Shown: piece after piece, positions 1-64,000 of the stretch
How the letters are laid out: each line of letters begins with the position of its first letter
Numbering within the stretch: the first letter of the stretch is position 1
Notes under the pieces: generated by a model
Database searches by the model: none
What the model was told of the DNA's origin: nothing
The model's input: the letters and a program-made list of their open reading frames with translations, nothing else
Made by a program: the position numbers and the translations under genes
Assembly (NCBI GenBank): GCA_900549285.1
Contig: URNW01000001.1
Coordinates: forward strand, 32,252 to 96,251
Direction of reading: 5' to 3'
DNA: 64,000 nucleotides
From: an uncultured Mycoplasmatota bacterium
Lineage (GTDB): Bacteria; Bacillota_I; Bacilli_A; RF39; UBA660

Positions 1-1356
1 GAACTATTTTCTTTATTTTTAGAGCACATATTCAAACTCCCTTTAAAATTTATTCAAAATCGTACAACAGGAGAAATAGTAACAAGAATAGATGAATTAA
101 GTGATACTAAAAACTTATTTTCGGAAATATTTTCTACATTGATTTTAAATACGATTTTGATATTAGGTGCGATAGTAACACTATTTTTAATAAATAGTAA
201 ATTGTTTTTTCTTCTTTGTTTAGTAATTTTTATTTATTTAATAGTAGGGCTTTTATTTAGCAAAATAATCTATCACAAAGTAAAAGAAAATATAGAAGCA
301 ACAACGAATTTTAACACAACATTAATAGAAAATGTAGACATGAATTTTAGTATAAAAAATTTAAATTTAATTCGAGAATTTATATATCGAATTGAAAATA
401 AATTGATACTAATGTTAAAGAGTAATTTTTCTTTTATTAATATTTTAAATGTAATTGAATTAATGAAAAATTTTATTTATGAAATTGGCTTGTTTATTAT
501 TACAACTTTAGGAGTTTATTTAATTTACAAGGGAGAACTAGAACTATTAAGTTTAGTAACTTTTAATAGTGTTATTCTCTATTTATTTAATCCTGTAAAG
601 GAGTTAGTCAATTTAGTACCAAAATATAATTATTTAAAAGCCTCTTTCAGTAAATTAAGTGAATTTTTAGCAGTAGAAATAGAAAAAGAACAAGGCGGTT
701 TAAAACGAATAGTAGAGCCTACTATTACCGTAAAAGATTTAACTTATTCATATGATTTATTTAATAAAATAATTAATAAAGTGAATTTTACTATAAAGAG
801 CAAAGAAAAAGTTTTGTTAAGTGGTCCATCAGGAAGTGGTAAAAGTACCATATGCAAACTGATTTATCGAAGTTTAGGCACTTATTCTGGAAATATAGAA
901 TTTAATAATACGAGTGAATGTGATTATAGTTTAAAAGCTATCAGAGAAAATATCCTATATGTAGGCCAAAACGAAAAGCTTTTTACAGGAACAATTCGAG
1001 AAAATATTATATGTTTTAGAAATATTTCAGATGAAAAGTTTAAACAAGTATGTAAAATTTGCAAATTAGAAGAAATCATAAATAAAAGGCCAAATCGGTA
1101 TAATACAATTATAAATGCTTCTCTAAATAATTTAAGTGGAGGAGAAAAACAAAGGATTATTCTAGCAAGAGCATTGCTTAAAAAAGCTAAAGTAATTATT
1201 TTAGATGAAGCATTAAGTGAAGTGAATGTTAATATGGAAAAAGAGATCTTGGATAATATTTTTAAATATTTTAATAATCATACTATAATTTATGTTACAC
1301 ATAAAAATGTAGAAGATAAATTTACTAAAATTATTCGCTTAGGAGAAACATGTTAG
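1..1356 (+). CDS. Peptide/bacteriocin-export ABC transporter (TMD + NBD). 5'-partial: the reading frame is open from the window start, so any N-terminal C39 peptidase domain would be upstream.
   Basis: Frame 1 is open from nt 1 into the ORF called at 139. Hydrophobic TM segments are followed by Walker A (GPSGSGKST), ABC signature (LSGGEKQRIILARALL), Walker B (IILDEAL) and H-loop (VTHK). Position immediately upstream of the GG-leader peptides. Confidence 0.8.
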   Translation, partial: ELFSLFLEHIFKLPLKFIQNRTTGEIVTRIDELSDTKNLFSEIFSTLILNTILILGAIVTLFLINSKLFFLLCLVIFIYLIVGLLFSKIIYHKVKENIEATTNFNTTLIENVDMNFSIKNLNLIREFIYRIENKLILMLKSNFSFINILNVIELMKNFIYEIGLFIITTLGVYLIYKGELELLSLVTFNSVILYLFNPVKELVNLVPKYNYLKASFSKLSEFLAVEIEKEQGGLKRIVEPTITVKDLTYSYDLFNKIINKVNFTIKSKEKVLLSGPSGSGKSTICKLIYRSLGTYSGNIEFNNTSECDYSLKAIRENILYVGQNEKLFTGTIRENIICFRNISDEKFKQVCKICKLEEIINKRPNRYNTIINASLNNLSGGEKQRIILARALLKKAKVIILDEALSEVNVNMEKEILDNIFKYFNNHTIIYVTHKNVEDKFTKIIRLGETC

Positions 1357-1760
1357 ATATTTTTAATAATAAAGTTGCTTTCTTGAAAATAAAGCCTAGA
1401 ATAGGATTTTTAGTAGTAATCTTAATGCTAATTGCTTTATTGTTTTTACTAATTTTCATGTATAAAGTAAAAGTCTATGATCACTATCAAACCAAAGGAG
1501 TGGCTAATTGTACAGATACTTGTACAATTACTACTGCTATACCAACCAATTTAAATTTTGCTTTACTTGCAATCAATAATAGAACATCAACATATGAAAT
1601 CATCAAAAAAGAGTTAAAAGTAGATAACAAAAGCTATGAAACATACTATGAAATAGTTTTATCTGTATCTAATGACTTTCATAATAATGAAGTAGTTAAT
1701 TTAAATTTCTATTATAATAAACAAAGAATAATAACTAAAATAAAAAATAAAATGTTTTAA
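1350..1760 (+). CDS. Putative bacteriocin secretion accessory protein. Short, with a single N-terminal TM, HlyD/LcnD-like N-terminus only.
   Basis: ATG overlaps the transporter stop (ATGTTAG). Single TM helix after a charged N-terminus. Only 136 aa, versus about 450 aa for canonical accessory proteins. Confidence 0.35.
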   Translation: MLDIFNNKVAFLKIKPRIGFLVVILMLIALLFLLIFMYKVKVYDHYQTKGVANCTDTCTITTAIPTNLNFALLAINNRTSTYEIIKKELKVDNKSYETYYEIVLSVSNDFHNNEVVNLNFYYNKQRIITKIKNKMF

Positions 1761-1774
1761 AAAAGGAGGAACTT

Positions 1775-1906
1775 ATGAAAAGAATGGAAAATAAAGAATT
1801 AATAAATTGTAGTGGAGGAGGACTTTTTAGTGTTGTTGCCAATTTAATATCTAGTGTGATTTCATTAGTAAAAGCTATTTGTTCCTTGAAGAATTTAAGA
1901 GGCTAA
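1775..1906 (+). CDS. Double-glycine-leader peptide 1. 43-aa class II bacteriocin-like precursor.
   Basis: Not in the ORF track. RBS AAAGGAGGA at 1762-1770, then ATG at 1775. Translation MKRMENKELINCSGGG|LFSVVANLISSVISLVKAICSLKNLRG. The leader is ELxxxxGG-like, followed by an amphipathic hydrophobic core. Confidence 0.6.
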   Translation: MKRMENKELINCSGGGLFSVVANLISSVISLVKAICSLKNLRG

Positions 1907-1907
1907 A

Positions 1908-2045
1908 ATGAAATATTTAAAAGAGAACGAATTAAACAATATAAACGGCGGTATTTCGGCAATAGGAATACTAGGAGGAATAGCGATTGCTATAACTTTC
2001 ATAGCATCAGTAGTATATGGATATTTTAATCCAAAGGAGAGCTAA
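1908..2045 (+). CDS. Double-glycine-leader peptide 2. 45-aa precursor whose mature part is GxxxG-rich, like class IIb two-peptide bacteriocins.
   Basis: Not in the ORF track. Translation MKYLKENELNNINGG|ISAIGILGGIAIAITFIASVVYGYFNPKES. The leader is a perfect ELxxIxGG consensus. The mature peptide has a GxxxG-like motif (GILGG). Confidence 0.7.
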   Translation: MKYLKENELNNINGGISAIGILGGIAIAITFIASVVYGYFNPKES

Positions 2046-2046
2046 C

Positions 2047-2190
2047 ATGAAAATAAATGATCACGAATTAATTAAAATTTATGGTGGAGCCATTAATGGA
2101 ACATTAATAAATGCGTTTGCGAGATTATTAGATTTGGCAATTGAAATAGGAAAAATGATTGGCTATTCCCTTCAACGTTTAATAAAATAA
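2047..2190 (+). CDS. Double-glycine-leader peptide 3. 47-aa bacteriocin or peptide-pheromone precursor.
   Basis: Not in the ORF track. Translation MKINDHELIKIYGG|AINGTLINAFARLLDLAIEIGKMIGYSLQRLIK. The leader matches ELxxIxGG. The mature part is an amphipathic cationic helix. Confidence 0.65.
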   Translation: MKINDHELIKIYGGAINGTLINAFARLLDLAIEIGKMIGYSLQRLIK

Positions 2191-2250
2191 TCAAAAAAGG
2201 GTTTTTATTAAAACTCTTTTTTGATATAATAAATTATATGGTGATTATAC

Positions 2251-2460
2251 ATGAATAAAAAAGGATTTGCAGCTACATATATGGTGTACTCTTTATTTTT
2301 AATTTTCATTTTAATGATGATAACTGTATTATTAGTCAATAATTATAAAAGTGATTTTTTAAATGCTTTAAAAAAGGATATTAAAGAAGACTTAAAAGAA
2401 GAAAAATTAGAAGTAAAAGAAGAAATAATACCAGAAATAGGAGAAAATAGTGTGAATTAA
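2251..2460 (+). CDS. Small membrane protein, possibly a bacteriocin immunity protein.
   Basis: 69 aa with a hydrophobic N-terminal TM helix and a charged Lys/Glu-rich tail. Sits directly after the peptide genes. Confidence 0.4.
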   Translation: MNKKGFAATYMVYSLFLIFILMMITVLLVNNYKSDFLNALKKDIKEDLKEEKLEVKEEIIPEIGENSVN

Positions 2461-2472
2461 CACTTAAAAAAC

Positions 2473-2501
2473 TTGCTTATCATGTTCTTTGGTGATATAA
2501 T
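2473..2501 (+). promoter_or_regulatory. Sigma-A-type promoter for rpsU-yqeY.
   Basis: TTGCTT, 17-nt spacer, TATAAT, with an upstream TG (extended -10). Followed by the RBS GAAGGGAGGGA before the 2534 ATG. Confidence 0.5.
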
Positions 2502-2533
2502 CATTTGTAGTAAATGAAGGGAGGGATTTGTAA

Positions 2534-2719
2534 ATGACAAAAGTAGTAGTAAAAAATGGAGATGTTGATGGCGCATTAAAAAAGTTTAAAACAAAAGTTG
2601 CCCGCAGCGGTGTCCCTTCAGAGTTAAAGAAAAGAAAACATTATGAAAAACCAGGCGTTCGTAGAAGAAATGAAAAAAAAGAACAAATAAAAAATGCAAG
2701 AAAGCATAGAAATTATTAA
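2534..2719 (+). CDS. rpsU: 30S ribosomal protein S21.
   Basis: 61 aa, very basic, with a typical S21 sequence (MTKVVVKNGD...RKHYEKPGVRRRNEKK). Confidence 0.9.
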   Translation: MTKVVVKNGDVDGALKKFKTKVARSGVPSELKKRKHYEKPGVRRRNEKKEQIKNARKHRNY

Positions 2720-2728
2720 GGTGATCAT

Positions 2729-3163
2729 ATGAATAATAAAATTGCTGAAGATTTAAAAATAGCTATGAAAAATGGTGATAAATTCAAGCTATCAGTTCTA
2801 AGAATGTTAAAAAGTGCTTTACAATTAGATTCTATAAGTAAAAAACATGATCTTAATGATGATGAAGTAATGGCTGTAATTAAAAAGCAAGTAAAAACTC
2901 GTAAAGATTCTATAGAAGAATTTAAAAAATATGGAAAAGACACAGAAATAACTAAATTAGAGCAAGAGATAGAAATTTTAAATGCTTATTTACCAGAAGA
3001 AATGACAGAAGAAGAAATTAATAAAGTCATTGATGAAGTATTTAACAAATTAAATCCTACAGGGATGAAAGATATGGGCGGAGTAATGAAAGAATTAAAT
3101 ACCAAAATTACCAATGCTGATATGTCGCTAGTAAGTAGGATGGTAAAGGAAAGACTAAGTTAG
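2729..3163 (+). CDS. yqeY: GatB/YqeY domain protein.
   Basis: The conserved rpsU-yqeY arrangement of Firmicutes. 144 aa, helical and acidic. Confidence 0.8.
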   Translation: MNNKIAEDLKIAMKNGDKFKLSVLRMLKSALQLDSISKKHDLNDDEVMAVIKKQVKTRKDSIEEFKKYGKDTEITKLEQEIEILNAYLPEEMTEEEINKVIDEVFNKLNPTGMKDMGGVMKELNTKITNADMSLVSRMVKERLS

Positions 3164-3261
3164 TCTTTTTTGTTTAAAAATATTAGAACCACAATAAAGG
3201 GTTAAAAGTTTGAAATTTTATATAAAAATTTCATTTAGGTATTTAAAGAATAATTTTTTTC

Positions 3262-3290
3262 TTGACAAATTCATATAATAAAGATATAAT
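3262..3290 (+). promoter_or_regulatory. Promoter of the infC-rpmI-rplT operon.
   Basis: TTGACA at 3262-3267, 17-nt spacer, TATAAT at 3285-3290. Confidence 0.5.
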
Positions 3291-3449
3291 GTTATAGAAA
3301 TTGAAAAAGGAAAGCGAATTTTATTCCACCTGATGAATAAAGGTTCATAGGTAAAAAGCCATAATAGTTTAATATTAATGAGTTTTTTAAGGTGGAATAG
3401 TATTATTCTACCTTTTTAAATTATATGGAGGTGCGTAAGTATAGCAAGT
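3291..3449 (+). ncRNA. L20-leader-like autoregulatory leader/attenuator of infC-rpmI-rplT.
   Basis: About 160-nt untranslated leader. Long-range complement ATTCCACCT (about 3322) with AGGTGGAAT (about 3391). Hairpin GGTGGAATAGtattATTCTACC followed by TTTTT (about 3391-3418), i.e. a terminator/attenuator just upstream of the infC RBS. Matches the known L20-mediated attenuation architecture in Firmicutes. Confidence 0.5.
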
Positions 3450-3965
3450 GTGAATAAAGAGTTACCAATTAATGAGCAAATCAAAGTAGAAGAACTAATG
3501 GTAATAGGTCCAAATGGAGAACAAATGGGACTAAAAAAAATAGAAGATGCTCTAACTTTATCAAGATATGCGGGTTTAGATTTAGTTTTAATGAATGATA
3601 GTGGCAAAATGGCTGTAGGTAAAATTATGGACTACAATAAATACCGCTATGAACGTCAAAAAAAATTAAAAGAAGCCCAAAAAAAACAAAGAGAAACTAA
3701 TAAAGAATTAAAAGAATATCGTTTATCTACTACAATAGATGTTCACGATTTTGAAACTCGTGTTAGAAATGCAAAAGAGTATTTAATAAAAGGGCATAGA
3801 ATTAAAGCATTTATTCGCTTTAAAGGTCGTCAAATGGCAAGACCTGAATTAGGACGTGATGTTTTACTAAGATTTGCTGAAAGTTTAAGTGATGTTTCAA
3901 GTATAGAGGCAGAACCTAAATTAGATGGTAGACAAATGTTTATGCTATTAGCACCCAAAAAATAG
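3450..3965 (+). CDS. infC: Translation initiation factor IF-3.
   Basis: IF3 N- and C-domain sequence (EQIKVEELMVIGPNGEQMGL..., ...GRQMARPELG...). GTG at 3450. An in-frame ATA at 3441 sits 7 nt after the GGAGGTG RBS and is an alternative atypical start. Confidence 0.9.
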   Translation: MNKELPINEQIKVEELMVIGPNGEQMGLKKIEDALTLSRYAGLDLVLMNDSGKMAVGKIMDYNKYRYERQKKLKEAQKKQRETNKELKEYRLSTTIDVHDFETRVRNAKEYLIKGHRIKAFIRFKGRQMARPELGRDVLLRFAESLSDVSSIEAEPKLDGRQMFMLLAPKK

Positions 3966-3979
3966 TAGGAGGATATATT

Positions 3980-4174
3980 ATGGCAAAGTGCAAACAAAAA
4001 ACACATAAAGCAAGCAGCAAGGTTTTAACAAAGAAAAAGAATGGAACTTTAACTTACAAAAAATCAAACGGAAATCATAAGACAAACAAAGATTCAGCAA
4101 AACAAGTACGCCAAAGAAGAAATAAAGGTATTTTAGGAAAAGGAGAAGCTAGCAGATTAAAATCTGTTATCTAA
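3980..4174 (+). CDS. rpmI: 50S ribosomal protein L35.
   Basis: 64 aa, highly basic, placed between infC and rplT. Confidence 0.85.
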   Translation: MAKCKQKTHKASSKVLTKKKNGTLTYKKSNGNHKTNKDSAKQVRQRRNKGILGKGEASRLKSVI

Positions 4175-4186
4175 GGAGGTTAAAAA

Positions 4187-4717
4187 ATGACAAGAGTTAA
4201 AGGTGGAAGTGTTTCCAAAACAAGAAGAAGAAAAGTTTTAAAAGAAGCAAAAGGATATTTTGGAAGCAAACATAGATTATATAAAACAGCACAAGAGCAA
4301 GTTTTCCATAGTGGAGCATATGCTTTTAGAGACAGAAAACAAAACAAACGTAATTTTAGAAAATTATGGATTACAAGAATTAATGCAGCTTGTCGTGAAA
4401 ATGAAATCAGTTATTCTAAATTCATGAATGGATTATCTAAAGCTGGAATTGAAATCAATCGTAAGATGTTAAGTGAAATGGCTATTGATAATTCTAATGC
4501 ATTTGCTGAATTAGTTAAAATTTCTAAAGATGCCTTAAATGGTAAAATGCCTGTTAAAAAAGCAGAATCAAAAAAAGAACCAAAAGTTGAAGTTCAAAAT
4601 CAAACAAAAGATTATAGTAAAATGACCTTATCAGAACTTAAAGCAATAGCTAAAGAAAAAGGAATTAAAGGTTATTCTACAATGAAAAAAGAAGAATTAA
4701 TTACAAGTTTAAATTAA
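4187..4717 (+). CDS. rplT: 50S ribosomal protein L20 with an approximately 55-aa C-terminal Rho_N/SAP-like extension.
   Basis: Residues 1-120 are canonical L20. The C-terminal tail has a Lys-rich linker, then [28 protein letters not shown], which matches the Rho N-terminal-domain (Rho_N) motif. Confidence 0.9.
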
Positions 4718-4740
4718 AAGAGCCCTAAAGCTCTTTTTTG
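4717..4740 (+). terminator. Rho-independent terminator after rplT.
   Basis: AAAGAGC-cctaaa-GCTCTTT followed by TTTTT. Confidence 0.6.
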
Positions 4741-4766
4741 TTATAAATGAAAGTGATGATTCTAAA

Positions 4767-6119
4767 TCACATAAATTTATTAAATTTTTCAATAAAAGAA
4801 AATAGCCACTGATCAGTTAAAGAAATGGAAGTAATAGAAACACATTCTTTTGTCGAATGAGCATTTAATATTTTAGAAGAAATAATAGCAACTTGTAAAT
4901 CTTTCATTTTTTCTTGAAAAAAGCCTACTTCAACAGTTATATGAGCTAATGTAACATTAGGCACCTTAGAATATGGAGAAGAATCTTGAAGAAGTTTAAC
5001 GAATGAAGAATTTGCATCAGAATAAAAGCCTGGTTGATATCCGATAATTTGCAGTGTAAAATTATAACATTCTGCATAGGCTTTTAGTTTTTCTAATGTG
5101 ATATTAGCTTCATTCTCTCTAGAACTTCTAAGTCCAATCTCTAATCTTTGATCGTGAATTACGCCTAAATTTAATGAAGTTGTAACTAATTTTTTTTCGT
5201 TAAAATAAAGAGCTTTACTAGGGAATTTTACTAAAAAATCTAATAGTAAAGAGGAATTGCTATAATAATGAGAATGAAAATCAATTTCATGAAATGTAAC
5301 TGCTAAATTAGGATATTTTTTTTGATATTTATCTAGAAAAGATGATATTTTTGATAGAATAATACTTTCATCACTATTAATAATAGCTTCTGCTTTTGAA
5401 GGAAAAACATTATTTTTAGTACCACCATCAATACAAATTACTTCTCCATCTATGCTTTTGAGTAATTCTGCCATTAATAAAATAGCATTACCACGTTTTT
5501 TATTGATATCATATCCCGAATGTCCTCCAAGTAGGCCACTTAAAAAAATAAAATAAGAGTGTTCATATTGTCCTTTTTTAGTCTTTCGTTCCTTCGGTTC
5601 TATAAAAAGATCATAATAGGCTGCTGATTCAGTTAAAATTGTATTTTCTTCAAATCCATCTAAATTAAGTAAATATTTTCCACTTAAAAGTGTTGAATCA
5701 AGATGAATAGCACCATCCATAGTTGTTTCTTCACTAGTAGTAAAAACAGCTTCAATATTACAAGGAAAATCGCTATCTAAAACGTTCAGAATTTGAGCTA
5801 CTCCAATACCATTATCAGCTCCAAGAGTAGTATTAATAGCAGATAAATAATCATCTATTTCTTGAATTTGAATAGGCATTTTATCAAAATCAAAATTTGC
5901 TATATCACTTACACACACCATATCCGTATGAGCCTGTAAAATGAGGCAAGGAAAACGCTTATCTACTTTCTTAATGATCACATTATGATATTCATCTTCA
6001 AAATAAAATAAATTTCTTTCTTTAGCAAATCTAACTAAATATTTAGCAATATTTGCTTCGTTGCCAGATTCACGAGGAATCTTCGCTATTTCTTTAAAAA
6101 AATGAAGGGTTTTATTCAT
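4767..6119 (-). CDS. pepD: Aminoacyl-histidine dipeptidase (M20C, PepD-like).
   Basis: 450 aa. M20 motifs (HTDMV, GADNGIGV, TTSEETTMDGA). Confidence 0.8.
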   Translation of the reverse strand: MNKTLHFFKEIAKIPRESGNEANIAKYLVRFAKERNLFYFEDEYHNVIIKKVDKRFPCLILQAHTDMVCVSDIANFDFDKMPIQIQEIDDYLSAINTTLGADNGIGVAQILNVLDSDFPCNIEAVFTTSEETTMDGAIHLDSTLLSGKYLLNLDGFEENTILTESAAYYDLFIEPKERKTKKGQYEHSYFIFLSGLLGGHSGYDINKKRGNAILLMAELLKSIDGEVICIDGGTKNNVFPSKAEAIINSDESIILSKISSFLDKYQKKYPNLAVTFHEIDFHSHYYSNSSLLLDFLVKFPSKALYFNEKKLVTTSLNLGVIHDQRLEIGLRSSRENEANITLEKLKAYAECYNFTLQIIGYQPGFYSDANSSFVKLLQDSSPYSKVPNVTLAHITVEVGFFQEKMKDLQVAIISSKILNAHSTKECVSITSISLTDQWLFSFIEKFNKFM

Positions 6120-7065
6120 GGATTCTCACTCTTCCTTTTCTTCTAGAAGGGCTTCGATCATTTCCTAATTCAGTGCCGTTAGGTTTTATAATAACATCAT
6201 CTATATCAATATCTTTATTTTCAAGTTCATAAAAAGCAACTAAATTTTGGTCATCAAAATTATAAACTCCTGGCTTTATTTCCTTATCTTGTAAATGATA
6301 TTTTATATTTTCTAATAATCCTAGAAATAGTGGTTCTGTATTTTGAAATTCAAAAGGAATAACTCTACTTGTGCAAGGTTTATCATCAAAATAAAACTTA
6401 ATTACAAAAGTAGGAGCTTCCAATAATTCTTCATCTTTTGTTAAAGTATAATATCCAACAATCTTACCATGAATCTTAGCATTTAGAGTATCTCTCAAAT
6501 ATTTAGCTCCACCTTTTGCTCCATTAATACTCATATAGTTACGGCAATCTGCTACAAAAATAACATCAAAATGCGGTAAAATAGATTGATACTTTACTAA
6601 AGCTTCTAACACAATTTCATAAATATGTTTGCCTATATTTTTAATGCTATTATTTTGCTTTACTAAAATTCCTGTAACTTCAAAGAAATTTCGATCAGGA
6701 ATAGGATAATAAGGATTTGTATATTGGGAATTATTTTGATAATATTTAATGGTTGCAGCCCCTAAGATATCCAAAAATCCGTCTATTTCTTGATACGCAA
6801 GAATGATAGGGTATTTCATGTAGTTATCTAATATTGTTTTGACATCAGGAATATGAATAAAATCTGCATTACCTAGCCAATTTTCATCATAAAAATTACT
6901 GATTTTCCCAATGATATCTATTAAAGAATTAATATTTTGAAATCGTTCTTCGCATTGCAAAACACAAAAATGTACTTGATCATGATATTTTTTACTAATT
7001 CGTACACATTCTTGAGTAAATAATTGATAACAATTCATAGATTTTTTAAAAAATTTTTCATTCAT
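6112..7065 (-). CDS. Hypothetical protein, co-transcribed with pepD.
   Basis: 8-nt overlap with pepD. The likely start is the ATG at 7065, preceded by GGAGGAG, rather than the track start at 7125. Confidence 0.5.
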   Translation of the reverse strand: MNEKFFKKSMNCYQLFTQECVRISKKYHDQVHFCVLQCEERFQNINSLIDIIGKISNFYDENWLGNADFIHIPDVKTILDNYMKYPIILAYQEIDGFLDILGAATIKYYQNNSQYTNPYYPIPDRNFFEVTGILVKQNNSIKNIGKHIYEIVLEALVKYQSILPHFDVIFVADCRNYMSINGAKGGAKYLRDTLNAKIHGKIVGYYTLTKDEELLEAPTFVIKFYFDDKPCTSRVIPFEFQNTEPLFLGLLENIKYHLQDKEIKPGVYNFDDQNLVAFYELENKDIDIDDVIIKPNGTELGNDRSPSRRKGRVRIHE

Positions 7066-7413
7066 TTTTTTCTCCTCCATTTTATAAGGTATAAAAAAAC
7101 CATGGCAATTTACTTGAGAACGCAAAAAGCCATGGTAAAAACCATATTTCTTGATAAGCGCTCCGTATTTTCATACGACAGTGAATTATATATTCTATAA
7201 TCCCCCAGAAAAGAAAACGGCAGATACATTTTCTTAACTTCGGCAATTTTTCCTTTCATAATTTAGCAATAATCTGCATACCTAAATTCCTACTAATAAA
7301 AATTGCAACCTCTTTCAAGTGGTTTTAATTGTACCATTATTTAATTCAAATGTCAAACACTCTTTTTTTTTAGAAAAAATAATGATATAATTATTCCATT
7401 GTGTGGTGATAAA

Positions 7414-7944
7414 ATGAAAATATATTTAGTTGCGGGAAAATCTGGTTCTGGAAAAGGAGAAGTAGCCAAAATTATAAATGAGTATTATTTATCTTTAAAT
7501 CAAAAGCCCATTATAACGAGTTTTAGTAAATATATTAAAATGTATGCTAAAGAAATAATTGGTTGGGATGGAAATGAACCTAAACCACGTAAATTTTTAC
7601 AAGATTTAGGAGTAACGATAAAAGAAAATATGGACATGCCTTTGTTTTTTGTAAATAGAATGATCGAAGATATTAAGATATACTCTTTATATCGAGATGT
7701 AGTAATTATAAATGATGTAAGACTACCAATAGAAATAGACGAATTAAAAAAGACTTTTAATAATGTTTATTCTATGTATGTTATAAATCAGTTTGCACCA
7801 AGCAAATTATCAATAGAAGAACAAATGCATATTACAGAAACCGCCTTAGAGAATTATAGCAACTTTGATATTACAATCGTAAATGATACTATTGAAAAGC
7901 TAGATAATCGCGTAATTAATTTTATAGAAGGAGTAGAAAAATGA
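7414..7944 (+). CDS. P-loop nucleoside/nucleotide kinase-like protein.
   Basis: Walker A AGKSGSGKG near the N-terminus. 4-nt overlap with alaS. The likely start is the ATG at 7414. Confidence 0.55.
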   Translation: MKIYLVAGKSGSGKGEVAKIINEYYLSLNQKPIITSFSKYIKMYAKEIIGWDGNEPKPRKFLQDLGVTIKENMDMPLFFVNRMIEDIKIYSLYRDVVIINDVRLPIEIDELKKTFNNVYSMYVINQFAPSKLSIEEQMHITETALENYSNFDITIVNDTIEKLDNRVINFIEGVEK

Positions 7945-9692
7945 ACTTAAAAGATAAATTCATTAAATATTTTGTTGAGCATGATCATGTAGAGATCCCT
8001 AGTGCACCATTAATTCCTGAAAATGATCCAACGGTATTATTTAATACGGCAGGAATGCAACCTTTAATTCCTTATTTATTAGGAGAAAAGCATCCCTTAG
8101 GAAAAAGATTATGTGATGCTCAAAAATGTGTACGATTAACTGATTTAGATGAAATTGGTGATAAAACTCATCATACCTTCTTTGAAATGCTTGGAAACTG
8201 GAGTTTAGGAGACTATTTTAAAAAAGAAAGCATTGAATACAGTTACGAGTTTTTAACCAAAGTATTAAATATTCCCAAAGAGCGTTTAGCCGTTACAGTT
8301 TTTGAAGGCAACGAAGATATACCTAGAGATGAAGTATCAGCAGATATTTGGAAAAAATTAGGAATAAAAGAAGAAAGAATCGCTTATTTAGGAGTAGAAG
8401 ATAATTTTTGGATAGCAGGAGAAACTGGACCATGCGGAGGCGATACAGAAATTTTTTACTTTCGGAGTGAAGATAAAATTCCAGAAGTCTTTGATCCGAA
8501 AGATGATCGCTGGGTAGAAATATGGAATAACGTTTTTATGGAATTTCATAAAGATAAAAATGGGAAAATTACTGAATTATCTCAAAAAAATGTAGACACA
8601 GGAATGGGTTTAGAAAGAGTAGTAGCCATATTAGAAGGAGTGGTAGATAATTATAAATCTTCTATTTGGAAAGAGATTATATCATCAATAGAAAATATAA
8701 GTGGAAAGACTTATGAAGGCAATGAAAAGAGTATACGTATTATTGCCGATCATATTCGTACGAGTGTTTTTATTAGTGCTGATCCTGCTGGAATTAAGCC
8801 AAGTAATAGAGATCAAGGATATATATTAAGAAGACTAATTAGAAGAGCTATTCGTCATGCTACATCCCTTGGAATTAATACAAATGAAAATTGGATGGAA
8901 CCAATTGCTTTAGAAGTAATAAAAAAATATGAAGATTACTACTCTGAAATTAAAGAAAATAAAGATGTTGTATTAGAAATATTAAAAAATGAAAATGCAA
9001 AATTTAATCGTACACTAGAAAAAGGATTAAAAGAATTTGATAAATTATTAACTCATATGGTGGGAGATATGATTGATAAAGATCAAGCTTTTAAATTGTA
9101 TGATACTTATGGTTTTCCAATTGAGCTAACTGAAGAGATGGCCAAAGAAAAAGGCTTAAAAGTAGATATAAAGGGATTTCAAGAAAAATATAAAGCTCAC
9201 CAAGAACTTTCCCGTACTGCCTCTAAAGGAAAATTTAAAGGTGGATTAATGGGACATAGTGAAATCGAAACGAAATACCATACAGCTACACATTTATTAA
9301 ATGCGGCCTTAAAAATAGTGGTTGGAAGTACTGTTCATCAAAAGGGAAGTAATATTAATGAAGAAAGAATGCGTTTTGACTTTTCTTGTGATCATAAACT
9401 AACAGAAGATGAAAAAAATGAAGTGGAGCAATTAGTTAATAAGTGGATCCAAGAAGATTTACCAGTTACTATGCAAACCATGAAAAAAGAAGAAGCAATA
9501 AAAAGTAAAGCCGAGGCTATGTTTATTGAAAAATATGCGGATATAGTAAATGTATATAGTATCGGTGATGTTTCAAAAGAAATATGCGGCGGCCCTCATG
9601 TTAAACACACAAATGAATTAGGACATTTTAAAATAATCAAAGAAGAGGCAAGTAGTGCAGGAGTTAGAAGAATAAAGGCTATCTTAGAATAG
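7941..9692 (+). CDS. alaS: Alanine--tRNA ligase, compact form (583 aa) with no C-Ala domain.
   Basis: Class II AlaRS motifs (FNTAGMQP, WNNVFMEF, GMGLERV). Editing-domain motifs HTATHLL and CGGPHV near the C-terminus. The protein ends shortly after the editing core. Confidence 0.9.
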   Translation: MNLKDKFIKYFVEHDHVEIPSAPLIPENDPTVLFNTAGMQPLIPYLLGEKHPLGKRLCDAQKCVRLTDLDEIGDKTHHTFFEMLGNWSLGDYFKKESIEYSYEFLTKVLNIPKERLAVTVFEGNEDIPRDEVSADIWKKLGIKEERIAYLGVEDNFWIAGETGPCGGDTEIFYFRSEDKIPEVFDPKDDRWVEIWNNVFMEFHKDKNGKITELSQKNVDTGMGLERVVAILEGVVDNYKSSIWKEIISSIENISGKTYEGNEKSIRIIADHIRTSVFISADPAGIKPSNRDQGYILRRLIRRAIRHATSLGINTNENWMEPIALEVIKKYEDYYSEIKENKDVVLEILKNENAKFNRTLEKGLKEFDKLLTHMVGDMIDKDQAFKLYDTYGFPIELTEEMAKEKGLKVDIKGFQEKYKAHQELSRTASKGKFKGGLMGHSEIETKYHTATHLLNAALKIVVGSTVHQKGSNINEERMRFDFSCDHKLTEDEKNEVEQLVNKWIQEDLPVTMQTMKKEEAIKSKAEAMFIEKYADIVNVYSIGDVSKEICGGPHVKHTNELGHFKIIKEEASSAGVRRIKAILE

Positions 9693-9748
9693 GCTTTATT
9701 TTTAATTAAAAATATGGTATGATAAATATTATAGAAGAGGTGGATTAG

Positions 9749-10846
9749 ATGACAATACTAAGCATAGGAAGAACGAGCTATGATATTACTTGCCCAGTAG
9801 ATGAATATCCCGTAGAAGGAACCAAATATTTATTAAACGAGAAAATTGAATCAGGTGGAGGAACAGCAGCAAATGTAGCTTATCTGCTTGGAAAATGGGG
9901 AGAAACATCCTATTTTGCAGGAGTAGTAGGATCGGATGATTATGGTTCTCAAATTCGTAAAGAATTAGAACAAGTCATGGTGAAAACGGAATTAATGGAA
10001 AATTCTTATGAAATTGGAACGCCTGTATCTGTCATTTTAGTAAATAAAAAAAATGGAACCAGAACAAGATTTGATATTGTAAGTGCCACTCAACCTCAAT
10101 TAAAAAAATATGAATATACATTAGCACCAGATGTTATATTTACAGACGGAAAAGAATATAGTGCAACGATCAATGCTTTAAATAGATTTCCTAAAGCAAT
10201 AAGTATTTTAGATGCTGGAAGAGTAGACAGAGACTTATTAGAATTATGTAAATATGTAAAATATATAGTCTGTTCAAAAGGTTTTGCAGAATCAGTAAGT
10301 GGTTTAAAAATAGACTATAATAATTCTGCTACTCTTGTCCAAGTATATAAAAAATTAAAGGATCGTTATCCCAATAATAATATTGTAATTACTTTAGAAA
10401 ATATGGGTGCAATGTATTCTTATAATGGTGAAATAAAAATTATGCCAGGTATAAAAACAAAAGTCGTAGATCCTAGTTGTGCAGGAGATATTTTCCATGG
10501 TGCCTTTGCATACTGTCTAGCAAATGGTTTTGATTTAGAAAAGGCTATTACATATTCCAATATTACTGCAGGACTATCTGTTGGCAAGATGGGAGGACGA
10601 GTTTCTATTCCTAATTTAAAAGAAGTAATCAATTACTATAATCAAAAATTTCAAATTGTAGAAACACCACCAGTAGAGGAGAAAAAAGTTGAGCCAACAA
10701 ATGAAGAAAAGCTTCCTGATATTCCAGATCCTAGTAAAATAGTAATGCCTACAAATACTAATAATGTAGAATCTGGAAGTACCTTTTTTGGTGGATCAAC
10801 AGCCATTCCTAAAATAGAGCCAAGCAATGACGGAAATGTTCACTAG
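9749..10846 (+). CDS. PfkB-family carbohydrate kinase with a Pro/Glu/Thr-rich C-terminal tail.
   Basis: GG motif near the N-terminus. PfkB signature DPSCAGDIFHGAF. An approximately 80-aa low-complexity C-terminal extension. Confidence 0.75.
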   Translation: MTILSIGRTSYDITCPVDEYPVEGTKYLLNEKIESGGGTAANVAYLLGKWGETSYFAGVVGSDDYGSQIRKELEQVMVKTELMENSYEIGTPVSVILVNKKNGTRTRFDIVSATQPQLKKYEYTLAPDVIFTDGKEYSATINALNRFPKAISILDAGRVDRDLLELCKYVKYIVCSKGFAESVSGLKIDYNNSATLVQVYKKLKDRYPNNNIVITLENMGAMYSYNGEIKIMPGIKTKVVDPSCAGDIFHGAFAYCLANGFDLEKAITYSNITAGLSVGKMGGRVSIPNLKEVINYYNQKFQIVETPPVEEKKVEPTNEEKLPDIPDPSKIVMPTNTNNVESGSTFFGGSTAIPKIEPSNDGNVH

Positions 10847-11096
10847 TGCTTCACCCGTATTAAATGTCCATGGTGAGACAACAGATACAGTTGTATTTTT
10901 TCTAAATGATTTTATAAAAGATAATGTAAAATTAAAAAATACATATATAGGGATTATTCATGGTAGAAGCTCTAATATTCTACGAAACCGTATTCATGAA
11001 TTGCTGAAACAAAATAAATTAGTTGATTCTTATAAAATAAATATTTGGAATCCAGGAATGACGATTGTAAAATTAAAAATTGATAAAAATCAATAG
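10827..11096 (+). CDS. Smr-domain protein.
   Basis: Smr core (LNVHGETTD..., IIHGRSSNILRNRIHELL). The start may be the ATG at 10836. Confidence 0.65.
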   Translation: MTEMFTSASPVLNVHGETTDTVVFFLNDFIKDNVKLKNTYIGIIHGRSSNILRNRIHELLKQNKLVDSYKINIWNPGMTIVKLKIDKNQ

Positions 11097-11120
11097 TAAA
11101 AAGTTAATTTTTACGCTAAT

Positions 11121-11149
11121 TTGACAAATAGATTTAAATATGCTATAAT
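11121..11149 (+). promoter_or_regulatory. Promoter for the two-gene hypothetical operon.
   Basis: TTGACA, 17-nt spacer, TGcTATAAT. Confidence 0.45.
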
Positions 11150-11179
11150 GAACATGTAATTGAAATAGGGGGTTAAAAT

Positions 11180-11599
11180 ATGAAAGGTTATGTTTTAGAT
11201 TACATTAATGAAAACGAATTTAAAAAACTAGAAAGAGCATTAAAAAAATATAATATGCTAGCTTTTAAGAAGTTAAATTTTGATTATTATCCAGCACTTA
11301 GAAATGGTAAATTTGTTGGAGAACTAATAAGTACAAATAAAAAAGAACAAACTGCTAAATATGAGCTTAAATTACCAAGTGATAAAATGTTTGCAGCTGT
11401 TCACGGGGAAGTAAAACTTTATTATACTGTCTACTTAAAAGAAGGTACAATTATGCTTGATACAATTACACCAACTGAAATATTGTTAGAAGGACATATG
11501 AGTGAACTTGCAACATATAAAGGAATAATGATATCAAAAGCGAATGCATCTAAAGATAAGTTTAAAATTGATTTATTAAATATGTTACAAGAAAAGTAA
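11180..11599 (+). CDS. Hypothetical protein (139 aa).
   Basis: ORF with RBS GGGGG. No recognisable motif. Confidence 0.5.
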   Translation: MKGYVLDYINENEFKKLERALKKYNMLAFKKLNFDYYPALRNGKFVGELISTNKKEQTAKYELKLPSDKMFAAVHGEVKLYYTVYLKEGTIMLDTITPTEILLEGHMSELATYKGIMISKANASKDKFKIDLLNMLQEK

Positions 11600-11618
11600 C
11601 ATATTTTTTAGGTGGATT

Positions 11619-12425
11619 ATGAGAAGAGATTATACCTTTAATACTCAAGATTTTCTTCCCTTTATATATGATAGTAAAATAAGTCATATTGTGAAGAATC
11701 ATGAAAATACTTTAAAAATAGCTAGTAAGTTTATTCTTTCTTTTTTAAGTAGCAGAAATTTTTATTTAGAGCTTTTAAATGAGCAATTAGGCAAAATTGA
11801 ATTAAAAGCATCCGCTAATGGTAAAGATTTATTTTTTACTCTTTTAAATGAACAAATAGTAATAGAGTATGAAAATAAACAATACACATTTTTAACAGAT
11901 TGGACAGATTTACAATATTTTGTTAAGTTAGAAATGTATAAAGTAAAAGAAAAGGATAAAACAATAACACAAAGCATAGATGCTCATCAAATAAAAATAG
12001 AAATCCAAGTAGAAAAGAGAATTTATAGCTTTATTATTCCTTATGATATTGATTATTATTTAGATATTCATTCTTTTAACATGATTACCAAAGATACGAC
12101 AATACTTGATTTAAAAAGAATATATATGAACCGTTTTTTTAAAAATCAAAGTGCTTATGAACATCAATGCCTAACATATGTATCTATAAAAGAGATAACA
12201 GAGCAGGGGAATATAATCTTATTAGATGAATTGACGATAAAAGAAGGCTTTGTTTTAAAATATGTATTAAGTTCCATAAATCATGATGTAATTATAAGAA
12301 TAAATGGAATACCTAATGAACCCAATGAAATACAAATTTTAAATTATCAAATGCAATCAGAAATAGACTTTAAAAATGAAATAAAAAACTTATATGAAAG
12401 AAGTAGAAGAATAAATATTGAATGA
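11619..12425 (+). CDS. Hypothetical protein (268 aa).
   Basis: RBS AGGTGG, 19 nt after the upstream stop. No recognisable motif. Confidence 0.5.
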   Translation: MRRDYTFNTQDFLPFIYDSKISHIVKNHENTLKIASKFILSFLSSRNFYLELLNEQLGKIELKASANGKDLFFTLLNEQIVIEYENKQYTFLTDWTDLQYFVKLEMYKVKEKDKTITQSIDAHQIKIEIQVEKRIYSFIIPYDIDYYLDIHSFNMITKDTTILDLKRIYMNRFFKNQSAYEHQCLTYVSIKEITEQGNIILLDELTIKEGFVLKYVLSSINHDVIIRINGIPNEPNEIQILNYQMQSEIDFKNEIKNLYERSRRINIE

Positions 12426-12496
12426 TAAATAAGGCGAATATTATATGTATTATTTTATAAAGTGAATAGAATAAAGTAGAAAATTGGAGGTGAACA

Positions 12497-13693
12497 ATGA
12501 ATAGAGAAGATTTTCCATTATTAAAGGATGATATTATATATTTTGATAATAGTGCTACAAGTTTAAAGCCAAAATGTGTTATTGATAAAATAAATGATTA
12601 CTATACCAACTATCCTGCTAATGCCCACCGTGGAGATTATGATCTTTCCTATAAAGTGGATCAAGAATATGAGGAAACTAGAAGTTTAGTAAAAGAATTT
12701 ATTAATGCTAAGTATTTAGAAGAAGTCATATTTACTAATGGAGCAACGGAATCTTTAAATATGATAGTAGATGGCTTTTTTGCCCCTTTATTAGAGCCAA
12801 ATGATGAAGTCCTATTAACAACTAGTGAACATGCATCTAATATTTTGCCTTGGTTTCGTTTAGCTAGAAAAAATAATATTAAAATAGGTTATATTCCTTT
12901 AGATAGTAATTACTATGTTACTTTAGATAATCTAAAAAAGGTAATAACACCTAAAACAAAAGTAATAAGTATAGCGGGGATTACAAATGTAATAGGAGAT
13001 ATTAGACCTATAAAAGAAATATGTAAATTTGCTCATGAAAATAATATTTTTATGGTTATGGATGCAGCTCAAATGGCACCTCACATTAAAATAGATGTAC
13101 AAGATTTAGATGTTGATTTTATGGCTTTTTCTGCTCATAAAATGTGTGGTCCAACAGGAGTAGGAATTCTATATGGCAAAAAAGATTTATTAGAGCACCT
13201 AGAACCAATCACACTTGGCGGAGGGATGAATGAATCCTTTGATAATCCAAATGAGGTATATTTAAAAGAGTTACCTGCTAGATTAGAAGCAGGAACAAGG
13301 AATATTGCTGGTGTAATTGGCTTTGGAGAAGCGATTAAATATTTAAATAAAATAGGGATGGATACCATTCATAAATATGAATTAAATTTAAGACAATATC
13401 TAATAGATAAATTAATTCCCTTAAAGCATATTGATATTATTAATATAGAAAGTGATAGTGGAATTATAACGTTAAATGTTTCTAATATATTTAGTCAAGA
13501 TGTAGCTTATTACTTAAATAAATATAATATATGTGTTAGAGCAGGGAACCATTGTGCTAAAATATTAAAATCTAGTGTTGGGGTAAAAAATACGGTAAGA
13601 ATTAGTCTATATTTTTATAATACTTACGAAGAAATTGACAGTTTAGTAGAATTATTAAGTAATTATGATAAGATAGTAAAAGAGATGATTTAA
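12497..13693 (+). CDS. sufS: Cysteine desulfurase, SufS-type (class V aminotransferase).
   Basis: PLP-Lys motif SAHKMCGPTG. Catalytic-Cys loop RAGNHCA. Confidence 0.85.
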   Translation: MNREDFPLLKDDIIYFDNSATSLKPKCVIDKINDYYTNYPANAHRGDYDLSYKVDQEYEETRSLVKEFINAKYLEEVIFTNGATESLNMIVDGFFAPLLEPNDEVLLTTSEHASNILPWFRLARKNNIKIGYIPLDSNYYVTLDNLKKVITPKTKVISIAGITNVIGDIRPIKEICKFAHENNIFMVMDAAQMAPHIKIDVQDLDVDFMAFSAHKMCGPTGVGILYGKKDLLEHLEPITLGGGMNESFDNPNEVYLKELPARLEAGTRNIAGVIGFGEAIKYLNKIGMDTIHKYELNLRQYLIDKLIPLKHIDIINIESDSGIITLNVSNIFSQDVAYYLNKYNICVRAGNHCAKILKSSVGVKNTVRISLYFYNTYEEIDSLVELLSNYDKIVKEMI

Positions 13694-14115
13694 TGAATAT
13701 AAATGAAAAAAGAGAAATAATTATGGAGAATTATCTTCATCCTATCAATAAAGATATCCCTCATGAGGGATACACAAAGATAAATACTCGAAATGAATCG
13801 TGTATAGATAATATTAATTTATATATTAAATGGAATGATAATAAAATTGAGGATATAACTTTTGATGGAGAAGCATGTGCGATTTCAATATCTTCTACTT
13901 CTCTTATGATTAAAAATTTAATAGGAGCAACAAATGAAGAAGCTTTAATATATATAAAAGAATTTTATCGAATGACAAATGGTGATCAATTTAACCCAGA
14001 AGTATTAAAAGAAGCAGTAGCATATGAAGATATTACTAAACAATCAAGCCGAAAAATATGTGCAAACTTGCCATTAAAAGGACTAGAAAAAGCTATTTTA
14101 GAACAACTAAAATAG
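13693..14115 (+). CDS. sufU: SufU/IscU-like sulfur acceptor.
   Basis: Three conserved Cys (ESC, GEAC, KIC). Start overlaps the sufS stop. Confidence 0.75.
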   Translation: MNINEKREIIMENYLHPINKDIPHEGYTKINTRNESCIDNINLYIKWNDNKIEDITFDGEACAISISSTSLMIKNLIGATNEEALIYIKEFYRMTNGDQFNPEVLKEAVAYEDITKQSSRKICANLPLKGLEKAILEQLK

Positions 14116-14173
14116 TTTTTTTCTTGCTATTTAAAAATATATCTTTTATAATGAATTTATTAGGTGATGGGTT

Positions 14174-14659
14174 ATGGCAAATGTTTTTGAAGAAATAGAA
14201 ATAATAAACGAATTAATTAATCATTATCAAAAAGAAATAGAAAATATAACTTTGTATTATTCCGAATTAGTTCAAACAAGCTTTGAAAATGATATTGTTT
14301 ATCAAAACCAAGAAATATGCCTTGAATATATGGAATTTCAAAAATATTGTAAATTAACTGCAAATATTTTAAAAGAGATTTGTCATAAAATAAAAAAAGA
14401 ACTTGAAACAAAAAAACAAACAATCCAACATTTAAAATATATTAGAGAACACAAAATTAGTAAACTTCTTTCTCTTGCAAGCAGTATACCAATAAAGGAA
14501 AATATATTAATTAGTGATGGAATCCATATAAACTTAAATCCTAAGATCGTTTTATCTATAGAAGAAACAAATATTTTAATGGAATATTTAGATGCAAAGT
14601 ATTGGAATGAAGAATTCAACTTTTATGATTTTGTCCATGAAAGTAAAGGCTTAAATTAA
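14174..14659 (+). CDS. Hypothetical protein (161 aa).
   Basis: ORF only. Lies upstream of an ABC ATPase/permease pair. Confidence 0.45.
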   Translation: MANVFEEIEIINELINHYQKEIENITLYYSELVQTSFENDIVYQNQEICLEYMEFQKYCKLTANILKEICHKIKKELETKKQTIQHLKYIREHKISKLLSLASSIPIKENILISDGIHINLNPKIVLSIEETNILMEYLDAKYWNEEFNFYDFVHESKGLN

Positions 14660-14681
14660 CCAAAAGAAAAGGAGAGTACTG

Positions 14682-15380
14682 ATGAAATTAGAAGTAGTAG
14701 ATTTGCAAAAAAGCTTTGATAATAAAGAAATATTAAAAAATATTAATTTTACTTTTGAACAGGGAAAAATATACGGCTTATTAGGAAGAAATGGAGCAGG
14801 AAAAACAACCTTTTTTAATTGCTTAAATGATGATGTAACACCAGATAAAGGCACCTTTTATATAAAAGAAGAGAATCATACTCGCTTACTTAGAATAGAG
14901 GACATTGGCTATGTTCTATCTACTCCAGTCGTTCCTGAATTTTTAACAGGTAGAGAATTTTTAAAATTCTTTTTAGAAATTAATGAAGAAAAAATAAAAG
15001 ATGCCAAAACGATAGATGAATACTTTGACTTTATGAAGATTGACGAAAAAGATCGTGATAAACTCTTAAAAGATTATTCTCATGGTATGAAAAATAAAAT
15101 GCAAATGTTAATAAATATCATTGCCAATCCAAATATTTTATTATTAGATGAGCCACTTACAAGTTTAGATGTAATTGTAGCTGAAGAGATGAAAGAAATG
15201 CTAAAAAGTATCAAAAAAGATCATATTTTAATTTTTTCTACTCATATTATGGATCTAGCTCTAAGTCTTTGTGATGAAATTGTAATTTTAAAAAATGGTT
15301 GTTTAACATTGGTAGATAGTAAAATAAAAGGGGAAGAAAAAAAAGAAAAAATAATTGAAATGTTAAGAGAGGGAAATTAA
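14682..15380 (+). CDS. ABC transporter ATP-binding protein.
   Basis: Walker A GRNGAGKTT, signature-like YSHGMKNKMQ, Walker B LLLDEP. Confidence 0.85.
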   Translation: MKLEVVDLQKSFDNKEILKNINFTFEQGKIYGLLGRNGAGKTTFFNCLNDDVTPDKGTFYIKEENHTRLLRIEDIGYVLSTPVVPEFLTGREFLKFFLEINEEKIKDAKTIDEYFDFMKIDEKDRDKLLKDYSHGMKNKMQMLINIIANPNILLLDEPLTSLDVIVAEEMKEMLKSIKKDHILIFSTHIMDLALSLCDEIVILKNGCLTLVDSKIKGEEKKEKIIEMLREGN

Positions 15381-15381
15381 A

Positions 15382-16953
15382 ATGCTTCATACCTTTATTT
15401 TATCTTTTCACCTCCGTAACACCTATAAAGTAAATACCTTTATTTACGCTTTAAAAAGCTTACCCTTAATAAAAAAAATTCTACCAGATAAATTATATCA
15501 AAGTAAAATTTTAAAAATACTAGGGAATGTAATTAGTATTTTATTTGAACTATTAGATATTTTTTTAGGAAAATTTTTGTATGTTTTTCTAATGATCTTT
15601 TATATGACTATGATGTATCACTCTAATATTAGTGCAACATTCTTACATATTTTTCTTTTTTTAACAATAATTGGAGCTTTTTTAAATACTTATATGTTTA
15701 ATCCAACCAAAGATAAATACTATGCCATGTTCATTATGAGAATGAATGCTAAAAGTTATTCTTTAAGCAATTATTTTTATGCTATATTAAAAATAATCAT
15801 TGGTTTTTTACCATTTACTATTATCTTTGGACTATTATCAGGATTAAATATTGGCATATGTCTTTTAATCCCTTTCTTTGTAGTGGCCTTAAAAATAATT
15901 GTAACATCTTATTGTTTATACCTTTATGAAAAAAAGAATATTGTTATTAATGAAAATAAACCAGTAAAACACATATGGATCTTAACTTTTCTATTACTAG
16001 CGCTTGCTTATGGTTTACCATTTTTAGGAATCATTTTACCTGTAAAAGCATCTCTTATTATGATGATAATTAGTATCATAGGAGGTATAGTGTCAGTTAA
16101 ATATATTTTAAAATTTACCAAATATCGTGAAATGTATAAAAAAGTGTTAACAGATACTAGTATGAATTCTATGGAAAATGCTAATACGATTGCTAAAGAA
16201 ACTGTTTTAAAACAAATTAGTATTGATCAAAAATTAACAAGCAAGAAAAAAGGATTCGCTTATTTTAATGATTTATTCGTAAAAAGACATAGTAAACTTT
16301 TACTAAAAAGTTCTAAGAAAGTTGCTATGTTTAGTATAATAATATTTAGCATTTTATTTTTAATAGTTGCCATGAATCAAAGTATGAAAAAAGATATAAA
16401 TGATCTAATCATGAATTATTTACCTTATTTTGTATTCATTATGTATCTAATAAATAGAGGAGAATCTGTTACAAGAGCCATGTTTATGAATAGTGATCAT
16501 TCCATGTTAACTTATGCCTTTTTTAAAACTCCTAATTCAATTCTTAAACTGTTTAAAGAGCGATTAAAAAGTATGATTCTAATTAATTTACTACCAGCTT
16601 TAGTAATAGGGATAGGACTACCTTTACTACTTTTTATAACAGGAGGTACTTCTAATCCATTAAATTATCTTATTTTATTCGTCTCTATTATATCAATGAG
16701 TATTTTCTTTTCAGTACATCACTTAGTACTTTATTATTTATTACAACCATATAATTTTAATAGCGAAACTAAAAATACAACATATACAATTATAAATTTA
16801 TTAACATATATGATTTGTTATTACATGATTAAAGTAAAGCTTCCAACTTTCTATTTTGGTTTGTCTATGATTTTATTTGCCATTATTTATAGTTTAATAT
16901 CTTTAATATTAGTTTACAAATTAGCTCCTAAAACTTTTAAAATCAGAGCCTAG
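15382..16953 (+). CDS. Polytopic membrane protein, probably the cognate ABC permease.
   Basis: 523 aa with at least 10 hydrophobic segments. Adjacent to the ATPase with only a 1-nt gap. Confidence 0.55.
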   Translation: MLHTFILSFHLRNTYKVNTFIYALKSLPLIKKILPDKLYQSKILKILGNVISILFELLDIFLGKFLYVFLMIFYMTMMYHSNISATFLHIFLFLTIIGAFLNTYMFNPTKDKYYAMFIMRMNAKSYSLSNYFYAILKIIIGFLPFTIIFGLLSGLNIGICLLIPFFVVALKIIVTSYCLYLYEKKNIVINENKPVKHIWILTFLLLALAYGLPFLGIILPVKASLIMMIISIIGGIVSVKYILKFTKYREMYKKVLTDTSMNSMENANTIAKETVLKQISIDQKLTSKKKGFAYFNDLFVKRHSKLLLKSSKKVAMFSIIIFSILFLIVAMNQSMKKDINDLIMNYLPYFVFIMYLINRGESVTRAMFMNSDHSMLTYAFFKTPNSILKLFKERLKSMILINLLPALVIGIGLPLLLFITGGTSNPLNYLILFVSIISMSIFFSVHHLVLYYLLQPYNFNSETKNTTYTIINLLTYMICYYMIKVKLPTFYFGLSMILFAIIYSLISLILVYKLAPKTFKIRA

Positions 16954-17024
16954 AAAATAAAAAGAAAACAAAATATTGAAATAATTATTTTAATCGAAAA
17001 ATATAAAAGATTTATTAATTAATA

Positions 17025-17053
17025 TTGTCATCAATAAGATTTTATGGTATAAT
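17025..17053 (+). promoter_or_regulatory. Promoter of the serS leader.
   Basis: TTGTCA, 17-nt spacer, TATAAT (TGgTATAAT, extended -10). Confidence 0.4.
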
Positions 17054-17059
17054 TATAAA

Positions 17060-17260
17060 AACAAAGCAAAAGAAAGATAAGTAATATCATTTATTTTAAT
17101 AGAAAGCTTATGGTTGATGGAAATAAGTAAATATTGATATGAAATCTCCTTTCTAGTGGGACTAATCCTCCCCGGTATAAAAGCCGTTATTAAAATTAAG
17201 CAAATAAAAGGATGGTACCGTCTAAAAGACTCCTTTAGATACCCATTCTTTTTTATTTTA
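17060..17260 (+). ncRNA. T-box leader (tRNA-Ser-responsive) upstream of serS.
   Basis: T-box-like sequence GGATGGTACCGTC at about 17210-17223. Downstream hairpin TCTAAAAG...CTTTAGA, then a T-run (about 17221-17257). UCC/UCU serine codons in the presumed specifier region (GAAATCTCC at about 17140). serS is commonly T-box controlled in Firmicutes. Confidence 0.5.
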
Positions 17261-17276
17261 GAAAGAAGGATAAAAA

Positions 17277-18566
17277 ATGATTGATATCAAATTAATTAGA
17301 GAAGAAAAAGAATTAGTAAAAGAAAATATTAAAAAGAAATTTCAAGATGAAAAACTCCCTTTAGTAGATGAAATTTATGAGCTAGATATGAAGTATCGTA
17401 ATACTAAAAAAGAGGCAGATGATTTAAGAAATAAGAAAAATAAATTAAGCGATCAAATAGGCATTATGATGCGTGAAGGAAAACTAGAAGAAGCAAAAAA
17501 AATAAAGGAAGAGGTAGGAGCAATTTCCTTTAAAATTGCTAATTTAGAAGCAGAAGAAGAAAAACTAGAAAATACAATTAAAGAAAAGATGATGATGATT
17601 CCTCAAATGATTGATGATTCTGTTCCAATTGGCAAAGATGATTCTGAAAACGTAGAGTTAGAGCGTTTTGGAGAGCCACTAGTACCAGAATATGAGATCC
17701 CTTATCATGCTGACATCTGTGAATCTTTAAATGGGTTAGATAAAGAAGCTGCAGGAAGAACAAGCGGAAATGGTTTTTATTTTTTAACTGGAGATATTGC
17801 TAGACTTCATAGTGCTATGTTAGCATACGCTAGAGATTTTATGATAGATAAAGGATTTACCTATTGTATTCCGCCTTTTATGATAAGAAGTGATGTTGTA
17901 AATGGTGTAATGTCTTTTGCTGAAATGGATGCTATGATGTATAAAATAGAAGGAGAAGATTTATTTTTAATTGGTACAAGTGAACATTCAATGATTGGTA
18001 GATTTAAGGGGGAACTTGTAAAAGAAAGTGAACTTCCAATTACATTAACTTCTTATTCTCCATGTTTTAGAAAAGAAGTAGGAGCTCATGGTTTAGAAGA
18101 AAGAGGATTATACCGAGTTCATCAATTTGAAAAAGAAGAAATGGTTGTAATCTGTAAACCAGAAGAAGCAATGGATTGGTATAACAAAATGTGGAAATAT
18201 ACTGTAGAATTCTTTAGAAGCCTAGATATACCAGTAAGAACATTAGAATGTTGTAGTGGTGATTTAGCAGATCTAAAAGTAAAATCATGTGATGTAGAAG
18301 CATGGAGCCCAAGACAACTTAAATATTTTGAAGTAGGTTCATGTTCAACACTTGGTGAAGCTCAAGCAAGACGTCTTGGAATTCGAATGAAAACAGAACA
18401 GGGAAATAAATACGTAGCAACTCTAAACAATACAGTTTTAGCAACACCAAGAGGCTTAATAGCCTTTTTAGAAAATAATTACCAAAAAGATGGAAGTATC
18501 AAGATTCCTAAAGCCTTACAACCATATATGGGTGGAAAAGATAAGATTGAAAAGAAACACATATGA
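17277..18566 (+). CDS. serS: Serine--tRNA ligase.
   Basis: N-terminal coiled coil plus class II core. 429 aa. Confidence 0.9.
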   Translation: MIDIKLIREEKELVKENIKKKFQDEKLPLVDEIYELDMKYRNTKKEADDLRNKKNKLSDQIGIMMREGKLEEAKKIKEEVGAISFKIANLEAEEEKLENTIKEKMMMIPQMIDDSVPIGKDDSENVELERFGEPLVPEYEIPYHADICESLNGLDKEAAGRTSGNGFYFLTGDIARLHSAMLAYARDFMIDKGFTYCIPPFMIRSDVVNGVMSFAEMDAMMYKIEGEDLFLIGTSEHSMIGRFKGELVKESELPITLTSYSPCFRKEVGAHGLEERGLYRVHQFEKEEMVVICKPEEAMDWYNKMWKYTVEFFRSLDIPVRTLECCSGDLADLKVKSCDVEAWSPRQLKYFEVGSCSTLGEAQARRLGIRMKTEQGNKYVATLNNTVLATPRGLIAFLENNYQKDGSIKIPKALQPYMGGKDKIEKKHI

Positions 18567-19009
18567 AATCAATTATAATAAAAAAAGATAATGATTTAAA
18601 AGCTTTAAAATTTGTTTTATATTATTTACACCAGTATAATCGTGCCCATTGTGATTATATCAAAAATAATTCTAACCAAGAGCATAATAACAAAATAAAT
18701 GGTGATTTTATTATTTATGATAAAGATAAAATAATAGGAGGAGCGATAGGATATATCAGATTTAAATGGTATTTTCTTACGGATTTATATTTAGAAGAAG
18801 AATATAGAAAAAATGAGTTGGGAACAAAAATTTTAATGGAAGTTGAAAAATTTGCTAAAGAACAAAAAGCTTTAGGGATAAGAGTAGAATCATGGGATTT
18901 TCAAGCACCTAAATTTTATCAAAAATTAGGATATCAAGTTTATGCAATTTTTGAAGATTGTCCACCTGGAACAAAAGAATATTTATTATATAAAAAATTT
19001 GAGAATTAA
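18563..19009 (+). CDS. GNAT-family N-acetyltransferase.
   Basis: GNAT fold motifs in 148 aa. 4-nt overlap with serS. Confidence 0.75.
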   Translation: MKSIIIKKDNDLKALKFVLYYLHQYNRAHCDYIKNNSNQEHNNKINGDFIIYDKDKIIGGAIGYIRFKWYFLTDLYLEEEYRKNELGTKILMEVEKFAKEQKALGIRVESWDFQAPKFYQKLGYQVYAIFEDCPPGTKEYLLYKKFEN

Positions 19010-19085
19010 AATCTTGATATTGTTAAGTAGATTATAGGAAATCTGCTTTTTCTATGTTATAATAGCAATAGAAAGTGAGGAAAGT

Positions 19086-19526
19086 ATGAGAAAAGTAGGA
19101 CTATTATTAGCTATGTTTATTATGATAGGCTCAAGTGGTTGTACAATTACGAACAAAAAAGACACACTAGAAGAACAAGAAAATGTATTAAGTCAATTTA
19201 AAGAAGAGATACAAAATACAGAAAAAGTTGTTTTAGCATTTCATAACGATAATGGCGATATTTTAGGATTAGATGGTTGGACTTATAAAGAAAAGCAAGT
19301 AATTACCAATGAAGAGACTATCACTAAAATAATTGATATAATAGAAAAATCTACCGTAACTAATGCTATAACAGATGACTATATTGGAAAGCTAATCCAG
19401 TTTTATGATGAAGATAATCAATTAATCGCTGAATATGAAGGGCATTATTTAATAAATAAAGACCATTCTATAGGAATAAACCTAGATAAAAACTTTAATT
19501 CCTTATTGTACTTATTTGAACAATAA
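19086..19526 (+). CDS. Lipoprotein.
   Basis: Signal peptide with lipobox (MRKVGLLLAMFIMIGSSGC). Confidence 0.6.
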   Translation: MRKVGLLLAMFIMIGSSGCTITNKKDTLEEQENVLSQFKEEIQNTEKVVLAFHNDNGDILGLDGWTYKEKQVITNEETITKIIDIIEKSTVTNAITDDYIGKLIQFYDEDNQLIAEYEGHYLINKDHSIGINLDKNFNSLLYLFEQ

Positions 19527-19618
19527 AAATAAGAATTAAACTTTAAATTTAGCAATGTTAATAAGTTTGGTTATATGAACGATTATCAATTATATAATAA
19601 AATGAAAAGGAGCAAAAA

Positions 19619-19927
19619 ATGAAGAAGAATATTATTTTATTTATGATAAGCTTATTAGAAATATATTTAATTTTAAGCTTTTTTGTACCTCCTTTAAAAG
19701 TTGGTTTGATCGCTTCTCCATCAGAATATTTTTTAGCCAACATTACAGAAAGATGGGTCTTTAAATTTATAATTTCTCTAATATTATCTTTTATAGTAAT
19801 TATAATCAATAAAAAATTAATAAATACTAAAAAAAGGGAAAATATAATGAAAATAATATTAATGATCATATTGATTATAACGATTATAATAATTATAAAT
19901 GATTGTAGTAAAGCAATGTGGTTTTAA
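19619..19927 (+). CDS. Small membrane protein.
   Basis: RBS AAAAGGAG upstream. Three predicted TM segments. Preferred over the antisense ORF 19558-19869. Confidence 0.4.
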   Translation: MKKNIILFMISLLEIYLILSFFVPPLKVGLIASPSEYFLANITERWVFKFIISLILSFIVIIINKKLINTKKRENIMKIILMIILIITIIIIINDCSKAMWF

Positions 19928-19991
19928 AAATTAAATAATGAATGAAACCTTGACTAATTATGAAAAATATGGTTTAGTAAAGATAGAAAGG

Positions 19992-20741
19992 ATGAGAAAA
20001 ATGATAGAAGGAAAAGTAGCTGTAGTTACAGGAGGAACAAGAGGAATTGGTTTTGAAATAGTAAGGAAATTTTTAAATAATGGGGCAAAAGTCGCATTAT
20101 TTGGTTCAAAAAAGGAAAGTATAGAAGAAGCATTAAACAAATTACAACAAGAAAATAAAGATTTTAAAGTAATAGGGTTTTATCCAAATCTAACAGATGA
20201 ATTGGAAGTAAGAAATACATTCAAAGAATTAGCGAGTAAATTTGGTAAAATTGATATTTTAGTCAATAACGCAGGAATGTCTTCAAGTACTAAAATAGAG
20301 GAATATACAATAGAAGAATATGATAAAATCAGTAATATAAATATGAAAGGAGTATTTGTTTGTTCAAAAGAAATAGTTCCATATTTAAAAGAAACAAAAG
20401 GTTGTATTATCAATATTTCATCTATGGTAAGTATTTATGGTCAACCTGCTGGATGTGTATATCCAATGTCTAAATTTGCTGTGAATGGACTTACAAAATC
20501 ATTATCAAGAGAATTAGCACCTTTTCAAATAAGAGTAAATGCAGTAGCCCCAGGAATCATGAAAACAGATATGGTCGCAAAACTACCAAAAGAAATGATT
20601 GATCCTTTAATAAATCAAATACCTTTAGGAAGGATAGGAATACCTGAAGATATCGCGAATGCTTGTTTATTTTTAGCAAGTGATATGGCAAGTTATATAA
20701 CAGGAGAAATCATGCAAGTAGATGGTGGAGCTAGAAGTTAA
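19992..20741 (+). CDS. SDR-family oxidoreductase (FabG-like).
   Basis: TGGTRGIG cofactor motif, NNAG, YxxxK-type active site. Confidence 0.8.
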   Translation: MRKMIEGKVAVVTGGTRGIGFEIVRKFLNNGAKVALFGSKKESIEEALNKLQQENKDFKVIGFYPNLTDELEVRNTFKELASKFGKIDILVNNAGMSSSTKIEEYTIEEYDKISNINMKGVFVCSKEIVPYLKETKGCIINISSMVSIYGQPAGCVYPMSKFAVNGLTKSLSRELAPFQIRVNAVAPGIMKTDMVAKLPKEMIDPLINQIPLGRIGIPEDIANACLFLASDMASYITGEIMQVDGGARS

Positions 20742-20746
20742 CAACA

Positions 20747-21337
20747 ATGAATATAGGAATAGATATTGATGGTGTATTAACAAATGATGATGAATATATG
20801 GTAAGTACATTAGATAGGTTTATTTATGAAAATCATTTAGAAGATCATAAAAATTTTAATGCTTATGAGTATAATAAAGTAAATTGGGATCAATCCCATT
20901 TATCAAAATATGTTGATCAATATTTTTGGAACTATGGTAAAAAAGAACCAGCCCGAAAATATGCAAGTGAAGTAATAAAAAAGCTAAAAGAGGATGGAAA
21001 TAAAATATATATTATAACTTCAAGACGTTATACAACAGAAAATACTAAAAACGGAAAAAAAGAGCGGGCAATAGTAAAAAAGTGGTTAAAAAAACAAAAG
21101 ATCTTTTATGATCAATTATATTTTTCTAAAGATAAAGTAGAAGAAATTAATAAGCTAAAAATTGATATTATGGTGGAAGATAGTCCCGAAACAATTCCTA
21201 TTTTTGTTAAACACACTCATGTACTATGCTTTGATTGTCGTTATAATAAACATTTAAATTTAGATAATATGACTAGAGTTTTTAGTTGGTATGATATATA
21301 TATGAAAATTTCCAAAAAGAAAGAGGGCACTGAATAA
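20747..21337 (+). CDS. HAD-superfamily 5'(3')-deoxyribonucleotidase-like protein.
   Basis: N-terminal motif GIDIDGVL (DxDG). Confidence 0.6.
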   Translation: MNIGIDIDGVLTNDDEYMVSTLDRFIYENHLEDHKNFNAYEYNKVNWDQSHLSKYVDQYFWNYGKKEPARKYASEVIKKLKEDGNKIYIITSRRYTTENTKNGKKERAIVKKWLKKQKIFYDQLYFSKDKVEEINKLKIDIMVEDSPETIPIFVKHTHVLCFDCRYNKHLNLDNMTRVFSWYDIYMKISKKKEGTE

Positions 21338-21349
21338 TTTTTAAAAATT

Positions 21350-21709
21350 ATGAAACAGACAGAAGAAATATTATATGCCTTATCAAAATCCCACTTTAGA
21401 AGCAGTTTTCATTTAAAAGAAAAAGATAAAGAATATATAAAACAAAAAGGAATAGATAAAATTGAAAATCATGCTTATGAATTTCTAAGAAAGAGGCTTG
21501 CTCCAGCCTATATTCCCAATGATGGTAAGCAAACGCCCATGAGAGGACACCCTGTTTTTATAGCACAGCACGCAACCTCGACTTGTTGTCGAAATTGTTT
21601 ATATAAATGGTATCGAATTCCTAAAGGACGGGATTTAACAGAAAAAGAAATAACACTTTTAATTACAGTAATAATGGCATGGATTAAAAAAGAATTAATA
21701 AACCAATGA
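21350..21709 (+). CDS. DUF4186-like protein.
   Basis: Conserved CCRNCLYKWY segment. Confidence 0.5.
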   Translation: MKQTEEILYALSKSHFRSSFHLKEKDKEYIKQKGIDKIENHAYEFLRKRLAPAYIPNDGKQTPMRGHPVFIAQHATSTCCRNCLYKWYRIPKGRDLTEKEITLLITVIMAWIKKELINQ

Positions 21710-21761
21710 TATCTGTGCCTTTAAAAAAACAATAAAAAGGGGAAAAATAGGAGGAAAATAA

Positions 21762-22409
21762 ATGATTTGTACAAGTAGTCATAATAATTGGCAATCAGAT
21801 AAGTTTAAAACTTATGCTATTTCTGGTAATCGTGGGAAAGATGTTAATTATCATGGATATGGTTATCCCAAATTAGCCCCAAAGTTATCTTTTTGGAAAA
21901 TATGGCATGATAATATCGGTAAAATTTCTGAGGAAGAAAATAATAAATATTATGTTGAGGAGTATTGGAATCAAGTATTATCGAAACTAGATCCAGAGCA
22001 AGTTTATAAAGAGTTGGATAATTCTATCTTGCTTTGCTATGAAACAAATACTGAATTTTGTCATAGGCATATTGTTGCGGCATGGTTTGAGTTATTATTA
22101 GGTGTAGAGATTCCTGAGGCGAAAGCAAAGGATTATGAAATTGAATATAATATTGAAAGACCAGAATATATTAAAGAGTATTTAGAAGAAGTAATCAAAA
22201 AGGGCAGAAATATGCGTGGCTTTAAATCTCTAAGAGCTTTGTATCTATTTGAAAAAGGAGAAAAATTAGAAATATTAGCAGATGAATTAGAATTTAAAAC
22301 GAAAAAAAATTATGATAATTATCGCCAACACGCTTGTTTTTTAAGATGTGATGCTGATATGGAAGAAGAAAATTATAATAAGCAATGTAGAAAAAGAAAG
22401 ACTCGTTAA
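21762..22409 (+). CDS. DUF488 (YeaO-like) family protein.
   Basis: N-terminal GNRG..., LLCYETNTEFCHRHIVAAWF resembles YeaO LLYSAKNTTQNHALVLADWL. Confidence 0.4.
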   Translation: MICTSSHNNWQSDKFKTYAISGNRGKDVNYHGYGYPKLAPKLSFWKIWHDNIGKISEEENNKYYVEEYWNQVLSKLDPEQVYKELDNSILLCYETNTEFCHRHIVAAWFELLLGVEIPEAKAKDYEIEYNIERPEYIKEYLEEVIKKGRNMRGFKSLRALYLFEKGEKLEILADELEFKTKKNYDNYRQHACFLRCDADMEEENYNKQCRKRKTR

Positions 22410-22491
22410 ATAGTAACGAGTTTTTGTTTTAATTAAAAAAATGATAGTATTTAAAAGACGAATCTTGTATAATAATATTTGAGGTGCAAAT

Positions 22492-22731
22492 ATGTTAAAA
22501 TTAAAAAATGTTACCCAAAAATTCACAAAAATAAACAAATCAAAAGAAAAGATCAAATTTTATGCTAATAATGGAATAAATCTAGAAATTTATGATAAAA
22601 AAATGATAGGATTAGGTCCAAATAGTGTTTCTAAATCCACTTTTCTGTGCATTATCACTGCCGTATTAAAAAATATAAAAATGAGAAAGTATTATTTGAC
22701 GAATGGAAGAGTTAAAAATAATTTTAAATAA
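22492..22731 (+). pseudogene. N-terminal fragment of an ABC transporter ATP-binding protein (truncated).
   Basis: 79 aa with degenerate Walker A GPNSVSKST. Ends after about 75 residues. Confidence 0.35.
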
Positions 22732-23347
22732 TGAAGCAGTTAAGATAAGGATTATTTATAAAAATAATAAAAATATTTACTTTCGTTTTAATGACCAAAA
22801 TGAATTAGTTGTAACTGTTCACCCTAGAATAAGCACTAAAAAAATATTAAAACTGATAAAAGAAAATGAAAAGTCTTTATCGAAAATGTATATGCGTACT
22901 AAAAATAAACAAGTTGGAAAAGATGAGATAAGAATTTTAGGTTTAAAATATGATATAATAATAAGTGAAAATTATCAAGATGTTACTTTTGATAATGGTA
23001 TTATTTATGTGAATAATAAAAATGATTTAGATAAATATATGAGCGATTTGACTAGAAAAATATTAAAGGAAGAAATAAATAAAGTTTTAAAAATAATGCC
23101 AAATATTCCTGAATTTACATTAAAAATACGTAAAATGAAGACTAGATGGGGTGTTTGTAATTATGTGAAAAAAATAGTTACATTGAATTCAGAGTTAATA
23201 AAATATGAAAGAAATATTATTGATTATGTAATTATACACGAATTTTGTCATTTTACTTATCATGATCATAGCACTTCTTTTTGGAGGCTTGTCAGTATGT
23301 ATTATCCAGAATATAAAAAAGCAAGAAAGGAATTAAGAGAACAATGA
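22703..23347 (+). CDS. YgjP-like (DUF45/M48-like) metal-dependent hydrolase.
   Basis: HExxH-type motif IIHEFCH near the C-terminus. Confidence 0.7.
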   Translation: MEELKIILNNEAVKIRIIYKNNKNIYFRFNDQNELVVTVHPRISTKKILKLIKENEKSLSKMYMRTKNKQVGKDEIRILGLKYDIIISENYQDVTFDNGIIYVNNKNDLDKYMSDLTRKILKEEINKVLKIMPNIPEFTLKIRKMKTRWGVCNYVKKIVTLNSELIKYERNIIDYVIIHEFCHFTYHDHSTSFWRLVSMYYPEYKKARKELREQ

Positions 23348-24084
23348 AAATAGAATCTTTGAACAATAGTAAAGTTAAAAATTGGGCGAAATTAAAAGAA
23401 AAAAAATATCGAGATGAAACAAATCTATTTCTTGTAGAAGGGGATCATTTATTAAATAGTGCGGTAGTAAAAAAAAGGGTAGTAGAGATAATATCAACAG
23501 ACGAAACAATGGAAATACCAGGGATCCCATTTTATTTAGTAACGGACTGTATTATGAAAAAGTTGTCAAGTCAAGTAAGTAGTACTAAAGTAATTGGTGT
23601 TTGTAAAAAAAATGAAACACAAGAAATAACTGGTAATGTTTGCTTGCTAGATAACATTCAAGATCCAGGAAATCTTGGAACAATTATTAGAAGTGCAGTT
23701 GCCTTTCATATTGATACTTTAATCCTTAGTAATGATACGGTAGATGTATACAATGATAAGGTAATTAGAGCTAGTGAAGGGATGATCTTTAATCTTAATA
23801 TAATCCGTGCTGATTTAATGAATATCATAAAAGAGCTAAAGAAAAAAAATTATCAAGTTTATGGAACTGATGTATTAAATGGATTAGATTTAAATGAGAT
23901 AATCTTTCCTGAGAAAACAGCTATTATTATAGGCAACGAAGGAAGAGGAATGAAAGAAACTATAAAAAAAGAGTGTGATCAACTAATTCATATTAAAATC
24001 AATTGTGAAAGCTTAAATGCTGGAGTAGCTGCTAGTATTATATTTTATGAGGTGAGTAAGAATGGATACAATAAAACTAAATAA
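23344..24084 (+). CDS. TrmH/SpoU-family RNA 2'-O-methyltransferase.
   Basis: SpoU motifs (LLDNIQDPGNLGTIIRSA, IGNEGRGM). Confidence 0.8.
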   Translation: MKIESLNNSKVKNWAKLKEKKYRDETNLFLVEGDHLLNSAVVKKRVVEIISTDETMEIPGIPFYLVTDCIMKKLSSQVSSTKVIGVCKKNETQEITGNVCLLDNIQDPGNLGTIIRSAVAFHIDTLILSNDTVDVYNDKVIRASEGMIFNLNIIRADLMNIIKELKKKNYQVYGTDVLNGLDLNEIIFPEKTAIIIGNEGRGMKETIKKECDQLIHIKINCESLNAGVAASIIFYEVSKNGYNKTK

Positions 24085-24403
24085 GGAAGAGGCAGATGCT
24101 TATGTTTTAAGTATTTTAAAAGAAAACATAGATTGTACAGATGAACTTTGCCTTAAAACAGATTGTAGTAATAATAAATTACATTATCAATTAGAAGATG
24201 AATCATTATATCATGGTAGTTCTGTTAAACGTATCACGCCTTTAACATATTTAGAATACATAGCACTATTAAAGAATGCTTTATCAAAAAAGGGATATGT
24301 TCATATATTTATAAAGCCAATTATAAAAAAGGATTCTCTAAGATATGAAGTATCCTTCCGTCTCTTGGAAAATAGATCACTTAAACGAAGGAGAAGAAAA
24401 TGA
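24062..24403 (+). CDS. Hypothetical protein (113 aa).
   Basis: ORF in operon context. No recognisable motif. Confidence 0.4.
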   Translation: MDTIKLNKEEADAYVLSILKENIDCTDELCLKTDCSNNKLHYQLEDESLYHGSSVKRITPLTYLEYIALLKNALSKKGYVHIFIKPIIKKDSLRYEVSFRLLENRSLKRRRRK

Positions 24404-24891
24404 ATTGGATATATATTGGAAAAATAGTAAATACTCACGGAATTAAAGGAGAAGTAAGACTTCTTAGTAATTTTTCAAAAAAAGCTCTTGTTTTTAAAAA
24501 AGATTTTAAAATATACATTGGTGAAGAAAAAGAAGAAGAAATAATTAATACATATCGTCCTCATAAACAATTTGATATGCTTACTTTTCAAGGGATAAAT
24601 GATATAAACAAAGTATTAAAATATAAAGGAAAAAAAGTGTATATGAATAGAGAAGATTTATTTTTAGAAGAAAATGAGTTTTTATTAGAAGATCTAATTG
24701 GAATGAAAATCATATGTAATAATGAATCTTTAGGAAGTGTTCATGATATAATAGATAATAAAGCAGGAAAATTATTACAAATAACATTTGCAAAAAATTA
24801 TTATATTCCTTATAATAATTATTATATAAAAAAAGTAAATTTAAAAACAAAAGAAATTTATACTGAAAATATTAAGGATTTGATATTATGA
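24400..24891 (+). CDS. rimM: 16S rRNA processing protein RimM.
   Basis: N-terminal IGKIVNTHGIKGEVRL motif. Confidence 0.8.
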   Translation: MNWIYIGKIVNTHGIKGEVRLLSNFSKKALVFKKDFKIYIGEEKEEEIINTYRPHKQFDMLTFQGINDINKVLKYKGKKVYMNREDLFLEENEFLLEDLIGMKIICNNESLGSVHDIIDNKAGKLLQITFAKNYYIPYNNYYIKKVNLKTKEIYTENIKDLIL

Positions 24892-25553
24892 GAATTGATA
24901 TATTAACACTTTTTCCTAAAATGTTAGAAGGTTTTATTACTGAAAGTATAATTAAAAGAGCAATTGAAAAAGGATTAGTAAAAATAAATATAATAAATAT
25001 TCGCGATTTTACTTTATTAAAGAATAATCAGGTAGATGACACTCCTTATGGAGGCGGAAGTGGAATGGTTTTAATGTGTGAACCAGTGGTAAGAGCGATT
25101 GAATCAGTAAAAACAGAACAATCATTAGTATATTTAATGTCTCCGAGCGGGAAAACGTTTCATGATAAACTAGCTGAAGAAATCTATAATAAGACAAAAC
25201 ATTTAATTTTAGTATGTGGTCATTATGAAGGATTTGATGAAAGAATAAAGAATTTTGTAGATGGTGAAATTAGTATAGGAGATTATATTTTAACAGGAGG
25301 AGAGATACCTGCCATGGCTATCACAGACTGTATCACAAGATTTATACCAGGAGTGATAGATACAGAATCTTTTAAAAATGAGTCATTTAAAGAAAATTTA
25401 TTAGATTATCCCGTATATACAAAGCCAAGAGATTTTCGTGGATTTAAAGTACCAGAAGTCCTATTAAATGGAGATCATAAAAAAATAGCTGAATATCGTC
25501 GAAATGAACAGATAAGAATAACCAAAGAAAAAAGACCAGATTTATTAAAGTAG
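24888..25553 (+). CDS. trmD: tRNA (guanine37-N1)-methyltransferase.
   Basis: MRIDILTLFP start plus the SPOUT core. Confidence 0.9.
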   Translation: MRIDILTLFPKMLEGFITESIIKRAIEKGLVKINIINIRDFTLLKNNQVDDTPYGGGSGMVLMCEPVVRAIESVKTEQSLVYLMSPSGKTFHDKLAEEIYNKTKHLILVCGHYEGFDERIKNFVDGEISIGDYILTGGEIPAMAITDCITRFIPGVIDTESFKNESFKENLLDYPVYTKPRDFRGFKVPEVLLNGDHKKIAEYRRNEQIRITKEKRPDLLK

Positions 25554-25560
25554 GTGAGTT

Positions 25561-26007
25561 ATGAAAAGTTATTGTTTGAAAAAATTAGATTCTAATTATG
25601 AATTAGAAAATTTTGATTATAATATCAAGGGATTTTATTATCGAATAAAACCAAATAGAGGAAATATTTTAAAAATAAAAGAAGTAGTAATTGTAAATCC
25701 AGAGATTATATCAAATTTAATTTGTCATAACTTTAACAAAAAATATCAAAAAATAGTAGAATATTTTTTTAATAATAGTGATTTTGATGATGATACAACA
25801 GGAACGAATCTTATGATGGCTTTAGACGAAGTAACAAGATTAAGAACAATTATAATTAATAAATATCATTCTTTTTTAAAACGGCAAAAAGAAGAGGAAT
25901 TACTAAAAAAATTAAAATTTTTAGAAAACGAATTACGCGTAAAAATTATAGATTATAAACTGATTAGAGAGCAAGAATTAAATAAAGAAAAAAATAAAAG
26001 TAGATAG
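25561..26007 (+). CDS. Hypothetical protein (148 aa).
   Basis: ORF follows trmD. No recognisable motif. Confidence 0.45.
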   Translation: MKSYCLKKLDSNYELENFDYNIKGFYYRIKPNRGNILKIKEVVIVNPEIISNLICHNFNKKYQKIVEYFFNNSDFDDDTTGTNLMMALDEVTRLRTIIINKYHSFLKRQKEEELLKKLKFLENELRVKIIDYKLIREQELNKEKNKSR

Positions 26008-26026
26008 TTTATATACAGTTATAAAA

Positions 26027-26065
26027 AATGTAGATACTTAAAAATTGTAATCTACATTTTTTTAT
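26027..26065 (+). terminator. Rho-independent terminator.
   Basis: AATGTAGAT, 14-nt loop, ATCTACATT, then TTTTTTT. Confidence 0.55.
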
Positions 26066-26111
26066 ATAATTTTTAAATAAAAATTAAAAATAAAACTAAA
26101 ATCAAGTATAT

Positions 26112-28262
26112 TTATTTATGATCTTTTAAAGCTAAACATAAATCATCTGTAAATAAGATTTGTAGTTCATGTAGTGCTCTAGTCATAGAAACGTATAATA
26201 ATTTCATATCAATAACATGAGTAGAATGATATACATTTTCTGAGGCATTTGCAATAATGACTCCATCAAATTCTAGTCCTTTAGATAAGTAACTAGTAAT
26301 TGTACAAATACCACCTTGATATTTAGTATCTGCGGATGTAATATTAAAAAGGCTAATGCCATGATTTTTTAAATCAGAATAAATATGATAAGCTTCTTCT
26401 TGATCTTTACAAATAATCGCAATGCTTTGATATCCTTTATTTTGATAATCACTTAAAATAGAAAGAATGTAAGTAGAAGGACTATCTTTTATTTGTCTAT
26501 AATTAACTGAAACTCCATGTCTAATAACTGGCTCAGCTGTATTTAATCCTAAATATTTTGTAATATGATTCGCAGCATTCATAATTTCTGTTGTCGTTCG
26601 ATAGCTTTTAGTTAAATATTTAATTTCACCTTTCTGTAAAAAAGAGGAGACAATAATACATTCCCAATTATCAATGCTTCGATATTGATATATAGATTGA
26701 GCTAAGTCTCCAAAAATACTAAAAGTACTATTTGAAAGTAATTTTTTTAAAACAAAAAAATTAAATTCTCCATAATCTTGTGCTTCATCAATAACAGTGT
26801 GTCGATATTTGCTAAAATGTAGGGAACCATAAATACGATAATTTAAATAGATTAAAGCAGCTAAATCTTCAAATTCTACTTTCTTTGCTTTAATATTATT
26901 GATCACTTGATTAATAGAATGAGTATCATATTCATCTATATTTTCTAGGTAATTTTCAATGTTTTTTAAAAAAGAATGATATAAATTTAATATTTTAGGG
27001 AAGGCATTATGAAAATATTTTTTTAAAGAAGTTTTACAACCATTTTTTATTTCTTTTTCAATATATAAAAGATGTTTCCGCTCTTTTTCTATATTGCTAT
27101 GATCCATTTTTTCAATTCGCCTTCTAAATTGTTCATAAATAGAATCATGAATTTGCTCATAATGGTTCTTAATATATTTTCCTAATAATAAAATCATTCG
27201 CTCTATCTTTTGATTTACAATTTCATAATAGTGATCTTCTAATTCAGTATAAATTTTTTTTATAATAGAGTAGGGGATAATTTGATAATTATTTATTTTG
27301 AAATCCTCTTTTGGAAGAATATTTTCATCAAAATCTTTTAAGAACAGATCAATAGACTCTTTAAAAATCATTGAAACTCTCAATTTTTCAAATGATAATC
27401 TTTTAGAATTATGAATAGATTCAATCAATTTATTTTCATCTGTAATAAGAGAAAATTTTTCTTTCAGAAGTTGCTTTACGATTTCTTCATACGTAACTTG
27501 AGCAACATAATCCACATCTAAATCTGGTAAAACTCCTGAAATATAATTTACAAAAAATTTATTAGGGCCAATCACTAAATATTGTTCTGGTTGAATAAAA
27601 TCCATATTATTATAAACTAAATAGGCAATACGGTGTAAAGCAACGGTAGTCTTACCTGAACCTGCTACACCTTGAATAATTAAATTGTTTTGTAATCCAG
27701 CTCTAATAATTTCATTTTGCTCTGATTGAATAGTAGCAACAATATTTTTAAGACGACGATCATTATTAGCGTTTAAATAAGGCTTTAATATATCATCATT
27801 GGAAACAGTATCAACATCTTGAAAATTTAATAATGATCCATTTTCAATATCATACTGCCTTTTTAATAATAAATTTCCTACTACAAGTCCCTCTGGAGCA
27901 TAATATTCTGATGGTCCAATATTACTATCATAATATAATGTTGCAATAGGAGCTCTCCAATCAACTGTAACTAATTGATGATCATCATCTTGAACACCGA
28001 CTTTACCAATATAACATTCCACAGTATTATGATCTTCTGCACTTTGAAAATCAATTCTTGCAAAATAAGGCTTTTTCTTCGTTTTATTAAGCATAGATAA
28101 CCGTTTATGATATTGAAACAATAAACTATTCAATAATGCGGGGTTATCTTTATAAATACGAGGTAAAACTTGTAATTTCTGTTCGGTACTACTAATAATT
28201 TCTTGAAAACGGTTTAAAGTTTGTGATAAATATTTTTTCTCTTCTTCTAAATTCTTATACAT
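26112..28262 (-). CDS. helD: HelD-like (helicase IV / UvrD-family) DNA helicase.
   Basis: VTVDWRAPIA N-terminal motif. Walker A GVAGSGKTT. UvrD-like C-terminal motifs. Confidence 0.8.
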   Translation of the reverse strand: MYKNLEEEKKYLSQTLNRFQEIISSTEQKLQVLPRIYKDNPALLNSLLFQYHKRLSMLNKTKKKPYFARIDFQSAEDHNTVECYIGKVGVQDDDHQLVTVDWRAPIATLYYDSNIGPSEYYAPEGLVVGNLLLKRQYDIENGSLLNFQDVDTVSNDDILKPYLNANNDRRLKNIVATIQSEQNEIIRAGLQNNLIIQGVAGSGKTTVALHRIAYLVYNNMDFIQPEQYLVIGPNKFFVNYISGVLPDLDVDYVAQVTYEEIVKQLLKEKFSLITDENKLIESIHNSKRLSFEKLRVSMIFKESIDLFLKDFDENILPKEDFKINNYQIIPYSIIKKIYTELEDHYYEIVNQKIERMILLLGKYIKNHYEQIHDSIYEQFRRRIEKMDHSNIEKERKHLLYIEKEIKNGCKTSLKKYFHNAFPKILNLYHSFLKNIENYLENIDEYDTHSINQVINNIKAKKVEFEDLAALIYLNYRIYGSLHFSKYRHTVIDEAQDYGEFNFFVLKKLLSNSTFSIFGDLAQSIYQYRSIDNWECIIVSSFLQKGEIKYLTKSYRTTTEIMNAANHITKYLGLNTAEPVIRHGVSVNYRQIKDSPSTYILSILSDYQNKGYQSIAIICKDQEEAYHIYSDLKNHGISLFNITSADTKYQGGICTITSYLSKGLEFDGVIIANASENVYHSTHVIDMKLLYVSMTRALHELQILFTDDLCLALKDHK

Positions 28263-28366
28263 TCAATCCTCCAAATTCTAATCTATGCTAGCATAAAATG
28301 GCATTAAAGTCAATAAATTAAAAAGAATTTAAAATAAAAAAGCCCGTAAAGGCTTCATAAACTAAG

Positions 28367-28443
28367 TGGTGACTCCGGGGCGATTCGAACGCTCGACCGA
28401 TCGCTTAGAAGGCGATTGCTCTATCCAGCTGAGCTACGGAGTC
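28367..28443 (-). tRNA. tRNA-Arg (anticodon TCT).
   Basis: Reverse complement GACTCCGTAGCTCAGCTGGATAGAGCAATCGCCTTCTAAGCGATCGGTCGAGCGTTCGAATCGCCCCGGAGTCACCA forms a cloverleaf. Anticodon loop CTTCTAA. Promoter TTGCAA-17-TATAAT upstream on the minus strand (about 28452-28480). Terminator hairpin at about 28338-28362. Confidence 0.85.
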
Positions 28444-28652
28444 ATAACTAACAGCTACAAATAATTATAACGTATTTTTTCTTTTTTTGCAAGAAATTTT
28501 TTTAATTTCATAATTATTATAATCAATTTTTTATTTTATATTCTGTTATTGTTAAAAATATGATAGTAATAAATTTGATGATGCAGCTAAAACTAAAATC
28601 CTTCTTAGAAGAACAAAGTAAAATAACTTTTTTAATTCATTGAGTTAAGTAG

Positions 28653-28700
28653 TTGACTTTTTATTCCAAACAGTGTATATTTAGTTAGGCAGCTAACTAA
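28653..28700 (+). promoter_or_regulatory. marR promoter with a palindromic operator.
   Basis: TTGACT, 17-nt spacer, TATATT. A perfect inverted repeat TTAGTTAG-gcag-CTAACTAA (28681-28700) lies between the -10 and the RBS. Confidence 0.45.
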
Positions 28701-28711
28701 AAGGAGAAAAT

Positions 28712-29185
28712 ATGAAGCTAAATATTATTGAAGAAATTAAAGCTTTAGAAGTAGAAATAGGCAAAAGACTATTTCAAGAAGCTAAAGTATTAGAGTTAAA
28801 AAGACCACCAAGTCCATTACAAGCTAAAGTATTGAAATATATTTTAGAACATAAAGAAAAAACAATTCGTCAGAAGGATTTAGAAATGAGTTTAAAAGTA
28901 AGTAAAGCAACCATATCAGAAGTATTACTTACTATGGAAAAAGGTAAAATCATAAAAAGAGTGAGTGTCCCAGAAGATGCAAGAGCAAAAAGAATTGTTT
29001 TAACAAATACTAGCTTAGAAAGATTAAAAGAGTTAGAAAAAAACTTTGAAGTTATCAATGATGAATTGCTTTATAATATATCAAATGAAGAGTTAGCCCA
29101 ATTTTTAAATATTTTAAAGAAAATGCAACAAAATATGAAAGAGAGAGGAGAAACAAATGTTAAAGTTATTAAAAAATTTAACTAA
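28712..29185 (+). CDS. MarR-family transcriptional regulator.
   Basis: Winged-HTH pattern. Precedes two ABC exporter genes. Confidence 0.8.
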   Translation: MKLNIIEEIKALEVEIGKRLFQEAKVLELKRPPSPLQAKVLKYILEHKEKTIRQKDLEMSLKVSKATISEVLLTMEKGKIIKRVSVPEDARAKRIVLTNTSLERLKELEKNFEVINDELLYNISNEELAQFLNILKKMQQNMKERGETNVKVIKKFN

Positions 29186-30917
29186 AAAAGATTATTTACT
29201 AATTTTAATTAGTACAATACTTATTGTATTTCAAGTTTGGCTAGATTTAAGATTGCCAGATTATATGGCAAATATTACTAGTTTAATTCAAAACGAAGAA
29301 ACAGCCTTAGGGGGAATTTTAAAAAATGGTGGTTACATGCTTTTATGTGCTGGAGGAAGTTTAATATCTGCTGTAATTGTCGGATATATTACTTCTATGA
29401 TTTCTGCCAAGTTTTCCTCAAATGTGCGAAAAAAATTATATAATCAAGTAGAAAATTTTGGAATGGAAGAAATTAAGAACTTTTCTACTAGTAGCTTAAT
29501 TACAAGAACAACTAATGATATTACTAATGTTCAAATGCTATTATCTATGGGACTTCAATTATTAATTAAAGCACCTATAACAGCAGTATGGGCTATATTT
29601 AAAATATTAAATAAAGGATGGCAATGGAGTTTAATAACAGGCATTGCTGTATTAGTCTTATTATTTATGGTAGTATTATTAATGATTTTAGTAATACCAA
29701 AATTTAAAAGAGTTCAAAAATTAATTGATAAAATAAATAATCGTACAAGAGAACAATTAACAGGAATAAGAGTAGTTAGAGCATTTAATGCTGAAAAGTA
29801 TCAAGAAGATAAATTTGCTGAAGAAAACAATGAATTAACTAAAATTCAAATGTTTAATCAAAGAATGATGTCTTTAATGTCGCCAATTATGTATTTAATC
29901 ATGAATTTGCTTACATTAGGAATTTATTTTATTGGTGCAAGTCTTATTAACGAAGCAGGATTGTTAGATAAAATAGACATATTTAGTAATATGGTAGTAT
30001 TTTCAAGTTATGCAATGCAAGTAATTATGGCCTTTTTAATGTTATCAATGATTTTTATTATGTATCCAAGGGCAAGTGTATCAGCGACAAGAATTAATGA
30101 AGTATTAGATACAGTACCAACGATTAAAGAAGGGAATTTTGCTCAAAAAACAAAAACAGTTGGAAAAGTAGAATTTAAAAATGTATCTTTTAAATATCCA
30201 GATGGAGAAGAATATGTATTAAAAAACATTTCTTTTGTTGCAAATAAAGGGGATACTGTAGCATTTATTGGTTCAACTGGATCAGGGAAATCAACGTTAG
30301 TGAATTTATTATTAAGATTTTATGATGTAACAGAAGGAGAAATTTTAATTGATGATATAAATATTAAGGAATATCAATTAGAAGAATTATATAATAAATT
30401 TGGATATGTTCCCCAAAAAGCTATAATGTTTAGAGGATCTATCGTAGAAAATGTAAATTATGGAGTAAACGGAAGAACAAAAGCTAGTAATAAGAAAGTA
30501 GAAGAGGCAATTAAGGTAGCTCAAGCCGAAGAATTTGTAAATAAACTAGAAGGAAAATACGAATATCAAATTGCTAGAGGCGGAACAAATCTATCAGGCG
30601 GACAAAAACAAAGAGTTTCCATTGCTAGAGCAATAGCTCGCGATCCTGAAATATTTATTTTTGATGATTGCTTTAGTGCTTTAGACTATAAAACCGATTA
30701 TTTATTACGCCATGAATTACACAAATATACTAAAGATGCTACAAGTTTAATTGTCGCTCAAAGAATAGGTACAATTAAAAATGCTAATACAATTTTGGTT
30801 TTAGATAGTGGAGAATGTATTGGTAAAGGAACCCATAAAGAATTATTAAAAACATGTAAGATATATCAAGAAATAGCTTATTCTCAAGCATCAAAGGAGG
30901 AGTTAGATAATGAATAA
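29157..30917 (+). CDS. ABC exporter, fused TMD-NBD (heterodimer subunit A).
   Basis: Six TM segments plus Walker A GSTGSGKST and signature LSGGQKQR. Confidence 0.85.
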   Translation: MLKLLKNLTKKDYLLILISTILIVFQVWLDLRLPDYMANITSLIQNEETALGGILKNGGYMLLCAGGSLISAVIVGYITSMISAKFSSNVRKKLYNQVENFGMEEIKNFSTSSLITRTTNDITNVQMLLSMGLQLLIKAPITAVWAIFKILNKGWQWSLITGIAVLVLLFMVVLLMILVIPKFKRVQKLIDKINNRTREQLTGIRVVRAFNAEKYQEDKFAEENNELTKIQMFNQRMMSLMSPIMYLIMNLLTLGIYFIGASLINEAGLLDKIDIFSNMVVFSSYAMQVIMAFLMLSMIFIMYPRASVSATRINEVLDTVPTIKEGNFAQKTKTVGKVEFKNVSFKYPDGEEYVLKNISFVANKGDTVAFIGSTGSGKSTLVNLLLRFYDVTEGEILIDDINIKEYQLEELYNKFGYVPQKAIMFRGSIVENVNYGVNGRTKASNKKVEEAIKVAQAEEFVNKLEGKYEYQIARGGTNLSGGQKQRVSIARAIARDPEIFIFDDCFSALDYKTDYLLRHELHKYTKDATSLIVAQRIGTIKNANTILVLDSGECIGKGTHKELLKTCKIYQEIAYSQASKEELDNE

Positions 30918-32685
30918 TAAAAAGAAAAACATGGAAAAGCCTAAAGACTTAGTTTTAGGTACTAAGAAATTAATTCAATATTTACATTCCTTCTTGCCAA
31001 TAATTATAATTGCTTTTATTATTTCAGCTTTAAGTTCAATATTATCTATAATAGGTCCCAATAAATTATCAGATTTAACAGATGTAATCACTGCAGGCCT
31101 TTTAACCTCTATTGATTTAGAAAAAGTAGCCAAAATTTCCTTATTTTTATTAGGATTATATTTATTTAGTGCATTATTTAATTTTATTTCTGGCTTTATT
31201 ATGGCAACTGTTGCTAATAAATTTGCTAAGAATCTAAGAAAAAATATTTCTAAAAAAATAAATAGATTACCACTCAAGTATTTTGATCAACATAGTTATG
31301 GGGATATTTTATCACGTGTAACAAACGATATTGATACAATTGGACAATCTATGAATCAAAGTTTAGCTGCTTTAATTGGTGCCATTACTTTATTCATAGG
31401 TAGCATTATTATGATGTTTGTAACAAACTGGATAATGGCTATTACCGCAATTGCTGCATCTCTAATTGGTTTTGGTTTTATGTTTGTTATATTAATGAAA
31501 TCGCAAAGTTATTTTGAAAAAAGACAAACTAAATTAGGAAAACTAAATGATCATATTGAAGAGATTTATTCTTCTTTAAATGTAGTAAAAGCTTATAATG
31601 GTAAAAAAGAAGCAGGAAAAGAATTTGATAAATTAAATGCTTCAGTATATGATGCTAATTTAAAAAGTCAATTCTTATCTGGATTAATGCAACCGATAAT
31701 GAGTTTTATTGGTAATTTTGGATATGTAGCTGTATGTGTAGTAGGGGCTATATTAGCAATAAACGGGCATATTACTTTTGGTGTGATTGTTGCTTTTATG
31801 ATTTATGTTCGTCTATTTACCAACCCACTTACTCAGATTGCACAAGGAGTAACTAGCATGCAAAGCACAATCGCCGCAAGTGAAAGGGTATTTGAGTTTT
31901 TAGAAAGTGAAGAAATGCCTATTGAAAAAACCAATAAAAAGCTAAATAGAGAAAGTGTAAAAGGAAATATTAGTTTTGATCATGTAAAATTCGGTTATAA
32001 TGAAGATAAAATCATTATTAAAGATTTCTCCTTAGATGTAAAATCAGGTGAAAAAATAGCCATAGTTGGTCCAACTGGAGCAGGAAAAACAACTCTAGTA
32101 AATCTTTTGATGAAATTTTATGATATAAATGCAGGTGAAATTAAAATTGATGGAATATCAACACGTGAATTAACAAGAGAAAATATTCATGATTTATTCA
32201 TCATGGTTCTTCAAGATACATGGCTATTTAATGGTACTATTAAAGAAAATATTGTTTATAATAAAGAAAATGTTAGTGATGAAAAAATAATTGAAGCTTT
32301 AAAAACAGTAGGAGTATACCACTTCGTTAAGTCATTACCTGGAGGTTTAAACTATGAAATCAATGATTCTGAAAGCATTTCTGCTGGTCAAAAACAACTT
32401 TTGACAATTGCCAGAGGAATGATTAAAGATGCTCCATTTCTAATTTTAGATGAAGCAACCAGTAGTGTAGATACAAGAACAGAAGAATTGGTTCAACAAG
32501 CCATGGATAAACTTACAGAAGGTAGAACTTCATTCATCATTGCTCACCGCCTTTCAACAATTAAAAATGCTGATAAAATTTTAGTTATGAAAGAAGGAAA
32601 TGTAGTTGAACAAGGAACTCATGAAGAACTATTAGAAAAAAATGGTGCTTATGCTGAGCTATACAATTCACAATTTCAAAATTAA
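30910..32685 (+). CDS. ABC exporter, fused TMD-NBD (heterodimer subunit B).
   Basis: TMD plus Walker A GPTGAGKTT and signature ISAGQKQL. Confidence 0.85.
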   Translation: MNNKKKNMEKPKDLVLGTKKLIQYLHSFLPIIIIAFIISALSSILSIIGPNKLSDLTDVITAGLLTSIDLEKVAKISLFLLGLYLFSALFNFISGFIMATVANKFAKNLRKNISKKINRLPLKYFDQHSYGDILSRVTNDIDTIGQSMNQSLAALIGAITLFIGSIIMMFVTNWIMAITAIAASLIGFGFMFVILMKSQSYFEKRQTKLGKLNDHIEEIYSSLNVVKAYNGKKEAGKEFDKLNASVYDANLKSQFLSGLMQPIMSFIGNFGYVAVCVVGAILAINGHITFGVIVAFMIYVRLFTNPLTQIAQGVTSMQSTIAASERVFEFLESEEMPIEKTNKKLNRESVKGNISFDHVKFGYNEDKIIIKDFSLDVKSGEKIAIVGPTGAGKTTLVNLLMKFYDINAGEIKIDGISTRELTRENIHDLFIMVLQDTWLFNGTIKENIVYNKENVSDEKIIEALKTVGVYHFVKSLPGGLNYEINDSESISAGQKQLLTIARGMIKDAPFLILDEATSSVDTRTEELVQQAMDKLTEGRTSFIIAHRLSTIKNADKILVMKEGNVVEQGTHEELLEKNGAYAELYNSQFQN

Positions 32686-32706
32686 AGCCTAAATGGCTTT
32701 TTTTCT
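32684..32706 (+). terminator. Rho-independent terminator.
   Basis: AAAGCC-taaat-GGCTTT followed by TTTTTT. Confidence 0.6.
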
Positions 32707-32777
32707 ATGACAATTGCTTTAAAAGAAAATGACAAATATTAAATGAGAAATTTATAAATTATTAAGTTTATAGTGTG

Positions 32778-33914
32778 TTATTTTTTTAAAATGCTGAATA
32801 TTTCAAATATAACAATTATAATCCCTATTATGATGTACATTATATATATGCTTGTAAATTTTAATAAAATGGTCATTGCTATGCTGAATAAAAATCCAAA
32901 TATTCCTAATATAAATTGATTTATTGATTCAATAGTTACTCTTGATTTAGAAGAAATATGGTGGTGTAGCTCCGATATCATAATATTGTCAAAACTTTCT
33001 GAAAAAATATAGATTAATAATATGAAAATAATACCTATATAATTGTTTAGTATACCTATTAGTAATATGCATGTGCCAGCAATAAGTGGATGAAACTTTA
33101 AAATTAAATTGTATTTGTTTCTTTTTGTTATGCTTCCTATATAACTTCCAATAATACAAAATAATAATATGCATGCTGTGTAAATGCCAATGATAAATAT
33201 TGGTATACCAATATTTGTTGAATATTCAGGATGACTTTCTTCTAACAATTTTATACCAGAAAATAGCATAGCACTTTTAAGCATTAATTTTAATATATAA
33301 GGATTATTTTTCACTTCTTTTATTCCATTTTTTAAAACTGATATACTGGCTTCGATATTTTTCTTTTTTTCATTGTTGTTTACATTGAGCATTAATAGAA
33401 TAAAAAAATCAGCAATAAAAGGTATTAGCGTTATATAATATGTATAAACTAGACCAAATTTTTGGCCAATAAAACCGCCAATTATCATGGCTATCATGTA
33501 TGAAATATTGTAACAAGAGGAATTATAAAATAATATTTTATTAAACTTTTTCTTATTTTTTAGACTTTCATATAATAATGAATTTATTATTCCAGAACTT
33601 AGAGAATTATTTAAAGCATTGAGTATTATAGCAATCAAAAATGTTAGATAGTTGTGGGAATTTATAAAGATTATTGTTGAAGTGATAAAAAGTAAATTGC
33701 TGGTTATTAATATTGCTTTTTTGTTATGTTTGTCAGCCAAAATTCCAAAGGGAATTTCAAATAATAAATTAACTAAGAATGCTATTCCAACAAAACTTAT
33801 GTATTGACTAGAGGTTAGGCCACGTTCAATATAAAATAGTGTGTCGCATATGTAGAATAGTATAAAAGTTGATAAAAATGTATGAATGTAAATTAATATT
33901 ATATTTTTTTTCAT
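32778..33914 (-). CDS. MFS-type transporter.
   Basis: Predicted 12-TM protein. The ADKHNKK loop matches the MFS loop 2-3 motif. Confidence 0.7.
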   Translation of the reverse strand: MKKNIILIYIHTFLSTFILFYICDTLFYIERGLTSSQYISFVGIAFLVNLLFEIPFGILADKHNKKAILITSNLLFITSTIIFINSHNYLTFLIAIILNALNNSLSSGIINSLLYESLKNKKKFNKILFYNSSCYNISYMIAMIIGGFIGQKFGLVYTYYITLIPFIADFFILLMLNVNNNEKKKNIEASISVLKNGIKEVKNNPYILKLMLKSAMLFSGIKLLEESHPEYSTNIGIPIFIIGIYTACILLFCIIGSYIGSITKRNKYNLILKFHPLIAGTCILLIGILNNYIGIIFILLIYIFSESFDNIMISELHHHISSKSRVTIESINQFILGIFGFLFSIAMTILLKFTSIYIMYIIIGIIIVIFEIFSILKK

Positions 33915-34434
33915 CTTTGTTTACCTCAATTTGTATTTTATATATTATATAATAAAATTTAAAGAAAATATATATAGTCTTTAAAAAAATCAAAGACTTA
34001 TAGATTTATATAAAAAAGTTATTGAATTAGTAAAACATTATAAATTATTATAATTACAAGTACAACTTTAATTAAGAATATGGATTAGTCTTAACATTTA
34101 CTTCATTAATAACTGATATTCAACGGAATATGGCTTTATCTATTGGAATAGTAGCCAAAATTGATATTAGTCAGAATACTTTAAATTATAAAGAACATTT
34201 AAAGAATGCTTATAAGCTTTATACAATGCTAGCAATAAGTGTTTTATTTTTATTTAGTATCTTATATAACTATATGAACCAAATCTAAAAATTATCTTAA
34301 TTTGTCTTTGTTTTCGTATTTTAGATTGTTTAAATGTAAATAAAAAAATTAGCTAGGATGCAGCTAATATGAATTCAGTAAAACTAGGATTTGAATATGA
34401 TTCTCCATATCCTATTTATTATTTTGAAAAATAA

Positions 34435-35379
34435 TTATTCTTCTTTAAAAGTTTCGATAATTTCATCATCTACTTTAAAAATAACTTCTTCTATATTTAA
34501 AGTATCCTGTAAAGATAAGGAAATAGAGTATTTGACTTCCTCTAGGATGTTTTTTTCATCAAAATCATCAAAAATAGCATTGTTAAAACTAAGAGTAATT
34601 TGATTTTCTAGCTCTTCATAGCTTTCCAACTCTACACTACTAGCAAGATAACTCATAAGATTAGTCTCATAAATAGGACTGGATTTTAACTCATCAATAA
34701 TGATTTCAATTTTATTTTCTTCTTGTTGATTAGAAACTTTTGTAACAGGAACATAATAAATTAGATCTTCAAATTTTCCAATATAGTAAATAGTCGTTTT
34801 AGTTAAATCTCTAAAACTTGTAATATCATATACTTTATTAATTCCGTATCCTCTATCTAAAGTATTAGGAAGATTAATATTAGTTTGGGGAAGGGTATCT
34901 AGTTTATTTCCTTCAACAAAGATCATAATTTGTTGAATTTCTTTTATTTCAGTTAAAGTATAAACAATAGCTTCAATCATCTTTTCTTCTAAATCTTTAG
35001 AAATAGTTAAAATATCTTTAGAGAAGTTAATCTTTAATAGACCATTTTCAAGTGATACGTCTAAGACCTTCGTATTTTTGGGAATAATTTGTTTAAAATG
35101 TTCAGATATATATTCTTTTTTATTACTATCAATGGTTAATGCCTCTAATAGCTCTTTAACTAATTGAATAGTATCGCTATTTTGAGTAGCAATATTAGTA
35201 CGGATAACATATAAATCACTATTAAGTAAATAAATAGGAGTCTCATTAGCACTAACATATTCAACACTTTGTCTAAAAGATATCTTTTCATCATTATTAG
35301 GAAAAAAATATAAGACTCCAACAATTATAAGAGCCAAAGTAGAAACTGTGATTCTCCTTAAAGCAGATTTTTTAAGCAT
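34435..35379 (-). CDS. Membrane-anchored extracytoplasmic protein, GerM-like.
   Basis: N-terminal signal anchor. Adjacent to a GerE-like regulator. Assignment tentative. Confidence 0.35.
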   Translation of the reverse strand: MLKKSALRRITVSTLALIIVGVLYFFPNNDEKISFRQSVEYVSANETPIYLLNSDLYVIRTNIATQNSDTIQLVKELLEALTIDSNKKEYISEHFKQIIPKNTKVLDVSLENGLLKINFSKDILTISKDLEEKMIEAIVYTLTEIKEIQQIMIFVEGNKLDTLPQTNINLPNTLDRGYGINKVYDITSFRDLTKTTIYYIGKFEDLIYYVPVTKVSNQQEENKIEIIIDELKSSPIYETNLMSYLASSVELESYEELENQITLSFNNAIFDDFDEKNILEEVKYSISLSLQDTLNIEEVIFKVDDEIIETFKEE

Positions 35380-35451
35380 TTATATCACCAATAAATATAT
35401 ACGTGAATACCATCTTTTTAAGTACTAAAAAATCTCCCGTAGGAGATTAAA

Positions 35452-35670
35452 TTATATTTTTATTTCACCTAATTTCACTAATTCAACCAAAGCTCCAGCT
35501 CGTCCTTTAACCCCTAATTTCTGAATAGTATTAGATACATGATTTCTAACTGTTTTTTCACTAATTTTTAAAGTCTCAGCAATTTCTTTTGTTGTTTTAT
35601 TTAACACTAATAAATCAAATACTTCTTTTTCTCGAACTGTTAAAATACTTCTTTTCATTGGAATAATCAC
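35452..35670 (-). CDS. LuxR/GerE-family HTH regulator (72 aa).
   Basis: LTVREKEVFDLL...TKEIAETLKISEKTVRNHVSNTIQKLGV is a classic LuxR/GerE HTH. Confidence 0.75.
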   Translation of the reverse strand: MIIPMKRSILTVREKEVFDLLVLNKTTKEIAETLKISEKTVRNHVSNTIQKLGVKGRAGALVELVKLGEIKI

Positions 35671-35737
35671 TCATTTCTATTATGTTTCTAGTGTATTTTA
35701 TGATTATTCCTGAAAAATGGTTAAATAGATAGCCTAA

Positions 35738-36232
35738 TTAACCAAATTTTACAGTTATATATTTATCAGTATCATATAGCGCTTGAACACTTCTGATAAT
35801 ATTATTTGCAAGGGTAACATCATGCTTTGTACTAGCAACAGTAATAGTAATATTAGACTGATCAATCTGAACTACTGAATCCAATTTATATTGTTCTTTA
35901 ATAAGTTTAACGATAGTTTCTTTTTCACTTTCAGTTTTATTTAGAGTTTGTAATTCTTCATAAGCATCATTTTTTTCTTGTAAAGTGGCAACATCACTTA
36001 ATAAAATATTTTGTAACTCTTCCATTCTTTCTAATAATTTTTCTTCGTCTTGAACTTTTAAAGCAACTAAAGTATCATTTTCTTCACTAATTACTACATC
36101 AGTTGTATCAGTAATTTCATTGTTTACATTAAGAGTAGATAATGTATCATCAGACATAGTAAGATAATAAATACTAAGTACCATAATTAACGAAAATAAG
36201 GTTAAAAACCATAGATTTTGTTTATTAATCAT
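35738..36232 (-). CDS. SpoIIIAH/YscJ-like membrane protein (tentative).
   Basis: N-terminal TM, then a coiled stretch and a C-terminal beta-rich segment. Low-confidence resemblance to SpoIIIAH. Confidence 0.3.
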   Translation of the reverse strand: MINKQNLWFLTLFSLIMVLSIYYLTMSDDTLSTLNVNNEITDTTDVVISEENDTLVALKVQDEEKLLERMEELQNILLSDVATLQEKNDAYEELQTLNKTESEKETIVKLIKEQYKLDSVVQIDQSNITITVASTKHDVTLANNIIRSVQALYDTDKYITVKFG

Positions 36233-36340
36233 AAAATTTATCCTTTCTAAATTTACTAGATTATATGAAGAGAGTCATATTTTCAGAACAAAAAGGTAGT
36301 TTTATATCTTGTTAAGTGTTATAATAATATAGAGGTAATT

Positions 36341-37108
36341 ATGAAAGAAATATTTGTGTATAGTAGTTTAATTTTTTATTTAAGTTCATTTATTGGCTAT
36401 ATATTAGAAGTATTTTGGTGCTATTTAGGATCTAAAAAATTTGTTAATCGTGGCTTTTTGTGTGGACCTGTAATACCAATTTATGGATTAGGAGCACTTT
36501 TGATATTATTTTGCTTATTAAGATATTATGAAGATCCAGTTGTTGTTTTTGTCTTTGGAGTTATTATTACCAGTGCCCTAGAGTATTTTACATCTTTTAT
36601 TTTAGAAAAAATATTTCATAATAAATGGTGGGATTATAGTAATAGAAAATATAATATTAATGGGCGAATTTGTTTACAAAATTCTTTTGCATTTGGAATT
36701 TTATCACTATTAATAGTATATGCTGTAACCCCTGGATTTTATTTTTTATTCAGTTTATTTAGTTTTAAAGTATGGGAAGTATTAGCCATTATTTTTACAA
36801 TATTCTTTGTGTTAGATGTCATATATTCCGTTATTATAGCTTACAATTTAAGAAATAGAATTATTATTGTTGAAGAACTAAAAAATGAAAAGATTGCCAT
36901 GATTCCAATTATCTTTGAAAAAAGATTAAAAGAAAGTATAGAAGGCTTTAAAGCTTTTCCAAGCAGACTTTTAAAAGCTTTCCCAAACCTTGATAATAAT
37001 GTTTTTGAAATGATGAAAAAATATCGTGAAGAAAATAAATTAAAAAGAAAAGAATTTAAGAAACATCAAAAATTAAAAGGCAAAAGAAAAAAGATAGCTA
37101 AAAATTAG
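36341..37108 (+). CDS. DUF1113-type polytopic membrane protein (putative ABC-transporter type IV).
   Basis: Conserved GPVIPIYGLGA motif. Multiple TM segments. Paralog of 49320-49976. Confidence 0.55.
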   Translation: MKEIFVYSSLIFYLSSFIGYILEVFWCYLGSKKFVNRGFLCGPVIPIYGLGALLILFCLLRYYEDPVVVFVFGVIITSALEYFTSFILEKIFHNKWWDYSNRKYNINGRICLQNSFAFGILSLLIVYAVTPGFYFLFSLFSFKVWEVLAIIFTIFFVLDVIYSVIIAYNLRNRIIIVEELKNEKIAMIPIIFEKRLKESIEGFKAFPSRLLKAFPNLDNNVFEMMKKYREENKLKRKEFKKHQKLKGKRKKIAKN

Positions 37109-37326
37109 TTATCTTTTTCAAATACGATCTTTATATTATGCTTTTTACATATTTCTAAAATAGTCTCATAATAAAACCTAGAATTACCAGTTTCAATCTC
37201 TTTAATACCATGACGGCTTTTTCTATTTAATTCTTTAGCAAGTTCGTCTTGAGTTAATCCCGTCCATTCTCTTAATATCTTAAAAGTTTCATGTGGCTCA
37301 TAGTTATTTGCCAATAGTCGCATCAT
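37105..37326 (-). CDS. XRE-family HTH regulator.
   Basis: GLTQDELAKEL HTH. Divergent from the 37503 gene. Confidence 0.75.
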   Translation of the reverse strand: MMRLLANNYEPHETFKILREWTGLTQDELAKELNRKSRHGIKEIETGNSRFYYETILEICKKHNIKIVFEKDN

Positions 37327-37385
37327 AAGTTATACCTCCTAAATCAAGGTTACTATAAAAAAACTTAAAATTATCATAAAGGTGG

Positions 37386-37444
37386 TTGACAACTACCTTT
37401 TGGTGTGATAAATTATATTTAATATAAGGTAGCTATTATCTACC
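37386..37444 (+). promoter_or_regulatory. Promoter of the 37503 gene, with palindromic operators.
   Basis: TTGACA, 17-nt spacer, TGaTAAATT. Near-palindrome GGTGGTTGACAACTACC overlaps the -35. Inverted repeat GGTAG-ctattat-CTACC at 37428-37444. Confidence 0.4.
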
Positions 37445-37502
37445 ATTATAAATATTTATTTATTAAAGTAAATGAAGCATAACATCACAAAGGAGAGTAA
37501 CT

Positions 37503-39191
37503 ATGGAATTTGAGGTATTAAAAAGAAGTCATTTAAAAAGAAATATGGTGATTGTATTACTAGTCGTAGCAATAATTAGTGCAATAGTACTTAATTTTAC
37601 TAGAGCAAAATACAAAACAGAAGAGTCTATTCCCCTAATAAATGGCACAATTAACTATAAAATACCAGACTTTAACACTTTAGCTATATATATTGAGGAT
37701 AGTAATAATAATTATATTTCTACAAATGAAGTACCAAGTGATGGATATGATTTCAATCAAGAAAAAAGCTATTGTACAACAAATAATAAAACGGATACAT
37801 CAATCCAAATAGAATATTTAAATGGGTTAATTTCGTTAAGTAATATTAATAAACGTACCAAGTGTTATTTTTATTTTAATTTACAAGAAAACGCTACAAA
37901 CTTAAAAGATAAGATAATAGCAAATAATGGTGGCAAAGAAAAATTAGAAACAAATATAATAAAAGACTTTTCTGTCATTGCACCTAGAACAATAAAAACT
38001 GTAGATGAAGGAACAAAAGAAAGCAGCGTATTTAGTACAGACGCTACTATAATAACTTACCTTGCATATGCAGATAGCTATGATTTTAATGAAGAAACGG
38101 GATTATACAGTTTAAATGACCCAATAATAAGCTCCTATCAAGAAGCATATAATAAAATAAAAGGAAAATATATATCAACACCATATTATACAAGTGAAAC
38201 ATCAACGAATATTCCAACAAATAATTTAGAACAAGTATATGAAGTAACAGATACTAATTCTAAATTAATATATATGAAAGAATCCGTAAAAACTCAAATT
38301 TCTGATATGAATGACAAAGGATTATACAAAACAAGTGATAGTTATGGGACAAGTTATTATTTTAGAGGTGCCGTAGATAATAATTGGCTATATTTTGCAG
38401 GATTTTACTGGCGAATTATCAGAATTAATGGAGATGGATCAATTAGACTGATATATACTGGAAAAAAAGGGGAAGTAATTCCCGCTAATGCTCCTGTTTC
38501 ATATCGAAATATCAATACTGTATTAAACAATAGTAATAACTATCCATACACAATGTATACGAATCAAGCAGAATATGTGGGATATATGTATGAATTAGGA
38601 TTATCTCATGGTGTAAAATATGATAGTTTTATCAAAAGTATAGTAGATGCATGGTATAAAAATAACTTAAAAAATTATACATCATATTTAGCAGATAATG
38701 GATTTTGCAATGATAGAAGTAGTGTAGTTTTAGGAAGTGTAACAACACCAGCAGAAGCAATAGGAACTAATCAAGTAGATTTTAATCCGTTGATTAGAAA
38801 TTATATTAATAAAAATCCAAGTTTAAAATGTTCCAATAAAGAAGATAATTTTACTGTTCAAGATATTCAAAATGGAAATGGTGCTTTAACATATCCAATA
38901 GGATTAATTACAATTGATGAAGTAGCCTATGCGGGAGCGGTATATGAAAAAGTAAATCACAATAATTATTTAACTAATGCAGTAAATTATTGGACAATGA
39001 GCCCGTTTAATAGTGGAAATGGCAAATATAAAATGAGTAATATGAATGTAGCTTGGAATGGTATGATAGCATCAGATCAATCAAATAATGCCAATGGTGG
39101 CATAAGACCAGTTATTAGTTTAAAATCAACTGTAAAAGCAATTGGCAATGGTACTTCTTCAAACCCTTATGTTGTTATTAGTACAGAATAA
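37503..39191 (+). CDS. N-terminally anchored extracellular protein of unknown function (562 aa). Paralog of 59874-61178.
   Basis: Signal-anchor N-terminus. Shares with its paralog the N-terminal 130 aa, the block FAGFYWRIIRINGDG..RLIY, and the C-terminal PIGLI..DEVAYAG...WTMSP...GIRPVI.L.S.V.I..GNGTS..PY motifs. Confidence 0.6.
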   Translation: MEFEVLKRSHLKRNMVIVLLVVAIISAIVLNFTRAKYKTEESIPLINGTINYKIPDFNTLAIYIEDSNNNYISTNEVPSDGYDFNQEKSYCTTNNKTDTSIQIEYLNGLISLSNINKRTKCYFYFNLQENATNLKDKIIANNGGKEKLETNIIKDFSVIAPRTIKTVDEGTKESSVFSTDATIITYLAYADSYDFNEETGLYSLNDPIISSYQEAYNKIKGKYISTPYYTSETSTNIPTNNLEQVYEVTDTNSKLIYMKESVKTQISDMNDKGLYKTSDSYGTSYYFRGAVDNNWLYFAGFYWRIIRINGDGSIRLIYTGKKGEVIPANAPVSYRNINTVLNNSNNYPYTMYTNQAEYVGYMYELGLSHGVKYDSFIKSIVDAWYKNNLKNYTSYLADNGFCNDRSSVVLGSVTTPAEAIGTNQVDFNPLIRNYINKNPSLKCSNKEDNFTVQDIQNGNGALTYPIGLITIDEVAYAGAVYEKVNHNNYLTNAVNYWTMSPFNSGNGKYKMSNMNVAWNGMIASDQSNNANGGIRPVISLKSTVKAIGNGTSSNPYVVISTE

Positions 39192-39214
39192 AGATTTTTC
39201 TTTAATCTTTTTTC
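39190..39214 (+). terminator. Rho-independent terminator.
   Basis: AAAGATT-tttcttt-AATCTTT followed by TTT. Confidence 0.5.
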
Positions 39215-39245
39215 ATTTTAAGTTATAATATTATTGGTGTTAAAT

Positions 39246-41045
39246 ATGAAAAAAGAAAACATACGTAATTTTTCAATTATAGCTCATATTGATCATGGAA
39301 AAAGTACTTTAGCAGATCGTATTTTGGAATATACGGGGGCAATTGATAAAAGAGAGATGAAAGATCAAGTATTAGACAGCATGGATCTAGAGCGGGAGCG
39401 AGGCATTACTATAAAACTAAATGCTGTTGAGCTTCATACAAAATATAATAATGAAGAATATATCTTAAATTTAATTGATACTCCTGGTCATGTCGATTTT
39501 TCTTATGAAGTTTCTCGTAGTCTTGCTGCCTGTGAAGGAGCAGTGTTAGTTGTAGATGCAGCTCAAGGAATAGAAGCACAAACGATAGCAAACTTATATT
39601 TGGCTATGCAAAATGAATTAACGATTATTCCTGTAATTAATAAAATTGATTTACCAAATGCCGATATTCCACGAGTAACCGAAGAATTAAAGAAAGTATT
39701 TGGATTTAATGAAGATGAAATTGTTTTGTGTAGTGGCAAAACAGGAGAGGGAATACCTTTGTTGATTGAAGAAATAATAAAAAGAGTTCCCTCACCTATA
39801 ATAAGAGAAAATAGTAAGACAAGAGCTTTAATCTTTGATAGTCGTTATGATGCTTATAGAGGAGTAATAGCTTTAGTAAAAGTAGTAGATGGTTCTTTAA
39901 AAGTAAAAGACCATATTAAACTGATGCAAAGTAATTCTGATTTTGAAATTGTTGAATTAGGTGTATCAACCCCAAAAGAGGTTAAAAAAGGCGAATTAAC
40001 AGTCGGAGAAGTAGGATATGTTTGTGCAAGCATTAAAGATATATCAAAAGTTCAAGTAGGAGATACTATTACATTGTTTAATGATCCTGCTACAACTCCC
40101 ATAAAAGGATATCAACCTATGAAACCCATGGTTTATTCTGGTTTATTTCCTGTAGAACCGAATCGTTTTGAAGATCTAAAAGAAGCATTAAATAAATTAA
40201 AATTAAATGATGCAGCATTAAGTTTTGAAGCTGAAACATCAGATGCTTTAGGCTTTGGATTTCGAACAGGATTTTTAGGATTGCTACATATGGATGTAAT
40301 TATGACAAGAATTGAAAGAGAATTTGGGATTGATATTATTGCCACTAGTCCTAGTGTAATATATGAAATAATGTTAAATAATGGGGAATTAATAAAAATC
40401 GATTCTCCTAACAAAATGCCAGAGCGTACTTCGATAGCATGGATTAAAGAGCCATTTATTTATACAAATATAATTGTTCCAAGTGAATATATAGGAGCAA
40501 TCATGGAACTATGCCAAAATAAACGAGGTATTTATAAAACAATGGAATATATAGATGAAACAAGGGTAAATATACATTATAATATTCCACTATCTGAAAT
40601 TGTCTATGATTTTTTTGATAAATTAAAAAGTTATACAAAAGGATATGCTTCTTTTGATTATGAAATTTGTGGATATGAAGAATCAAACTTAGTAAAAATG
40701 GATATTTTATTAAATGGAAAAGTAGTAGATGCTTTAAGTATGATTGTCCATAAAGATTTTGCTTATGAACGTGGAAGAAAAATAGTAAAAAAATTAAAAG
40801 AATTGATTCCTAGACAGATGTTTGAACTGCCTATTCAAGCAAGTATTGGCTCTAAAGTAATAGCAAGAGAAACTGTAAGCGCTATGCGTAAAAATGTTTT
40901 AGCTAAATGTTATGGCGGTGATATATCACGAAAAAGAAAGCTATTAGAGCATCAAAAAGAAGGTAAAAAAAGAATGAAAATGGTGGGATCGGTAGAAGTT
41001 CCACAAGAAGCATTTTTAGCTGTTTTAAGTGGGGAGGATGAATAA
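39246..41045 (+). CDS. lepA: Elongation factor 4 (LepA).
   Basis: [14 protein letters not shown]-domain. Likely ATG at 39246. Confidence 0.9.
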
Positions 41046-41461
41046 TGAATAACGAATATTTAATTTCTATTGGAAAATATGTAATAGAAGGACATACAAT
41101 CAAAGAAACTGCACAACATTTTAACAAATCAGAATCTAGTATTCAAAAATATTTAGCTAAAATAAGAAATCCTCAATCTGAGAATTATAATGAAATTTTA
41201 GCTGAAAAATTAAAATTAGCACAATTAAAAATGGAATTGCAAGGTCGTAAAAAAGGTGGATCAAATGGCAAAAGAGGAAAAACCTATGAGGAATTCACTG
41301 CTAGAATGTATGCAGAAGCATATTTAAGTGGACTAACTATTAAGCAGCTTGCTGATCTAAGTGGTATTCCTAAAAGTACTTTACATGATATGATAAGAGA
41401 AATTGATGATGAAAAGTTACAAAAAGTAATAGATGAATACACGTATAGAGGAATAAAATGA
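41045..41461 (+). CDS. SpoIIID-like transcriptional regulator with a duplicated C-terminal HTH.
   Basis: N-terminus ISIGKYVIEGHTIKETAQHFNKSESSIQKYL and RKKGG basic patch resemble B. subtilis SpoIIID. A second HTH-like segment (LTIKQLADLSGIPKSTLHDMI) follows. Confidence 0.55.
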   Translation: MNNEYLISIGKYVIEGHTIKETAQHFNKSESSIQKYLAKIRNPQSENYNEILAEKLKLAQLKMELQGRKKGGSNGKRGKTYEEFTARMYAEAYLSGLTIKQLADLSGIPKSTLHDMIREIDDEKLQKVIDEYTYRGIK

Positions 41462-42549
41462 AAAAAATAAAATCGGTATATATTCATATTCCTTTTTGTA
41501 ATAGCATTTGTTCTTATTGTGATTTTTGCAAAGTCATGTATAATAAAGACTGGGTAAAACCATATCTAAAAAGATTAGAAGAAGAAATAGACAATTCATA
41601 TATGGGAGAAGAGATCGATACACTTTATATAGGTGGGGGAACACCAAGCAGCTTAGATATAGATGAGCTAAAAGAGTTATTTACCATTTTACAAAAATTT
41701 AACAAGTCCAAAGATATTGAACTCACTTTTGAATGTAATTTAAATGATCTTGAAAAAGAAAAATTTAAATTTTTATATACACAAGGAGTAAATAGATTAA
41801 GTATCGGAATTGAATCTTTTGATGAAGAAAAATTAGAGTTTATGAAAAGAGAAAGTAATTTCAAATTAGCCAAAAAGAAAATAGAGATGTTACATCAAAT
41901 TGGATTTCATAATATTAATCTTGATTTGATATATGCAATTCCTAAAGAAACTCCTAAGATGTTAAAAAAAGACCTACATAAATTTTTAAAATTAAAACCA
42001 GAACACATCAGTACTTATAGCTTAATCATTGAAAAAAACACATTAGTAGGTCTAAATAAAGTAAAACCAATTGAAGAAGAAAGAGATTTCAAACTTTATG
42101 AAATCATTTGCAAAACTTTAAAGAAAAAAGGTTTTATTCATTATGAAATATCCAATTTTGCCAAAAAAGGGTTTGAATCTAAACATAATTTAACTTATTG
42201 GAATAATGAGGAATATTATGGCTTTGGTGTAGGAGCAAGTGGTTTTGTCGAAGCAATTCGTTATGAAAATACCAAAAGCTTAACTGAATATTTAAAGGGA
42301 AATTTCATTAGTAGTAAATCTTTAATGAGTAAAGTAGATAATATGGAAAATGAACTCATTTTAGGTTTTAGAAAACTAGAAGGAATTAATTTAAATCATT
42401 TTTTTGATAAATTTGAAGAAAATATGCAAAATATATTTCCTATTAAACCTTTAATAAAAAGCAAAGATCTTATCTATAAAAATGGATATATATATATAAA
42501 TCCTAAAAAACTATATATAATGAATGAAATTTTAATAAAGCTAATTTAA
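41458..42549 (+). CDS. hemW: Radical SAM heme chaperone HemW (coproporphyrinogen III oxidase-like).
   Basis: CxxxCxxC cluster (CNSICSYCDFC). Sits downstream of lepA. Confidence 0.85.
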   Translation: MKKIKSVYIHIPFCNSICSYCDFCKVMYNKDWVKPYLKRLEEEIDNSYMGEEIDTLYIGGGTPSSLDIDELKELFTILQKFNKSKDIELTFECNLNDLEKEKFKFLYTQGVNRLSIGIESFDEEKLEFMKRESNFKLAKKKIEMLHQIGFHNINLDLIYAIPKETPKMLKKDLHKFLKLKPEHISTYSLIIEKNTLVGLNKVKPIEEERDFKLYEIICKTLKKKGFIHYEISNFAKKGFESKHNLTYWNNEEYYGFGVGASGFVEAIRYENTKSLTEYLKGNFISSKSLMSKVDNMENELILGFRKLEGINLNHFFDKFEENMQNIFPIKPLIKSKDLIYKNGYIYINPKKLYIMNEILIKLI

Positions 42550-42572
42550 GAAAGAATAATCTTTCTTTTTTT
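42550..42572 (+). terminator. Rho-independent terminator.
   Basis: GAAAGA-ataa-TCTTTC followed by TTTTTTT. Confidence 0.55.
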
Positions 42573-42589
42573 GTTTAAACTAAATTTAG

Positions 42590-43000
42590 GTGAAAGCTAT
42601 GCTAAAAAAATTAGTGATTCTAAATGGTAAATTATCTACAAATTTTGATTCTCTAAATACTAGATATACGGTTGATACTGATCAGGAAGTAGAAAAATTA
42701 GAAATAGAATATGTTATAGAGGAAAGTGATCAAATTTCCATATTTAATAATCAAATAAATAACAATCAAAGCGAAATTGTTATAACTGTTTATAATGATG
42801 AAGAAAGTATGAGTTATTATTTAGAAGTTTATCCCACTAAAACAATCTTAAAAGAAGACAATGAAAAATATTTAGAATCATTAGAACTAAATCAAAATAA
42901 AGCTATACCTAAATATGTAACAGGATTGATTATAGGTACTTGTTTTATAATGATTTTTTTACTTTTTATAATTTTATTTAAAAAAAAGAAAAATTACTAA
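42590..43000 (+). CDS. Hypothetical C-terminally anchored protein.
   Basis: C-terminal TM helix, then KKKKNY. Confidence 0.4.
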   Translation: MKAMLKKLVILNGKLSTNFDSLNTRYTVDTDQEVEKLEIEYVIEESDQISIFNNQINNNQSEIVITVYNDEESMSYYLEVYPTKTILKEDNEKYLESLELNQNKAIPKYVTGLIIGTCFIMIFLLFIILFKKKKNY

Positions 43001-43135
43001 TAGTGTTAATTTGAGTGATGAAAATATTCTAATTTATTTTATAATGGATATGATTTCATTAACCAATCATATCAAATTGCTCTTTTGCTTTATTCTTAAT
43101 CCTCTGATACAATACCAAAAGAAAGGAGGAAAAGA

Positions 43136-43855
43136 ATGTCAGATATCAAGTTATATTTAAAAAAGTATTTAAAAGAAATTATTTTTGGAGGTCTTTTACT
43201 AGGATGTGTAACTCTTACTTGTTACAGTATTTTTGCACCAAAAAAGGATACTCAAACATTTCAAAATGATAATTTTCTAGTAAATACTGAAAAAGAAGAG
43301 AAAAGCGAAACAAAACCTCAGAATGTACACGTAGATATAAAAGGAGCAGTTAAAAATCCTGGGGTATATGAGGTAGAAGAAAACTCTATAGTAAGTGATG
43401 TCATTACTCTTGCAGGTGGCTTTAACGAAGATGCGGATAAAGAAAGTATTAATTTAAGTAAAAAAGTAAGTGATGAAATGGTCATATATATTTATACTAC
43501 AAAAGAAATGGCAAAAAATGAATCTAAAAAAAATAGTAGCACCTCAACAAGTAGTTGTAAAAGTAAAAGTTATAATATAAAAGATTGTGTAGAAAAAAAA
43601 GAAAGCATTATAATTCCTGGAGAAGGTGATAATAAAACAACAAGCGAAAGCGAAAAAATCCCTAAAATAATAAATATTAATACAGCTACCAAAGAAGAAT
43701 TAATGACATTAAACGGAATTGGTGAAGTAAAAGCACAAGCCATTATAGAATACCGTAATACTAATGGCAATTTTAAAAGCATTGAAGAGATTGAAAAGGT
43801 AAAAGGAATAGGCAATGCCGTTTTTGCAAAAATTAAGAATTATATTACAATCTAA
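43136..43855 (+). CDS. comEA: Competence protein ComEA (SLBB + HhH DNA-binding).
   Basis: N-terminal TM. C-terminal helix-hairpin-helix LNGIGEVKAQAI...VKGIGNAVFAKI. Confidence 0.85.
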   Translation: MSDIKLYLKKYLKEIIFGGLLLGCVTLTCYSIFAPKKDTQTFQNDNFLVNTEKEEKSETKPQNVHVDIKGAVKNPGVYEVEENSIVSDVITLAGGFNEDADKESINLSKKVSDEMVIYIYTTKEMAKNESKKNSSTSTSSCKSKSYNIKDCVEKKESIIIPGEGDNKTTSESEKIPKIININTATKEELMTLNGIGEVKAQAIIEYRNTNGNFKSIEEIEKVKGIGNAVFAKIKNYITI

Positions 43856-45884
43856 AAAATTTATTGTATTAAGTTTATTATTAATCATTTTATATATTTT
43901 AATATTTACAAGGTTGATAAGTTATGCAAGTAAATTAGATAAAAATACTAAAAGTTTGACTGGAACTATTTTGTCCTATACGATTGATGGGGATAAATTA
44001 AGTATGCTCATTAAATCTCAAGAAAAAATTAAAGTAAATTATTATATAGATTCATTATCAGAAAAAGAGTATTTAGAAAATAATATATTATTAGGTTCTA
44101 CAATATATTTAGAAGGAGAAATAACAGTACCATATAATAATACAATACCAAATACTTTTAATTACAAAGAATATTTATATAATAATAAAATATATATAAT
44201 CTTTAATGCTGAGAAGATAATTCTATCAAATAAGACAGATATATTTAATAAAATAAAAACCAATTTAATAAGAAAAATAAACAAAATAGGGGAATCAAGT
44301 GCATATTTACATGCCTTGATTTTGGGTGAAAGTGATTATATAGATAATGACGTTTATGAGAATTACAAGAAAAATGGAACAACTCATTTATTTGCTGTTT
44401 CTGGAATGCATATAGGGGCAGTGGCTTTGTTTTTAACTGCACTATTTAAAAGAATGCATTTAAAAGAATGCGTAGGGAATATCATAATTATAATATTTTT
44501 AATATTTTATATGTTTTTAGTAGGATTTACTCCTTCTGTATTACGAGGAGGGCTTCTTTTTATATTTTTACTAATTAATAAAAAAAGTAGATTGAATTTA
44601 AAAACAATAAATGTATTATATTTATTATTTTTAATATTAATAATAATAAATCCCTTTTATATTTACAATCTTGGCTTTATATATTCCTTTACAACCTCAT
44701 TTGGATTAATTTTATTTAGCAATAAGATAACTGGAAACTATATAATTCAATTAATAAAAATAAGTACAATTGCTTTTATGTTCAGTCTACCTATCACTAT
44801 TTATAATTTTTATGAAATAAATCTTCTAACAATTCTAAATAATATCATAATAGTTCCCTTTGTTACAATCATTTTGTTTCCCTTAACTTTTTTAGTATTT
44901 CTTTTGCCAATCTTATCACCTTTATTGTCTATAGGAATTAAAATTTTGGAGGGGTTAAGCGAAATTTTAAATATTTTTGCCATAAATTTAACCGTTCCTA
45001 AAATCAATATAATTTATATTTTAATTTATTATATAATAATCCTAATGGTTTATAAATTTCATTTTAAATATGCAATTTTTTTAATTGTTTTAACTATAGT
45101 ATATAAAATACAACCTTATTTAGACCCAAATTCTTATCTTTATTTTTTAGATGTAGGGCAAGGAGATAGTAGTGTAATAGTAGGAAATAATTTAAACTAT
45201 GCCATCATGATTGATACAGGAGGACTAATTAGTTACGAAAAAGAATCATGGCAAAAAAGAAATAAGACATTTGATAACGCAAATAATATAATTACATTTC
45301 TAAAGAGTATAGGCATCTCAAAATTGGATTTACTAATAGGAACTCATGGCGATATTGATCATATAGGCTATGCTGATCAAATAATAAATGAAATAAAAGT
45401 TAAAAATGTTTGGCTGAATAATAACGAAACAAATGATTTAGAAAAAAATATACTTTCTAAAATTAATAAAAACAATTTTACTAAATTAAGAATATTAAAT
45501 TTAAATAATACAATAGTAGAAGATGAGAATGAAAGTTCACTGGTACTGTATTTTAAAATAGATCAAGTAAATGTATTAATGATGGGTGATGCTCCCAAAA
45601 GAATTGAAAAAGAGATTTCAGAGCAATATGACTTTCCTGTAGACATATTAAAAGTAGGTCATCATGGTTCTAAAACCAGTACTGATAAATCATTTGTAGA
45701 AAAATATCAGCCTAAATACGCGATCATTTCATCTGGAAGAAATAATCGCTATAATCATCCATCCATAGAAACAATTGAAACTTTACAGGAATTTAATATT
45801 CCATATTATAATACTCAAGATAGAGGAACAATTGTTTATACAATCAAAGATCAAATAAAAAAAGTCAACTTTTTTCCACCTTAA
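43815..45884 (+). CDS. comEC: DNA internalization competence protein ComEC/Rec2.
   Basis: Polytopic N-terminal region plus C-terminal metallo-beta-lactamase motif (HGDIDHIG...GHHGS). Confidence 0.85.
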   Translation: MPFLQKLRIILQSKKFIVLSLLLIILYILIFTRLISYASKLDKNTKSLTGTILSYTIDGDKLSMLIKSQEKIKVNYYIDSLSEKEYLENNILLGSTIYLEGEITVPYNNTIPNTFNYKEYLYNNKIYIIFNAEKIILSNKTDIFNKIKTNLIRKINKIGESSAYLHALILGESDYIDNDVYENYKKNGTTHLFAVSGMHIGAVALFLTALFKRMHLKECVGNIIIIIFLIFYMFLVGFTPSVLRGGLLFIFLLINKKSRLNLKTINVLYLLFLILIIINPFYIYNLGFIYSFTTSFGLILFSNKITGNYIIQLIKISTIAFMFSLPITIYNFYEINLLTILNNIIIVPFVTIILFPLTFLVFLLPILSPLLSIGIKILEGLSEILNIFAINLTVPKINIIYILIYYIIILMVYKFHFKYAIFLIVLTIVYKIQPYLDPNSYLYFLDVGQGDSSVIVGNNLNYAIMIDTGGLISYEKESWQKRNKTFDNANNIITFLKSIGISKLDLLIGTHGDIDHIGYADQIINEIKVKNVWLNNNETNDLEKNILSKINKNNFTKLRILNLNNTIVEDENESSLVLYFKIDQVNVLMMGDAPKRIEKEISEQYDFPVDILKVGHHGSKTSTDKSFVEKYQPKYAIISSGRNNRYNHPSIETIETLQEFNIPYYNTQDRGTIVYTIKDQIKKVNFFPP

Positions 45885-45930
45885 TATATATATTTTAAAG
45901 ATTTAATGATATAATTAAAAAGTGGTAAAT

Positions 45931-46872
45931 ATGAAGATAGTATTAATAAATGGTGAAAGTATATTACTAATTAATGAAAAGATTAATAGCATTATAAAAG
46001 AAAATAAAAATATAACTTCTTTTGATATGATAAATAGCAGTATAGATGATATCTTATTAGAAGCGGGATATTTTTCTATGTTTGATGAAGAAAAATATAT
46101 TATTATAAGAAATGCTAACTTTTTTAGTAGTGATAAAATAAGTGAAAAAGAATTAGCTTCTCTTATGAATTATTTAGAAAATCCCAATCCTTTAACCAAT
46201 CTTATATTTGTTTGTCATGAAAAAATAGATTTTCGTAAAAAAATAACAAAATTAATAAAAGAGAAATATGAAATTATTACGATTCCTAATCTGAAAGTCT
46301 ATGAAATTGAAAATAAAGTAGAGCAATATTTTCAAAAAGAACATTATAAAATTGATAGGGAAACAATAAAATATATTATTTCTAACAGTTTGAATAATTA
46401 TGATTTAGTAATGAATGAAATAAAAAAGATTGTATTATATTATAATAATCCATGCTATATAAAAAAAACAGATGTAGAAAATATGATTTCTAAATCAATT
46501 AATACAAATAATTTTTTGTTTGTTGATGCATTAATTGCAGGAGACTTAGAGGGAAGCCTAAATCTATTAAAAGATTTAAAAGTAATGAAAGTAGAGCCTA
46601 CTATTATATTAACTTTAATTGCTAGAGATATTCGCATTATGTTAAATATCAAAAAATTATTAGAACAAAATAAGAGGGAATATGAGATATTAAATGAATT
46701 AAAATTAATGGATTGGCAATTAGAAAAATATTTAAAAAAGGCATTCCCTTATAAAATAAAAGAATTAGAAGAATGGCTAGTTAAATTAGAAGAGTTAGAT
46801 TTAAAAATAAAAAGCGGAAAGTTAGATAAATATTATGCTTTAGAACTTTTAATATTGGATATTTGTACATAA
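45931..46872 (+). CDS. holA: DNA polymerase III delta subunit.
   Basis: Conserved comEA-comEC-holA order. Size and pattern fit the delta subunit. Confidence 0.7.
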   Translation: MKIVLINGESILLINEKINSIIKENKNITSFDMINSSIDDILLEAGYFSMFDEEKYIIIRNANFFSSDKISEKELASLMNYLENPNPLTNLIFVCHEKIDFRKKITKLIKEKYEIITIPNLKVYEIENKVEQYFQKEHYKIDRETIKYIISNSLNNYDLVMNEIKKIVLYYNNPCYIKKTDVENMISKSINTNNFLFVDALIAGDLEGSLNLLKDLKVMKVEPTIILTLIARDIRIMLNIKKLLEQNKREYEILNELKLMDWQLEKYLKKAFPYKIKELEEWLVKLEELDLKIKSGKLDKYYALELLILDICT

Positions 46873-46925
46873 AAAAGTGGCTATAATCTTATAATCTTAT
46901 AAACCACTTTTTATTTTATCTTTAT
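46873..46925. terminator. Bidirectional terminator between holA and rnhC.
   Basis: AAAGTGG / CCACTTT stem with a 23-nt loop containing tandem ATAATCTT x2. T-runs on both sides. Confidence 0.45.
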
Positions 46926-47823
46926 TTTTAAAATTCATTTTAGCAATATCATACAATTTATTAAACCCATATTTTTTTACGATATCTATACCGACTAAGT
47001 CTACGTTTGATCCAGCCCCTTTCGGAATAATAATTCCCAATGTTTGGCTTAATTTCTCCATTTCTCCTAAGAAAATATATCTAGAAATAATGGAAGCAGC
47101 TGCTACGGATAGACATTTATCCTCAGCTTTAGTTGTAAAAGTAATGTCAGTAACTTTTTCTTTAGCACTTTTAATATGCTCATAATATTTAGCAGGGTAA
47201 ACAAATTGATCAACAACTATTTTTTCATAAGGAAACCCTTTGTTTTTCATGTTTACTAATACTTTATTATGCAAAATAGCTTTGATTTTGTTCATATTAA
47301 GATCTTCACTCCAATTTTTATTATAAGAAGTGTTTGTTAAAATATAGGTAGAATAAGGTATTTTTTTTATAATGGTAGGAGCGATTTTCTTAATTTTCTC
47401 ATCTGTGATTTTTTTTGAATCTCGAACACCTAGATCAATTAAAAAGGGGATATCCTCACGTGAAACATAGGCAGCAGTTACAACAATAGGTCCAAAAAAA
47501 TCACCAGTACCGACCTCATCAGAACCGATAGTGCTTTCATTAAACAAAACGCGCTTTTCTTTTTCCCTTTTCTTCTCAGTTCCATCTGGATTAATAATTC
47601 TTCCGTTTTTAATTCTTTCTTCTTCAATCCAATAACTAGCTTCTATGTCTGCACCAATACCTTGAAACATGACTTTTCCAGATTCATAAAGAGTAATTAC
47701 ACAATCAAATTCTTTCACTTGAAAAACAGAATAAGGGGGCTTATTAGGAAGCATGCGATCTTTATAAAATTCAAGCATTAATGGTTTAATATTATCGCTT
47801 ATTTTAAAAACTATTGTCATCAT
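46897..47823 (-). CDS. rnhC: Ribonuclease HIII.
   Basis: N-terminal DUF3378-like domain plus RNase HII-like core (DEVGTGDFFGPIVV). Confidence 0.85.
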   Translation of the reverse strand: MMTIVFKISDNIKPLMLEFYKDRMLPNKPPYSVFQVKEFDCVITLYESGKVMFQGIGADIEASYWIEEERIKNGRIINPDGTEKKREKEKRVLFNESTIGSDEVGTGDFFGPIVVTAAYVSREDIPFLIDLGVRDSKKITDEKIKKIAPTIIKKIPYSTYILTNTSYNKNWSEDLNMNKIKAILHNKVLVNMKNKGFPYEKIVVDQFVYPAKYYEHIKSAKEKVTDITFTTKAEDKCLSVAAASIISRYIFLGEMEKLSQTLGIIIPKGAGSNVDLVGIDIVKKYGFNKLYDIAKMNFKNKDKIKSGL

Positions 47824-47906
47824 TTACACCTCATAATTCTATAATATCATATATTTCTTTATTTTTCAAAAAGTTTAGTATATAATTATAATGAGGAGTT
47901 GATGAA

Positions 47907-48629
47907 ATGACAATTGTAGATGCAGTTGTAATATTATTTCTATTATTAGGAGCAGTATTAGGATTTAAAAAAGGAGCAATAAGAAGTCTAGTAGGACTAG
48001 TAGGCACAATCGCTGTGGTAGTAATTGCATATTATTTAAAAAATCCAGTAGCAGATATTTTATATAATTTTGTTCCATTCTTTGATTTCAGTGGTAGCTG
48101 GCAAGGACTAGTAACATTAAATATTTTATTATATGAAAGCATAGCCTATATATTAGTATTTGTAATTTTATATAGTATTTTATCATTGATTTTAAAGTTG
48201 ACAGGAATACTGGAAAAATTTTTAACAATGACTATTATTTTAGGAATACCATCTAAGATCATTGGAGCAGTACTAGGCTTTTTAGAAGCAGTTGTCTTTA
48301 GTTTTATTATTCTTTTTGTATTATTACAATTTAATATTAGTCATTCTTGGGTAAAAGAAAGTACTGTGGCAATGAGTATTTTAGATAAAACCCCAATAAT
48401 TGGTTCAATGGTAAATGAAACTTATGATGCAATTTTAGAAATTAGTGATTTACAAGAAAAATATAAAGAATCTGAGGATAAAGATGCTTATAATGGAGAA
48501 ATTTTAAGTATTATGTTAAAATATCATGTAGTTACACCAGAAACGACTAAAAAATTAATAGAAAAAGAAAAATTAAATTTTGAAGGAGCACAAACCATTT
48601 TAGATACATTTGAAGGAGGAAATAAATAA
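47907..48629 (+). CDS. cvpA: CvpA-family membrane protein.
   Basis: Four TM segments. Conserved rnhC-adjacent location. Confidence 0.7.
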   Translation: MTIVDAVVILFLLLGAVLGFKKGAIRSLVGLVGTIAVVVIAYYLKNPVADILYNFVPFFDFSGSWQGLVTLNILLYESIAYILVFVILYSILSLILKLTGILEKFLTMTIILGIPSKIIGAVLGFLEAVVFSFIILFVLLQFNISHSWVKESTVAMSILDKTPIIGSMVNETYDAILEISDLQEKYKESEDKDAYNGEILSIMLKYHVVTPETTKKLIEKEKLNFEGAQTILDTFEGGNK

Positions 48630-48925
48630 TGATTAAATATTTAGAAAATGAGAATTTAAACGAAGTAATTAAAAAGGGAACATGGATAGTTGATTTTTAT
48701 GCTGACTGGTGTGGACCATGCAAAATGCTTGGAACAGTATTGGAAACAATGGATGAAAATATTTTAAAAATTAACGTTGATAAACACGAAGAGTTAGCAA
48801 CTTCTTACGGAGTAATGAGTATTCCAACAATTTGTTTTTTTAAAGATGGAGAATTAAAACAAAAAGTAATAGGATTTAGAAGTAAAGAAGAACTAATTGA
48901 TATTTTAAACCAAATAAAAAACTGA
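48629..48925 (+). CDS. trxA: Thioredoxin.
   Basis: WCGPC active site. Confidence 0.9.
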   Translation: MIKYLENENLNEVIKKGTWIVDFYADWCGPCKMLGTVLETMDENILKINVDKHEELATSYGVMSIPTICFFKDGELKQKVIGFRSKEELIDILNQIKN

Positions 48926-48942
48926 TTTCTCAGTTTTTTTCT
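48917..48942. terminator. Bidirectional terminator.
   Basis: AAAAACTGA-tttc-TCAGTTTTT. Confidence 0.55.
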
Positions 48943-49262
48943 TTTAATGCAATATTATTTAAAACTCTTAATTTAGCATAATAGCTTCCAATCAAAAAAA
49001 TAATAGAAGCAATAATAAGAGGAATAGCGATTAGCAAATTAGATAAAAGATCTTCTTTTTGAACTATAGAATAAATTATTAAAAATATACTAAATGAAAA
49101 CCCAACTACACTATAAATAATTAACCTAGCTATTCTTTTTTTAAATTCACTTCCTGCATATGCTTTTTGATACTTTTGAATAATTTTCTTCTTTTCTTCT
49201 TTATTTAACTGATTATAATAATAGTGTTTCATTTTTATCACCTTTAAAGTATATTTTATCAT
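48930..49262 (-). CDS. Small membrane protein.
   Basis: Two TM helices. Confidence 0.45.
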   Translation of the reverse strand: MIKYTLKVIKMKHYYYNQLNKEEKKKIIQKYQKAYAGSEFKKRIARLIIYSVVGFSFSIFLIIYSIVQKEDLLSNLLIAIPLIIASIIFLIGSYYAKLRVLNNIALKEKN

Positions 49263-49319
49263 ATAATTTATTAAATGAAAACAATTTACATAGAAACGTT
49301 TAATTGTTATAATTAAAGA

Positions 49320-49976
49320 GTGATTATTATGGAAAATAAAACGGAAAAAATTTCTTTATCAGAAATAGTTTGGTTATTTATAATAGGTTGCCTAGTTGGC
49401 TTTGTACTTGAAACTATTTTTCACTTTTTTAAAAATGGTGAATGGATTAATAAACAAGGGTTGTTATATGGCCCATTTAAACCAATTTATGGGTTTGGAC
49501 TAATTTTTATTGTTTTAATAATGAATAATTATCGTGAAAAAAAGTTTTGGCAAAAGTTTTTAATAGGGGTTATATTAGGAAGTGCTTTTGAATATTTTGG
49601 CAGTCTATTTCAAGAATACGTTTTTGGTACATCAACATGGAATTATTCTCATTTCAACTTTAATATTGGTGGTAGAATTTATTTGCCATATTGCTTAGCT
49701 TGGGGTGTAATTGCAGTTTTCTGTGTAGATATATTATATCCTTGGTTTAAAAAGATCATCAAGAAAGTGAATGTTAATTTATATCAAATAACAACAGGAA
49801 TTGTGGCAATCTTTATGATAGTAAATGTTTCTCTAACTGCTTTGGCTTCTATTAGATATTCTGATAGAGCTAATAATACTACAGCAACAAATGCTATATT
49901 TAAAGTAATAGATGAATGGTATCCTGATGAATATATGCAAGTAAAATTTCCAAAAATGAAAGTGATAAAAGAATGA
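49320..49976 (+). CDS. DUF1113-type membrane protein, paralog of 36341-37108.
   Basis: Shares GP.IPIYG.G and EY..S motifs and hydropathy with the 36341 gene. Confidence 0.55.
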   Translation: MIIMENKTEKISLSEIVWLFIIGCLVGFVLETIFHFFKNGEWINKQGLLYGPFKPIYGFGLIFIVLIMNNYREKKFWQKFLIGVILGSAFEYFGSLFQEYVFGTSTWNYSHFNFNIGGRIYLPYCLAWGVIAVFCVDILYPWFKKIIKKVNVNLYQITTGIVAIFMIVNVSLTALASIRYSDRANNTTATNAIFKVIDEWYPDEYMQVKFPKMKVIKE

Positions 49977-50069
49977 AAAATAAAAAATATGATAAAAAAA
50001 TGAAAAAATAATGAAATTAGTCTTGCATATTAAAAAATTTATGATATAATTAAATAGCATTTAATTGAT

Positions 50070-50145
50070 GTCTCCTTAGCTCAGCTGGTAGAGCAACTGA
50101 CTCTTAATCAGTGGGTCTAGGGTTCGAATCCCTAAGGGGACACCA
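50070..50145 (+). tRNA. tRNA-Lys (anticodon CTT).
   Basis: 76-nt cloverleaf with CCA end. Anticodon loop CTCTTAA. Confidence 0.8.
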
Positions 50146-50167
50146 TAAATGGGTTTATGTAAAAGAT

Positions 50168-50244
<77 letters not shown>

Positions 50245-50250
50245 TTTTTT

Positions 50251-50327
50251 GGTCAGTTGGTGAAGCGGCTTAACACACTGCCCTTTCACGGCAGCATACA
50301 CGGGTTCGAATCCCGTACTGATCACCA
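50251..50327 (+). tRNA. tRNA-Glu (anticodon TTC).
   Basis: Cloverleaf with anticodon loop CTTTCAC. TTCGAATCC T-loop. CCA-encoded. Confidence 0.85.
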
Positions 50328-50341
50328 TAAATTGCTAGAAA

Positions 50342-50370
50342 GGCCCGTATTTACGGGCTTTTATTATGCT
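50342..50370 (+). terminator. Terminator of the tRNA cluster.
   Basis: GCCCGTA...TACGGGC hairpin followed by TTTTATT. Confidence 0.6.
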
Positions 50371-50522
50371 TGAAAATTAGATTAAAATAGCTTTTTTAAT
50401 TAAAAATGATTTAAAAAATGATAAATCATAAATATAGGCTGTACTAATTTGATATCTTTGCTGTTCATAGAAAATAATTGTACTCTTACCTATATTTAAT
50501 AAATCTGCCAATTTCTTTTTCC

Positions 50523-50790
50523 TTAAATTAAGTCTTGTCTTATGTTTTTTAATATTTTTATTTCAGAATTTAATCCAATAGCTTTATTGCTCTTTTCTAA
50601 ATCTGTAAATGCAAGCAAGGAGTCAACTGTAATCCTATAGAAATTAGCTAATTTAATTAAGTTATTTAATGGAATTAGGCAATCATTAGTTTCATAATAA
50701 GAATATAAGGATCTTTTTATATTAATTATATCCAAAATAATTACGTATATTTTTTAATGAACCGCCGATATTAGTATTTGTTCTCATCAT
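50523..50790 (-). pseudogene. Frameshifted XRE/cI-like HTH repressor.
   Basis: N-terminal frame MMRTNTNIGGSLKNIRNYFGYN* (RBS GAGGA) reads into a second frame ...IKRSLYSYYETNDCLIPLNNLIKLANFYRITVDSLLAFTD. Together they resemble a complete XRE HTH domain. Confidence 0.45.
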
Positions 50791-51338
50791 AACCATTTCC
50801 TCTAATTATAATTTTACTTTTTTGTAAAAATATTTGAGTTTTTTGACGTTGGCACCGACTCTTGTGGTATAATAAGATTAATCAAGATTAAAAATTTAAC
50901 TCTATACCATAAATTTGTGTATCTTGATTGGGTTAGTATAAGAATAAAAAACAAACTACTCTTTTTAAATGCTTTTAAAATAAACACAAGCAAGTTCAAT
51001 TAGTTATTTTAATAATATTTTCATATACGAATATAGATGGAGTAGTAGAATTAGGATATACAATCTTTATACAAAATAATTATGTAACAAGTATTTTTGA
51101 TAATACAAATGAAGTTGATTTACCAGATTTGACAAATGAAATTAGTACATTAAAACTTATAATAAGATTGTTTACAAATATTTAACAAAAGAATTTTATG
51201 AATTTACTGAACAGACTAGTATAGATACTTCTGGTGCAATTCAAAAAAATTATAATATAAAAAAAGTATAATGTAAAAATATATTGGCGCAGCGAATTCT
51301 GAATATTTAGAATTTTCTTTAATTATAATGGAGGAAGT

Positions 51339-51605
51339 ATGAATCGAATTAAAATTATAAAAATAATGATATGGCTTGCTTTGATTATATTTATAATATT
51401 TATATTATATTTAATGTTTGTAGAACCTTATACAAAAAATGGAAACCATATGATAACAATGGAAGAGTGCCAAGAAACTTATAACTGTGACTGTACATAT
51501 GATAATGGTAAAACCTGTTTATGCACTTTAAAAAAGTGGCTTATAGAAAAGGAGTATTCTTGTAGTAGAGAAATAATTGAGGATAGCCAAATTATAAAAG
51601 AATAA
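51339..51605 (+). CDS. Small Cys-rich membrane-anchored protein (88 aa).
   Basis: RBS GGAGGAAG. N-terminal TM. Eight Cys in the C-terminal half. Confidence 0.3.
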   Translation: MNRIKIIKIMIWLALIIFIIFILYLMFVEPYTKNGNHMITMEECQETYNCDCTYDNGKTCLCTLKKWLIEKEYSCSREIIEDSQIIKE

Positions 51606-51619
51606 ACTTAATTCCATAA

Positions 51620-51954
51620 CCGAAAACTGAAAAAGGTAAAAAGGGAAAACTAATCCCACAACTTTGCGTAAACATAATACTTGATGTTATTAAATATTGT
51701 GAACAAGAAGTGAAATTATTAAAAGAAAAGTATGGAAATGATATTCAAATTGTTCCAAATTTATTTTTGGGAAAATATGGTGAATACATGTTTCCAGACA
51801 CCTTAACACATAATTTGGGTAAATTTAAAGAAAACATAAAGAAGAACTAACAAAGATAATTGGAAGCAAAAACATAACTTTACATGGATTACGTCATAGT
51901 TTTTGCAACGTATTTCTAATAAGCGTGAAATCGGAGGTTCGAATCCCGTACTGA
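51620..51954 (+). pseudogene. Tyrosine recombinase (phage integrase) C-terminal remnant, frameshifted and truncated.
   Basis: ...KNITLHGLRHSFCNVFL matches the integrase box II (HxLRH). There is no start codon. The frame switches at about 51848. The reading frame runs into the tRNA-like repeat and stops before the catalytic Tyr region. Confidence 0.5.
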
Positions 51955-51967
51955 TCATCATAAATTG
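51921..51967 (+). repeat. Chimeric partial tRNA 3'-half: candidate att site of the element.
   Basis: ATAAGCGTGAAATCGGAGG resembles the tRNA-Ile anticodon-3' half. TTCGAATCCCGTACTGATCAtCATAAATTG is the tRNA-Glu T-loop, acceptor 3' strand and 3' trailer. It cannot fold as a tRNA. A hairpin AGCTCT-aatttt-AGAGCT plus T-run follows at 51975-51998. Confidence 0.6.
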
Positions 51968-52248
51968 TAATAGAAGCTCTAATTTTAGAGCTTTTTTAAT
52001 TGTTTCACGTTAATATAAATTTGAAGCAAGTTTATTTTAGTGCAACGAAAGCCACTATTAATCCTCAAACAATTTATCTTAAAAGTTTAAAAATAATAAT
52101 ATGCAATCTGAAAAATCAATGTTATACCATTACAATTTTGCAAAATAACTTTTTTAAATTATGTAAATTTAGATAATGTGTCTTCTTATATAAATGCAGA
52201 AATTGAGTATGCGATAATAAAGGAAGAGTTTATAGTCAAAGAAAAAGC

Positions 52249-53211
52249 TTACTTATTTAAAATGAAGTAAGCGTAATATTCATCAAAAGTAATGTTATGT
52301 TCATAAATATAAGTGGCAGCATCAACCCCAACATAACGCCAGTGCCAAGCTTCCTCTTTAAATCCAGTAATATCTTCCGTATCTTTTTGGTAGCGTTGAA
52401 TAAAGCCATATTTATGAGCATTTTCAGTAAGCCAATTATAAGCAGGGGAATCTTTAAAATTAGAAGTTGTAGTATTTTCTTTACTAAAAATATCCAAAGA
52501 TAAACCTGTTTGATGTTCAGAATAACCAGGACGAGCAGCAATAGAATCGGCATAAGTAGTTCCTTGTGAATCTTTATAACCATCATATACTTTTTGTTGT
52601 TCTTGAAAGGTTCGATAACTAGAATTAATAATCAAATAAATACCAGCTTGATTAGCTTGATTCCACATATCAATAAAAGCATCATAAGCAATTTTACGAA
52701 TTTTATGTCCTTCCCCATAATAATATTTATTATTAATATTAACCAAATCATCTGGTTCATAAGAAGAATTCAAATGATAATATTTATTAACAAGCATTAA
52801 ATAATCCTGATTCACATCTGTATCTAAATCATGAGTATAATATTCATAATCATTATTTGTATTAACAAAAGATACAACCTGTCGAGCACTTTTGCCTTCG
52901 TTTTCATTGTGATAATGAATATAACGATCTAAATTATTTTGAATAAAATAATCATCTTTTAAAATCTCAATTAAAAATTCATCTTTTTCTTTTTGAGCAA
53001 TATCAGTTATTTCTTCTTCATCTAATTTTTGCTCTAACAGTTTTATTTCTTCTTTTTGATATCCTGCCTCTAATAACTTATACATATTTGTCTTTTTATA
53101 TTGTGCATTATGATAAAACTGTATACCTATAAAAATAATAAGAGCCAAAAAGGCAATTCCTCCTAAAAAAATCCAGACATTCTTTTTTAGCTTTAGCTTT
53201 GTTTTTTTCAT
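52249..53211 (-). CDS. VanY-like (M15B) D-alanyl-D-alanine carboxypeptidase, membrane anchored.
   Basis: SxHxxGxAxD-like motif (YSEHQTGLSLDI). N-terminal TM. Likely start is the ATG at 53211 (RBS GGTGAGGA). Confidence 0.75.
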   Translation of the reverse strand: MKKTKLKLKKNVWIFLGGIAFLALIIFIGIQFYHNAQYKKTNMYKLLEAGYQKEEIKLLEQKLDEEEITDIAQKEKDEFLIEILKDDYFIQNNLDRYIHYHNENEGKSARQVVSFVNTNNDYEYYTHDLDTDVNQDYLMLVNKYYHLNSSYEPDDLVNINNKYYYGEGHKIRKIAYDAFIDMWNQANQAGIYLIINSSYRTFQEQQKVYDGYKDSQGTTYADSIAARPGYSEHQTGLSLDIFSKENTTTSNFKDSPAYNWLTENAHKYGFIQRYQKDTEDITGFKEEAWHWRYVGVDAATYIYEHNITFDEYYAYFILNK

Positions 53212-53303
53212 ATCCTCACCCAATAATATTATAACGAAGTTTTTTTTGTTTGACAAATCTATTTTTTCATTGTAATATGTAATTGTAAAGTAAATAGTAA
53301 AGG

Positions 53304-53669
53304 ATGATAAAATTGAAAAATAATAAGCTAATATTAAATTATTGTAAAAATTTTGAGCGAATAGTAAATACCGATTTTTTAGAAGGAGACACCTTATCTA
53401 TTCAATTAGTTAGAATATATAAAGACTTTATTTTTAATATTGAATTAACAGAACAAGAAATACAAAAAGCAATAGAAATTGATAAAATAATGGGAAGATA
53501 CATTGATGACTATTTATTTAGAAAAACCTTAAAGCAAGAATTAACCAAAGTAAAAGTCAAAAAAAGTTGTAGTGATATCATCAAAACAATTGTCGAAAAC
53601 ATTATTGAAATCTTTCATAGAGTAGAATTTGAGCAAACAAGAAAAATATATATATCAAAATGGATTTAA
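53304..53669 (+). CDS. Hypothetical protein (121 aa).
   Basis: ORF only. Confidence 0.4.
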   Translation: MIKLKNNKLILNYCKNFERIVNTDFLEGDTLSIQLVRIYKDFIFNIELTEQEIQKAIEIDKIMGRYIDDYLFRKTLKQELTKVKVKKSCSDIIKTIVENIIEIFHRVEFEQTRKIYISKWI

Positions 53670-53744
53670 TAAACACAAACGTGTTTATTTTTTATAGAGT
53701 TTTTGTTATAATGAAGAAGAAAAAATAAAAAGAAGAGTGATCCA

Positions 53745-54392
53745 ATGAATTTTTTAGACAAATATAATATTAAAATAACTGATAAAGATTTGATGAATAC
53801 AGCTCTAACTCATAGCAGTTACTCTAATGAACATGGAGGAGAAAATTATGAACGATTAGAGTTTTTAGGAGATGCAGTTTTACAATTAATTACCAGTGAA
53901 TATTTTTATAAAAAATACGACTATCAAGAAGGAGAATTATCTAAAATTAGAGCTAGTTTTGTATGTGAAGAAGCTTTAGCTCAATATGCAAAAGATGTGG
54001 GAATTGATAAATACATCAAAGTAGGGAATGGTCAAATAAAAAATATAAATGATACTATTATAGCTGATACTTTTGAATCAGTATTAGGAGCAATTTATTT
54101 AGATCAAGGCTTTGAAACAGCTAAAAAGTATGCTCTACAAGTATTAAGTCCATATGTATTAGAACATCATGTTTTTTTAGGGGACTATAAATCTAGATTA
54201 CAAGAGATGGTTCAAACAGATAAAAAGTCATTAGAATATCGTCTAATAAGTGAAACAGGACCATCTCATAATAAAACTTTTGTATTTGAAGTAGTAATTG
54301 ATGGCATTGTATATGGAAAAGGTAGCGGAAAAAGTAAAAAAGAAGCGGAACAAAAAGCTGCCTATGATGCCTTAAAAAAGGAAGCAAAATAG
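53745..54392 (+). CDS. rnc: Ribonuclease III.
   Basis: ERLEFLGDAVL signature plus a C-terminal dsRBD. Confidence 0.9.
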   Translation: MNFLDKYNIKITDKDLMNTALTHSSYSNEHGGENYERLEFLGDAVLQLITSEYFYKKYDYQEGELSKIRASFVCEEALAQYAKDVGIDKYIKVGNGQIKNINDTIIADTFESVLGAIYLDQGFETAKKYALQVLSPYVLEHHVFLGDYKSRLQEMVQTDKKSLEYRLISETGPSHNKTFVFEVVIDGIVYGKGSGKSKKEAEQKAAYDALKKEAK

Positions 54393-54405
54393 GTAAGGTG
54401 AAAAC

Positions 54406-57351
54406 ATGCGTTTAAAAAATATTAGAGCCTACGGTTTTAAATCTTTTGCAGATAAAATAGATTTAGAAATAAAATCAGGAATTACAGCAATTGTCGGACC
54501 AAATGGCTCAGGAAAAAGTAATATCGTAGATGCAGTTCGTTGGGTATTAGGAGAGCAGTCAGTTAAATCGCTTAGAGGAACTGATACCATGAGTGATTGC
54601 ATTTTTTCAGGTTCTAAAACAAGACCACCCCACAATAGAGCCTATGTTTCGTTAGTTTTTGATAATTCTGATCATTACTTAAATAGTGATTTTAGTGAAA
54701 TAGAGGTAAAAAGAGTAATTTATAACACTGGAGAAAATGAATATTATATAAATAATAGCAAAGTTCGCTTAAAAGATATTACTGATCTATTTTTAGATAC
54801 AGGAGCAGGAAATGACTCATTTAATATTATTTCTCAAGGAAGTGTAGCTGATATCATTAGTAGCAAACCAGAAGCAAGACGTACAATATTTGAAGATGCT
54901 GCAGGAGTACTAAAATATAAAAAGAGAAAAGAAATTAGTTTAAAGAAATTAGAAAAAACGAAAGAGAATATTTCCAAAATAAAATTAGTAATTGAAGAGT
55001 TAGAAAAAAGTGTAAAGCCACTAAAAAGACAAAGTGAGATAGCTAAAAAATATATAAATTTCAAAGAAGAACTAAAAAATGTTGAAATTGCCTTGATTGC
55101 AAATGATATAGAAAAAATTAATATTGACTATAAAAAAATCAAAATAGAAGTAGAAAATTTACAAAAAGAACTTGCAAAAATGACTACAACAGGAGCGGAA
55201 GATTCTTCTAAATTAGAGAAATTAAAATTAGATAATCTTAAATTAGAAGAAAAAATAACCCAAAAAAATAATGAATTTTTATCTTTAACTGAAAATTTAG
55301 CTAGTTTAGAGGCTGAAAAATTGGTTACCATGGAACGAAAAAAATACAATACAGATAAAAACAATTTAGAAGAGGCTATGATAAAACTAAAAGAAGAAGA
55401 ATTAGCTTTAAAAAAAGAATTAACTACTGAAAAGTCAAAATTAGATGATATCATTTCTGATATAAAAGAAAAATCAATTGAAAAAGACAAAATAGATAAT
55501 AACTTAATAATGGAAAAAGTGAAAAAAAATAATTTAGTTTCTAAAATAAATGATTATTCAAAAGAAATATTAGTTTTAGAAAATAAAATTGAAATATTAA
55601 AAGAAAATATCAGTAATAATTCTAAACTACCTAATGCTGTACGAAGTGTTTTAAATAATATGCGTTTAAAAGGAGTTCATAATATCATTGGGAATCTAAT
55701 TGAAACAGAAAACATGTATGAATTAGCAATCACAACAGCCTTAGGAAATGCTTCTAGTTTTTTAGTAGTAGAAAATGAATCATCCAGCAAAGAATGTATT
55801 AGCTTTTTAAAAGAGAATCATTTAGGAAGAGCAACTTTCTTTCCTCTAAATATTATCAAAGCAAGAGATATTCCTAATAGTGATCTAATAAAAATTAAAG
55901 ACATTCCAGGTCTAATAGATATAGCTAGCAATTTAGTAACATACGATCCAGAATATGATAATATAATAAAAAATCAATTGGGAAATGTTATCGTCGTAAA
56001 AGATATTGATACATTAAACCAAGTTGGAAAGACATTAGATTACCATTATAAAATTGTTTCTTTAGAAGGCGAAGTATTATATCCAGGTGGTTCTATAACA
56101 GGGGGATCAATTAAAACTACTAATAATAGTTTTAATGATAAACTAAAATTAAGCGAATTAGAAGAAAAATTAGAACTAACCAAAATACAATTAAGTAATT
56201 TAAATATAGAATATCAAGAATTTAACGAAAGTTTTAATAATTTAGAACAAAAAAACAGCGATTTATCCAAAAATTTAATTAATTTAAACGAAATTTTAAA
56301 TACTCGAACAAATAAAGTGCGTTCTATAGAAGATAATTTAGCTAAAAAAGAATTAGAAATTAAGGGAAACGAAGAAATTAGTACAAACAAATTAGATCAG
56401 AAATTAGTAAGTATCTTAGAAGAATCAAGCTTTGTAGCTAGTAAAAAAGATATAGTAAATGAAGAACTAAATAAATTAAAAAAGCAAAAATCAGAATTAG
56501 TATTACAAATAAATGAAATAGAAAGTCAAAATCATAAGACAAATTCAGAATATAATCATCTTCAGAATAATTTAAAAGAAAAGGAAGTAATACTTGGTAA
56601 ATATGATGTTAAATTAGATAATTTACTATTAAATTTATCAGAGAGTTATTCAATAACTTATGAATATGCTTGCAACAATTATGAATTAGATATAAGTGAA
56701 GATATAGCAAGAAATAAAGTAGAAACTTTAAAAAAAGAAATTAACAATTTAGGCGAAGTAAATACAGGAGCTATTAGTGAATATGAAAGAGTAAACGAAA
56801 GATACGAATTTTTAATGAAACAAATAAAAGATTTAGAAGACTCTAGTTTAGAATTAAATAATATTATCACAGAGATGGATAAAATCATGATTGAAAAATT
56901 CAAAGTAACATTTGATCTAATAAGTAAAGAATTTAATCATGTGTTTAGAGCACTATTTAAAGGGGGAAGGGGAACTCTTAAATTAACAGATCCAAATGAT
57001 TTATTAAATACAGGAATTGAAATAGAAGCAGAGCCACCAGGCAAGAAATTAAATTCGATTGGTCTTTTATCAGGTGGAGAAAAAACATTAACAGCGATAG
57101 CAGTTTTATTTGCAATATTAAATGTTAAACCAAGTCCATTTTGTATATTAGACGAAGTAGAAGCTGCATTAGATGAAGCCAATGTAGATACTTTTGGTAA
57201 ATACTTGCAAGAAAGAAAAAATCAAAGTCAGTTTATTTTAATTACCCATAAAAAAAGAACTATGGAATATGCTGATATTTTATATGGTATTACTATGCAA
57301 GAATCAGGAGTAAGTAAAATTGTTAGTGTTAATTTAGAAGAAAACATTTAA
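54406..57351 (+). CDS. smc: Chromosome partition protein SMC, compact (981 aa).
   Basis: Walker A GPNGSGKSN. Long coiled coils. Hinge. C-terminal LSGGEK signature and DEVEAALD. Confidence 0.9.
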   Translation: MRLKNIRAYGFKSFADKIDLEIKSGITAIVGPNGSGKSNIVDAVRWVLGEQSVKSLRGTDTMSDCIFSGSKTRPPHNRAYVSLVFDNSDHYLNSDFSEIEVKRVIYNTGENEYYINNSKVRLKDITDLFLDTGAGNDSFNIISQGSVADIISSKPEARRTIFEDAAGVLKYKKRKEISLKKLEKTKENISKIKLVIEELEKSVKPLKRQSEIAKKYINFKEELKNVEIALIANDIEKINIDYKKIKIEVENLQKELAKMTTTGAEDSSKLEKLKLDNLKLEEKITQKNNEFLSLTENLASLEAEKLVTMERKKYNTDKNNLEEAMIKLKEEELALKKELTTEKSKLDDIISDIKEKSIEKDKIDNNLIMEKVKKNNLVSKINDYSKEILVLENKIEILKENISNNSKLPNAVRSVLNNMRLKGVHNIIGNLIETENMYELAITTALGNASSFLVVENESSSKECISFLKENHLGRATFFPLNIIKARDIPNSDLIKIKDIPGLIDIASNLVTYDPEYDNIIKNQLGNVIVVKDIDTLNQVGKTLDYHYKIVSLEGEVLYPGGSITGGSIKTTNNSFNDKLKLSELEEKLELTKIQLSNLNIEYQEFNESFNNLEQKNSDLSKNLINLNEILNTRTNKVRSIEDNLAKKELEIKGNEEISTNKLDQKLVSILEESSFVASKKDIVNEELNKLKKQKSELVLQINEIESQNHKTNSEYNHLQNNLKEKEVILGKYDVKLDNLLLNLSESYSITYEYACNNYELDISEDIARNKVETLKKEINNLGEVNTGAISEYERVNERYEFLMKQIKDLEDSSLELNNIITEMDKIMIEKFKVTFDLISKEFNHVFRALFKGGRGTLKLTDPNDLLNTGIEIEAEPPGKKLNSIGLLSGGEKTLTAIAVLFAILNVKPSPFCILDEVEAALDEANVDTFGKYLQERKNQSQFILITHKKRTMEYADILYGITMQESGVSKIVSVNLEENI

Positions 57352-57380
57352 AAAGAATAGTCGTAACTATTCTTTTTAAA
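57351..57380. terminator. Bidirectional terminator between smc and def.
   Basis: AAAAGAATAG-tcgtaa-CTATTCTTTTT. Confidence 0.55.
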
Positions 57381-57927
57381 TTTCTCGATATTTTTGAGCA
57401 TCTTTAAAAGGGTTCTTAGGATCAATTTTATCAATAAATAGAATTCCGTTTAAATGATCTATCTCATGTTGAAAAGCAATAGCAATATCCTCTCTTACAC
57501 GAACTCGAAAACTATTTCCATCTAAATCTTGAGCTTCAACAGTAATTCTTGCATATCTTGGCACAATTCCTTCCACTTCACGATTGATGCTCAAACATCC
57601 TTCACCTTCTCCTACATAAATCATCTCTTCACTATGACTAATGATTTTAGGGTTAATAATAATATAATTTTTGAAGGTTTCATCTTCCAATTCCTCTACA
57701 ATAACAAATATTCTTTTAGGAATTCCAATTTGAACATAGGCAAGTCCCATTCCAGCTCTTAAATCATATTTTTTAGCATACTCTTCAATTTGACTCATTG
57801 TTAAATAAGTAATCATATCTTGAACATTTTCTTTATCTTCTTTAGATAAAGGAAATGTTACCTCTTTGCTAACTTTTCTTAAACGTTTATCCACTTCATC
57901 TAAAATTTTAATATTTGGTAATTTCAT
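57376..57927 (-). CDS. def: Peptide deformylase.
   Basis: Motifs GVGLAA-like, EGCLS and HEIDHLNG. Confidence 0.9.
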   Translation of the reverse strand: MKLPNIKILDEVDKRLRKVSKEVTFPLSKEDKENVQDMITYLTMSQIEEYAKKYDLRAGMGLAYVQIGIPKRIFVIVEELEDETFKNYIIINPKIISHSEEMIYVGEGEGCLSINREVEGIVPRYARITVEAQDLDGNSFRVRVREDIAIAFQHEIDHLNGILFIDKIDPKNPFKDAQKYREI

Positions 57928-58004
57928 AAAACTACACCCCTTTAAGTGGCTTTATTTTATCATAAATTTTAAAATTTGTAAAATAAAAAGGAAGAAAGTT
58001 CTTC

Positions 58005-58187
58005 CTAATTGTTATTACTCCAGCTCCATCCAGCGCCAATAATAATAACAAGTAAAATAAATAAGACGATCCATATAGCGGCTCCTATACCATAGCCACT
58101 TGTATATCCAGCATATCCTGTATTACAACAAGGTTGGTATCCACCATAGCCACCGCCATAGTAGCCATTATTTCCATAATAATACAT
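58005..58187 (-). CDS. YjcZ-like Gly/Tyr-rich small membrane peptide (sporulation-associated family).
   Basis: MYYYGNNGYYGGGYGGY... then the TM segment IWIVLFILLVIIIGA, as in YjcZ-family peptides. A terminator hairpin AGGAAGA-aagt-TCTTCCT lies downstream on the minus strand (57989-58006). Confidence 0.5.
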   Translation of the reverse strand: MYYYGNNGYYGGGYGGYQPCCNTGYAGYTSGYGIGAAIWIVLFILLVIIIGAGWSWSNNN

Positions 58188-58309
58188 ATTTATACCTCCT
58201 TTATGTATCTATTATAGTTTACTCATTTAGGCACCATTTTGACATTAAAATTTTATAATTCATAAAATTTCTTTAAAATAAATAAGGAATATGATAAACT
58301 ATATATAGG

Positions 58310-59482
58310 GTGTTATTAGTGAAGAAACTATTTAGTAAAATGGACAAATGGTTGTTAATTTTAATGATTATATATAGTATTGTAGGATTAATTATGATTT
58401 TTTCCTCATCAAGTGTATCCACTGTATTAAGATATAATGTTCCCCAATACCATTTTTTTCTTAGACAAGCCATTTTTTTATTAGGAGCATTTATCATTGG
58501 CTTTTTAATTGTAATACGTTTTCCAACAAGCAAGTATAAATATATAGCTCCTTTTGCCATTATAGGCATCATTGTAGCATTACTAGGATTACTAATCTAT
58601 GGACAATTAACCAATAATGCACGAAGCTGGTATGATTTAGGTCCTTTTGCTTTGCAACCAAGTGAGTTTGCTAAATCTATTATTATTGTTTTTTTAGCAG
58701 TTGCATATAGTAGATTAGAAAAAAGAAAAACTGGAAATATTTATGCGTTTTTATTTCCAGTAGCAATATGCTTAATAATAGCTATTTTAATTGCAATGCA
58801 GCCTGATTTTGGTACAGCTCTTATTATATGTGGAATCATCTTTTTTATTTTTATAAGCATTCCTTTTGTTAAAAAAAATATTATAAAAGTATTAAAAATT
58901 GGTGGTGTTTGTTTAGTAGTAGCAGTTTTAGCTCTACTTTATAGTAATACAGAAATATTTAACTCAAGGCAATTGCAGCGTTTTGAATTTCGCAATCCTT
59001 GTGAAAGATATACAGAAGATACAGGATATCAAGTATGTAATGGTTTTATAGCAATTCATAATGGTGGATTATTTGGAGTAGGATTAGGAAATAGTAGTCA
59101 AAAATATTTATATTTACCAGAAAGTCATACTGATTTTATTTTTCCAATCATTGTAGAAGAGTTAGGATTAGTAGTTGGGATAGTATTAATAGTTGGTTAT
59201 ATGGTAATGTTGTGGCGAATTTTAATTATTGCTAGACAGGCAGAAAATTTAAGATTAAGTATTTTAGCTTACGGTGTATTTTTATATCTTTTGTTCCACA
59301 TATTAATTAATTTATTGGGTATTTTAGCCCTAATACCTTTAACTGGAGTTCCACTTCCGTTATTAAGTTATGGTGGTTCTTTTACCATTAATGTAGTGCT
59401 TATGCTCTTTGTCGTAGAAAGAGTATCAATTGAAAATAAAACAATCAAAGCCAAAAGAGAAATGGCTCAAATAACAAATTAA
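58310..59482 (+). CDS. ftsW: FtsW/RodA/SpoVE-family peptidoglycan glycosyltransferase.
   Basis: 10-TM SEDS protein with conserved motifs (PDFGTA, LPESHTDFIF). Confidence 0.85.
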   Translation: MLLVKKLFSKMDKWLLILMIIYSIVGLIMIFSSSSVSTVLRYNVPQYHFFLRQAIFLLGAFIIGFLIVIRFPTSKYKYIAPFAIIGIIVALLGLLIYGQLTNNARSWYDLGPFALQPSEFAKSIIIVFLAVAYSRLEKRKTGNIYAFLFPVAICLIIAILIAMQPDFGTALIICGIIFFIFISIPFVKKNIIKVLKIGGVCLVVAVLALLYSNTEIFNSRQLQRFEFRNPCERYTEDTGYQVCNGFIAIHNGGLFGVGLGNSSQKYLYLPESHTDFIFPIIVEELGLVVGIVLIVGYMVMLWRILIIARQAENLRLSILAYGVFLYLLFHILINLLGILALIPLTGVPLPLLSYGGSFTINVVLMLFVVERVSIENKTIKAKREMAQITN

Positions 59483-59512
59483 AAATCGTAAAAATAAATT
59501 ACGATTTTTTTC
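59482..59512. terminator. Bidirectional terminator.
   Basis: AAAATCGTAA-aaataaa-TTACGATTTT followed by TTT. Confidence 0.6.
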
Positions 59513-59729
59513 TTGGATATGGTTTTCTTTCATCTGTTAAATCTAGAAGATAATCAACACTAGTATTATAAAATAAGGCTAGTTTAATTAAAGAATTTTT
59601 GTCAATACTTATTTCTCCGCTTTCATAGCGAGAATATGTTTGCTGACTGACATTTAAAATTTTAGCAATGTCTTTTTGAAACAAATCTCTATCTTCTCTG
59701 ATATCTTTAAGTTTTTCCATAACTATCAC
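59499..59729 (-). CDS. XRE-family HTH regulator.
   Basis: FQKDIAKILNVSQQTYSRYESG HTH. Divergent from the 59874 gene. Confidence 0.75.
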   Translation of the reverse strand: MIVMEKLKDIREDRDLFQKDIAKILNVSQQTYSRYESGEISIDKNSLIKLALFYNTSVDYLLDLTDERKPYPRKKS

Positions 59730-59763
59730 CGATTGTAATTTTACAATATTCGTAAAAAGTGTA

Positions 59764-59792
59764 TTGACTTATACGCGTAATATGCGTATAAT
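59764..59792 (+). promoter_or_regulatory. Promoter of the 59874 gene, with a palindromic operator.
   Basis: TTGACT, 17-nt spacer, TATAAT. Inverted repeat TATACGC-gtaatat-GCGTATA (59770-59790) spans the spacer and -10. A second inverted repeat ATACAC-gttataa-GTGTAT lies just downstream. Confidence 0.45.
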
Positions 59793-59873
59793 ATTATTAA
59801 AATACACGTTATAAGTGTATAAAATAATAAAAAATAATTAAATGAAGCATAGCGTCATGTTAGGAGAAATAAT

Positions 59874-61178
59874 ATGGAAATAGAAACTTTAAAGAAAAGC
59901 CATTTAAAAAGAAATATTGTAATAGCTGTGGTAGTAGTAGCAATTATTAGTGCAATAGTACTTAATTTTACAAGGGCAAAATATAAAAATACAGAGTCAA
60001 TACCACTAGTAAATGGAACAATTAACTATACACCATATGATTTAAAAATGGTTGCTATGTATCAAGAAGAAAATGGAGATTATAAAAGTATAGATACAGT
60101 ACCAACTAGTGGATATACTTTAAATGAAGAGAAAAGCTATTGTGAGGTAAATGATGCAAAAGATGACAACATATCTATGGAATATAAAGATGGTAAAGTA
60201 TATATAGGAGTAAGTAAAAAAGGAACAAAATGTTATTTGTATTTTGATATACAAAATCAATATTTAGTAAAGGAATATCTTCTATCTAAATATCAAACAA
60301 TTTTAGCAAGAAATGATTTTAATGTAGCTTTAACTGAAAATACAACAGGAATAATTTATCAAGGTGAAGATAATGATGGGCAAACATACTATTTTGCAGG
60401 TAATCCCACTGATAATTGGGTCAAATTTGCAGGATTTTACTGGAGAATTATAAGAATCAATGGAGACGGAACGCTAAGACTAATATATAACGGAATAAAT
60501 GCGGACGCTACAGGTGATAACACTTCGATAAAATTAGGTTCGTTTAATAACGATCGCACAAATAATATGTATGTTGGCTATAAATATACCAATAATGAAA
60601 TTCATGGTTTAAATTATGAGAGTACAATACTTATAGCATTAAATGAATGGTATCAAACAAATTTACAAAGTTATTCAGCGTATATTGATATTAATGCTGG
60701 TTTTTGTGGAGATCGGGAACCAAGTACAAACAATACAATCAGTAATGGTTCAGGAGGAACAGGAACAACAAATACTTATTATGCGTCATATATTAGATTA
60801 GTTGCTAATAAAAACCCAACATATAAGTGTAAAAGTAATGATTTATATACCACAAGTAAGAGTAATAAGGGAAATAAATCTTTATCTAATCCCATAGGAT
60901 TAATTAGTGCAGATGAAGTAGCCTATGCGGGTGGCTCAAGCAGTATATCAAATAACAATTACTTTCTTTTTTCGAAAGGCTCATATTGGACCATGTCGCC
61001 ATATTTTTTCTATAATAATGGAGCATATGTATTTTATGTTGATTGGTATACAGGTAAATTAGCCTATTTTTCTGTTAGTTCCAGTGCAGTGGGTATACGC
61101 CCAGTTATTAATCTAGCTAGTGATGTAACAATAAAAAGTGGGAATGGAACATCTAAAACACCGTATGAGATTAGTTAA
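59874..61178 (+). CDS. N-terminally anchored extracellular protein of unknown function (434 aa). Paralog of 37503-39191.
   Basis: See 37503-39191. Same N-terminus (M.IE.LK.SHLKRN..I.....AIISAIVLNFTRAKYK..ESIPL.NGTINY) and the same internal and C-terminal motifs. Confidence 0.6.
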   Translation: MEIETLKKSHLKRNIVIAVVVVAIISAIVLNFTRAKYKNTESIPLVNGTINYTPYDLKMVAMYQEENGDYKSIDTVPTSGYTLNEEKSYCEVNDAKDDNISMEYKDGKVYIGVSKKGTKCYLYFDIQNQYLVKEYLLSKYQTILARNDFNVALTENTTGIIYQGEDNDGQTYYFAGNPTDNWVKFAGFYWRIIRINGDGTLRLIYNGINADATGDNTSIKLGSFNNDRTNNMYVGYKYTNNEIHGLNYESTILIALNEWYQTNLQSYSAYIDINAGFCGDREPSTNNTISNGSGGTGTTNTYYASYIRLVANKNPTYKCKSNDLYTTSKSNKGNKSLSNPIGLISADEVAYAGGSSSISNNNYFLFSKGSYWTMSPYFFYNNGAYVFYVDWYTGKLAYFSVSSSAVGIRPVINLASDVTIKSGNGTSKTPYEIS

Positions 61179-61206
61179 TTATCAAATAGAGTTTAATAAT
61201 ATCATT

Positions 61207-62499
61207 TTAATATAGCTCATTTCTAATACTTTTAACGCATAAAATAACCACTATAAAAATATCTATAATTTCTGCTATAACTAAAGAATACATACCAATA
61301 TGACATAATGACAATAAAGACATAGAAAGTAGTTTAACAATAACTGCTACTATGGTAATAAACATAGTAGTTTTGGCTTTACCAATAGCTTGTAAAACAC
61401 TTTGTAAGGGTCCTTCCAAATAAAACAAAACAAAAAAGGGAGCTAATATTTCAATATATTCACTACCTTTAGTAGTGTTATATAAGATAGAAAGTAAAGA
61501 ATCACGAAAAATATAAATAAAAGTAGAAAAAATAATACCTACCGCAAAAGACAATATCAGAGCTTGTTTTAATCTTCTTTTAACCATGCTAATGTTTTTT
61601 TGATAATAAAATCTGGATATTTCTGGAAGTAATGAAGAAGATATAGCAGCGATAAAAAAAGAAGGCATAGCAAGTAAAGAAATAGTATAAGCATTATATG
61701 CACCATATTCATTTAAAATAAATGACATTGAATATCCTGAAAATAAAAGAATATTAGTAAGTAAAATAGGTTCAAAGAAAAAGCCTACATTACCAATTAA
61801 TCTCCCTGAAACAGTAGGAATAGAAAGATTTAAAATTTCTTTTGTTGTTTTCATATCAGGTTTTAAATCCTTTCTTGTAATTTTAAATTTTTTAGGTAAA
61901 AAAGCTAAAAAAACGAAAATAGAAGCGAGCTCTGAAGCAATACTAATAAGAATAAGTCCCATAACCGAATATACAATTCCTTTATTAACAAGAGAAGGAA
62001 TGATTAAAAAAATTAAAAATACCCGTGCAATTTGCTCAATAATATTAGAAATTGTATGAGGTATCATTTTTTGTTTCCCATAAAAATAACCTTTCAGAAT
62101 ACTTGAAATAGACACAAATGGAAAAGTAAGAGCCATAGCCATTAATAAAATACTGCATCTTTCATCATTTAATAGAGTAGTGGCAATAAAATCTTTGGTA
62201 AAATAAATAATAACAATAACAATTAAATTTAGAATAAGCGTAATTACAGTTGCACTCGTAATAATTTTAATACTTTTTGTTTTAGCTTCACTAATTAATT
62301 TAGAAATAACTATTGGTAAAGAAAGAGTAGCAATTGTAAGAAGTAAAGAATAAGTAGGCATAACAAGAGAATATAAATTAATCGCGTCGCTTCCAACCAT
62401 TCTTGTATAAATGATCCGAATACCAAACCCCAATATTTTAGTAATAAATCCGCCAATCATTAAAATGAAAGTAGCTCTTAAAAATTTATTTTGTTTCAT
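61207..62499 (-). CDS. MOP-superfamily polysaccharide/lipid II flippase (SpoVB/YtgP/MurJ-like).
   Basis: 430 aa with 12 or more TM segments. Conserved N-terminal R and K residues. Sits next to comN as B. subtilis spoVB does. Confidence 0.65.
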   Translation of the reverse strand: MKQNKFLRATFILMIGGFITKILGFGIRIIYTRMVGSDAINLYSLVMPTYSLLLTIATLSLPIVISKLISEAKTKSIKIITSATVITLILNLIVIVIIYFTKDFIATTLLNDERCSILLMAMALTFPFVSISSILKGYFYGKQKMIPHTISNIIEQIARVFLIFLIIPSLVNKGIVYSVMGLILISIASELASIFVFLAFLPKKFKITRKDLKPDMKTTKEILNLSIPTVSGRLIGNVGFFFEPILLTNILLFSGYSMSFILNEYGAYNAYTISLLAMPSFFIAAISSSLLPEISRFYYQKNISMVKRRLKQALILSFAVGIIFSTFIYIFRDSLLSILYNTTKGSEYIEILAPFFVLFYLEGPLQSVLQAIGKAKTTMFITIVAVIVKLLSMSLLSLCHIGMYSLVIAEIIDIFIVVILCVKSIRNELY

Positions 62500-62568
62500 A
62501 TGTCCCCCTTTTAAAATTTTATGATTTAGTATATAATTAAATATATGAAATTAAATTTTATTTAGTAG

Positions 62569-62859
62569 GTGAGAAAATTGCATAATGAAATTAAGTTTAA
62601 AAGTCTTGCAGAATTATACGAAAGAATATTACCAGCTTTAAGAAGCAAAAGAAGAGAATTAAGAAAAAAAGGGATGGACTATATTGGTGAAGAAGATATT
62701 TGGAATTATTTAAAAAATTACAAATGGACAACTTCAAGTGCTCTTGATTTAGGAGATATGGTAAATGATATTTTTAATATTGAAATTCCTGAATTAGATC
62801 ACTATGTAAAAGAAGAGTTAAAAAAATATAGAAGGAAACCGAATCAAGAGGAGATATAG
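62569..62859 (+). CDS. comN: ComN-like post-transcriptional regulator (YrzD family).
   Basis: LYERILPALRSKRRELRKKGMDYIGEEDIWNYLKNYKW resembles the B. subtilis ComN core. Confidence 0.65.
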   Translation: MRKLHNEIKFKSLAELYERILPALRSKRRELRKKGMDYIGEEDIWNYLKNYKWTTSSALDLGDMVNDIFNIEIPELDHYVKEELKKYRRKPNQEEI

Positions 62860-64000
62860 ATGAAAACAGAAGAAGAAACGATAACCTTTGAAAGCGTTTA
62901 TGAAAGCATAAAAGAAAACATTAAAGATACAGAAGAACTATTAAAAATTAAAGAAGCTTATCAGTTTGCTTTAGAAAAACATAAAGGAATGAAAAGACTA
63001 ACTGGGGAGGATTTTATTACTCATCCTTTGCATGTTGCTAAAATAGTAAATAGTCTAAATGTAGATGCAACAACAATTATTGGTGCATTATTACACGAAG
63101 TAATGAATAATGGTGAAACAGAATTAGATGAACTAAAAGAAAAATTTGATTCTACTGTTGCAACAATTGTTGATTCAATTACGAAAATTAATAAGTTAGA
63201 ATTAGTAGATGACTCTGAATCTAGTGCGATTTATCTGAGAAAAGTATTAGTTGGTCTTGCAACAGATGTCCGTGTATTATTTATCAAATTAGCAGATCGT
63301 TTACATAATATGCGAACCAATTATGCCATCAACCCTAAAAAGCAAAAGCAAAAAGCCTATGAAACAATGGCAGTATTAATACCAATTGCTCACCGTTTAG
63401 GAATTAATTCTATAAAGAGTGAATTAGAAGATTTATGTTTATATTACACCAAACCTGATGTTTATAATGATATATTAGAAAAGTTAAATGAAACACAGAA
63501 GGAATTAAATGATTCCTTAGAGGAAATGCAAGAAAGTATAACGAATATTTTAACTGAACAAGGATTGAAATTTAAAATAAAAGGAAGAGTAAAGAGTGTT
63601 CATAGTATTTATAATAAATTATCAAACGGCAAAAAATGGAATGAAATTTATGATATTTTAGCTCTAAGAGTAATTTTAGAAACAGTAAGCGATTGTTACT
63701 TAGCAGTAGGACTTGTTCATGCAAAATATCGTCCAATACCAAAGCGTTTTAAAGATTATATTGCTATGCCGAAAGCTAACATGTATCAATCTCTTCATAC
63801 CACAGTATTTGGAGTGGATGGACATTTATTTGAAGTTCAATTTAGAACATATGAAATGGACGAATTTGCCGAAAAAGGAATGGCTTCTCACTGGTCATAT
63901 AAAGAACATGGAACTAAAAAAGTACAAAATATAATGGAACAAAAATTAGAAATGTTTCGTAATTTAATAGAAACTCATGAGGAAGTAGATGACTTAGCCT
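62860..64000 (+). CDS. relA: Bifunctional (p)ppGpp synthetase/hydrolase RelA/SpoT. 3'-partial, runs off the window.
   Basis: HD hydrolase domain (HPLHVA, LLHEV..D), then the synthetase domain (RVKSVHSIYNKL, DILALRVI). No stop codon before the window end. Confidence 0.85.
   Translation, partial: MKTEEETITFESVYESIKENIKDTEELLKIKEAYQFALEKHKGMKRLTGEDFITHPLHVAKIVNSLNVDATTIIGALLHEVMNNGETELDELKEKFDSTVATIVDSITKINKLELVDDSESSAIYLRKVLVGLATDVRVLFIKLADRLHNMRTNYAINPKKQKQKAYETMAVLIPIAHRLGINSIKSELEDLCLYYTKPDVYNDILEKLNETQKELNDSLEEMQESITNILTEQGLKFKIKGRVKSVHSIYNKLSNGKKWNEIYDILALRVILETVSDCYLAVGLVHAKYRPIPKRFKDYIAMPKANMYQSLHTTVFGVDGHLFEVQFRTYEMDEFAEKGMASHWSYKEHGTKKVQNIMEQKLEMFRNLIETHEEVDDLA

Follow-up and report, generated by a model that had tools for sequence, protein, structure and literature searches.

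Results

Gene organization of the locus

The window, by which we mean the whole 64,000-nucleotide stretch of DNA analyzed here, derives from an uncultured, very AT-rich gut bacterium. At its left end we find the following features:

1-1356, + strand: C-terminal 451 codons of a PCAT, with ABC_membrane and ABC_tran matches
1350-1760, + strand: 136-aa accessory, a single-TM protein; 7-nt overlap between its start and the ABC stop
1762-1770, + strand: Shine-Dalgarno of peptide 1, AAAGGAGGA, present too in orthologous loci
1775-1906, + strand: peptide 1 precursor, 43 aa, with double-glycine leader; conserved ORF
1908-2045, + strand: peptide 2 precursor, 45 aa, with double-glycine leader; TIGR03949 above cut-off
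2047-2190, + strand: peptide 3 precursor, 47 aa, with double-glycine leader and invariant GxxxG
2190-2225, + strand: 16-bp terminator-like hairpin, dG -16.5 kcal/mol, z -7.5 versus shuffles
2222-2230, + strand: extended -10 promoter-like element TGATATAAT, 5' of the 69-aa gene; a consensus match alone
2240-2244, + strand: GGTGA Shine-Dalgarno of the 69-aa gene, kept 5' of orthologues
2251-2460, + strand: 69-aa single-pass membrane protein with acidic tail; no family match

Positions 1-2225 probably represent the 3' portion of a single operon that runs from the PCAT through the accessory protein to peptides 1, 2 and 3. The sequence 5' of the window edge was supplied by a public metagenome scaffold (L001) that is 100% identical to the window over 11,760 bp. 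An Rfam search of positions 1-6000 gave no match, and we located no account of this locus or lineage in the literature. The initial annotation had read the region as a dedicated locus for the processing and export of double-glycine peptides, and this reading is supported by the C39 exporter and by the peptide conservation described below.

The exporter is a divergent PCAT

The portion of the exporter contained in the window (1-1356) exhibits ABC_membrane (1.1e-22) and ABC_tran (3.6e-29) matches, in agreement with the earlier assignment of a peptide-export ABC transporter upstream of the peptides. On L001 the full gene has 684 codons (L001:7953-10007), with its first 699 bp lying 5' of the window. 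Extending the sequence upstream, as had been suggested, revealed an N-terminal Peptidase_C39 domain (PF03412, E 1.8e-34) just 5' of the window edge, and thus outside of the window, followed by PF00664 and PF00005. The 684-aa exporter aligns end to end with PCAT1 (4ry2; residues 5-668, E 1.7e-99), and its DCGA, HFVV and DP motifs, containing the catalytic Cys, His and Asp, align with those of PCAT1. With a C39 domain that carries the catalytic residues, an ABC TMD and an NBD, the exporter has the make-up of a PCAT. Its best NCBIfam match is TIGR01193 (peptide cleavage/export), which is full-length at 376.3 bits but below the cut-off of 523.85, and the protein is therefore a divergent PCAT. The same three-domain architecture is present in PCAT1 of Clostridium thermocellum and in ComA (8hf4). 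In Gram-positives, a PCAT needs either no partner or a single accessory protein to function (PMC7018657). PCAT1 works alone, whereas the exporter described here is paired with a mini accessory.

The accessory protein is short throughout its family

The initial annotation had noted that the 136-aa single-TM accessory is far shorter than HlyD-like partners. This is correct and holds family-wide, as the protein is about 135 aa in 217/217 representatives. Among the loci inspected its gene is always located 3' of the C39 ABC gene. Searches of Pfam and NCBIfam gave no match at E <= 1, a profile of the family retrieved chance matches alone from the PDB sequences (E 0.8-2), and no names were found for members of the family cluster; the family is unnamed. 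A structural model predicts a TM anchor at the N-terminus, a beta domain of six strands and a helix at the C-terminus, with no alpha-helical hairpin and no lipoyl domain, and comparison of the fold of this model returned matches to MFP beta-barrels. The accessory is predicted to be a membrane anchor joined to a domain that resembles a membrane-fusion-protein beta-barrel. Note that LcnD/ComB/BlpB accessories and HlyD-family MFPs also have an N-terminal anchor and a gene located right after, and overlapping, the ABC gene. However, LcnD/ComB-type and HlyD proteins match a family model, are about 400-470 aa long and have a coiled-coil hairpin, and by these sequence features the accessory falls outside of their group.

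Three double-glycine-leader peptides

The three peptide ORFs and their leaders lie at exactly the coordinates that had been proposed from the sequence. They were previously thought to be uncalled; genes of 43, 45 and 47 aa had in fact already been called on the identical public scaffold. When both strands of the 64 kb window were scanned with a GG-leader heuristic (ATG, 30-75 aa, GG at residues 12-19, hydrophobic at -4/-7, polar at -8), these ORFs were the sole matches, and the same heuristic returned 0 ORFs in thirty mononucleotide shuffles. The start signals differ from those first assigned. Specifically, peptide 2 is preceded by AAGAGG at 1897-1902, and the AAAGGAG that had been ascribed to it at 2035 is located at 2033-2039 and precedes peptide 3. 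The GGAGG reported for peptide 3 at 2049 is absent, the nearest copies being at 1974 and 2520. Successive peptide genes are spaced by 1 nt. This packing, in which the three genes are separated by 1 nt or overlap and share a single strong Shine-Dalgarno in front, implies that they are co-produced.

The leaders of peptide 1 (MKRMENKELINCSGG, 15 aa), peptide 2 (MKYLKENELNNINGG, 15 aa) and peptide 3 (MKINDHELIKIYGG, 14 aa) share GG at -1/-2, L at -7 and E at -8, with a hydrophobic residue, I (peptides 2 and 3) or C (peptide 1), at -4. For peptide 1 the double-glycine type of leader stands, and the cleavage site first chosen does not. As read from the sequence, a cut after the first GG of SGGG matches the -4/-7/-8/-12/-15 pattern, so that the leader would be 15 aa and the core would begin with G. 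The predicted cores are GLFSVVANLISSVISLVKAICSLKNLRG for peptide 1 (28 aa, net +3), ISAIGILGGIAIAITFIASVVYGYFNPKES for peptide 2 (30 aa, net 0, TM-like) and AINGTLINAFARLLDLAIEIGKMIGYSLQRLIK for peptide 3 (33 aa, net +2, amphipathic, muH 0.50).

The cores differ in how they relate to known families. Peptide 1 is confined to the three-peptide clade, where it is present in 29/29 complete loci; its core carries SxxxS and has no invariant residue among orthologues, and the family search gave weak NF038035 matches alone (E <= 0.01, below cut-off) in 3/24 of them. The class IIb character previously ascribed to peptide 2 is supported by a match to TIGR03949 (class IIb, lactobin A/cerein 7B) of 27.5 bits against a cut-off of 21.5, a modest score that is driven in part by the leader. 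Peptide 2 also scores 16.8 against TIGR01847 (cut-off 15.7), and 22/26 of its orthologues match TIGR03949 at E <= 0.01. Its conserved residues are F31, S34, Y37, G38 and P42. Within the clade, conservation of S34xxxG38 (core S19xxxG23) reaches >=90%, and distant homologues have GxxxG in its place; the core in the window additionally holds G5xxxG9. Peptide 3 matches no family above any cut-off, and its G35xxxG39 (core G21xxxG25) is invariant in 25/25 orthologues.

Conservation of the peptides was judged from retrieved orthologous loci; a database search with the three precursors concatenated yielded a single 75-aa match that is uninformative on peptide distribution. Judging from pN/pS values of 0.28 (peptide 1), 0.26 (peptide 2) and 0.17 (peptide 3), all three peptides are under purifying selection. 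Relative to L003, peptide 3 shows 17 synonymous and 0 non-synonymous differences, and there are species that share 69% identity in the accessory protein and 100% in peptide 3.

Peptides 2 and 3 as the probable functional pair

The initial annotation had paired peptides 1 and 2 and regarded peptide 3 as a pheromone. Several observations argue against both assignments. Ten more distant loci contain homologues of peptides 2 and 3 alone, with peptide 1 absent. A C-terminal Cys occurs in both peptides 2 and 3 in 29 loci and in neither in 10, with 0 discordant loci; the window's clade has lost it in both peptides. The sequence types of peptides 2 and 3 also change jointly on the ABC tree while the type of peptide 1 is unchanged, although this co-variation of Cys and sequence type may reflect only a handful of changes in evolution, and the tree gives poor resolution within the shallow clade. 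Adjacency of the peptide 2 and 3 genes (1 nt in the window) is conserved in about 40 loci, and like class IIb bacteriocins the two have adjacent genes and GxxxG or GxxxG-like motifs in both peptides. We infer that the conserved functional pair is peptides 2 and 3, not 1 and 2. In regards to a pheromone role, ComC/BlpC-type pheromones have a cognate HK/RR or a peptide-binding regulator nearby, and neither is found at the 20-kb locus L001, where no HK or RR domains occur among the called genes; the invariant GxxxG of peptide 3 likewise argues against this role.

The cassette is syntenic across many species

The check on whether the peptide ORFs are conserved in relatives came out positive, as over 30 species, with ABC identities as low as 52%, keep the ORFs and their Shine-Dalgarno sites. 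The cassette is syntenic, next to rpsU, in at least 30 species. In 29 three-peptide species the order is frr, AI-2E, XRE, cassette, rpsU, and in distant two-peptide lineages the cassette lies between spoIIIAH/gerE/gerM and rpsU.

Most bacteriocin loci are strain-variable. This cassette, by contrast, has a fixed position and shows vertical inheritance in many species, which raises the question of whether such peptides always serve strain-level warfare.

The 69-aa protein, the hairpin and the regulator

The terminator-like hairpin directly follows the peptide 3 stop and has A/U-rich arms. Behind this strong hairpin, with its own promoter-like element, is the gene for the 69-aa membrane protein that had been predicted after the peptides and that is indeed a TM protein. 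Its N-terminal 45 residues are nearly invariant in 15 species. It has no family in Pfam/NCBIfam, and a homologue search retrieved close relatives alone, at least 66% identical. The gene is found only in the three-peptide clade; L024 lacks it behind the cassette, as does every two-peptide locus. Scanning metagenomes with the family of this protein recovered at least one locus with the same synteny. In several two-peptide loci (L038, L040, L042, L047) the stretch from the peptides to rpsU contains no immunity candidate. The sole regulator in L001 is a divergent, upstream XRE/RstR-type protein of 149 aa, which has a double HTH and lacks a peptide-binding domain, and the XRE/ABC intergenic region contains no direct or inverted repeats.

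A prepilin/ComGG-like identity of the 69-aa protein, suggested by KKGF followed by a hydrophobic stretch, was also considered and rejected, as there is no Pfam ComGG match, no Glu at +5 and no other prepilin-motif protein in the window.

Discussion

Proposed function of the locus

We favor, with a probability of roughly 0.6, the reading that the locus encodes a new two-peptide bacteriocin made of peptides 2 and 3, together with one extra exported peptide and a small helper protein. In this model the three precursors would be made together, and the C39 domain would recognize their 14-15-aa double-glycine leaders and cut after GG. The transporter would then export the cores, aided by the membrane-anchored 136-aa protein whose extracellular part would be MFP-beta-barrel-like. 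Most likely, the neutral, TM-like peptide 2 and the cationic amphipathic peptide 3 would undergo class IIb-like helix-helix packing via SxxxG/GxxxG in the target membrane, and in most relatives the pair may be joined or capped via the one C-terminal Cys of each partner. Peptide 1, a cationic hydrophobic peptide specific to the clade and the third to be exported, could either belong to the same bacteriocin as a third component or act independently. The 69-aa protein and the divergent XRE/RstR-type repressor appear to have arisen in the same clade and are candidates for immunity and regulation, respectively. Several findings run against this model, namely that peptides 1 and 3 belong to no bacteriocin family and the peptide 2 score is modest, that several two-peptide loci have no immunity candidate, which is atypical for class IIb, and that the locus has a fixed position and vertical inheritance with peptides under purifying selection.

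The last two of these findings lend some weight to an unlikely alternative, in which the peptides are not weapons and instead have a conserved physiological role in a spore-forming lineage, such as kin signaling, sporulation-linked cannibalism or timing, or an action on the producer's own envelope. Such a role would account for a module kept at one chromosomal site across families, and it draws further on the synteny of the 29 three-peptide species, on the spoIIIAH/gerE/gerM-rpsU placement in distant lineages and on the 100% identity of peptide 3 between species. However, the cores resemble pore-forming two-peptide bacteriocins rather than short charged pheromones, peptide 2 scores above a bacteriocin HMM cut-off, the 20-kb locus places neither a sensor kinase nor a regulator that binds peptides next to the cassette, and small genomes can keep a gene neighborhood without a functional link. 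A more specific form of this idea, which we regard as quite speculative, is that the PCAT, the mini-MFP-like protein and the Cys-bearing GxxxG pair constitute an ancient, vertically inherited exported heterodimer, perhaps disulfide-linked, with a developmental or kin-directed role rather than that of a conventional competitive bacteriocin. The lineage would then be a large group of uncultured spore-forming AT-rich gut Bacilli that hold the module between spoIIIAH/gerE and rpsU. If true, the role could for instance be sporulation-associated cannibalism or signaling, and the mini-MFP would define a previously unseen class of partner for PCATs.

It is improbable that all three peptides in this clade make up an obligate three-component bacteriocin with double-glycine leaders. 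The tight spacing behind one strong Shine-Dalgarno and the presence of peptide 1, under purifying selection, in every complete clade locus are in its favor, but 10 loci have the pair of peptides 2 and 3 and lack peptide 1, no residue of the peptide 1 core is invariant, peptide 1 shows no co-variation with the peptide 2/3 type, and the three-peptide bacteriocins that we located in the literature, such as garvicin KS, are leaderless. Far less credible is the original proposal of a two-peptide bacteriocin formed by peptides 1 and 2 with peptide 3 as a double-glycine-leader pheromone. While GxxxG in peptide 2, SxxxS in peptide 1 and the gene order are all compatible with it, it is opposed by the distant loci that retain peptide 3 and not peptide 1, by the Cys and sequence type being coupled between peptides 2 and 3, and by a peptide 3 core that at 33 amphipathic residues is bacteriocin-like. 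Finally, the possibility that AT-rich intergenic DNA produced these small ORFs by chance is effectively refuted: the ORFs are short and only one of them matches a family, but none arose in the shuffles, over 30 species conserve them together with their Shine-Dalgarno sites, and synonymous differences far exceed non-synonymous ones.

Comparison with known systems

Around a recognizable PCAT, the locus assembles four families that have no Pfam or NCBIfam name (peptide 1, peptide 3, the 136-aa accessory and the 69-aa membrane protein), in host bacteria that are known from metagenomes only. The peptide 2/3 pair is a candidate for a new two-peptide bacteriocin family of gut commensals, in which the matched C-terminal Cys is testable, and the mini accessory could reveal which part of the large LcnD/ComB-type accessories is needed by a PCAT.

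Class IIb bacteriocins are encoded by adjacent genes with a 15-30 aa double-glycine leader that is removed by a dedicated ABC transporter, and they have GxxxG or GxxxG-like motifs in both peptides and an immunity gene within the operon (PMC2850506). Like lactococcin G-type class IIb loci (PMC2850506), the locus has adjacent genes for two different double-glycine-leader peptides, its operon also includes a single accessory gene and a C39 ABC transporter dedicated to them, and its partners combine these motifs with a TM-like core and a cationic amphipathic helix. Unlike them, it contains a third co-translated double-glycine peptide, an accessory of 136 aa instead of about 450 aa, peptides 1 and 3 without similarity to any named bacteriocin family, and an immunity gene that is either not evident or behind a terminator. 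It is also vertically conserved beside rpsU in many species. In contrast to the TIGR03949 family, where the peptides are long and Gly-rich, peptide 2 has a core that amounts to a simple hydrophobic helix, and peptides 1 and 3 are unmatched. Garvicin KS-type loci likewise have tandem genes for three small hydrophobic or cationic peptides, but those peptides are leaderless, mutually related and not processed by C39, whereas the peptides described here have double-glycine leaders and unrelated cores.

A further difference from class IIb is that most relatives of this locus have one conserved C-terminal Cys per partner, and we know of no class IIb bacteriocin with such a matched single C-terminal Cys. 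One locus (L011) has an additional internal Cys, which is present in peptide 3 alone.

Peptide genes and exporter

Sequence evidence makes it nearly certain that the left end of the window holds an operon of double-glycine peptides dependent on a peptidase-containing ABC transporter (PCAT).

Features of the locus (window positions; window G+C 26%)
Window edge to 1356, + strand: open frame entering at the edge, 3' part of the ABC gene
1350-1760, + strand: ORF of 136 aa, the accessory protein
1762, + strand: Shine-Dalgarno of peptide 1, AAAGGAGGA
1775-1906, + strand: peptide 1 ORF, 43 aa, starting MKRMENKELINCSGG
1897, + strand: Shine-Dalgarno of peptide 2, AAGAGG
1908-2045, + strand: peptide 2 ORF, 45 aa, starting MKYLKENELNNINGG
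2033, + strand: Shine-Dalgarno of peptide 3, AAAGGAG
2047-2190, + strand: peptide 3 ORF, 47 aa, starting MKINDHELIKIYGG
2222-2230, + strand: extended -10-like element before the 69-aa gene, TGATATAAT
2251-2460, + strand: ORF of 69 aa
2534-2719, + strand: rpsU, followed by a yqeY-like gene, infC, rpmI and rplT

All three leaders have GG at -2/-1, L at -7, E at -8 and a hydrophobic residue at -12; position -4 is also hydrophobic, being Cys in peptide 1. When an explicit leader heuristic was applied to both strands of the 64 kb, peptides 1-3 were the sole matches, and 30 shuffles of the window gave none. The initial annotation had treated these genes as uncalled and had assigned AAAGGAG to peptide 2 and a GGAGG at 2049 to peptide 3. 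They are in fact called on an identical scaffold with public annotation, the AAAGGAG at 2033 belongs to peptide 3, and GGAGG is absent at 2049. In most species the peptide 1 orthologues (alignment A4) have Cys or Tyr at leader position -4 versus the usual Ile, Val or Leu, and several of their cores have a Cys immediately after GG.

The complete exporter was recovered from a 129.5-kb ENA metagenome scaffold (L001), which was retrieved by exact-sequence look-up of the 136-aa protein and is 100% identical to the window across an 11,760-bp overlap. Its ABC gene has 684 codons, and the product contains Peptidase_C39 (E 1.8e-34), ABC_membrane and ABC_tran domains, so that the N-terminal C39 domain that the initial annotation had proposed looking for does exist, just outside the window. 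An alignment of the product with the solved structure of PCAT1 (4ry2; E 1.7e-99) runs over the full length and matches the catalytic Cys motif DCGA, the His motif HFVV and the Asp motif DP. Among NCBIfam families the closest to the product is TIGR01193 (peptide cleavage/export ABC transporter), against which it scores 376 bits. As this falls short of the curated threshold of 523.85 bits, we regard the product as a divergent PCAT.

Distribution and conservation

With each GTDB species represented by a single genome, a scan using the accessory profile gave 32 loci, whose hosts are uncultured gut Bacilli including 'Mycoplasma sp. CAG:776', Ca. Caccenecus, Ca. Coprovivens (the latter two Bacilli incertae sedis in the NCBI taxonomy) and many MAGs. 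Full collinearity is observed in 29 of these species, in the order frr, AI-2E transporter, XRE (minus strand), PCAT, accessory, peptides 1-2-3, 69-aa gene and rpsU, with ABC identity to the window ranging from 92% down to 52% and all three peptides kept as recognisable orthologues. Judged by sequence, the three peptide ORFs are real, constrained genes. Specifically, pN/pS (Nei-Gojobori, eight close species) is 0.28, 0.26 and 0.17 for peptides 1, 2 and 3, respectively, and peptide 3 differs from that of the related locus L003 by 17 synonymous and 0 non-synonymous changes.

The placement of the cassette among sporulation and ribosomal genes is deeply conserved. Among the distant loci with two peptides, a spoIIIAH-gerE-gerM group in divergent orientation lies immediately upstream of the cassette in L038, L042, L044, L045 and L035, and rpsU immediately follows the cassette in L038, L040, L042 and L047.

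The accessory protein

The accessory protein has no sequence match in Pfam, NCBIfam or PDB. A word-indexed search found 46 family clusters, all of about 136 aa, and an exhaustive HMM search (E <= 1e-3) found 217 representatives. Since nearly all of these are 130-150 aa, the accessory cannot be regarded as an HlyD-type protein that has been truncated. The family alignment was used to build an AlphaFold2 model (pLDDT 82), which has a TM helix at 17-39, six strands within 43-123 and a C-terminal helix; Foldseek placed membrane-fusion proteins (MFPs) at ranks 1 and 3 (probability 0.97 and 0.85), with all E-values short of significance. Together, model and fold matches provide moderate evidence for a membrane anchor joined to an MFP-type beta-barrel that would lack the hairpin and lipoyl domains.

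In the window and its orthologues, the end of the ABC gene and the beginning of the accessory gene share 7 nt. Eight distant members of the accessory family were sampled (profile E 5e-15 to 5e-6), and in 7 of them the accessory gene is directly 3' of a C39 ABC gene that has ~680 codons or is end-cut (L037, L047); for the eighth (L040/L041) all that the contig contains of the upstream gene is an end fragment, itself uncharacterised. Small double-glycine peptide genes come next in all eight. One 3183-aa protein of the representative library (P0099) matches 31 accessory-profile positions at residues 2325-2355 (E 1e-10), probably a compositional or repeat match.

Peptide pairing and likely function

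The most likely function, at a probability of about 0.6 on the sequence evidence, is a class IIb-like two-peptide bacteriocin formed by peptides 2 and 3, together with a clade-specific third exported peptide. Exactly two double-glycine peptides are encoded in 10 distant loci (L032, L033, L035, L038, L040, L042 and L044-L047; L035 has an additional ORF without such a leader), and these are homologues of peptides 2 and 3, a peptide 1 homologue being present in none of the 10. Of the loci compared, 29 have a single C-terminal Cys in each of peptides 2 and 3, and 10, the window among them, have it in neither peptide; there is no discordant locus. The window's shallow clade has two peptide 2/3 sequence types, one with Cys and one without, which switch jointly while peptide 1 stays one type. 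These Cys and sequence-type patterns are qualified by the small number of independent events, by the poor resolution of the clade and by an additional internal Cys in the peptide 3 of L011.

Class IIb systems are recognised by adjacent genes, double-glycine leaders, a dedicated ABC transporter and GxxxG motifs, as well as by an in-operon immunity gene and activity dependent on both peptides (PMC2850506). Gene adjacency, leaders, transporter and GxxxG motifs are all found here at the sequence level. The GxxxG of peptide 3 is invariant in 25/25 orthologues. In peptide 2 an SxxxG is conserved, which is replaced by GxxxG in distant homologues, and a conserved Pro comes after this motif. Peptide 2 also passes the class IIb model TIGR03949 (lactobin A/cerein 7B family; 27.5 vs 21.5 bits), and 22 of 26 peptide 2 orthologues give a hit to this model; peptides 1 and 3 are below every family cut-off in Pfam and NCBIfam. 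The predicted cores of peptide 2 (30 aa, neutral, GRAVY 1.2) and peptide 3 (33 aa, net +2, helical hydrophobic moment 0.50) are compatible with a class IIb-like pair; that of peptide 1 has 28 aa, is net +3 and hydrophobic, and ends in a cationic tail.

A conserved physiological or developmental role for the cassette would account for two features that are unusual for bacteriocin loci, namely a position fixed over many species (adjoining rpsU and, in distant lineages, beside spoIIIAH/gerE/gerM) and the lack of an obvious immunity gene at several two-peptide loci. We consider such a role unlikely. The called genes of the 20-kb locus on L001 include no histidine kinase or response regulator, which speaks against the idea that a peptide might be a pheromone in a ComC/BlpC-type circuit.

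Literature searches returned no account of this locus, and the three-peptide bacteriocins they did find are leaderless, in contrast to the double-glycine peptides here. The PCAT/class II bacteriocin system is already known as a general type; what is new is the mini MFP-like accessory family, the peptide pair with matched C-terminal Cys, the extra peptide and the deep vertical conservation.

The 69-aa gene and upstream region

The 69-aa gene probably has separate transcription, as suggested by its sequence context. A 16-bp hairpin is located 3' of the peptide 3 stop (dG -16.5 kcal/mol, z -7.5), and the gene has a conserved upstream GGTGA Shine-Dalgarno. Across 15 species residues 1-45 of the protein are almost invariant and its acidic tail is variable. 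Among the loci compared the gene is confined to the three-peptide clade, and it was not found after the cassette in L024 or in any two-peptide locus. Since gene order in that clade is shared across the entire neighbourhood, its co-occurrence with the cassette carries little information. The protein is no more than a possible candidate for immunity. Other immunity-like candidates, from two-peptide loci, are a TM ORF of 47 aa (L035:5343-5486), which has no double-glycine leader and overlaps the peptide 3-like gene at its end, and membrane proteins of 148-150 aa just 5' of the PCAT gene (L032:3403-3855 and L033:2511-2957).

The divergent upstream gene, kept throughout the three-peptide clade, codes for a 149-aa double-HTH (XRE) protein that passes an RstR-family repressor model (83.2 vs 80 bits). 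The XRE/PCAT intergenic region (L001:7797-7952, just 5' of the window edge) contains blocks TTGTCGAAC, AAATAAAGGAAA and GTAATAAATAGTAGTGAAGGGAGG that are invariant across 11 species and may be promoter, operator or 5'-UTR elements; a search of this region for repeats detected none.

Other sites in the window

A promoter-like TTGCTT-17-TATAAT site precedes rpsU (2473-2501), and its extended -10 9-mer (TGATATAAT at 2493) is identical to the one found upstream of the 69-aa gene. The leader of infC-rpmI-rplT, 290 bp long, contains a perfect TTGACA-17-TATAAT match (3262-3290) and an 11-bp hairpin accompanied by a run of T (3389-3414); in sequence it looks like an L20-type attenuator, and it matches no Rfam family. 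Finally, the ORFs at 37503-39191 (562 aa) and 59874-61178 (434 aa) are paralogous: their N-termini (MEFEVLKRSHLKRN... and MEIETLKKSHLKRN...) are almost the same, and in each a TM segment comes next.

Follow-up and report, generated by a model that had tools for sequence, protein, structure and literature searches.

Large paralogous families of fast-evolving exported proteins are known from reduced-genome, host-associated relatives of Bacilli, as exemplified by the Vsp and Vlp proteins of Mycoplasma. These Mollicutes families consist of lipoproteins, and they switch via DNA inversion or repeat slippage. SinR, an XRE protein of Bacillus subtilis, represses the genes of secreted matrix proteins. 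DUF6273 domains are common in the receptor-binding proteins of gut phages (PMC10743442). In the IgA peptidase IgAse, the N-terminal DUF6273 domain is described as lacking tethering disulfides and having a structural zinc site; it is dispensable for catalysis, and its own function is not known (PMC12237041).

The 64-kb stretch of DNA analyzed here (the window) contains two loci at which a gene for a large protein diverges from a gene for a small XRE protein (Table 1). On balance, it seems likely that each locus is a self-contained two-gene cassette, in which a repressor controls a rapidly diversifying, exported, lectin-like binding protein.

Table 1. The two cassettes and their parts, in window positions and, for the large proteins, in residues.
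Feature	Position	Strand	Residues	Remarks
XRE-family HTH gene, cassette 1	37105..37326	-		73 aa, short class A; Pfam
Operator-like palindrome O1, cassette 1, AAGGTGGttgacaaCTACCTT	37379..37399	.		over -35 hexamer; candidate XRE site
Sigma-70-type promoter, large gene 1, TTGACA-17-TAAATT with upstream TG	37386..37414	+		consensus match only, 10/12
Operator-like palindrome O2, cassette 1, AAGGTAGctattatCTACCat	37426..37446	.		perfect core 37428-37444; inside transcribed leader
Family-specific 5′ leader box, copy 1, AAATGAAGCATAACATCA	37470..37487	+		31 nt ahead of start codon
Large protein, copy 1	37503..39191	+	562 aa	paralog of copy 2 (BLASTP)
Copy 1 leader			aa 1-57	
Copy 1 beta-sandwich			aa 58-127	
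Copy 1 lineage-specific segment	37887-38321		aa 129-273	
Copy 1 C-type-lectin-like domain	38322-39188		aa 274-562	
XRE-family HTH gene, cassette 2	59499..59720	-		73 aa from ATG, short class B, C-terminal LTDERKPYP tail; Pfam
Sigma-70-type promoter, large gene 2, TTGACT-17-TATAAT	59764..59792	+		consensus match only, 11/12
Operator-like palindrome O1, cassette 2, ATACGCgtaatatGCGTAT	59771..59789	.		fills promoter spacer, overlaps -10; candidate XRE site
Operator-like palindrome O2, cassette 2, TACACgttataaGTGTA, TACAC-N7-GTGTA	59803..59819	.		inside transcribed leader
Family-specific 5′ leader box, copy 2, AAATGAAGCATAGCGTCA	59840..59857	+		32 nt ahead of start codon
Large protein, copy 2	59874..61178	+	434 aa	paralog of copy 1 (BLASTP)
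Copy 2 leader			aa 1-57	
Copy 2 beta-sandwich			aa 58-126	
Copy 2 C-type-lectin-like domain	60351-61175		aa 160-434	
Most variable segment of the family, copy 2	61002..61094	+	aa 377-407	between WTMSP and GIRPVI

The two large proteins are paralogs, as the original prediction held. Their pairwise BLASTP alignment is significant over two blocks, which join aa 1-128 of copy 1 to aa 1-127 of copy 2 (57% identity, E 7e-34) and aa 274-558 to aa 161-433 (40% identity, E 2e-51). All of the shared motifs quoted for them are found in both proteins, and tblastn detected no third copy of the large gene in the window. The description of the first ~50 residues as near-identical was too strong, the first 52 residues being only ~79% identical. 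At the DNA level the 5′ ends of the two genes are ~80% identical, with 60 to 65% identity at third codon positions, and their similarity is therefore one of protein-level conservation and not of recent gene conversion, a source that we considered and rejected. Third positions are conserved at codons 6-14, but A/T-ending codons such as these are preferred in a genome of 26% GC, and their conservation is no clear sign of RNA-level constraint. Copy 1 does have an extra segment close to the ~150 aa proposed (145 aa); it is not a plain insertion, however, as it replaces a 33-aa linker. Only the homologs P0136 and P0137 have the segment, which is matched weakly in P0221, and its fold cannot be read because the AF2 pLDDT is below 50 over aa 158-268. 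The AF2 model of copy 2 has a mean pLDDT of 83.

Each large protein has exactly four cysteines, all in invariant columns and forming two conserved pairs. The predicted order of parts is a conserved N-terminal leader, a small beta-sandwich with one cysteine pair, and a C-type-lectin-like domain of ~270 aa with the second pair. A basic tail (K7, K/R8, K12, R13), a single hydrophobic helix (aa 12-36 in the model) and a conserved juxtamembrane segment, NFTRAKY, make up the leader, and within that segment T-R-A↓K-Y agrees, by inspection, with the -3/-1 cleavage rule. Such a leader would serve as a signal-anchor or, if it is cleaved, as a signal peptide; the large proteins are predicted to be exported and, as had been proposed, may be anchored in the membrane. 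In homologs the N-terminal 127 aa are always N-terminal and are fused also to ALK/LTK glycine-rich, PT-HINT and Big/fn3 domains, and they appear to be an export module that is joined to various extracellular-type domains.

The large proteins had been described as belonging to an unknown family. This is correct insofar as both lie below all Pfam and NCBIfam thresholds: scans of Pfam, NCBIfam, PHROGs and PADLOC returned nothing significant for them, a profile search of PDB sequences gave a chance match only, and neither matches PF19789 (DUF6273; gathering score 23.5 bits), even at E <= 1. It needs qualification for the C-terminal domain, whose fold is that of an enlarged C-type lectin and falls in the DUF6273 superfamily. 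The domain resembles a solved DUF6273 domain in three dimensions, its best structural relative being the N-terminal domain of the IgA peptidase (PDB 9qa6), and phage DUF6273 proteins match it with an E value of 2e-5 (BFVD). PF19789 matches 20 of the 43 close homologs at E <= 0.01 (best 1.6e-5), with coverage of only about the last 50 of the 172 model positions. The C-terminal domain is better placed on a divergent branch of the DUF6273 superfamily than within the Pfam family itself.

This fold favors a binding or adhesin-type role. The EPN, QPD and WND motifs for Ca2+ and sugar in canonical C-type lectins are absent from the large proteins, and the ligand therefore need not be carbohydrate. 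Column entropy among the 43 homologs is highest at aa 377-407 of copy 2, which, by analogy with the DUF6273 targets of diversity-generating retroelements (DGRs), may contact the ligand. It is improbable that the C-terminal domain is instead an enzyme, with for example a formylglycine-generating-enzyme-like or sulfoxide-synthase-like fold, that acts on a cell-envelope or host substrate and does not serve as a binding module. The suggestion that the large protein is a toxin finds nothing in its favor; no toxin or defense family in Pfam, NCBIfam or PADLOC matches either large protein.

The divergent gene of each cassette encodes an XRE-type HTH protein with Pfam HTH matches above the cut-off, as predicted. 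The cassette 2 protein matches HTH_3 (PF01381) at 53.5 bits with a cut-off of 23, and the cassette 1 protein marginally matches HTH_31 (PF13560; 28.5 bits, cut-off 27) and HTH_3 (24.1 bits, cut-off 23); Pfam finds no domain besides the HTH in these short XREs. Orthologs of the cassette 1 XRE at loci L005 and L072 are 90 to 92% identical to it, and the ortholog of the cassette 2 XRE at locus L010 is 83 to 84% identical; the cassette 2 XRE gene is annotated as 73 aa at locus L001. Among 77 informative family genes from other genomes, 61 lie within 450 bp of a divergently oriented XRE gene. Across the family the conserved leader has XRE partners from at least four unrelated classes, and some loci have no XRE. 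Paralogs with the tandem double-HTH class of XRE have a promoter/operator region in common, and for this reason a scheme of one private repressor per gene fails for the family as a whole.

Both large genes had been credited with a consensus promoter overlaid by a perfect inverted repeat. The promoter hexamers are present, but they are consensus matches in AT-rich DNA, where a scan returns about as many matches as in shuffled sequence. The perfect repeat of cassette 1, GGTAG-N7-CTACC, is not over the promoter but 14 bp past the -10 hexamer, and it is an imperfect copy, AAGGTGG-N7-CTACCTT, with arms that are 91% complementary, that covers the -35 hexamer; the two have half-sites in common. Cassette 2 has a second palindrome too, and in each cassette the two palindromes are related to one another and cassette-specific. 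GGTAg/GTACC-type palindromes occur at L072 and L005 where O2 of cassette 1 sits, and GATACGCataataaGTGTATC occurs at L010 where O2 of cassette 2 sits. XREs that are 79 to 92% identical have half-sites in common and those that are 37 to 57% identical do not: operators co-vary with XRE type. We infer from these patterns that each XRE would bind its own O1 and O2 palindromes.

The same gene pairing could be read as a transmembrane signaling pair, the large protein being a sensor whose extracellular lectin-like domain detects a ligand and which signals through the conserved tail and helix to the XRE, for example by sequestering it, with the XRE as output and more than just a repressor of the large gene. 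Conservation of the pairing would agree with this, as would the leader, whose cytoplasmic tail, helix and juxtamembrane segment rank with the WRIIRINGDG core as the best-conserved parts of the large protein. However, the tail, at only ~14 residues, looks like a signal peptide's basic n-region, the leader also stands on proteins with other C-terminal domains, its XRE partners are of unrelated classes or missing altogether, and the short XREs offer nothing beyond the HTH. We give a signaling pair little credence.

If the divergent XRE is, as we prefer, the repressor of its cassette, its dimer would bind two copies of the cognate palindrome, one overlapping the near-consensus promoter core and the other 30 to 50 bp downstream in the leader. 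Both sites together would silence the large gene until an unspecified signal removes the repressor, and the tight repression and inducibility originally suggested may be understood in this way. The XRE gene could be autoregulated through this binding as well, the promoter-proximal palindrome being ~45 bp upstream of its likely start site.

A third control element would be the box that stands at a fixed distance ahead of the start codon. The 18-nt motif predicted for the 5′ leaders is found exactly at its two expected places (Table 1) and nowhere else in the window. We built a covariance model from 32 upstream regions of the family, and with it the two window boxes score 39 and 37 bits and the next-best window site 18. 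The general pattern is AAATGAAG-N5-CTTCAT, about 17 to 18 nt long and ~32 nt ahead of the start codon; it is present in 38 of 87 family upstream regions, at -31 to -36, and 29 of its 34 matches in 582 kb are upstream of family genes. The box is specific to the large-protein family and is common to cassettes with unrelated operators. The predicted architecture of regulator, operator and untranslated leader around an exported protein is thus conserved, with XRE pairing that is widespread, half-sites that track the XRE and a box that is family-wide. As to what the box does, the two window copies form no stable hairpin (a weak one in copy 1) and only 1 of 7 box pairs covaries across the family, so that a role in RNA structure stays putative. 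Neither intergenic region matched an Rfam family credibly, even with a cut-off of E <= 10. An upstream ORF in the box was considered and rejected, since a frame opening with ATG AAG meets a stop at codon 3 in many loci and lacks a ribosome-binding site. We know of no fit to the consensus sites of cre, Rex, LexA, Fur or FNR/Crp. The box is probably either a means of family-wide control at the mRNA level or a site for a shared factor.

The family to which the two large proteins belong has thousands of members in uncultured gut Bacilli and appears to be uncharacterized. Each search found between 5270 and 7900 proteins at E <= 0.001 among the 8000 candidates scored; species-representative genomes contain at least 576 family loci, 5 to 10 per genome among the best 80, and overall a genome has 5 to 10 or more copies. 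Sister species carry the cassettes at corresponding chromosomal positions. For two such orthologous loci, L005 and L010, identity is 83 to 92% in the flanking genes and the XRE but only 38 to 50% in the large protein, which therefore diverges rapidly at orthologous loci.

These positions also bear on the idea that the cassettes are remnants of prophages or mobile elements, each with a CI-like repressor and a gene resembling that of a receptor-binding protein. The XRE proteins do match phage repressor PHROGs, and the phage association of DUF6273 noted above points the same way. Nevertheless, no phage genes flank the cassettes, whose neighbors are lepA, a hemW-like gene, def, a SEDS gene and spoVB, their places in the chromosome are identical between sister species, and the large proteins carry a cellular export leader and have no significant PHROG match. 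An origin of this kind is very unlikely. It is hardly plausible that the genes form a toxin-antitoxin or anti-phage defense pair of an XRE antitoxin and a membrane effector: the XREs show weak similarity to antitoxin HTH models and to PADLOC HTH components, but the genes are divergent and not co-transcribed, and so form no co-directional type II operon, PADLOC has no match for the large proteins, most of each large protein is predicted to be extracellular, and the many copies per genome sit at core chromosomal positions. The notion that the large proteins are DGR targets like the phage DUF6273 proteins, with which they have the superfamily and a most variable segment near the C-terminus in common, can be dismissed for this window. 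Its 64 kb contain neither a template-repeat-like copy of one or the other C-terminal region nor the motif pattern of a DGR-type reverse transcriptase, and the few variants seen within species do not cluster in the variable segment.

The favored reading is then that of a repressor-controlled cassette whose lectin-like domain would bind a ligand, either on display at the cell surface or after release from it. A more far-reaching version, which we advance only tentatively and think rather unlikely, is that the cassettes across the genome together encode a repertoire of lectin-like surface proteins that evolve fast, the short-XRE cassettes each with a cognate repressor and operator and all passing through the shared leader-box checkpoint. 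If true, uncultured gut Bacilli would possess a surface-variation or niche-sensing system based on transcription factors and not on DNA rearrangement, by which the cell alters its binding or display toward host IgA, mucus, phages or neighbors. The carriers are gut Bacilli that are abundant and uncultured and have reduced genomes; their contact with the host, phages and other cells is almost undescribed, and thousands of exported lectin-like proteins that diverge far faster than the neighboring genes are a strong candidate for that interface. Because the system is compact, with a 73-aa repressor, two operators of ~20 bp, a strong promoter and a short box, the regulatory hypothesis lends itself to direct testing in a heterologous host, and orthogonal repressor/operator pairs could be drawn from the short-XRE cassettes.

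Among described systems, the cassettes are like the SinR and lambda CI switches in having a small XRE HTH protein, paired palindromes at or near a strong promoter, and divergent genes. Unlike those switches, they show no antirepressor gene equivalent to SinI or Cro, and the unit, of which a genome has many copies, controls a single lectin-like gene instead of an operon or a phage. The DUF6273 domain of IgAse (ThomasA) of Thomasclavelia ramosa is N-terminal to a metallopeptidase in a sortase-anchored protein, whereas that of the window family is C-terminal, has no catalytic partner and differs in its two invariant cysteine pairs. As the role of this closest solved relative is itself not known, studies of the IgAse domain and of the window family could inform each other. 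The gut-phage DUF6273 proteins (tentaclins, Mtd-like DGR targets) are of the same fold superfamily as the window family (PMC10743442), and the variable segment near the C-terminal end of the domain is a further likeness. The phage proteins are virion proteins diversified by a retroelement, in contrast to the window family, which is chromosomal, has an export leader and is not accompanied by a DGR in the window; its diversity is between paralogs and species and not within strains. Like the Vsp and Vlp families of Mollicutes, the window family is a large paralogous set of exported, fast-evolving proteins, but in place of a repeat or invertase signature, of which it has none, dedicated transcription factors appear to be in control.

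Both cassettes, in a window of 26.5% GC, are set among ordinary chromosomal genes. Cassette 1 is flanked by lepA and the gene of a 255-aa predicted membrane protein, recognized as such by sequence inspection and without a match in a family search; cassette 2 is flanked by def, a SEDS gene (FtsW/RodA-type) and a gene for an SpoVB-like flippase. The large proteins, copy 1 (562 aa) and copy 2 (434 aa), are true paralogs as originally predicted, with 57% identity over the N-terminal 128 residues of copy 1 and 40% over the C-terminal ~285 residues, and a sequence search found no third copy in the 64-kb window. The reported insertion of ~150 aa in copy 1 is a real extra segment, but it consists of 145 aa standing in place of a 33-aa linker of copy 2. 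This segment occurs only in P0136 and P0137, homologs of 57-60% identity, with a weak match in P0221, and is modeled with pLDDT below 50. A family profile search bore out that both small divergent genes encode XRE-type HTH proteins, XRE1 and XRE2, which are only 21% identical. Where each XRE gene and its upstream neighbor converge, an AT-rich hairpin with A and T runs on either side lies exactly between the two 3' ends; these hairpins are probably bidirectional terminators insulating the cassettes. An ORF between def and the SEDS gene, likewise annotated in contig L001 of the same species, encodes a Gly/Tyr-rich protein of 60 aa with a hydrophobic helix at its C-terminus (MYYYGNNGYYGGGYGGYQPCC...). 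It has no match in NCBIfam, and we take it to resemble the very small YjcZ-type membrane proteins associated with sporulation.

Positions of features in the window, in the copy 2 model and in related loci
Feature	Location	Position	Strand	Description
AT-rich hairpin, cassette 1	window	37087-37118
AT-rich hairpin, cassette 2	window	59483-59510
Putative XRE1 start-site element	window	near 37351-37356	reverse	TATAGT, by inspection
Putative XRE2 start-site element	window	near 59738-59746	reverse	TGTAAAAT, by inspection
Cassette 1 O1 palindrome	window	37379-37399		AAGGTGG-N7-CTACCTT, over -35
Cassette 1 O2 palindrome	window	37426-37446		AAGGTAG-N7-CTACC, just downstream of -10
Cassette 2 O1 palindrome	window	59771-59789		ATACGC-N7-GCGTAT, in promoter spacer
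Cassette 2 O2 palindrome	window	59803-59819		TACAC-N7-GTGTA, in leader
Copy 1 extra segment	window	37887-38321		aa 129-273
60-aa protein ORF	window	58005-58187	-
Helix	copy 2 model	aa 12-36
Conserved segment	copy 2 model	aa 37-57		low confidence, highly conserved
Small beta-sandwich	copy 2 model	aa 58-126
Large alpha/beta domain	copy 2 model	aa 160-434
Partner gene	L033	4911-6683
Partner gene	L043	5293-7482
Partner gene	L048	3386-5197
Partner gene	L061	3365-5152
Partner gene	L075	3359-5068
Extra 266-aa gene	L010	about 2782-3582

Promoters, inverted repeats and the 18-nt leader motif lie where the original prediction placed them, but each cassette carries two related palindromes (O1 and O2) rather than one. 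Each short-XRE cassette of the family has the same layout: a strong promoter, one palindrome within or overlapping it and, 30-50 bp further downstream, a second copy. Half-sites are common to XREs that are 79-92% identical and unrelated between XREs that are 37-57% identical, the signature expected of cognate repressor-operator pairs. A scan with one genome per species recovered at least 576 family loci; the 80 best-scoring belong to uncultured gut Bacilli, among them 'Mycoplasma sp. CAG:776', Candidatus Caccenecus and numerous MAGs, with 5-10 loci per genome counted within those 80 alone. A divergent XRE gene lies within 450 bp of 61 of 77 family genes that have enough upstream sequence, second-in-tandem genes being left out. 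Among the XREs, several classes have a single HTH domain and a length of 71-111 aa, both window types included; a further class of 143-192 aa (about 150 aa) has two HTH domains in tandem, the second much more conserved than the first. The tandem-HTH class has a promoter/operator region (TTGACT..TCTAGCT..TATAAT..AGCTAGGAAACT..ATCATA-N-TATGAT) common to paralogs even within one genome, so from their sequences these cassettes are probably co-regulated rather than privately controlled. This region is near-identical across paralogs and genomes in L004, L054, L066, L011, L031, L009, L028, L053, L079, L052 and L042; its shared element, TTGACTTTTTgTCTAGCT-N8-TATAATTTAACTATAAGCTAGGAAACT followed by ATCATA-N-TATGAT, lies about 60-125 nt upstream of family start codons.

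A second regulatory class of family genes (e.g. upstream sites in L016 about 3939, L030 about 1970, L034 about 707) is without leader box and mostly without XRE, with a few exceptions in which an XRE is present, such as L002, L025, L026, L048 and L075. The perfect Spo0A-box heptamer TGTCGAA is present in 21 of 86 upstream regions (~1 expected by chance). In most of these it lies some 62 to 67 nt before the start (about -62 to -67), within a conserved promoter, TTGACAAGTTTTGTCGAA..ATGAAA..TGnTATCAT, which suggests that part of the family is tied to Spo0A or sporulation entry.

The leader motif is indeed at both window sites, and recurs across the family as AAATGAAG-N5-CTTCAT; 38 of 87 upstream regions have it 31-36 nt ahead of the start codon, irrespective of XRE class. 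The pattern occurs 34 times in 582 kb of related loci, and 29 of these occurrences are at that position upstream of family genes; within the window only the two cassette sites score with a covariance model. The box keeps a constant spacing to the start codon whereas its spacing to the promoter varies, which points to a role on the mRNA. There is little evidence for an RNA structure: most positions do not vary at all, a single pair shows covariation (UA/CG/UG; nine double changes, with a score reached by 15 of 500 shuffles), and the hairpin is weak or absent in both window copies. No Rfam family matched the box, and an upstream ORF was rejected as its identity. A simple stabilizing hairpin and a shared protein that recognizes the sequence, in RNA or in DNA, are equally likely explanations of the box.

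Both large proteins fall below every threshold in Pfam, NCBIfam, PHROGs and PADLOC. To that extent they belong to no recognized family, as first proposed, but homologs do reach PF19789 (DUF6273), which is found at the extreme C-terminus of some relatives and whose model is matched by 20 of 43 close homologs, always only over its last ~50 positions. Two homology searches, each scoring 8000 candidates, gave 5270 and 7900 relatives with E <= 0.001. The AlphaFold2 model of copy 2, built with 43 homologs, has a mean pLDDT of 83. The IgA peptidase domain annotated as DUF6273 (PMC12402451) is described as an enlarged C-type-lectin-like domain that catalysis does not require and that has no known function (PMC12237041); in gut phages, DUF6273 domains serve in receptor binding and are diversified by retroelements (PMC10743442; bioRxiv 10.1101/2024.10.15.618418). 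The classical sugar-binding motifs EPN, QPD and WND are absent from both window proteins. Both contain exactly four cysteines, in alignment columns that do not vary among homologs, which would fit two extracellular disulfides in each. In some genomes a family gene is directly followed by a 570-730-aa relative; in four of five such partners the N-terminus is TasA/SipW-type-like (..GVSFAYFT..) in place of the NFTRAKY leader, and the L043 partner has a different leader.

Residues 1-57 are among the most conserved of the large protein, and DNA comparison attributes this conservation to selection on the protein, ruling out recent gene conversion. An exhaustive search with residues 1-127 returned 410 clusters, all with the module at the N-terminus. 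The lectin-like domain is carried by 63 of 80 full-length representatives, and others have ALK/LTK glycine-rich, pretoxin-HINT, Big/fn3 or GLUG elements. Fusions of leader and beta-sandwich to other C-terminal domains are seen in P0283, P0299, P0357, P0315 and P0269, with ALK/LTK glycine-rich (E 1e-37) and pretoxin-HINT matches and weaker Big/fn3 and GLUG matches. Always N-terminal and joined to various C-terminal domains, the module looks like a general export and presentation device. By inspection its leader, with a basic n-region, a 16-residue h-region and T-R-A|K-Y, fits a Gram-positive signal peptide, and is a candidate for one that is either cleaved or anchoring.

At the orthologous loci in sister species, identity to the window is 87% for the membrane protein, 90% for XRE1 and 90% for lepA (L005, cassette 1), and 87% for def, 89% for the SEDS gene, 83% for XRE2 and 86% for spoVB (L010, cassette 2), but only 38-50% for the large proteins. 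The cassettes are thus passed on at fixed chromosomal positions, while divergence or replacement of the lectin-like gene runs far ahead of that of all its surroundings, its own repressor included. The L005 large protein is without the copy 1 segment; L010 has an extra gene, missing in the window, between its SEDS and XRE genes. Variability among homologs peaks at aa 377-407, between WTMSP and GIRPVI and close to the C-terminal end of the domain, the region in which diversity-generating retroelements (DGRs) of phages diversify DUF6273, and in this the proteins are like phage targets. However, the window holds no template repeat or DGR-type reverse-transcriptase pattern, and variants within the species are few and scattered, so retroelement mutagenesis is not the cause here. 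The rival readings (a DGR target, a sensor/relay pair, an enzyme, a phage remnant, a toxin-antitoxin or defense pair) are, even taken together, less likely than not.

We consider it fairly probable that each cassette specifies a repressor-controlled, exported, variable lectin-like protein with leader-box control, and we infer the cassette function as follows. An XRE dimer would sit on O1 and O2, blocking the strong promoter of the large gene; once repression is lifted, the protein would be exported and its variable lectin-like surface exposed, with the leader box as a common control step added across cassettes. Neither the small XRE repressors nor the DUF6273 lectin-like fold is new. The papers that a literature search found to mention DUF6273 do not describe a branch of the superfamily that is chromosomal and bears an export leader, nor that this branch has multiplied to many cassettes per genome, nor a conserved repressor/two-operator/leader-box architecture. 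By inspection O1 is centered ~45 bp upstream of the likeliest XRE start sites, so the same binding could autoregulate the XRE gene, as the repressor does in CI-type switches.

Follow-up and report, generated by a model that had tools for sequence, protein, structure and literature searches.

The divergent gene pair described here belongs to an unnamed and very large gene family of uncultured gut bacteria, of which it represents one copy. The pair probably constitutes a self-contained two-gene module, in which, to judge from its sequence, a private XRE repressor acts on the promoter of a gene for a lectin-headed surface protein. The cassette comprises the gene for a 73-aa XRE (HTH_3) regulator and the gene for a 434-aa predicted exported protein, and lies in a window that is the whole 64,000-nucleotide stretch of DNA analysed (Table 1). 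The ORF list returns both genes where an earlier note on this DNA had placed them (59499-59729, minus strand, and 59874-61178, plus strand), the probable XRE start being the ATG at 59720, beyond which the mechanical ORF runs on to a GTG at 59729. The recurrent pairing of XRE and structural gene that the note proposed is real: the divergent upstream ORF encodes an HTH_3/HTH_19 protein in 48 of 56 distinct loci, eight having no XRE neighbour, and the outer flanks across loci are unrelated housekeeping genes (e.g., tsaD, glyS, rpoC, dnaB and gyrB). The family forms ~10,400 clusters at 50% identity, and each genome has 5 to 11 or more members among MAGs of uncultured gut Bacilli. The host appears to belong to RF39-like gut Bacilli, a lineage with small genomes (1.5-1.9 Mb) that is represented by MAGs only (PMC7301438). 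A search for literature on RF39 surface proteins returned nothing relevant, and the family is not the subject of the available extracts of papers that mention DUF6273.

In the working that we propose for the module, the structural gene would be transcribed from a near-consensus sigma-70 promoter with a leader of ~75 nt, and its product would leave the cell by means of an N-terminal signal or anchor helix, with an Ig-like stalk presenting a C-type-lectin-like (distantly DUF6273-related) ligand-binding head. The divergently encoded 73-aa XRE would be the private repressor of this gene, its dimers sitting on two 19-bp palindromes three helical turns apart, O1 (spacer/-10) and O2 (+3 to +21), and perhaps on a weak additional site, O3, at the -35 box. 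Binding would occlude RNA polymerase at the structural-gene promoter, and XRE probably also controls its own promoter. The uncultured, low-GC gut Bacilli of this lineage have many paralogous modules in each genome. Every small-XRE copy has a putative operator sequence of its own, matched to the recognition helix of its XRE, the shared leader box would add a second, family-wide layer of control, and the head changes or is swapped very fast between species. Since each small-XRE copy would have a private operator, the copies could presumably be switched independently.

Table 1. Features of the cassette (copy 2) and of its paralogue (copy 1) in the window
Feature	Position	Strand	Basis or remark
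AT-rich hairpin AAAAATCGTAA / TTACGATTTTT between convergent ftsW and XRE, over both stop codons	59481..59509		read from sequence
XRE-family (Cro/CI-type HTH_3) regulator, 73 aa	59499..59720	-	Pfam HTH_3 and ORF calls
Candidate weaker third operator O3, ATATTCGTAAAAAGTGTAT	59746..59764		conserved in L088 and L089
Sigma-70-type promoter of structural gene, TTGACT-17-TATAAT	59764..59792	+	11/12 matches
Putative operator O1, ATACGCGTAATATGCGTAT, fills spacer and overlaps -10 box	59771..59789		palindrome search
Putative operator O2, ATACACGTTATAAGTGTAT, ~+3 to +21	59802..59820		palindrome search
Family-specific leader box, AATGAAGCATAGCGTCAT (consensus AAATGAAG-N5-CTTCAY)	59841..59858	+	pattern search
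Predicted exported protein, 434 aa	59874..61178	+	ORF and AF2 model
Copy-1 XRE regulator, 73 aa	37105..37326	-	ORF and Pfam
Copy-1 promoter, TTGACA-17-TAAATT	37386..37414	+	10/12 matches
Copy-1 leader box, AATGAAGCATAACATCAC, right arm degenerate	37471..37488	+	pattern search
Copy-1 paralogue, 562 aa, extra segment inserted between stalk and head	37503..39191	+	ORF and alignment

The promoter noted earlier is present, with TTGACT at 59764-59769 and TATAAT at 59787-59792, and transcription would start at ~59799. A lone match at 11 of 12 positions is not rare (13 in the window, ~7 expected), so the promoter call rests on position and on conservation in ~60 homologous loci. Indeed, nearly all family loci have a promoter with 10-12 of 12 matches, and in most of them the -10 box ends ~85-100 nt upstream of the ATG. 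Both palindromes described in the earlier note are found as well, TTATACGCGTA/TATGCGTATAA at 59769-59791 and ATACAC/GTGTAT at 59802-59807 and 59815-59820, and the corresponding 19-bp units O1 and O2 lie 31 bp, or ~3 helical turns, apart. The pattern ATACRC-N7-GYGTAT (at most one mismatch) occurs at these two places only in the 64 kb (0.22 expected by chance), and two matches were reached in 2 of 100 shuffles.

The promoter-within-palindromes layout is a conserved design; in two sister species the arms are kept and the centres vary. Small-XRE cassettes have a pair of 19-bp palindromes, and sometimes a third, whose positions are fixed (spacer/-10 and ~+3 to +21), and tandem palindromes at these positions arose in none of 100 shuffles for the window, L088, L089, L064, L066, L069 and L085 and in 2-8 of 100 for L012, L060 and L037. 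O1 is set 7 nt downstream of the first base of the -35 box, an offset common to nine of the ten small-XRE cassettes listed (L060 differs), and in L088 and L089 its position is kept with altered arms. O2, which as RNA would also fold into a hairpin, keeps its arms in the same two loci and varies in its centre. O3 is a possible third operator: it touches or overlaps the -35 box with its right arm, GTGTAT, its left arm agrees with the half-site at four of six positions, and clear palindromes stand at the equivalent position in L064, L060 and L066. O1 and O2 are 28-33 bp apart, depending on the cassette, so that not every copy keeps to strict helical phasing. Across cassettes, different XRE recognition helices accompany different operator arms, and the same helix goes with similar operators (L066, L085 and L037; L022 and L018; the window, L088 and L089).

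The palindromes could also serve XRE autoregulation only, or XRE could be an activator, the structural gene being constitutive or governed by the leader box. The promoter of XRE must indeed fall in the same 153-bp intergenic region, where several weak candidates were found, none of them conserved in L088 or L089. However, the position of O1 in the spacer/-10 region and of O2 over the predicted start is the classic one for occlusion, and this geometry with respect to the structural-gene promoter is conserved in nine of ten small-XRE cassettes. A near-consensus sigma-70 promoter requires no activator, and since the structural gene has such a promoter an activator is unnecessary here. The loci devoid of an XRE (8/56) and the leader box, the sole element common to cassettes with unrelated XREs, speak for this alternative, which we regard as unlikely while giving it more weight than the other rivals below. 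Private repression is the preferred reading, and we infer that the copy-2 XRE binds the candidate O1 and O2 sites and acts on the structural gene by repression rather than activation.

The leader box is situated ~33 nt upstream of the start codon, with 3 nt between its end and the Shine-Dalgarno sequence, AGGAG at 59862-59866. It occurs twice in the window, each time ahead of a family gene (0.15 expected), and in 40 of 94 loci, one per locus, with a left arm that is invariant in 32 distinct sequences. A search of the leader for known RNA families gave only noise in Rfam at E <= 10, and the spacing and centre of the box presumably set it apart from cre, Rex and other known boxes. An upstream ORF from the conserved ATGAAG was rejected, there being no Shine-Dalgarno sequence before it and no conserved peptide in frames that range from 'MK-stop' to 14 aa. 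The case for a plain RNA hairpin is not made: covariation is confined to the innermost pair, the left arm does not vary, and folding of the two copies in the window is weak (-3.0 and 0 kcal/mol). The box could point to a new post-transcriptional or transcriptional regulator.

The XRE protein matches HTH_3 (PF01381) over residues 7-61 with 53.5 bits against a Pfam cut-off of 23, ends in a conserved C-terminal tail (DYLL.LTDERKPYP) and has no sensor domain; its length of 73 aa agrees with the gene calls in identical metagenome contigs. The XRE at the same chromosomal site in sister species is 85% identical to it, and small XREs from other cassettes are 55-70% identical. The hairpin between ftsW and XRE has just two G-C pairs and was not flagged by the terminator scan; it is possibly a weak bidirectional terminator. 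The nearest solved structures are Pli0006, ImmR of ICEBs1, PezA and CylR2. The closest known systems are small Cro/CI-type repressors whose palindromic operators lie over a promoter, such as CylR2 of Enterococcus faecalis (PDB 1utx), ImmR (7t8i) and lambda CI/Cro, the last with operators in tandem between divergent promoters. The cassette regulator is a single HTH_3 domain (66-75 aa) with sequence matches to these solved proteins, and as in those systems it is transcribed divergently from its presumed target, with two or three palindromes over parts of the core promoter. The presumed target here is a single surface-protein gene, whereas those systems concern a toxin operon, mobile element or phage, and the cassette has no partner sensor (cf. 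CylR1), no anti-repressor or protease (cf. ImmA) and no second regulator. Unlike in the known systems, the layout is repeated many times per genome, with private operator sequences each time.

The structural proteins of the two copies in the window are true paralogues, as had been claimed; their identity is 57% across the N-terminal 128 aa and 40% across the C-terminal 290 aa. The two copies were said to mirror each other, which is so for their organisation but not for their regulation: the XREs share only a generic HTH (E 0.004) and the operators differ, CTACCTT / AAGGTAG half-sites flanking the copy-1 -10 box as read from the sequence. The copy-1 XRE and its counterpart at the orthologous locus L010 share 90% identity.

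The chromosomal site bears on the origin of the cassette. Its neighbours are those named in the earlier note, an FtsW/RodA protein (TIGR02614, E 1e-80) on one side and a SpoVB-like protein (TIGR02900, E 1e-91), Post_transc_reg (ComN-type) and RelA on the other, both TIGRFAM matches being below the curated cut-off. The suggestion that the cassette was recently acquired into this core synteny does not hold, as related species (identity 89-95% for FtsW and 86-90% for SpoVB) have a cassette in this position too; it is found between ftsW and spoVB in five related contigs and, being kept there in congeners, is not a recent insertion. A bare ftsW-spoVB junction was never seen among the relatives compared, and in more distant relatives (L062, L092) the neighbourhood itself is rearranged. 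The head encoded at the conserved site is only 26-52% identical among congeners and in one case has been replaced; the variable feature of the site is its structural-gene content, not its presence.

This history also weighs on the idea that the cassette is what remains of a prophage or mobile element (a 'moron'), with a phage-type repressor and a receptor-binding-like protein dropped between core genes. The best matches of XRE are indeed phage repressor families (phrog_8, E 1.6e-20; RstR-like, E 1e-13), phage DUF6273 proteins are the top fold matches of the head, and cassettes are found at many unrelated chromosomal sites. However, the site of this copy is conserved across congeners, no integrase, transposase or other phage gene lies beside the cassette in the window, and the gaps to the stop codons of ftsW (16 bp) and spoVB (28 bp) are too short to accommodate attachment sites or terminal repeats. 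No PHROG family matches the structural protein, and its relatives in IMG/VR are confined to three contigs, to the head and to 37-39% identity. A remnant is accordingly improbable, and the chromosomal two-gene module remains the reading that we prefer.

The AF2 model of the 434-aa protein (pLDDT 86.4) begins with a conserved basic tail (residues 1-14) and a hydrophobic helix (11-34), followed by an invariant TRA/KY, a disordered conserved linker (35-57), an Ig-like beta-sandwich (60-126) and a DUF6273-like (C-type-lectin-like) head (140-434). Cys90, Cys120, Cys278 and Cys319 are invariant in the family alignment. The label 'anchored' given earlier is uncertain, as the invariant TRA/KY that follows the hydrophobic helix could be a signal-peptidase site. 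A defence system or toxin-antitoxin pair was considered and rejected, the structural protein having no PADLOC match, a signal/anchor helix and four invariant cysteines.

The protein has no Pfam match at E <= 0.1, DUF6273 (PF19789) included, and neither profile search nor Foldseek found a homologue among solved structures. The assignment to lectins is thus based on matches to predicted structures, whose TM-scores are low (0.25-0.28), the best being phage DUF6273 proteins at E 6e-5 to 3e-4, and on weak PF19789 matches in 19 of 39 close homologues (best E 8.5e-5). We also take three motifs to be parallels with DUF6273: IGLISADE with FLLS..E, YWTMSP with WWLRSP and GIRPVINL with GVRPALWL. As modelled, the head would thus be a distant DUF6273-like lectin-type domain. 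Because an Ig-like stalk appears to carry a C-type-lectin-like ligand-binding head, the most likely role of the protein is that of an adhesin or receptor recognising glycans or other gut surfaces, and its lectin or adhesin function would be extracellular.

According to two studies, the fold of DUF6273 is C-type-lectin-like, and receptor binding by its phage members was deduced from models and by analogy with Mtd (PMC10743442; bioRxiv 10.1101/2024.10.15.618418). The comparison here is with phage tentaclins, with DGR targets of the Mtd type and with the N-terminal domain of ThomasA, an IgA protease of Thomasclavelia. Like DUF6273 proteins, the cassette protein is presumed to be extracellular and evolves fast, though its head, at ~290 aa, is longer than the Pfam domain. 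Unlike the phage proteins, it is encoded on the chromosome, and a signal, linker and Ig-like stalk particular to the family are fused to it, with no diversity-generating retroelement (DGR) in the window.

The same studies describe DUF6273 domains of gut phages as DGR targets (PMC10743442; bioRxiv 10.1101/2024.10.15.618418), and the head is hypervariable between species. That it is itself the variable target of a DGR is nevertheless very improbable: no window ORF above 150 aa has the YxDD reverse-transcriptase motif, the gene has no template-like repeat in the window other than its paralogue, and eleven 98-100%-identical variants from ~100 metagenome contigs differ at 1-8 scattered, mostly N-terminal residues, with no C-terminal variable region within the species.

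The many paralogous surface-protein genes per small genome recall the vsp, vlp and vsa genes of Mycoplasma and the invertible-promoter loci of Bacteroides, where likewise the exposed parts diverge rapidly and the N-terminal export regions are conserved. Unlike those families, the cassette proteins are not lipoproteins, there is no invertible promoter, site-specific recombinase or repeat-driven switch, and control apparently lies with one dedicated repressor per gene. Imperfect 17-nt inverted repeats do bracket the promoter (59734-59750 and 59790-59806), but an invertible, phase-variable element is hardly credible, as the arms are just 82% complementary in DNA of 26% GC, are not conserved in L088 or L089 and on the right overlap the -10 box, with no recombinase gene near the cassette.

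A bolder and unlikely extension of the module would see in these reduced-genome gut Bacilli a distributed array of lambda-like epigenetic switches, in which dozens of lectin-headed surface proteins, with a private repressor and operator for each small-XRE copy and one leader box, common to all copies, as the target of a family-wide factor, would be displayed as adhesins either in combinations or to the exclusion of one another. If so, antigenic or adhesive variation would come about with no rearrangement of the DNA, and heads would be exchanged across species like the receptor-binding modules of phages. Should the switch not work as proposed, the locus would simply be another XRE-regulated surface-protein gene. 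The co-varying helices and operators, with one repressor per gene, may offer orthogonal repressors of 73-80 aa with 19-bp operators for reuse in synthetic biology. A family of thousands of predicted exported lectin-like proteins, present in many copies per small genome, is a leading candidate for attachment in these bacteria and a likely interface with the host or with other microbes.

Within its genus, the cassette between ftsW and the spoVB-like gene, an XRE gene and a divergent gene for a 434-aa structural protein, is a long-term resident of that site, and what varies in it is the protein head. This follows because congeners keep the site and the XRE while the head diverges, and because a second cassette behaves alike. 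The earlier note had seen in the insertion into core synteny a hint of acquisition or duplication; a recent insertion is contradicted by the congeners among seven related loci recovered in a metagenome scan with the SpoVB-like protein. In five congener loci (L088, L089, L090, L091 and L093; SpoVB 85-90% identical) a family gene directly adjoins spoVB at the same site. The three of these that reach ftsW (L088, L089 and L091; FtsW 89-95% identical) carry an XRE at 85% identity with ftsW beyond it, and the contigs of L090 and L093 end within or just past the family gene. The other two loci are L062 (SpoVB 73%), where a cassette adjoins an inverted dtd-relA-comN-spoVB block, and L092 (SpoVB 69%), where spoVB has neither an adjoining cassette nor an adjoining ftsW.

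Identity to the window protein over residues 1-128 and over the head, respectively, is 61% and 52% in L088, 52% and 52% in L093, and 67% and 26% in L089. The 408-aa L089 protein (1312-2538, minus strand) keeps the signal, linker and stalk and has a different, only distantly related head, which by analogy looks like the head swapping of phage receptor-binding proteins. The structural gene of L091 is reduced to a truncated 3' portion, and in L088 (7337-8649, minus strand) a frameshift in a poly-A8 run (junction near 8385-8392) yields ORFs of 92 and 334 aa; nine A's would restore the frame, and either phase variation by strand slippage or faulty assembly may account for the lesion. Between XRE and ftsW, L088 also contains three additional genes (9063-11400), which by sequence reading only look GrpB-like, Nudix/NrtR-like and NAD-kinase-like. 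Variation seems to be concentrated locally at the ftsW-spoVB site. Copy 1 of the cassette behaves as copy 2 does: in its counterpart L010, LepA and XRE1 (the copy-1 XRE) are 90% identical, but tblastn matches no more than ~430 aa of the structural gene, whose product in the window has 562 aa. A mobile element is unlikely, given the gaps of 16 bp and 28 bp to the neighbours' stop codons, the absence of mobility genes beside the cassette and the IMG/VR search, which gave only three matches, weak and confined to the head. A defence or toxin-antitoxin pair found no match.

The coordinates previously assigned to genes, promoter and palindromes all hold on re-checking (see table). The XRE probably starts at the ATG at 59720, which is preceded by GGTGAT and gives 73 aa, the same as the gene call on identical metagenome contigs. 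The 562-aa protein of copy 1 is a true paralogue of the 434-aa protein; the two are 57% identical in their first 128 aa and 40% in their last 290 aa. The two XREs have only a generic fold in common. The 60-aa Gly/Tyr-rich ORF between def and ftsW, called as a gene in identical contigs and with no Pfam hit on record, ends in a hydrophobic helix (MYYYGNNGYYGGGYGGYQPCC...).

Features of the cassettes in the window and one further ORF, with predicted segments of the 434-aa protein
Feature	Position	Strand	Remarks
XRE ORF, copy 2	59499-59729	minus	HTH_3, 53.5 bits (cut-off 23)
Structural-protein ORF, copy 2	59874-61178	plus	434 aa
Structural-protein ORF, copy 1	37503-39191	plus	562 aa
Gly/Tyr-rich ORF	58005-58187	minus	60 aa
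Promoter, copy 2	59764-59792		TTGACT-17-TATAAT
O1 (putative operator)	59771-59789		ATACGCGTAATATGCGTAT
O2 (putative operator)	59802-59820		ATACACGTTATAAGTGTAT
O3 (weaker palindrome)	59746-59764
Leader box (consensus sequence), copy 2	59841-59858		AAATGAAG-N5-CTTCAY, just upstream of Shine-Dalgarno
Leader box (consensus sequence), copy 1	37471-37488		AAATGAAG-N5-CTTCAY, just upstream of Shine-Dalgarno
Helix	residues 11-34		AF2 model
Linker	residues 35-57		AF2 model; disordered yet conserved
Beta-sandwich (stalk)	residues 60-126		AF2 model
Large domain (head)	residues 140-434		AF2 model; pLDDT >90

The 434-aa protein has no match in Pfam, PHROG or PADLOC, and NCBIfam returns only a spurious, sub-threshold hit to FvfA (17.9 bits, cut-off 130). 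Its AF2 model, built with 39 homologues, is confident (pLDDT 86.4). Four cysteines are invariant across homologues, as is A35 of TRA|KY directly past the hydrophobic helix, a pattern consistent with an extracytoplasmic location. TRA|KY could be a signal-peptidase site, so the protein, earlier called anchored, may instead be secreted. Neither profile search nor Foldseek matched it to a solved structure. Compared with viral models, it best resembles gut-phage DUF6273 proteins (E 6e-5 to 3e-4), and PF19789 is matched weakly by 19 of 39 close homologues. DUF6273 has a C-type-lectin-like fold, and in gut phages it is a target of diversity-generating retroelements (DGRs), its members being thought to be receptor-binding proteins (PMC10743442; bioRxiv 10.1101/2024.10.15.618418). 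From these matches and the published fold and role, we infer that the head is a distant member of the DUF6273 fold class with a ligand-binding role. DGR targeting of the gene itself was rejected: the window holds no template repeat of it and no reverse-transcriptase motif, and eleven within-species variants (98-100% identical) differ from the window protein by only 1-8 scattered residues.

The promoter, in the 153-bp intergenic region, has 11/12 matches, which alone is not rare at 26.5% GC (13 such matches in the window against ~7 expected); it gains credibility from where it lies and from being conserved across family loci. Nearly every family locus has a 10-12/12 promoter, with the -10 box ending ~85-100 nt before the ATG in most. 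The same region contains two related 19-bp palindromes, 31 bp apart; ATACRC-N7-GYGTAT with at most one mismatch occurs in the 64 kb only at O1 and O2 (0.22 expected), and 2 of 100 shuffles reached two matches. When the intergenic region is aligned with those of the sister species L088 and L089, the -35 box and the O2 arms are conserved and the O1 arms largely so, the left arm having two differences in both; in L088 the -10 box is unaltered, and in L089 one of its bases is changed. The leader-box arms are conserved apart from substitutions in the window's right arm, and operator centres and leader-box loop are variable. An invertible promoter was discarded, the bracketing inverted repeat being imperfect and not conserved.

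Like the mini-repressors CylR2, ImmR and Cro, the copy-2 XRE is associated with palindromes, in its case putative operators. Ten small-XRE cassettes were compared (window, L088, L089, L064, L066, L069, L085, L037, L012 and L060). All have two similar 19-bp units spaced 28-33 bp apart, and in nine the first begins 7 nt past the start of the -35 box. The tandem-palindrome score is reached by 0/100 shuffles in seven cassettes and by 2-8/100 in L012, L060 and L037. A third palindrome abuts the -35 box in L064, L060 and L066, its equivalent in the window being the weaker O3. The arms vary with the recognition helix: ATACRC with SQQTYSRYE (window, L088, L089), ACACTT with TQQQYSKYE (L064), ATACAAG with KQQQYSEYE (L060), ATAA(C/G)CTAAAATA(A/G)GTTA with SQTGYS(Q/K)YE (L066, L085, L037), ATAGC(G/A)AA with TQVAYSCYE (L069) and TATAAC..GGATATA with TQVQYSRYE (L022, L018). 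Although indirect, this co-variation provides the strongest evidence at hand that each XRE would bind its neighbouring palindromes. A C-terminal tail after the HTH, DYLLGLTDERKPYPKSIL, is conserved in small XREs (window, L018, L022, L037, L060, L064, L066, L069, L084, L085) and might serve as a degron or in binding a partner. Cassettes with double-HTH XREs (L004, L009, L024, L034, L045, L048, L056, L067, L074) have a near-identical promoter, TTGACTTTTnnTCTAGCTnnAnTTATAATTTAAnTATAAGCTAGGAAAC, even among paralogues of one MAG. In these XREs a conserved C-terminal HTH goes with a variable N-terminal one, a hint that recognition is partly shared and partly private.

The leader carries a further element. 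AATGAAG-N7-TCAY occurs exactly twice in the window (37471 and 59841; 0.15 expected), each ~33 nt before a family start codon. The box turns up in 40 of the 94 loci retrieved and almost always lies at that distance: 38 loci besides the window have it there, and two off-position matches are chance. It is common to cassettes with unrelated XREs, whichever their kind. Across 32 distinct sequences the left arm, AATGAAG, never varies and the right arm, CTTCAY, hardly does; pairing holds in 86.6% of cells, but covariation is confined to the innermost pair (UA 14, CG 8, UG 2). Typical members form a modest predicted hairpin (-5.4 to -5.5 kcal/mol), against -3.0 and 0 for the window's two copies. The minimum-energy fold of the window leader (59799-59885; -10.5 kcal/mol, z -3.2) pairs UCAUGUUA with UAAUAUGG. 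This fold, which competes with the leader-box hairpin, hides the start codon and places the Shine-Dalgarno in a loop. An alternative hairpin predicted for the L004 subtype hides the Shine-Dalgarno. An Rfam search of the leader found nothing. The putative leader box could be the DNA target of a family-wide regulator or an RNA element, and in either case would mark a control layer common to all copies. A second gene class without the box (L003, L017, L020, L021, L025, L028, L032, L033, L038, L040, L043, L053, L082) has a different conserved element, AGTTTTGACAAGTTTTGTCGAA, ~85-100 nt before the ATG, and several of its genes have no adjacent XRE.

The family is large, with >5,270 homologues at 90% clustering and, at 50% clustering, 10,408 clusters at E <= 1e-3 or 3,356 at E <= 1e-30, some members being giant with up to 12 matched stretches. 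Species-representative genomes contain at least 579 stretches encoding relatives. The hosts of the best 80 loci are nearly all uncultured gut 'Bacilli', 'Mycoplasma sp.' (e.g. CAG:776), 'Mycoplasmatota' and Candidatus Caccenecus MAGs, and copies already number 5 to 11 or more per MAG when only these 80 of the at least 579 loci are counted. The conserved entity is the two-gene unit: in 62 evaluable loci the longest divergent ORF with its start no more than 600 bp upstream was taken, and of the 56 distinct ORFs so obtained 48 have HTH_3 or HTH_19, being either single-HTH (~75-80 aa, as in copy 2) or double-HTH (~150 aa), and the outer flanks are housekeeping genes unrelated between loci. Tandem arrays of 2-3 family genes occur in L029, L030, L038, L040, L053, L080 and L082, where the alignment of the downstream copies does not begin until about residue 56-160, their N-termini probably being different. 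On the IMG/VR contig L096 (3306-7539), possibly not a true viral sequence, two exported proteins are encoded side by side: one of 870 aa has a window-type head, placed behind a glycine-rich region, and one of 532 aa has an L089-type head. Each component of the cassette is of a known kind, the putative mini-repressor and its palindromic operators on the one hand and the DUF6273-like lectin fold on the other. In the literature we found no description of the protein family as such, of systematic one-to-one repressor pairing, many per genome with diverged operator specificities, or of a family-specific leader box.

Collectively, these sequence comparisons make it moderately probable that the cassette encodes a repressor-gated surface protein. 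The private XRE, occupying O1, O2 and perhaps O3 in a cooperative manner, would hold off a strong constitutive promoter, and release of the repressor, possibly by titration, by proteolysis via the conserved C-terminal tail TDERKPYP or by stochastic loss of the autoregulated repressor, would lead to display of one particular lectin-headed protein. Any population-level switching scheme is much less probable than this gating. Many independently addressable modules, with fast-diverging or exchanged heads, would give these bacteria a variable adhesive surface.
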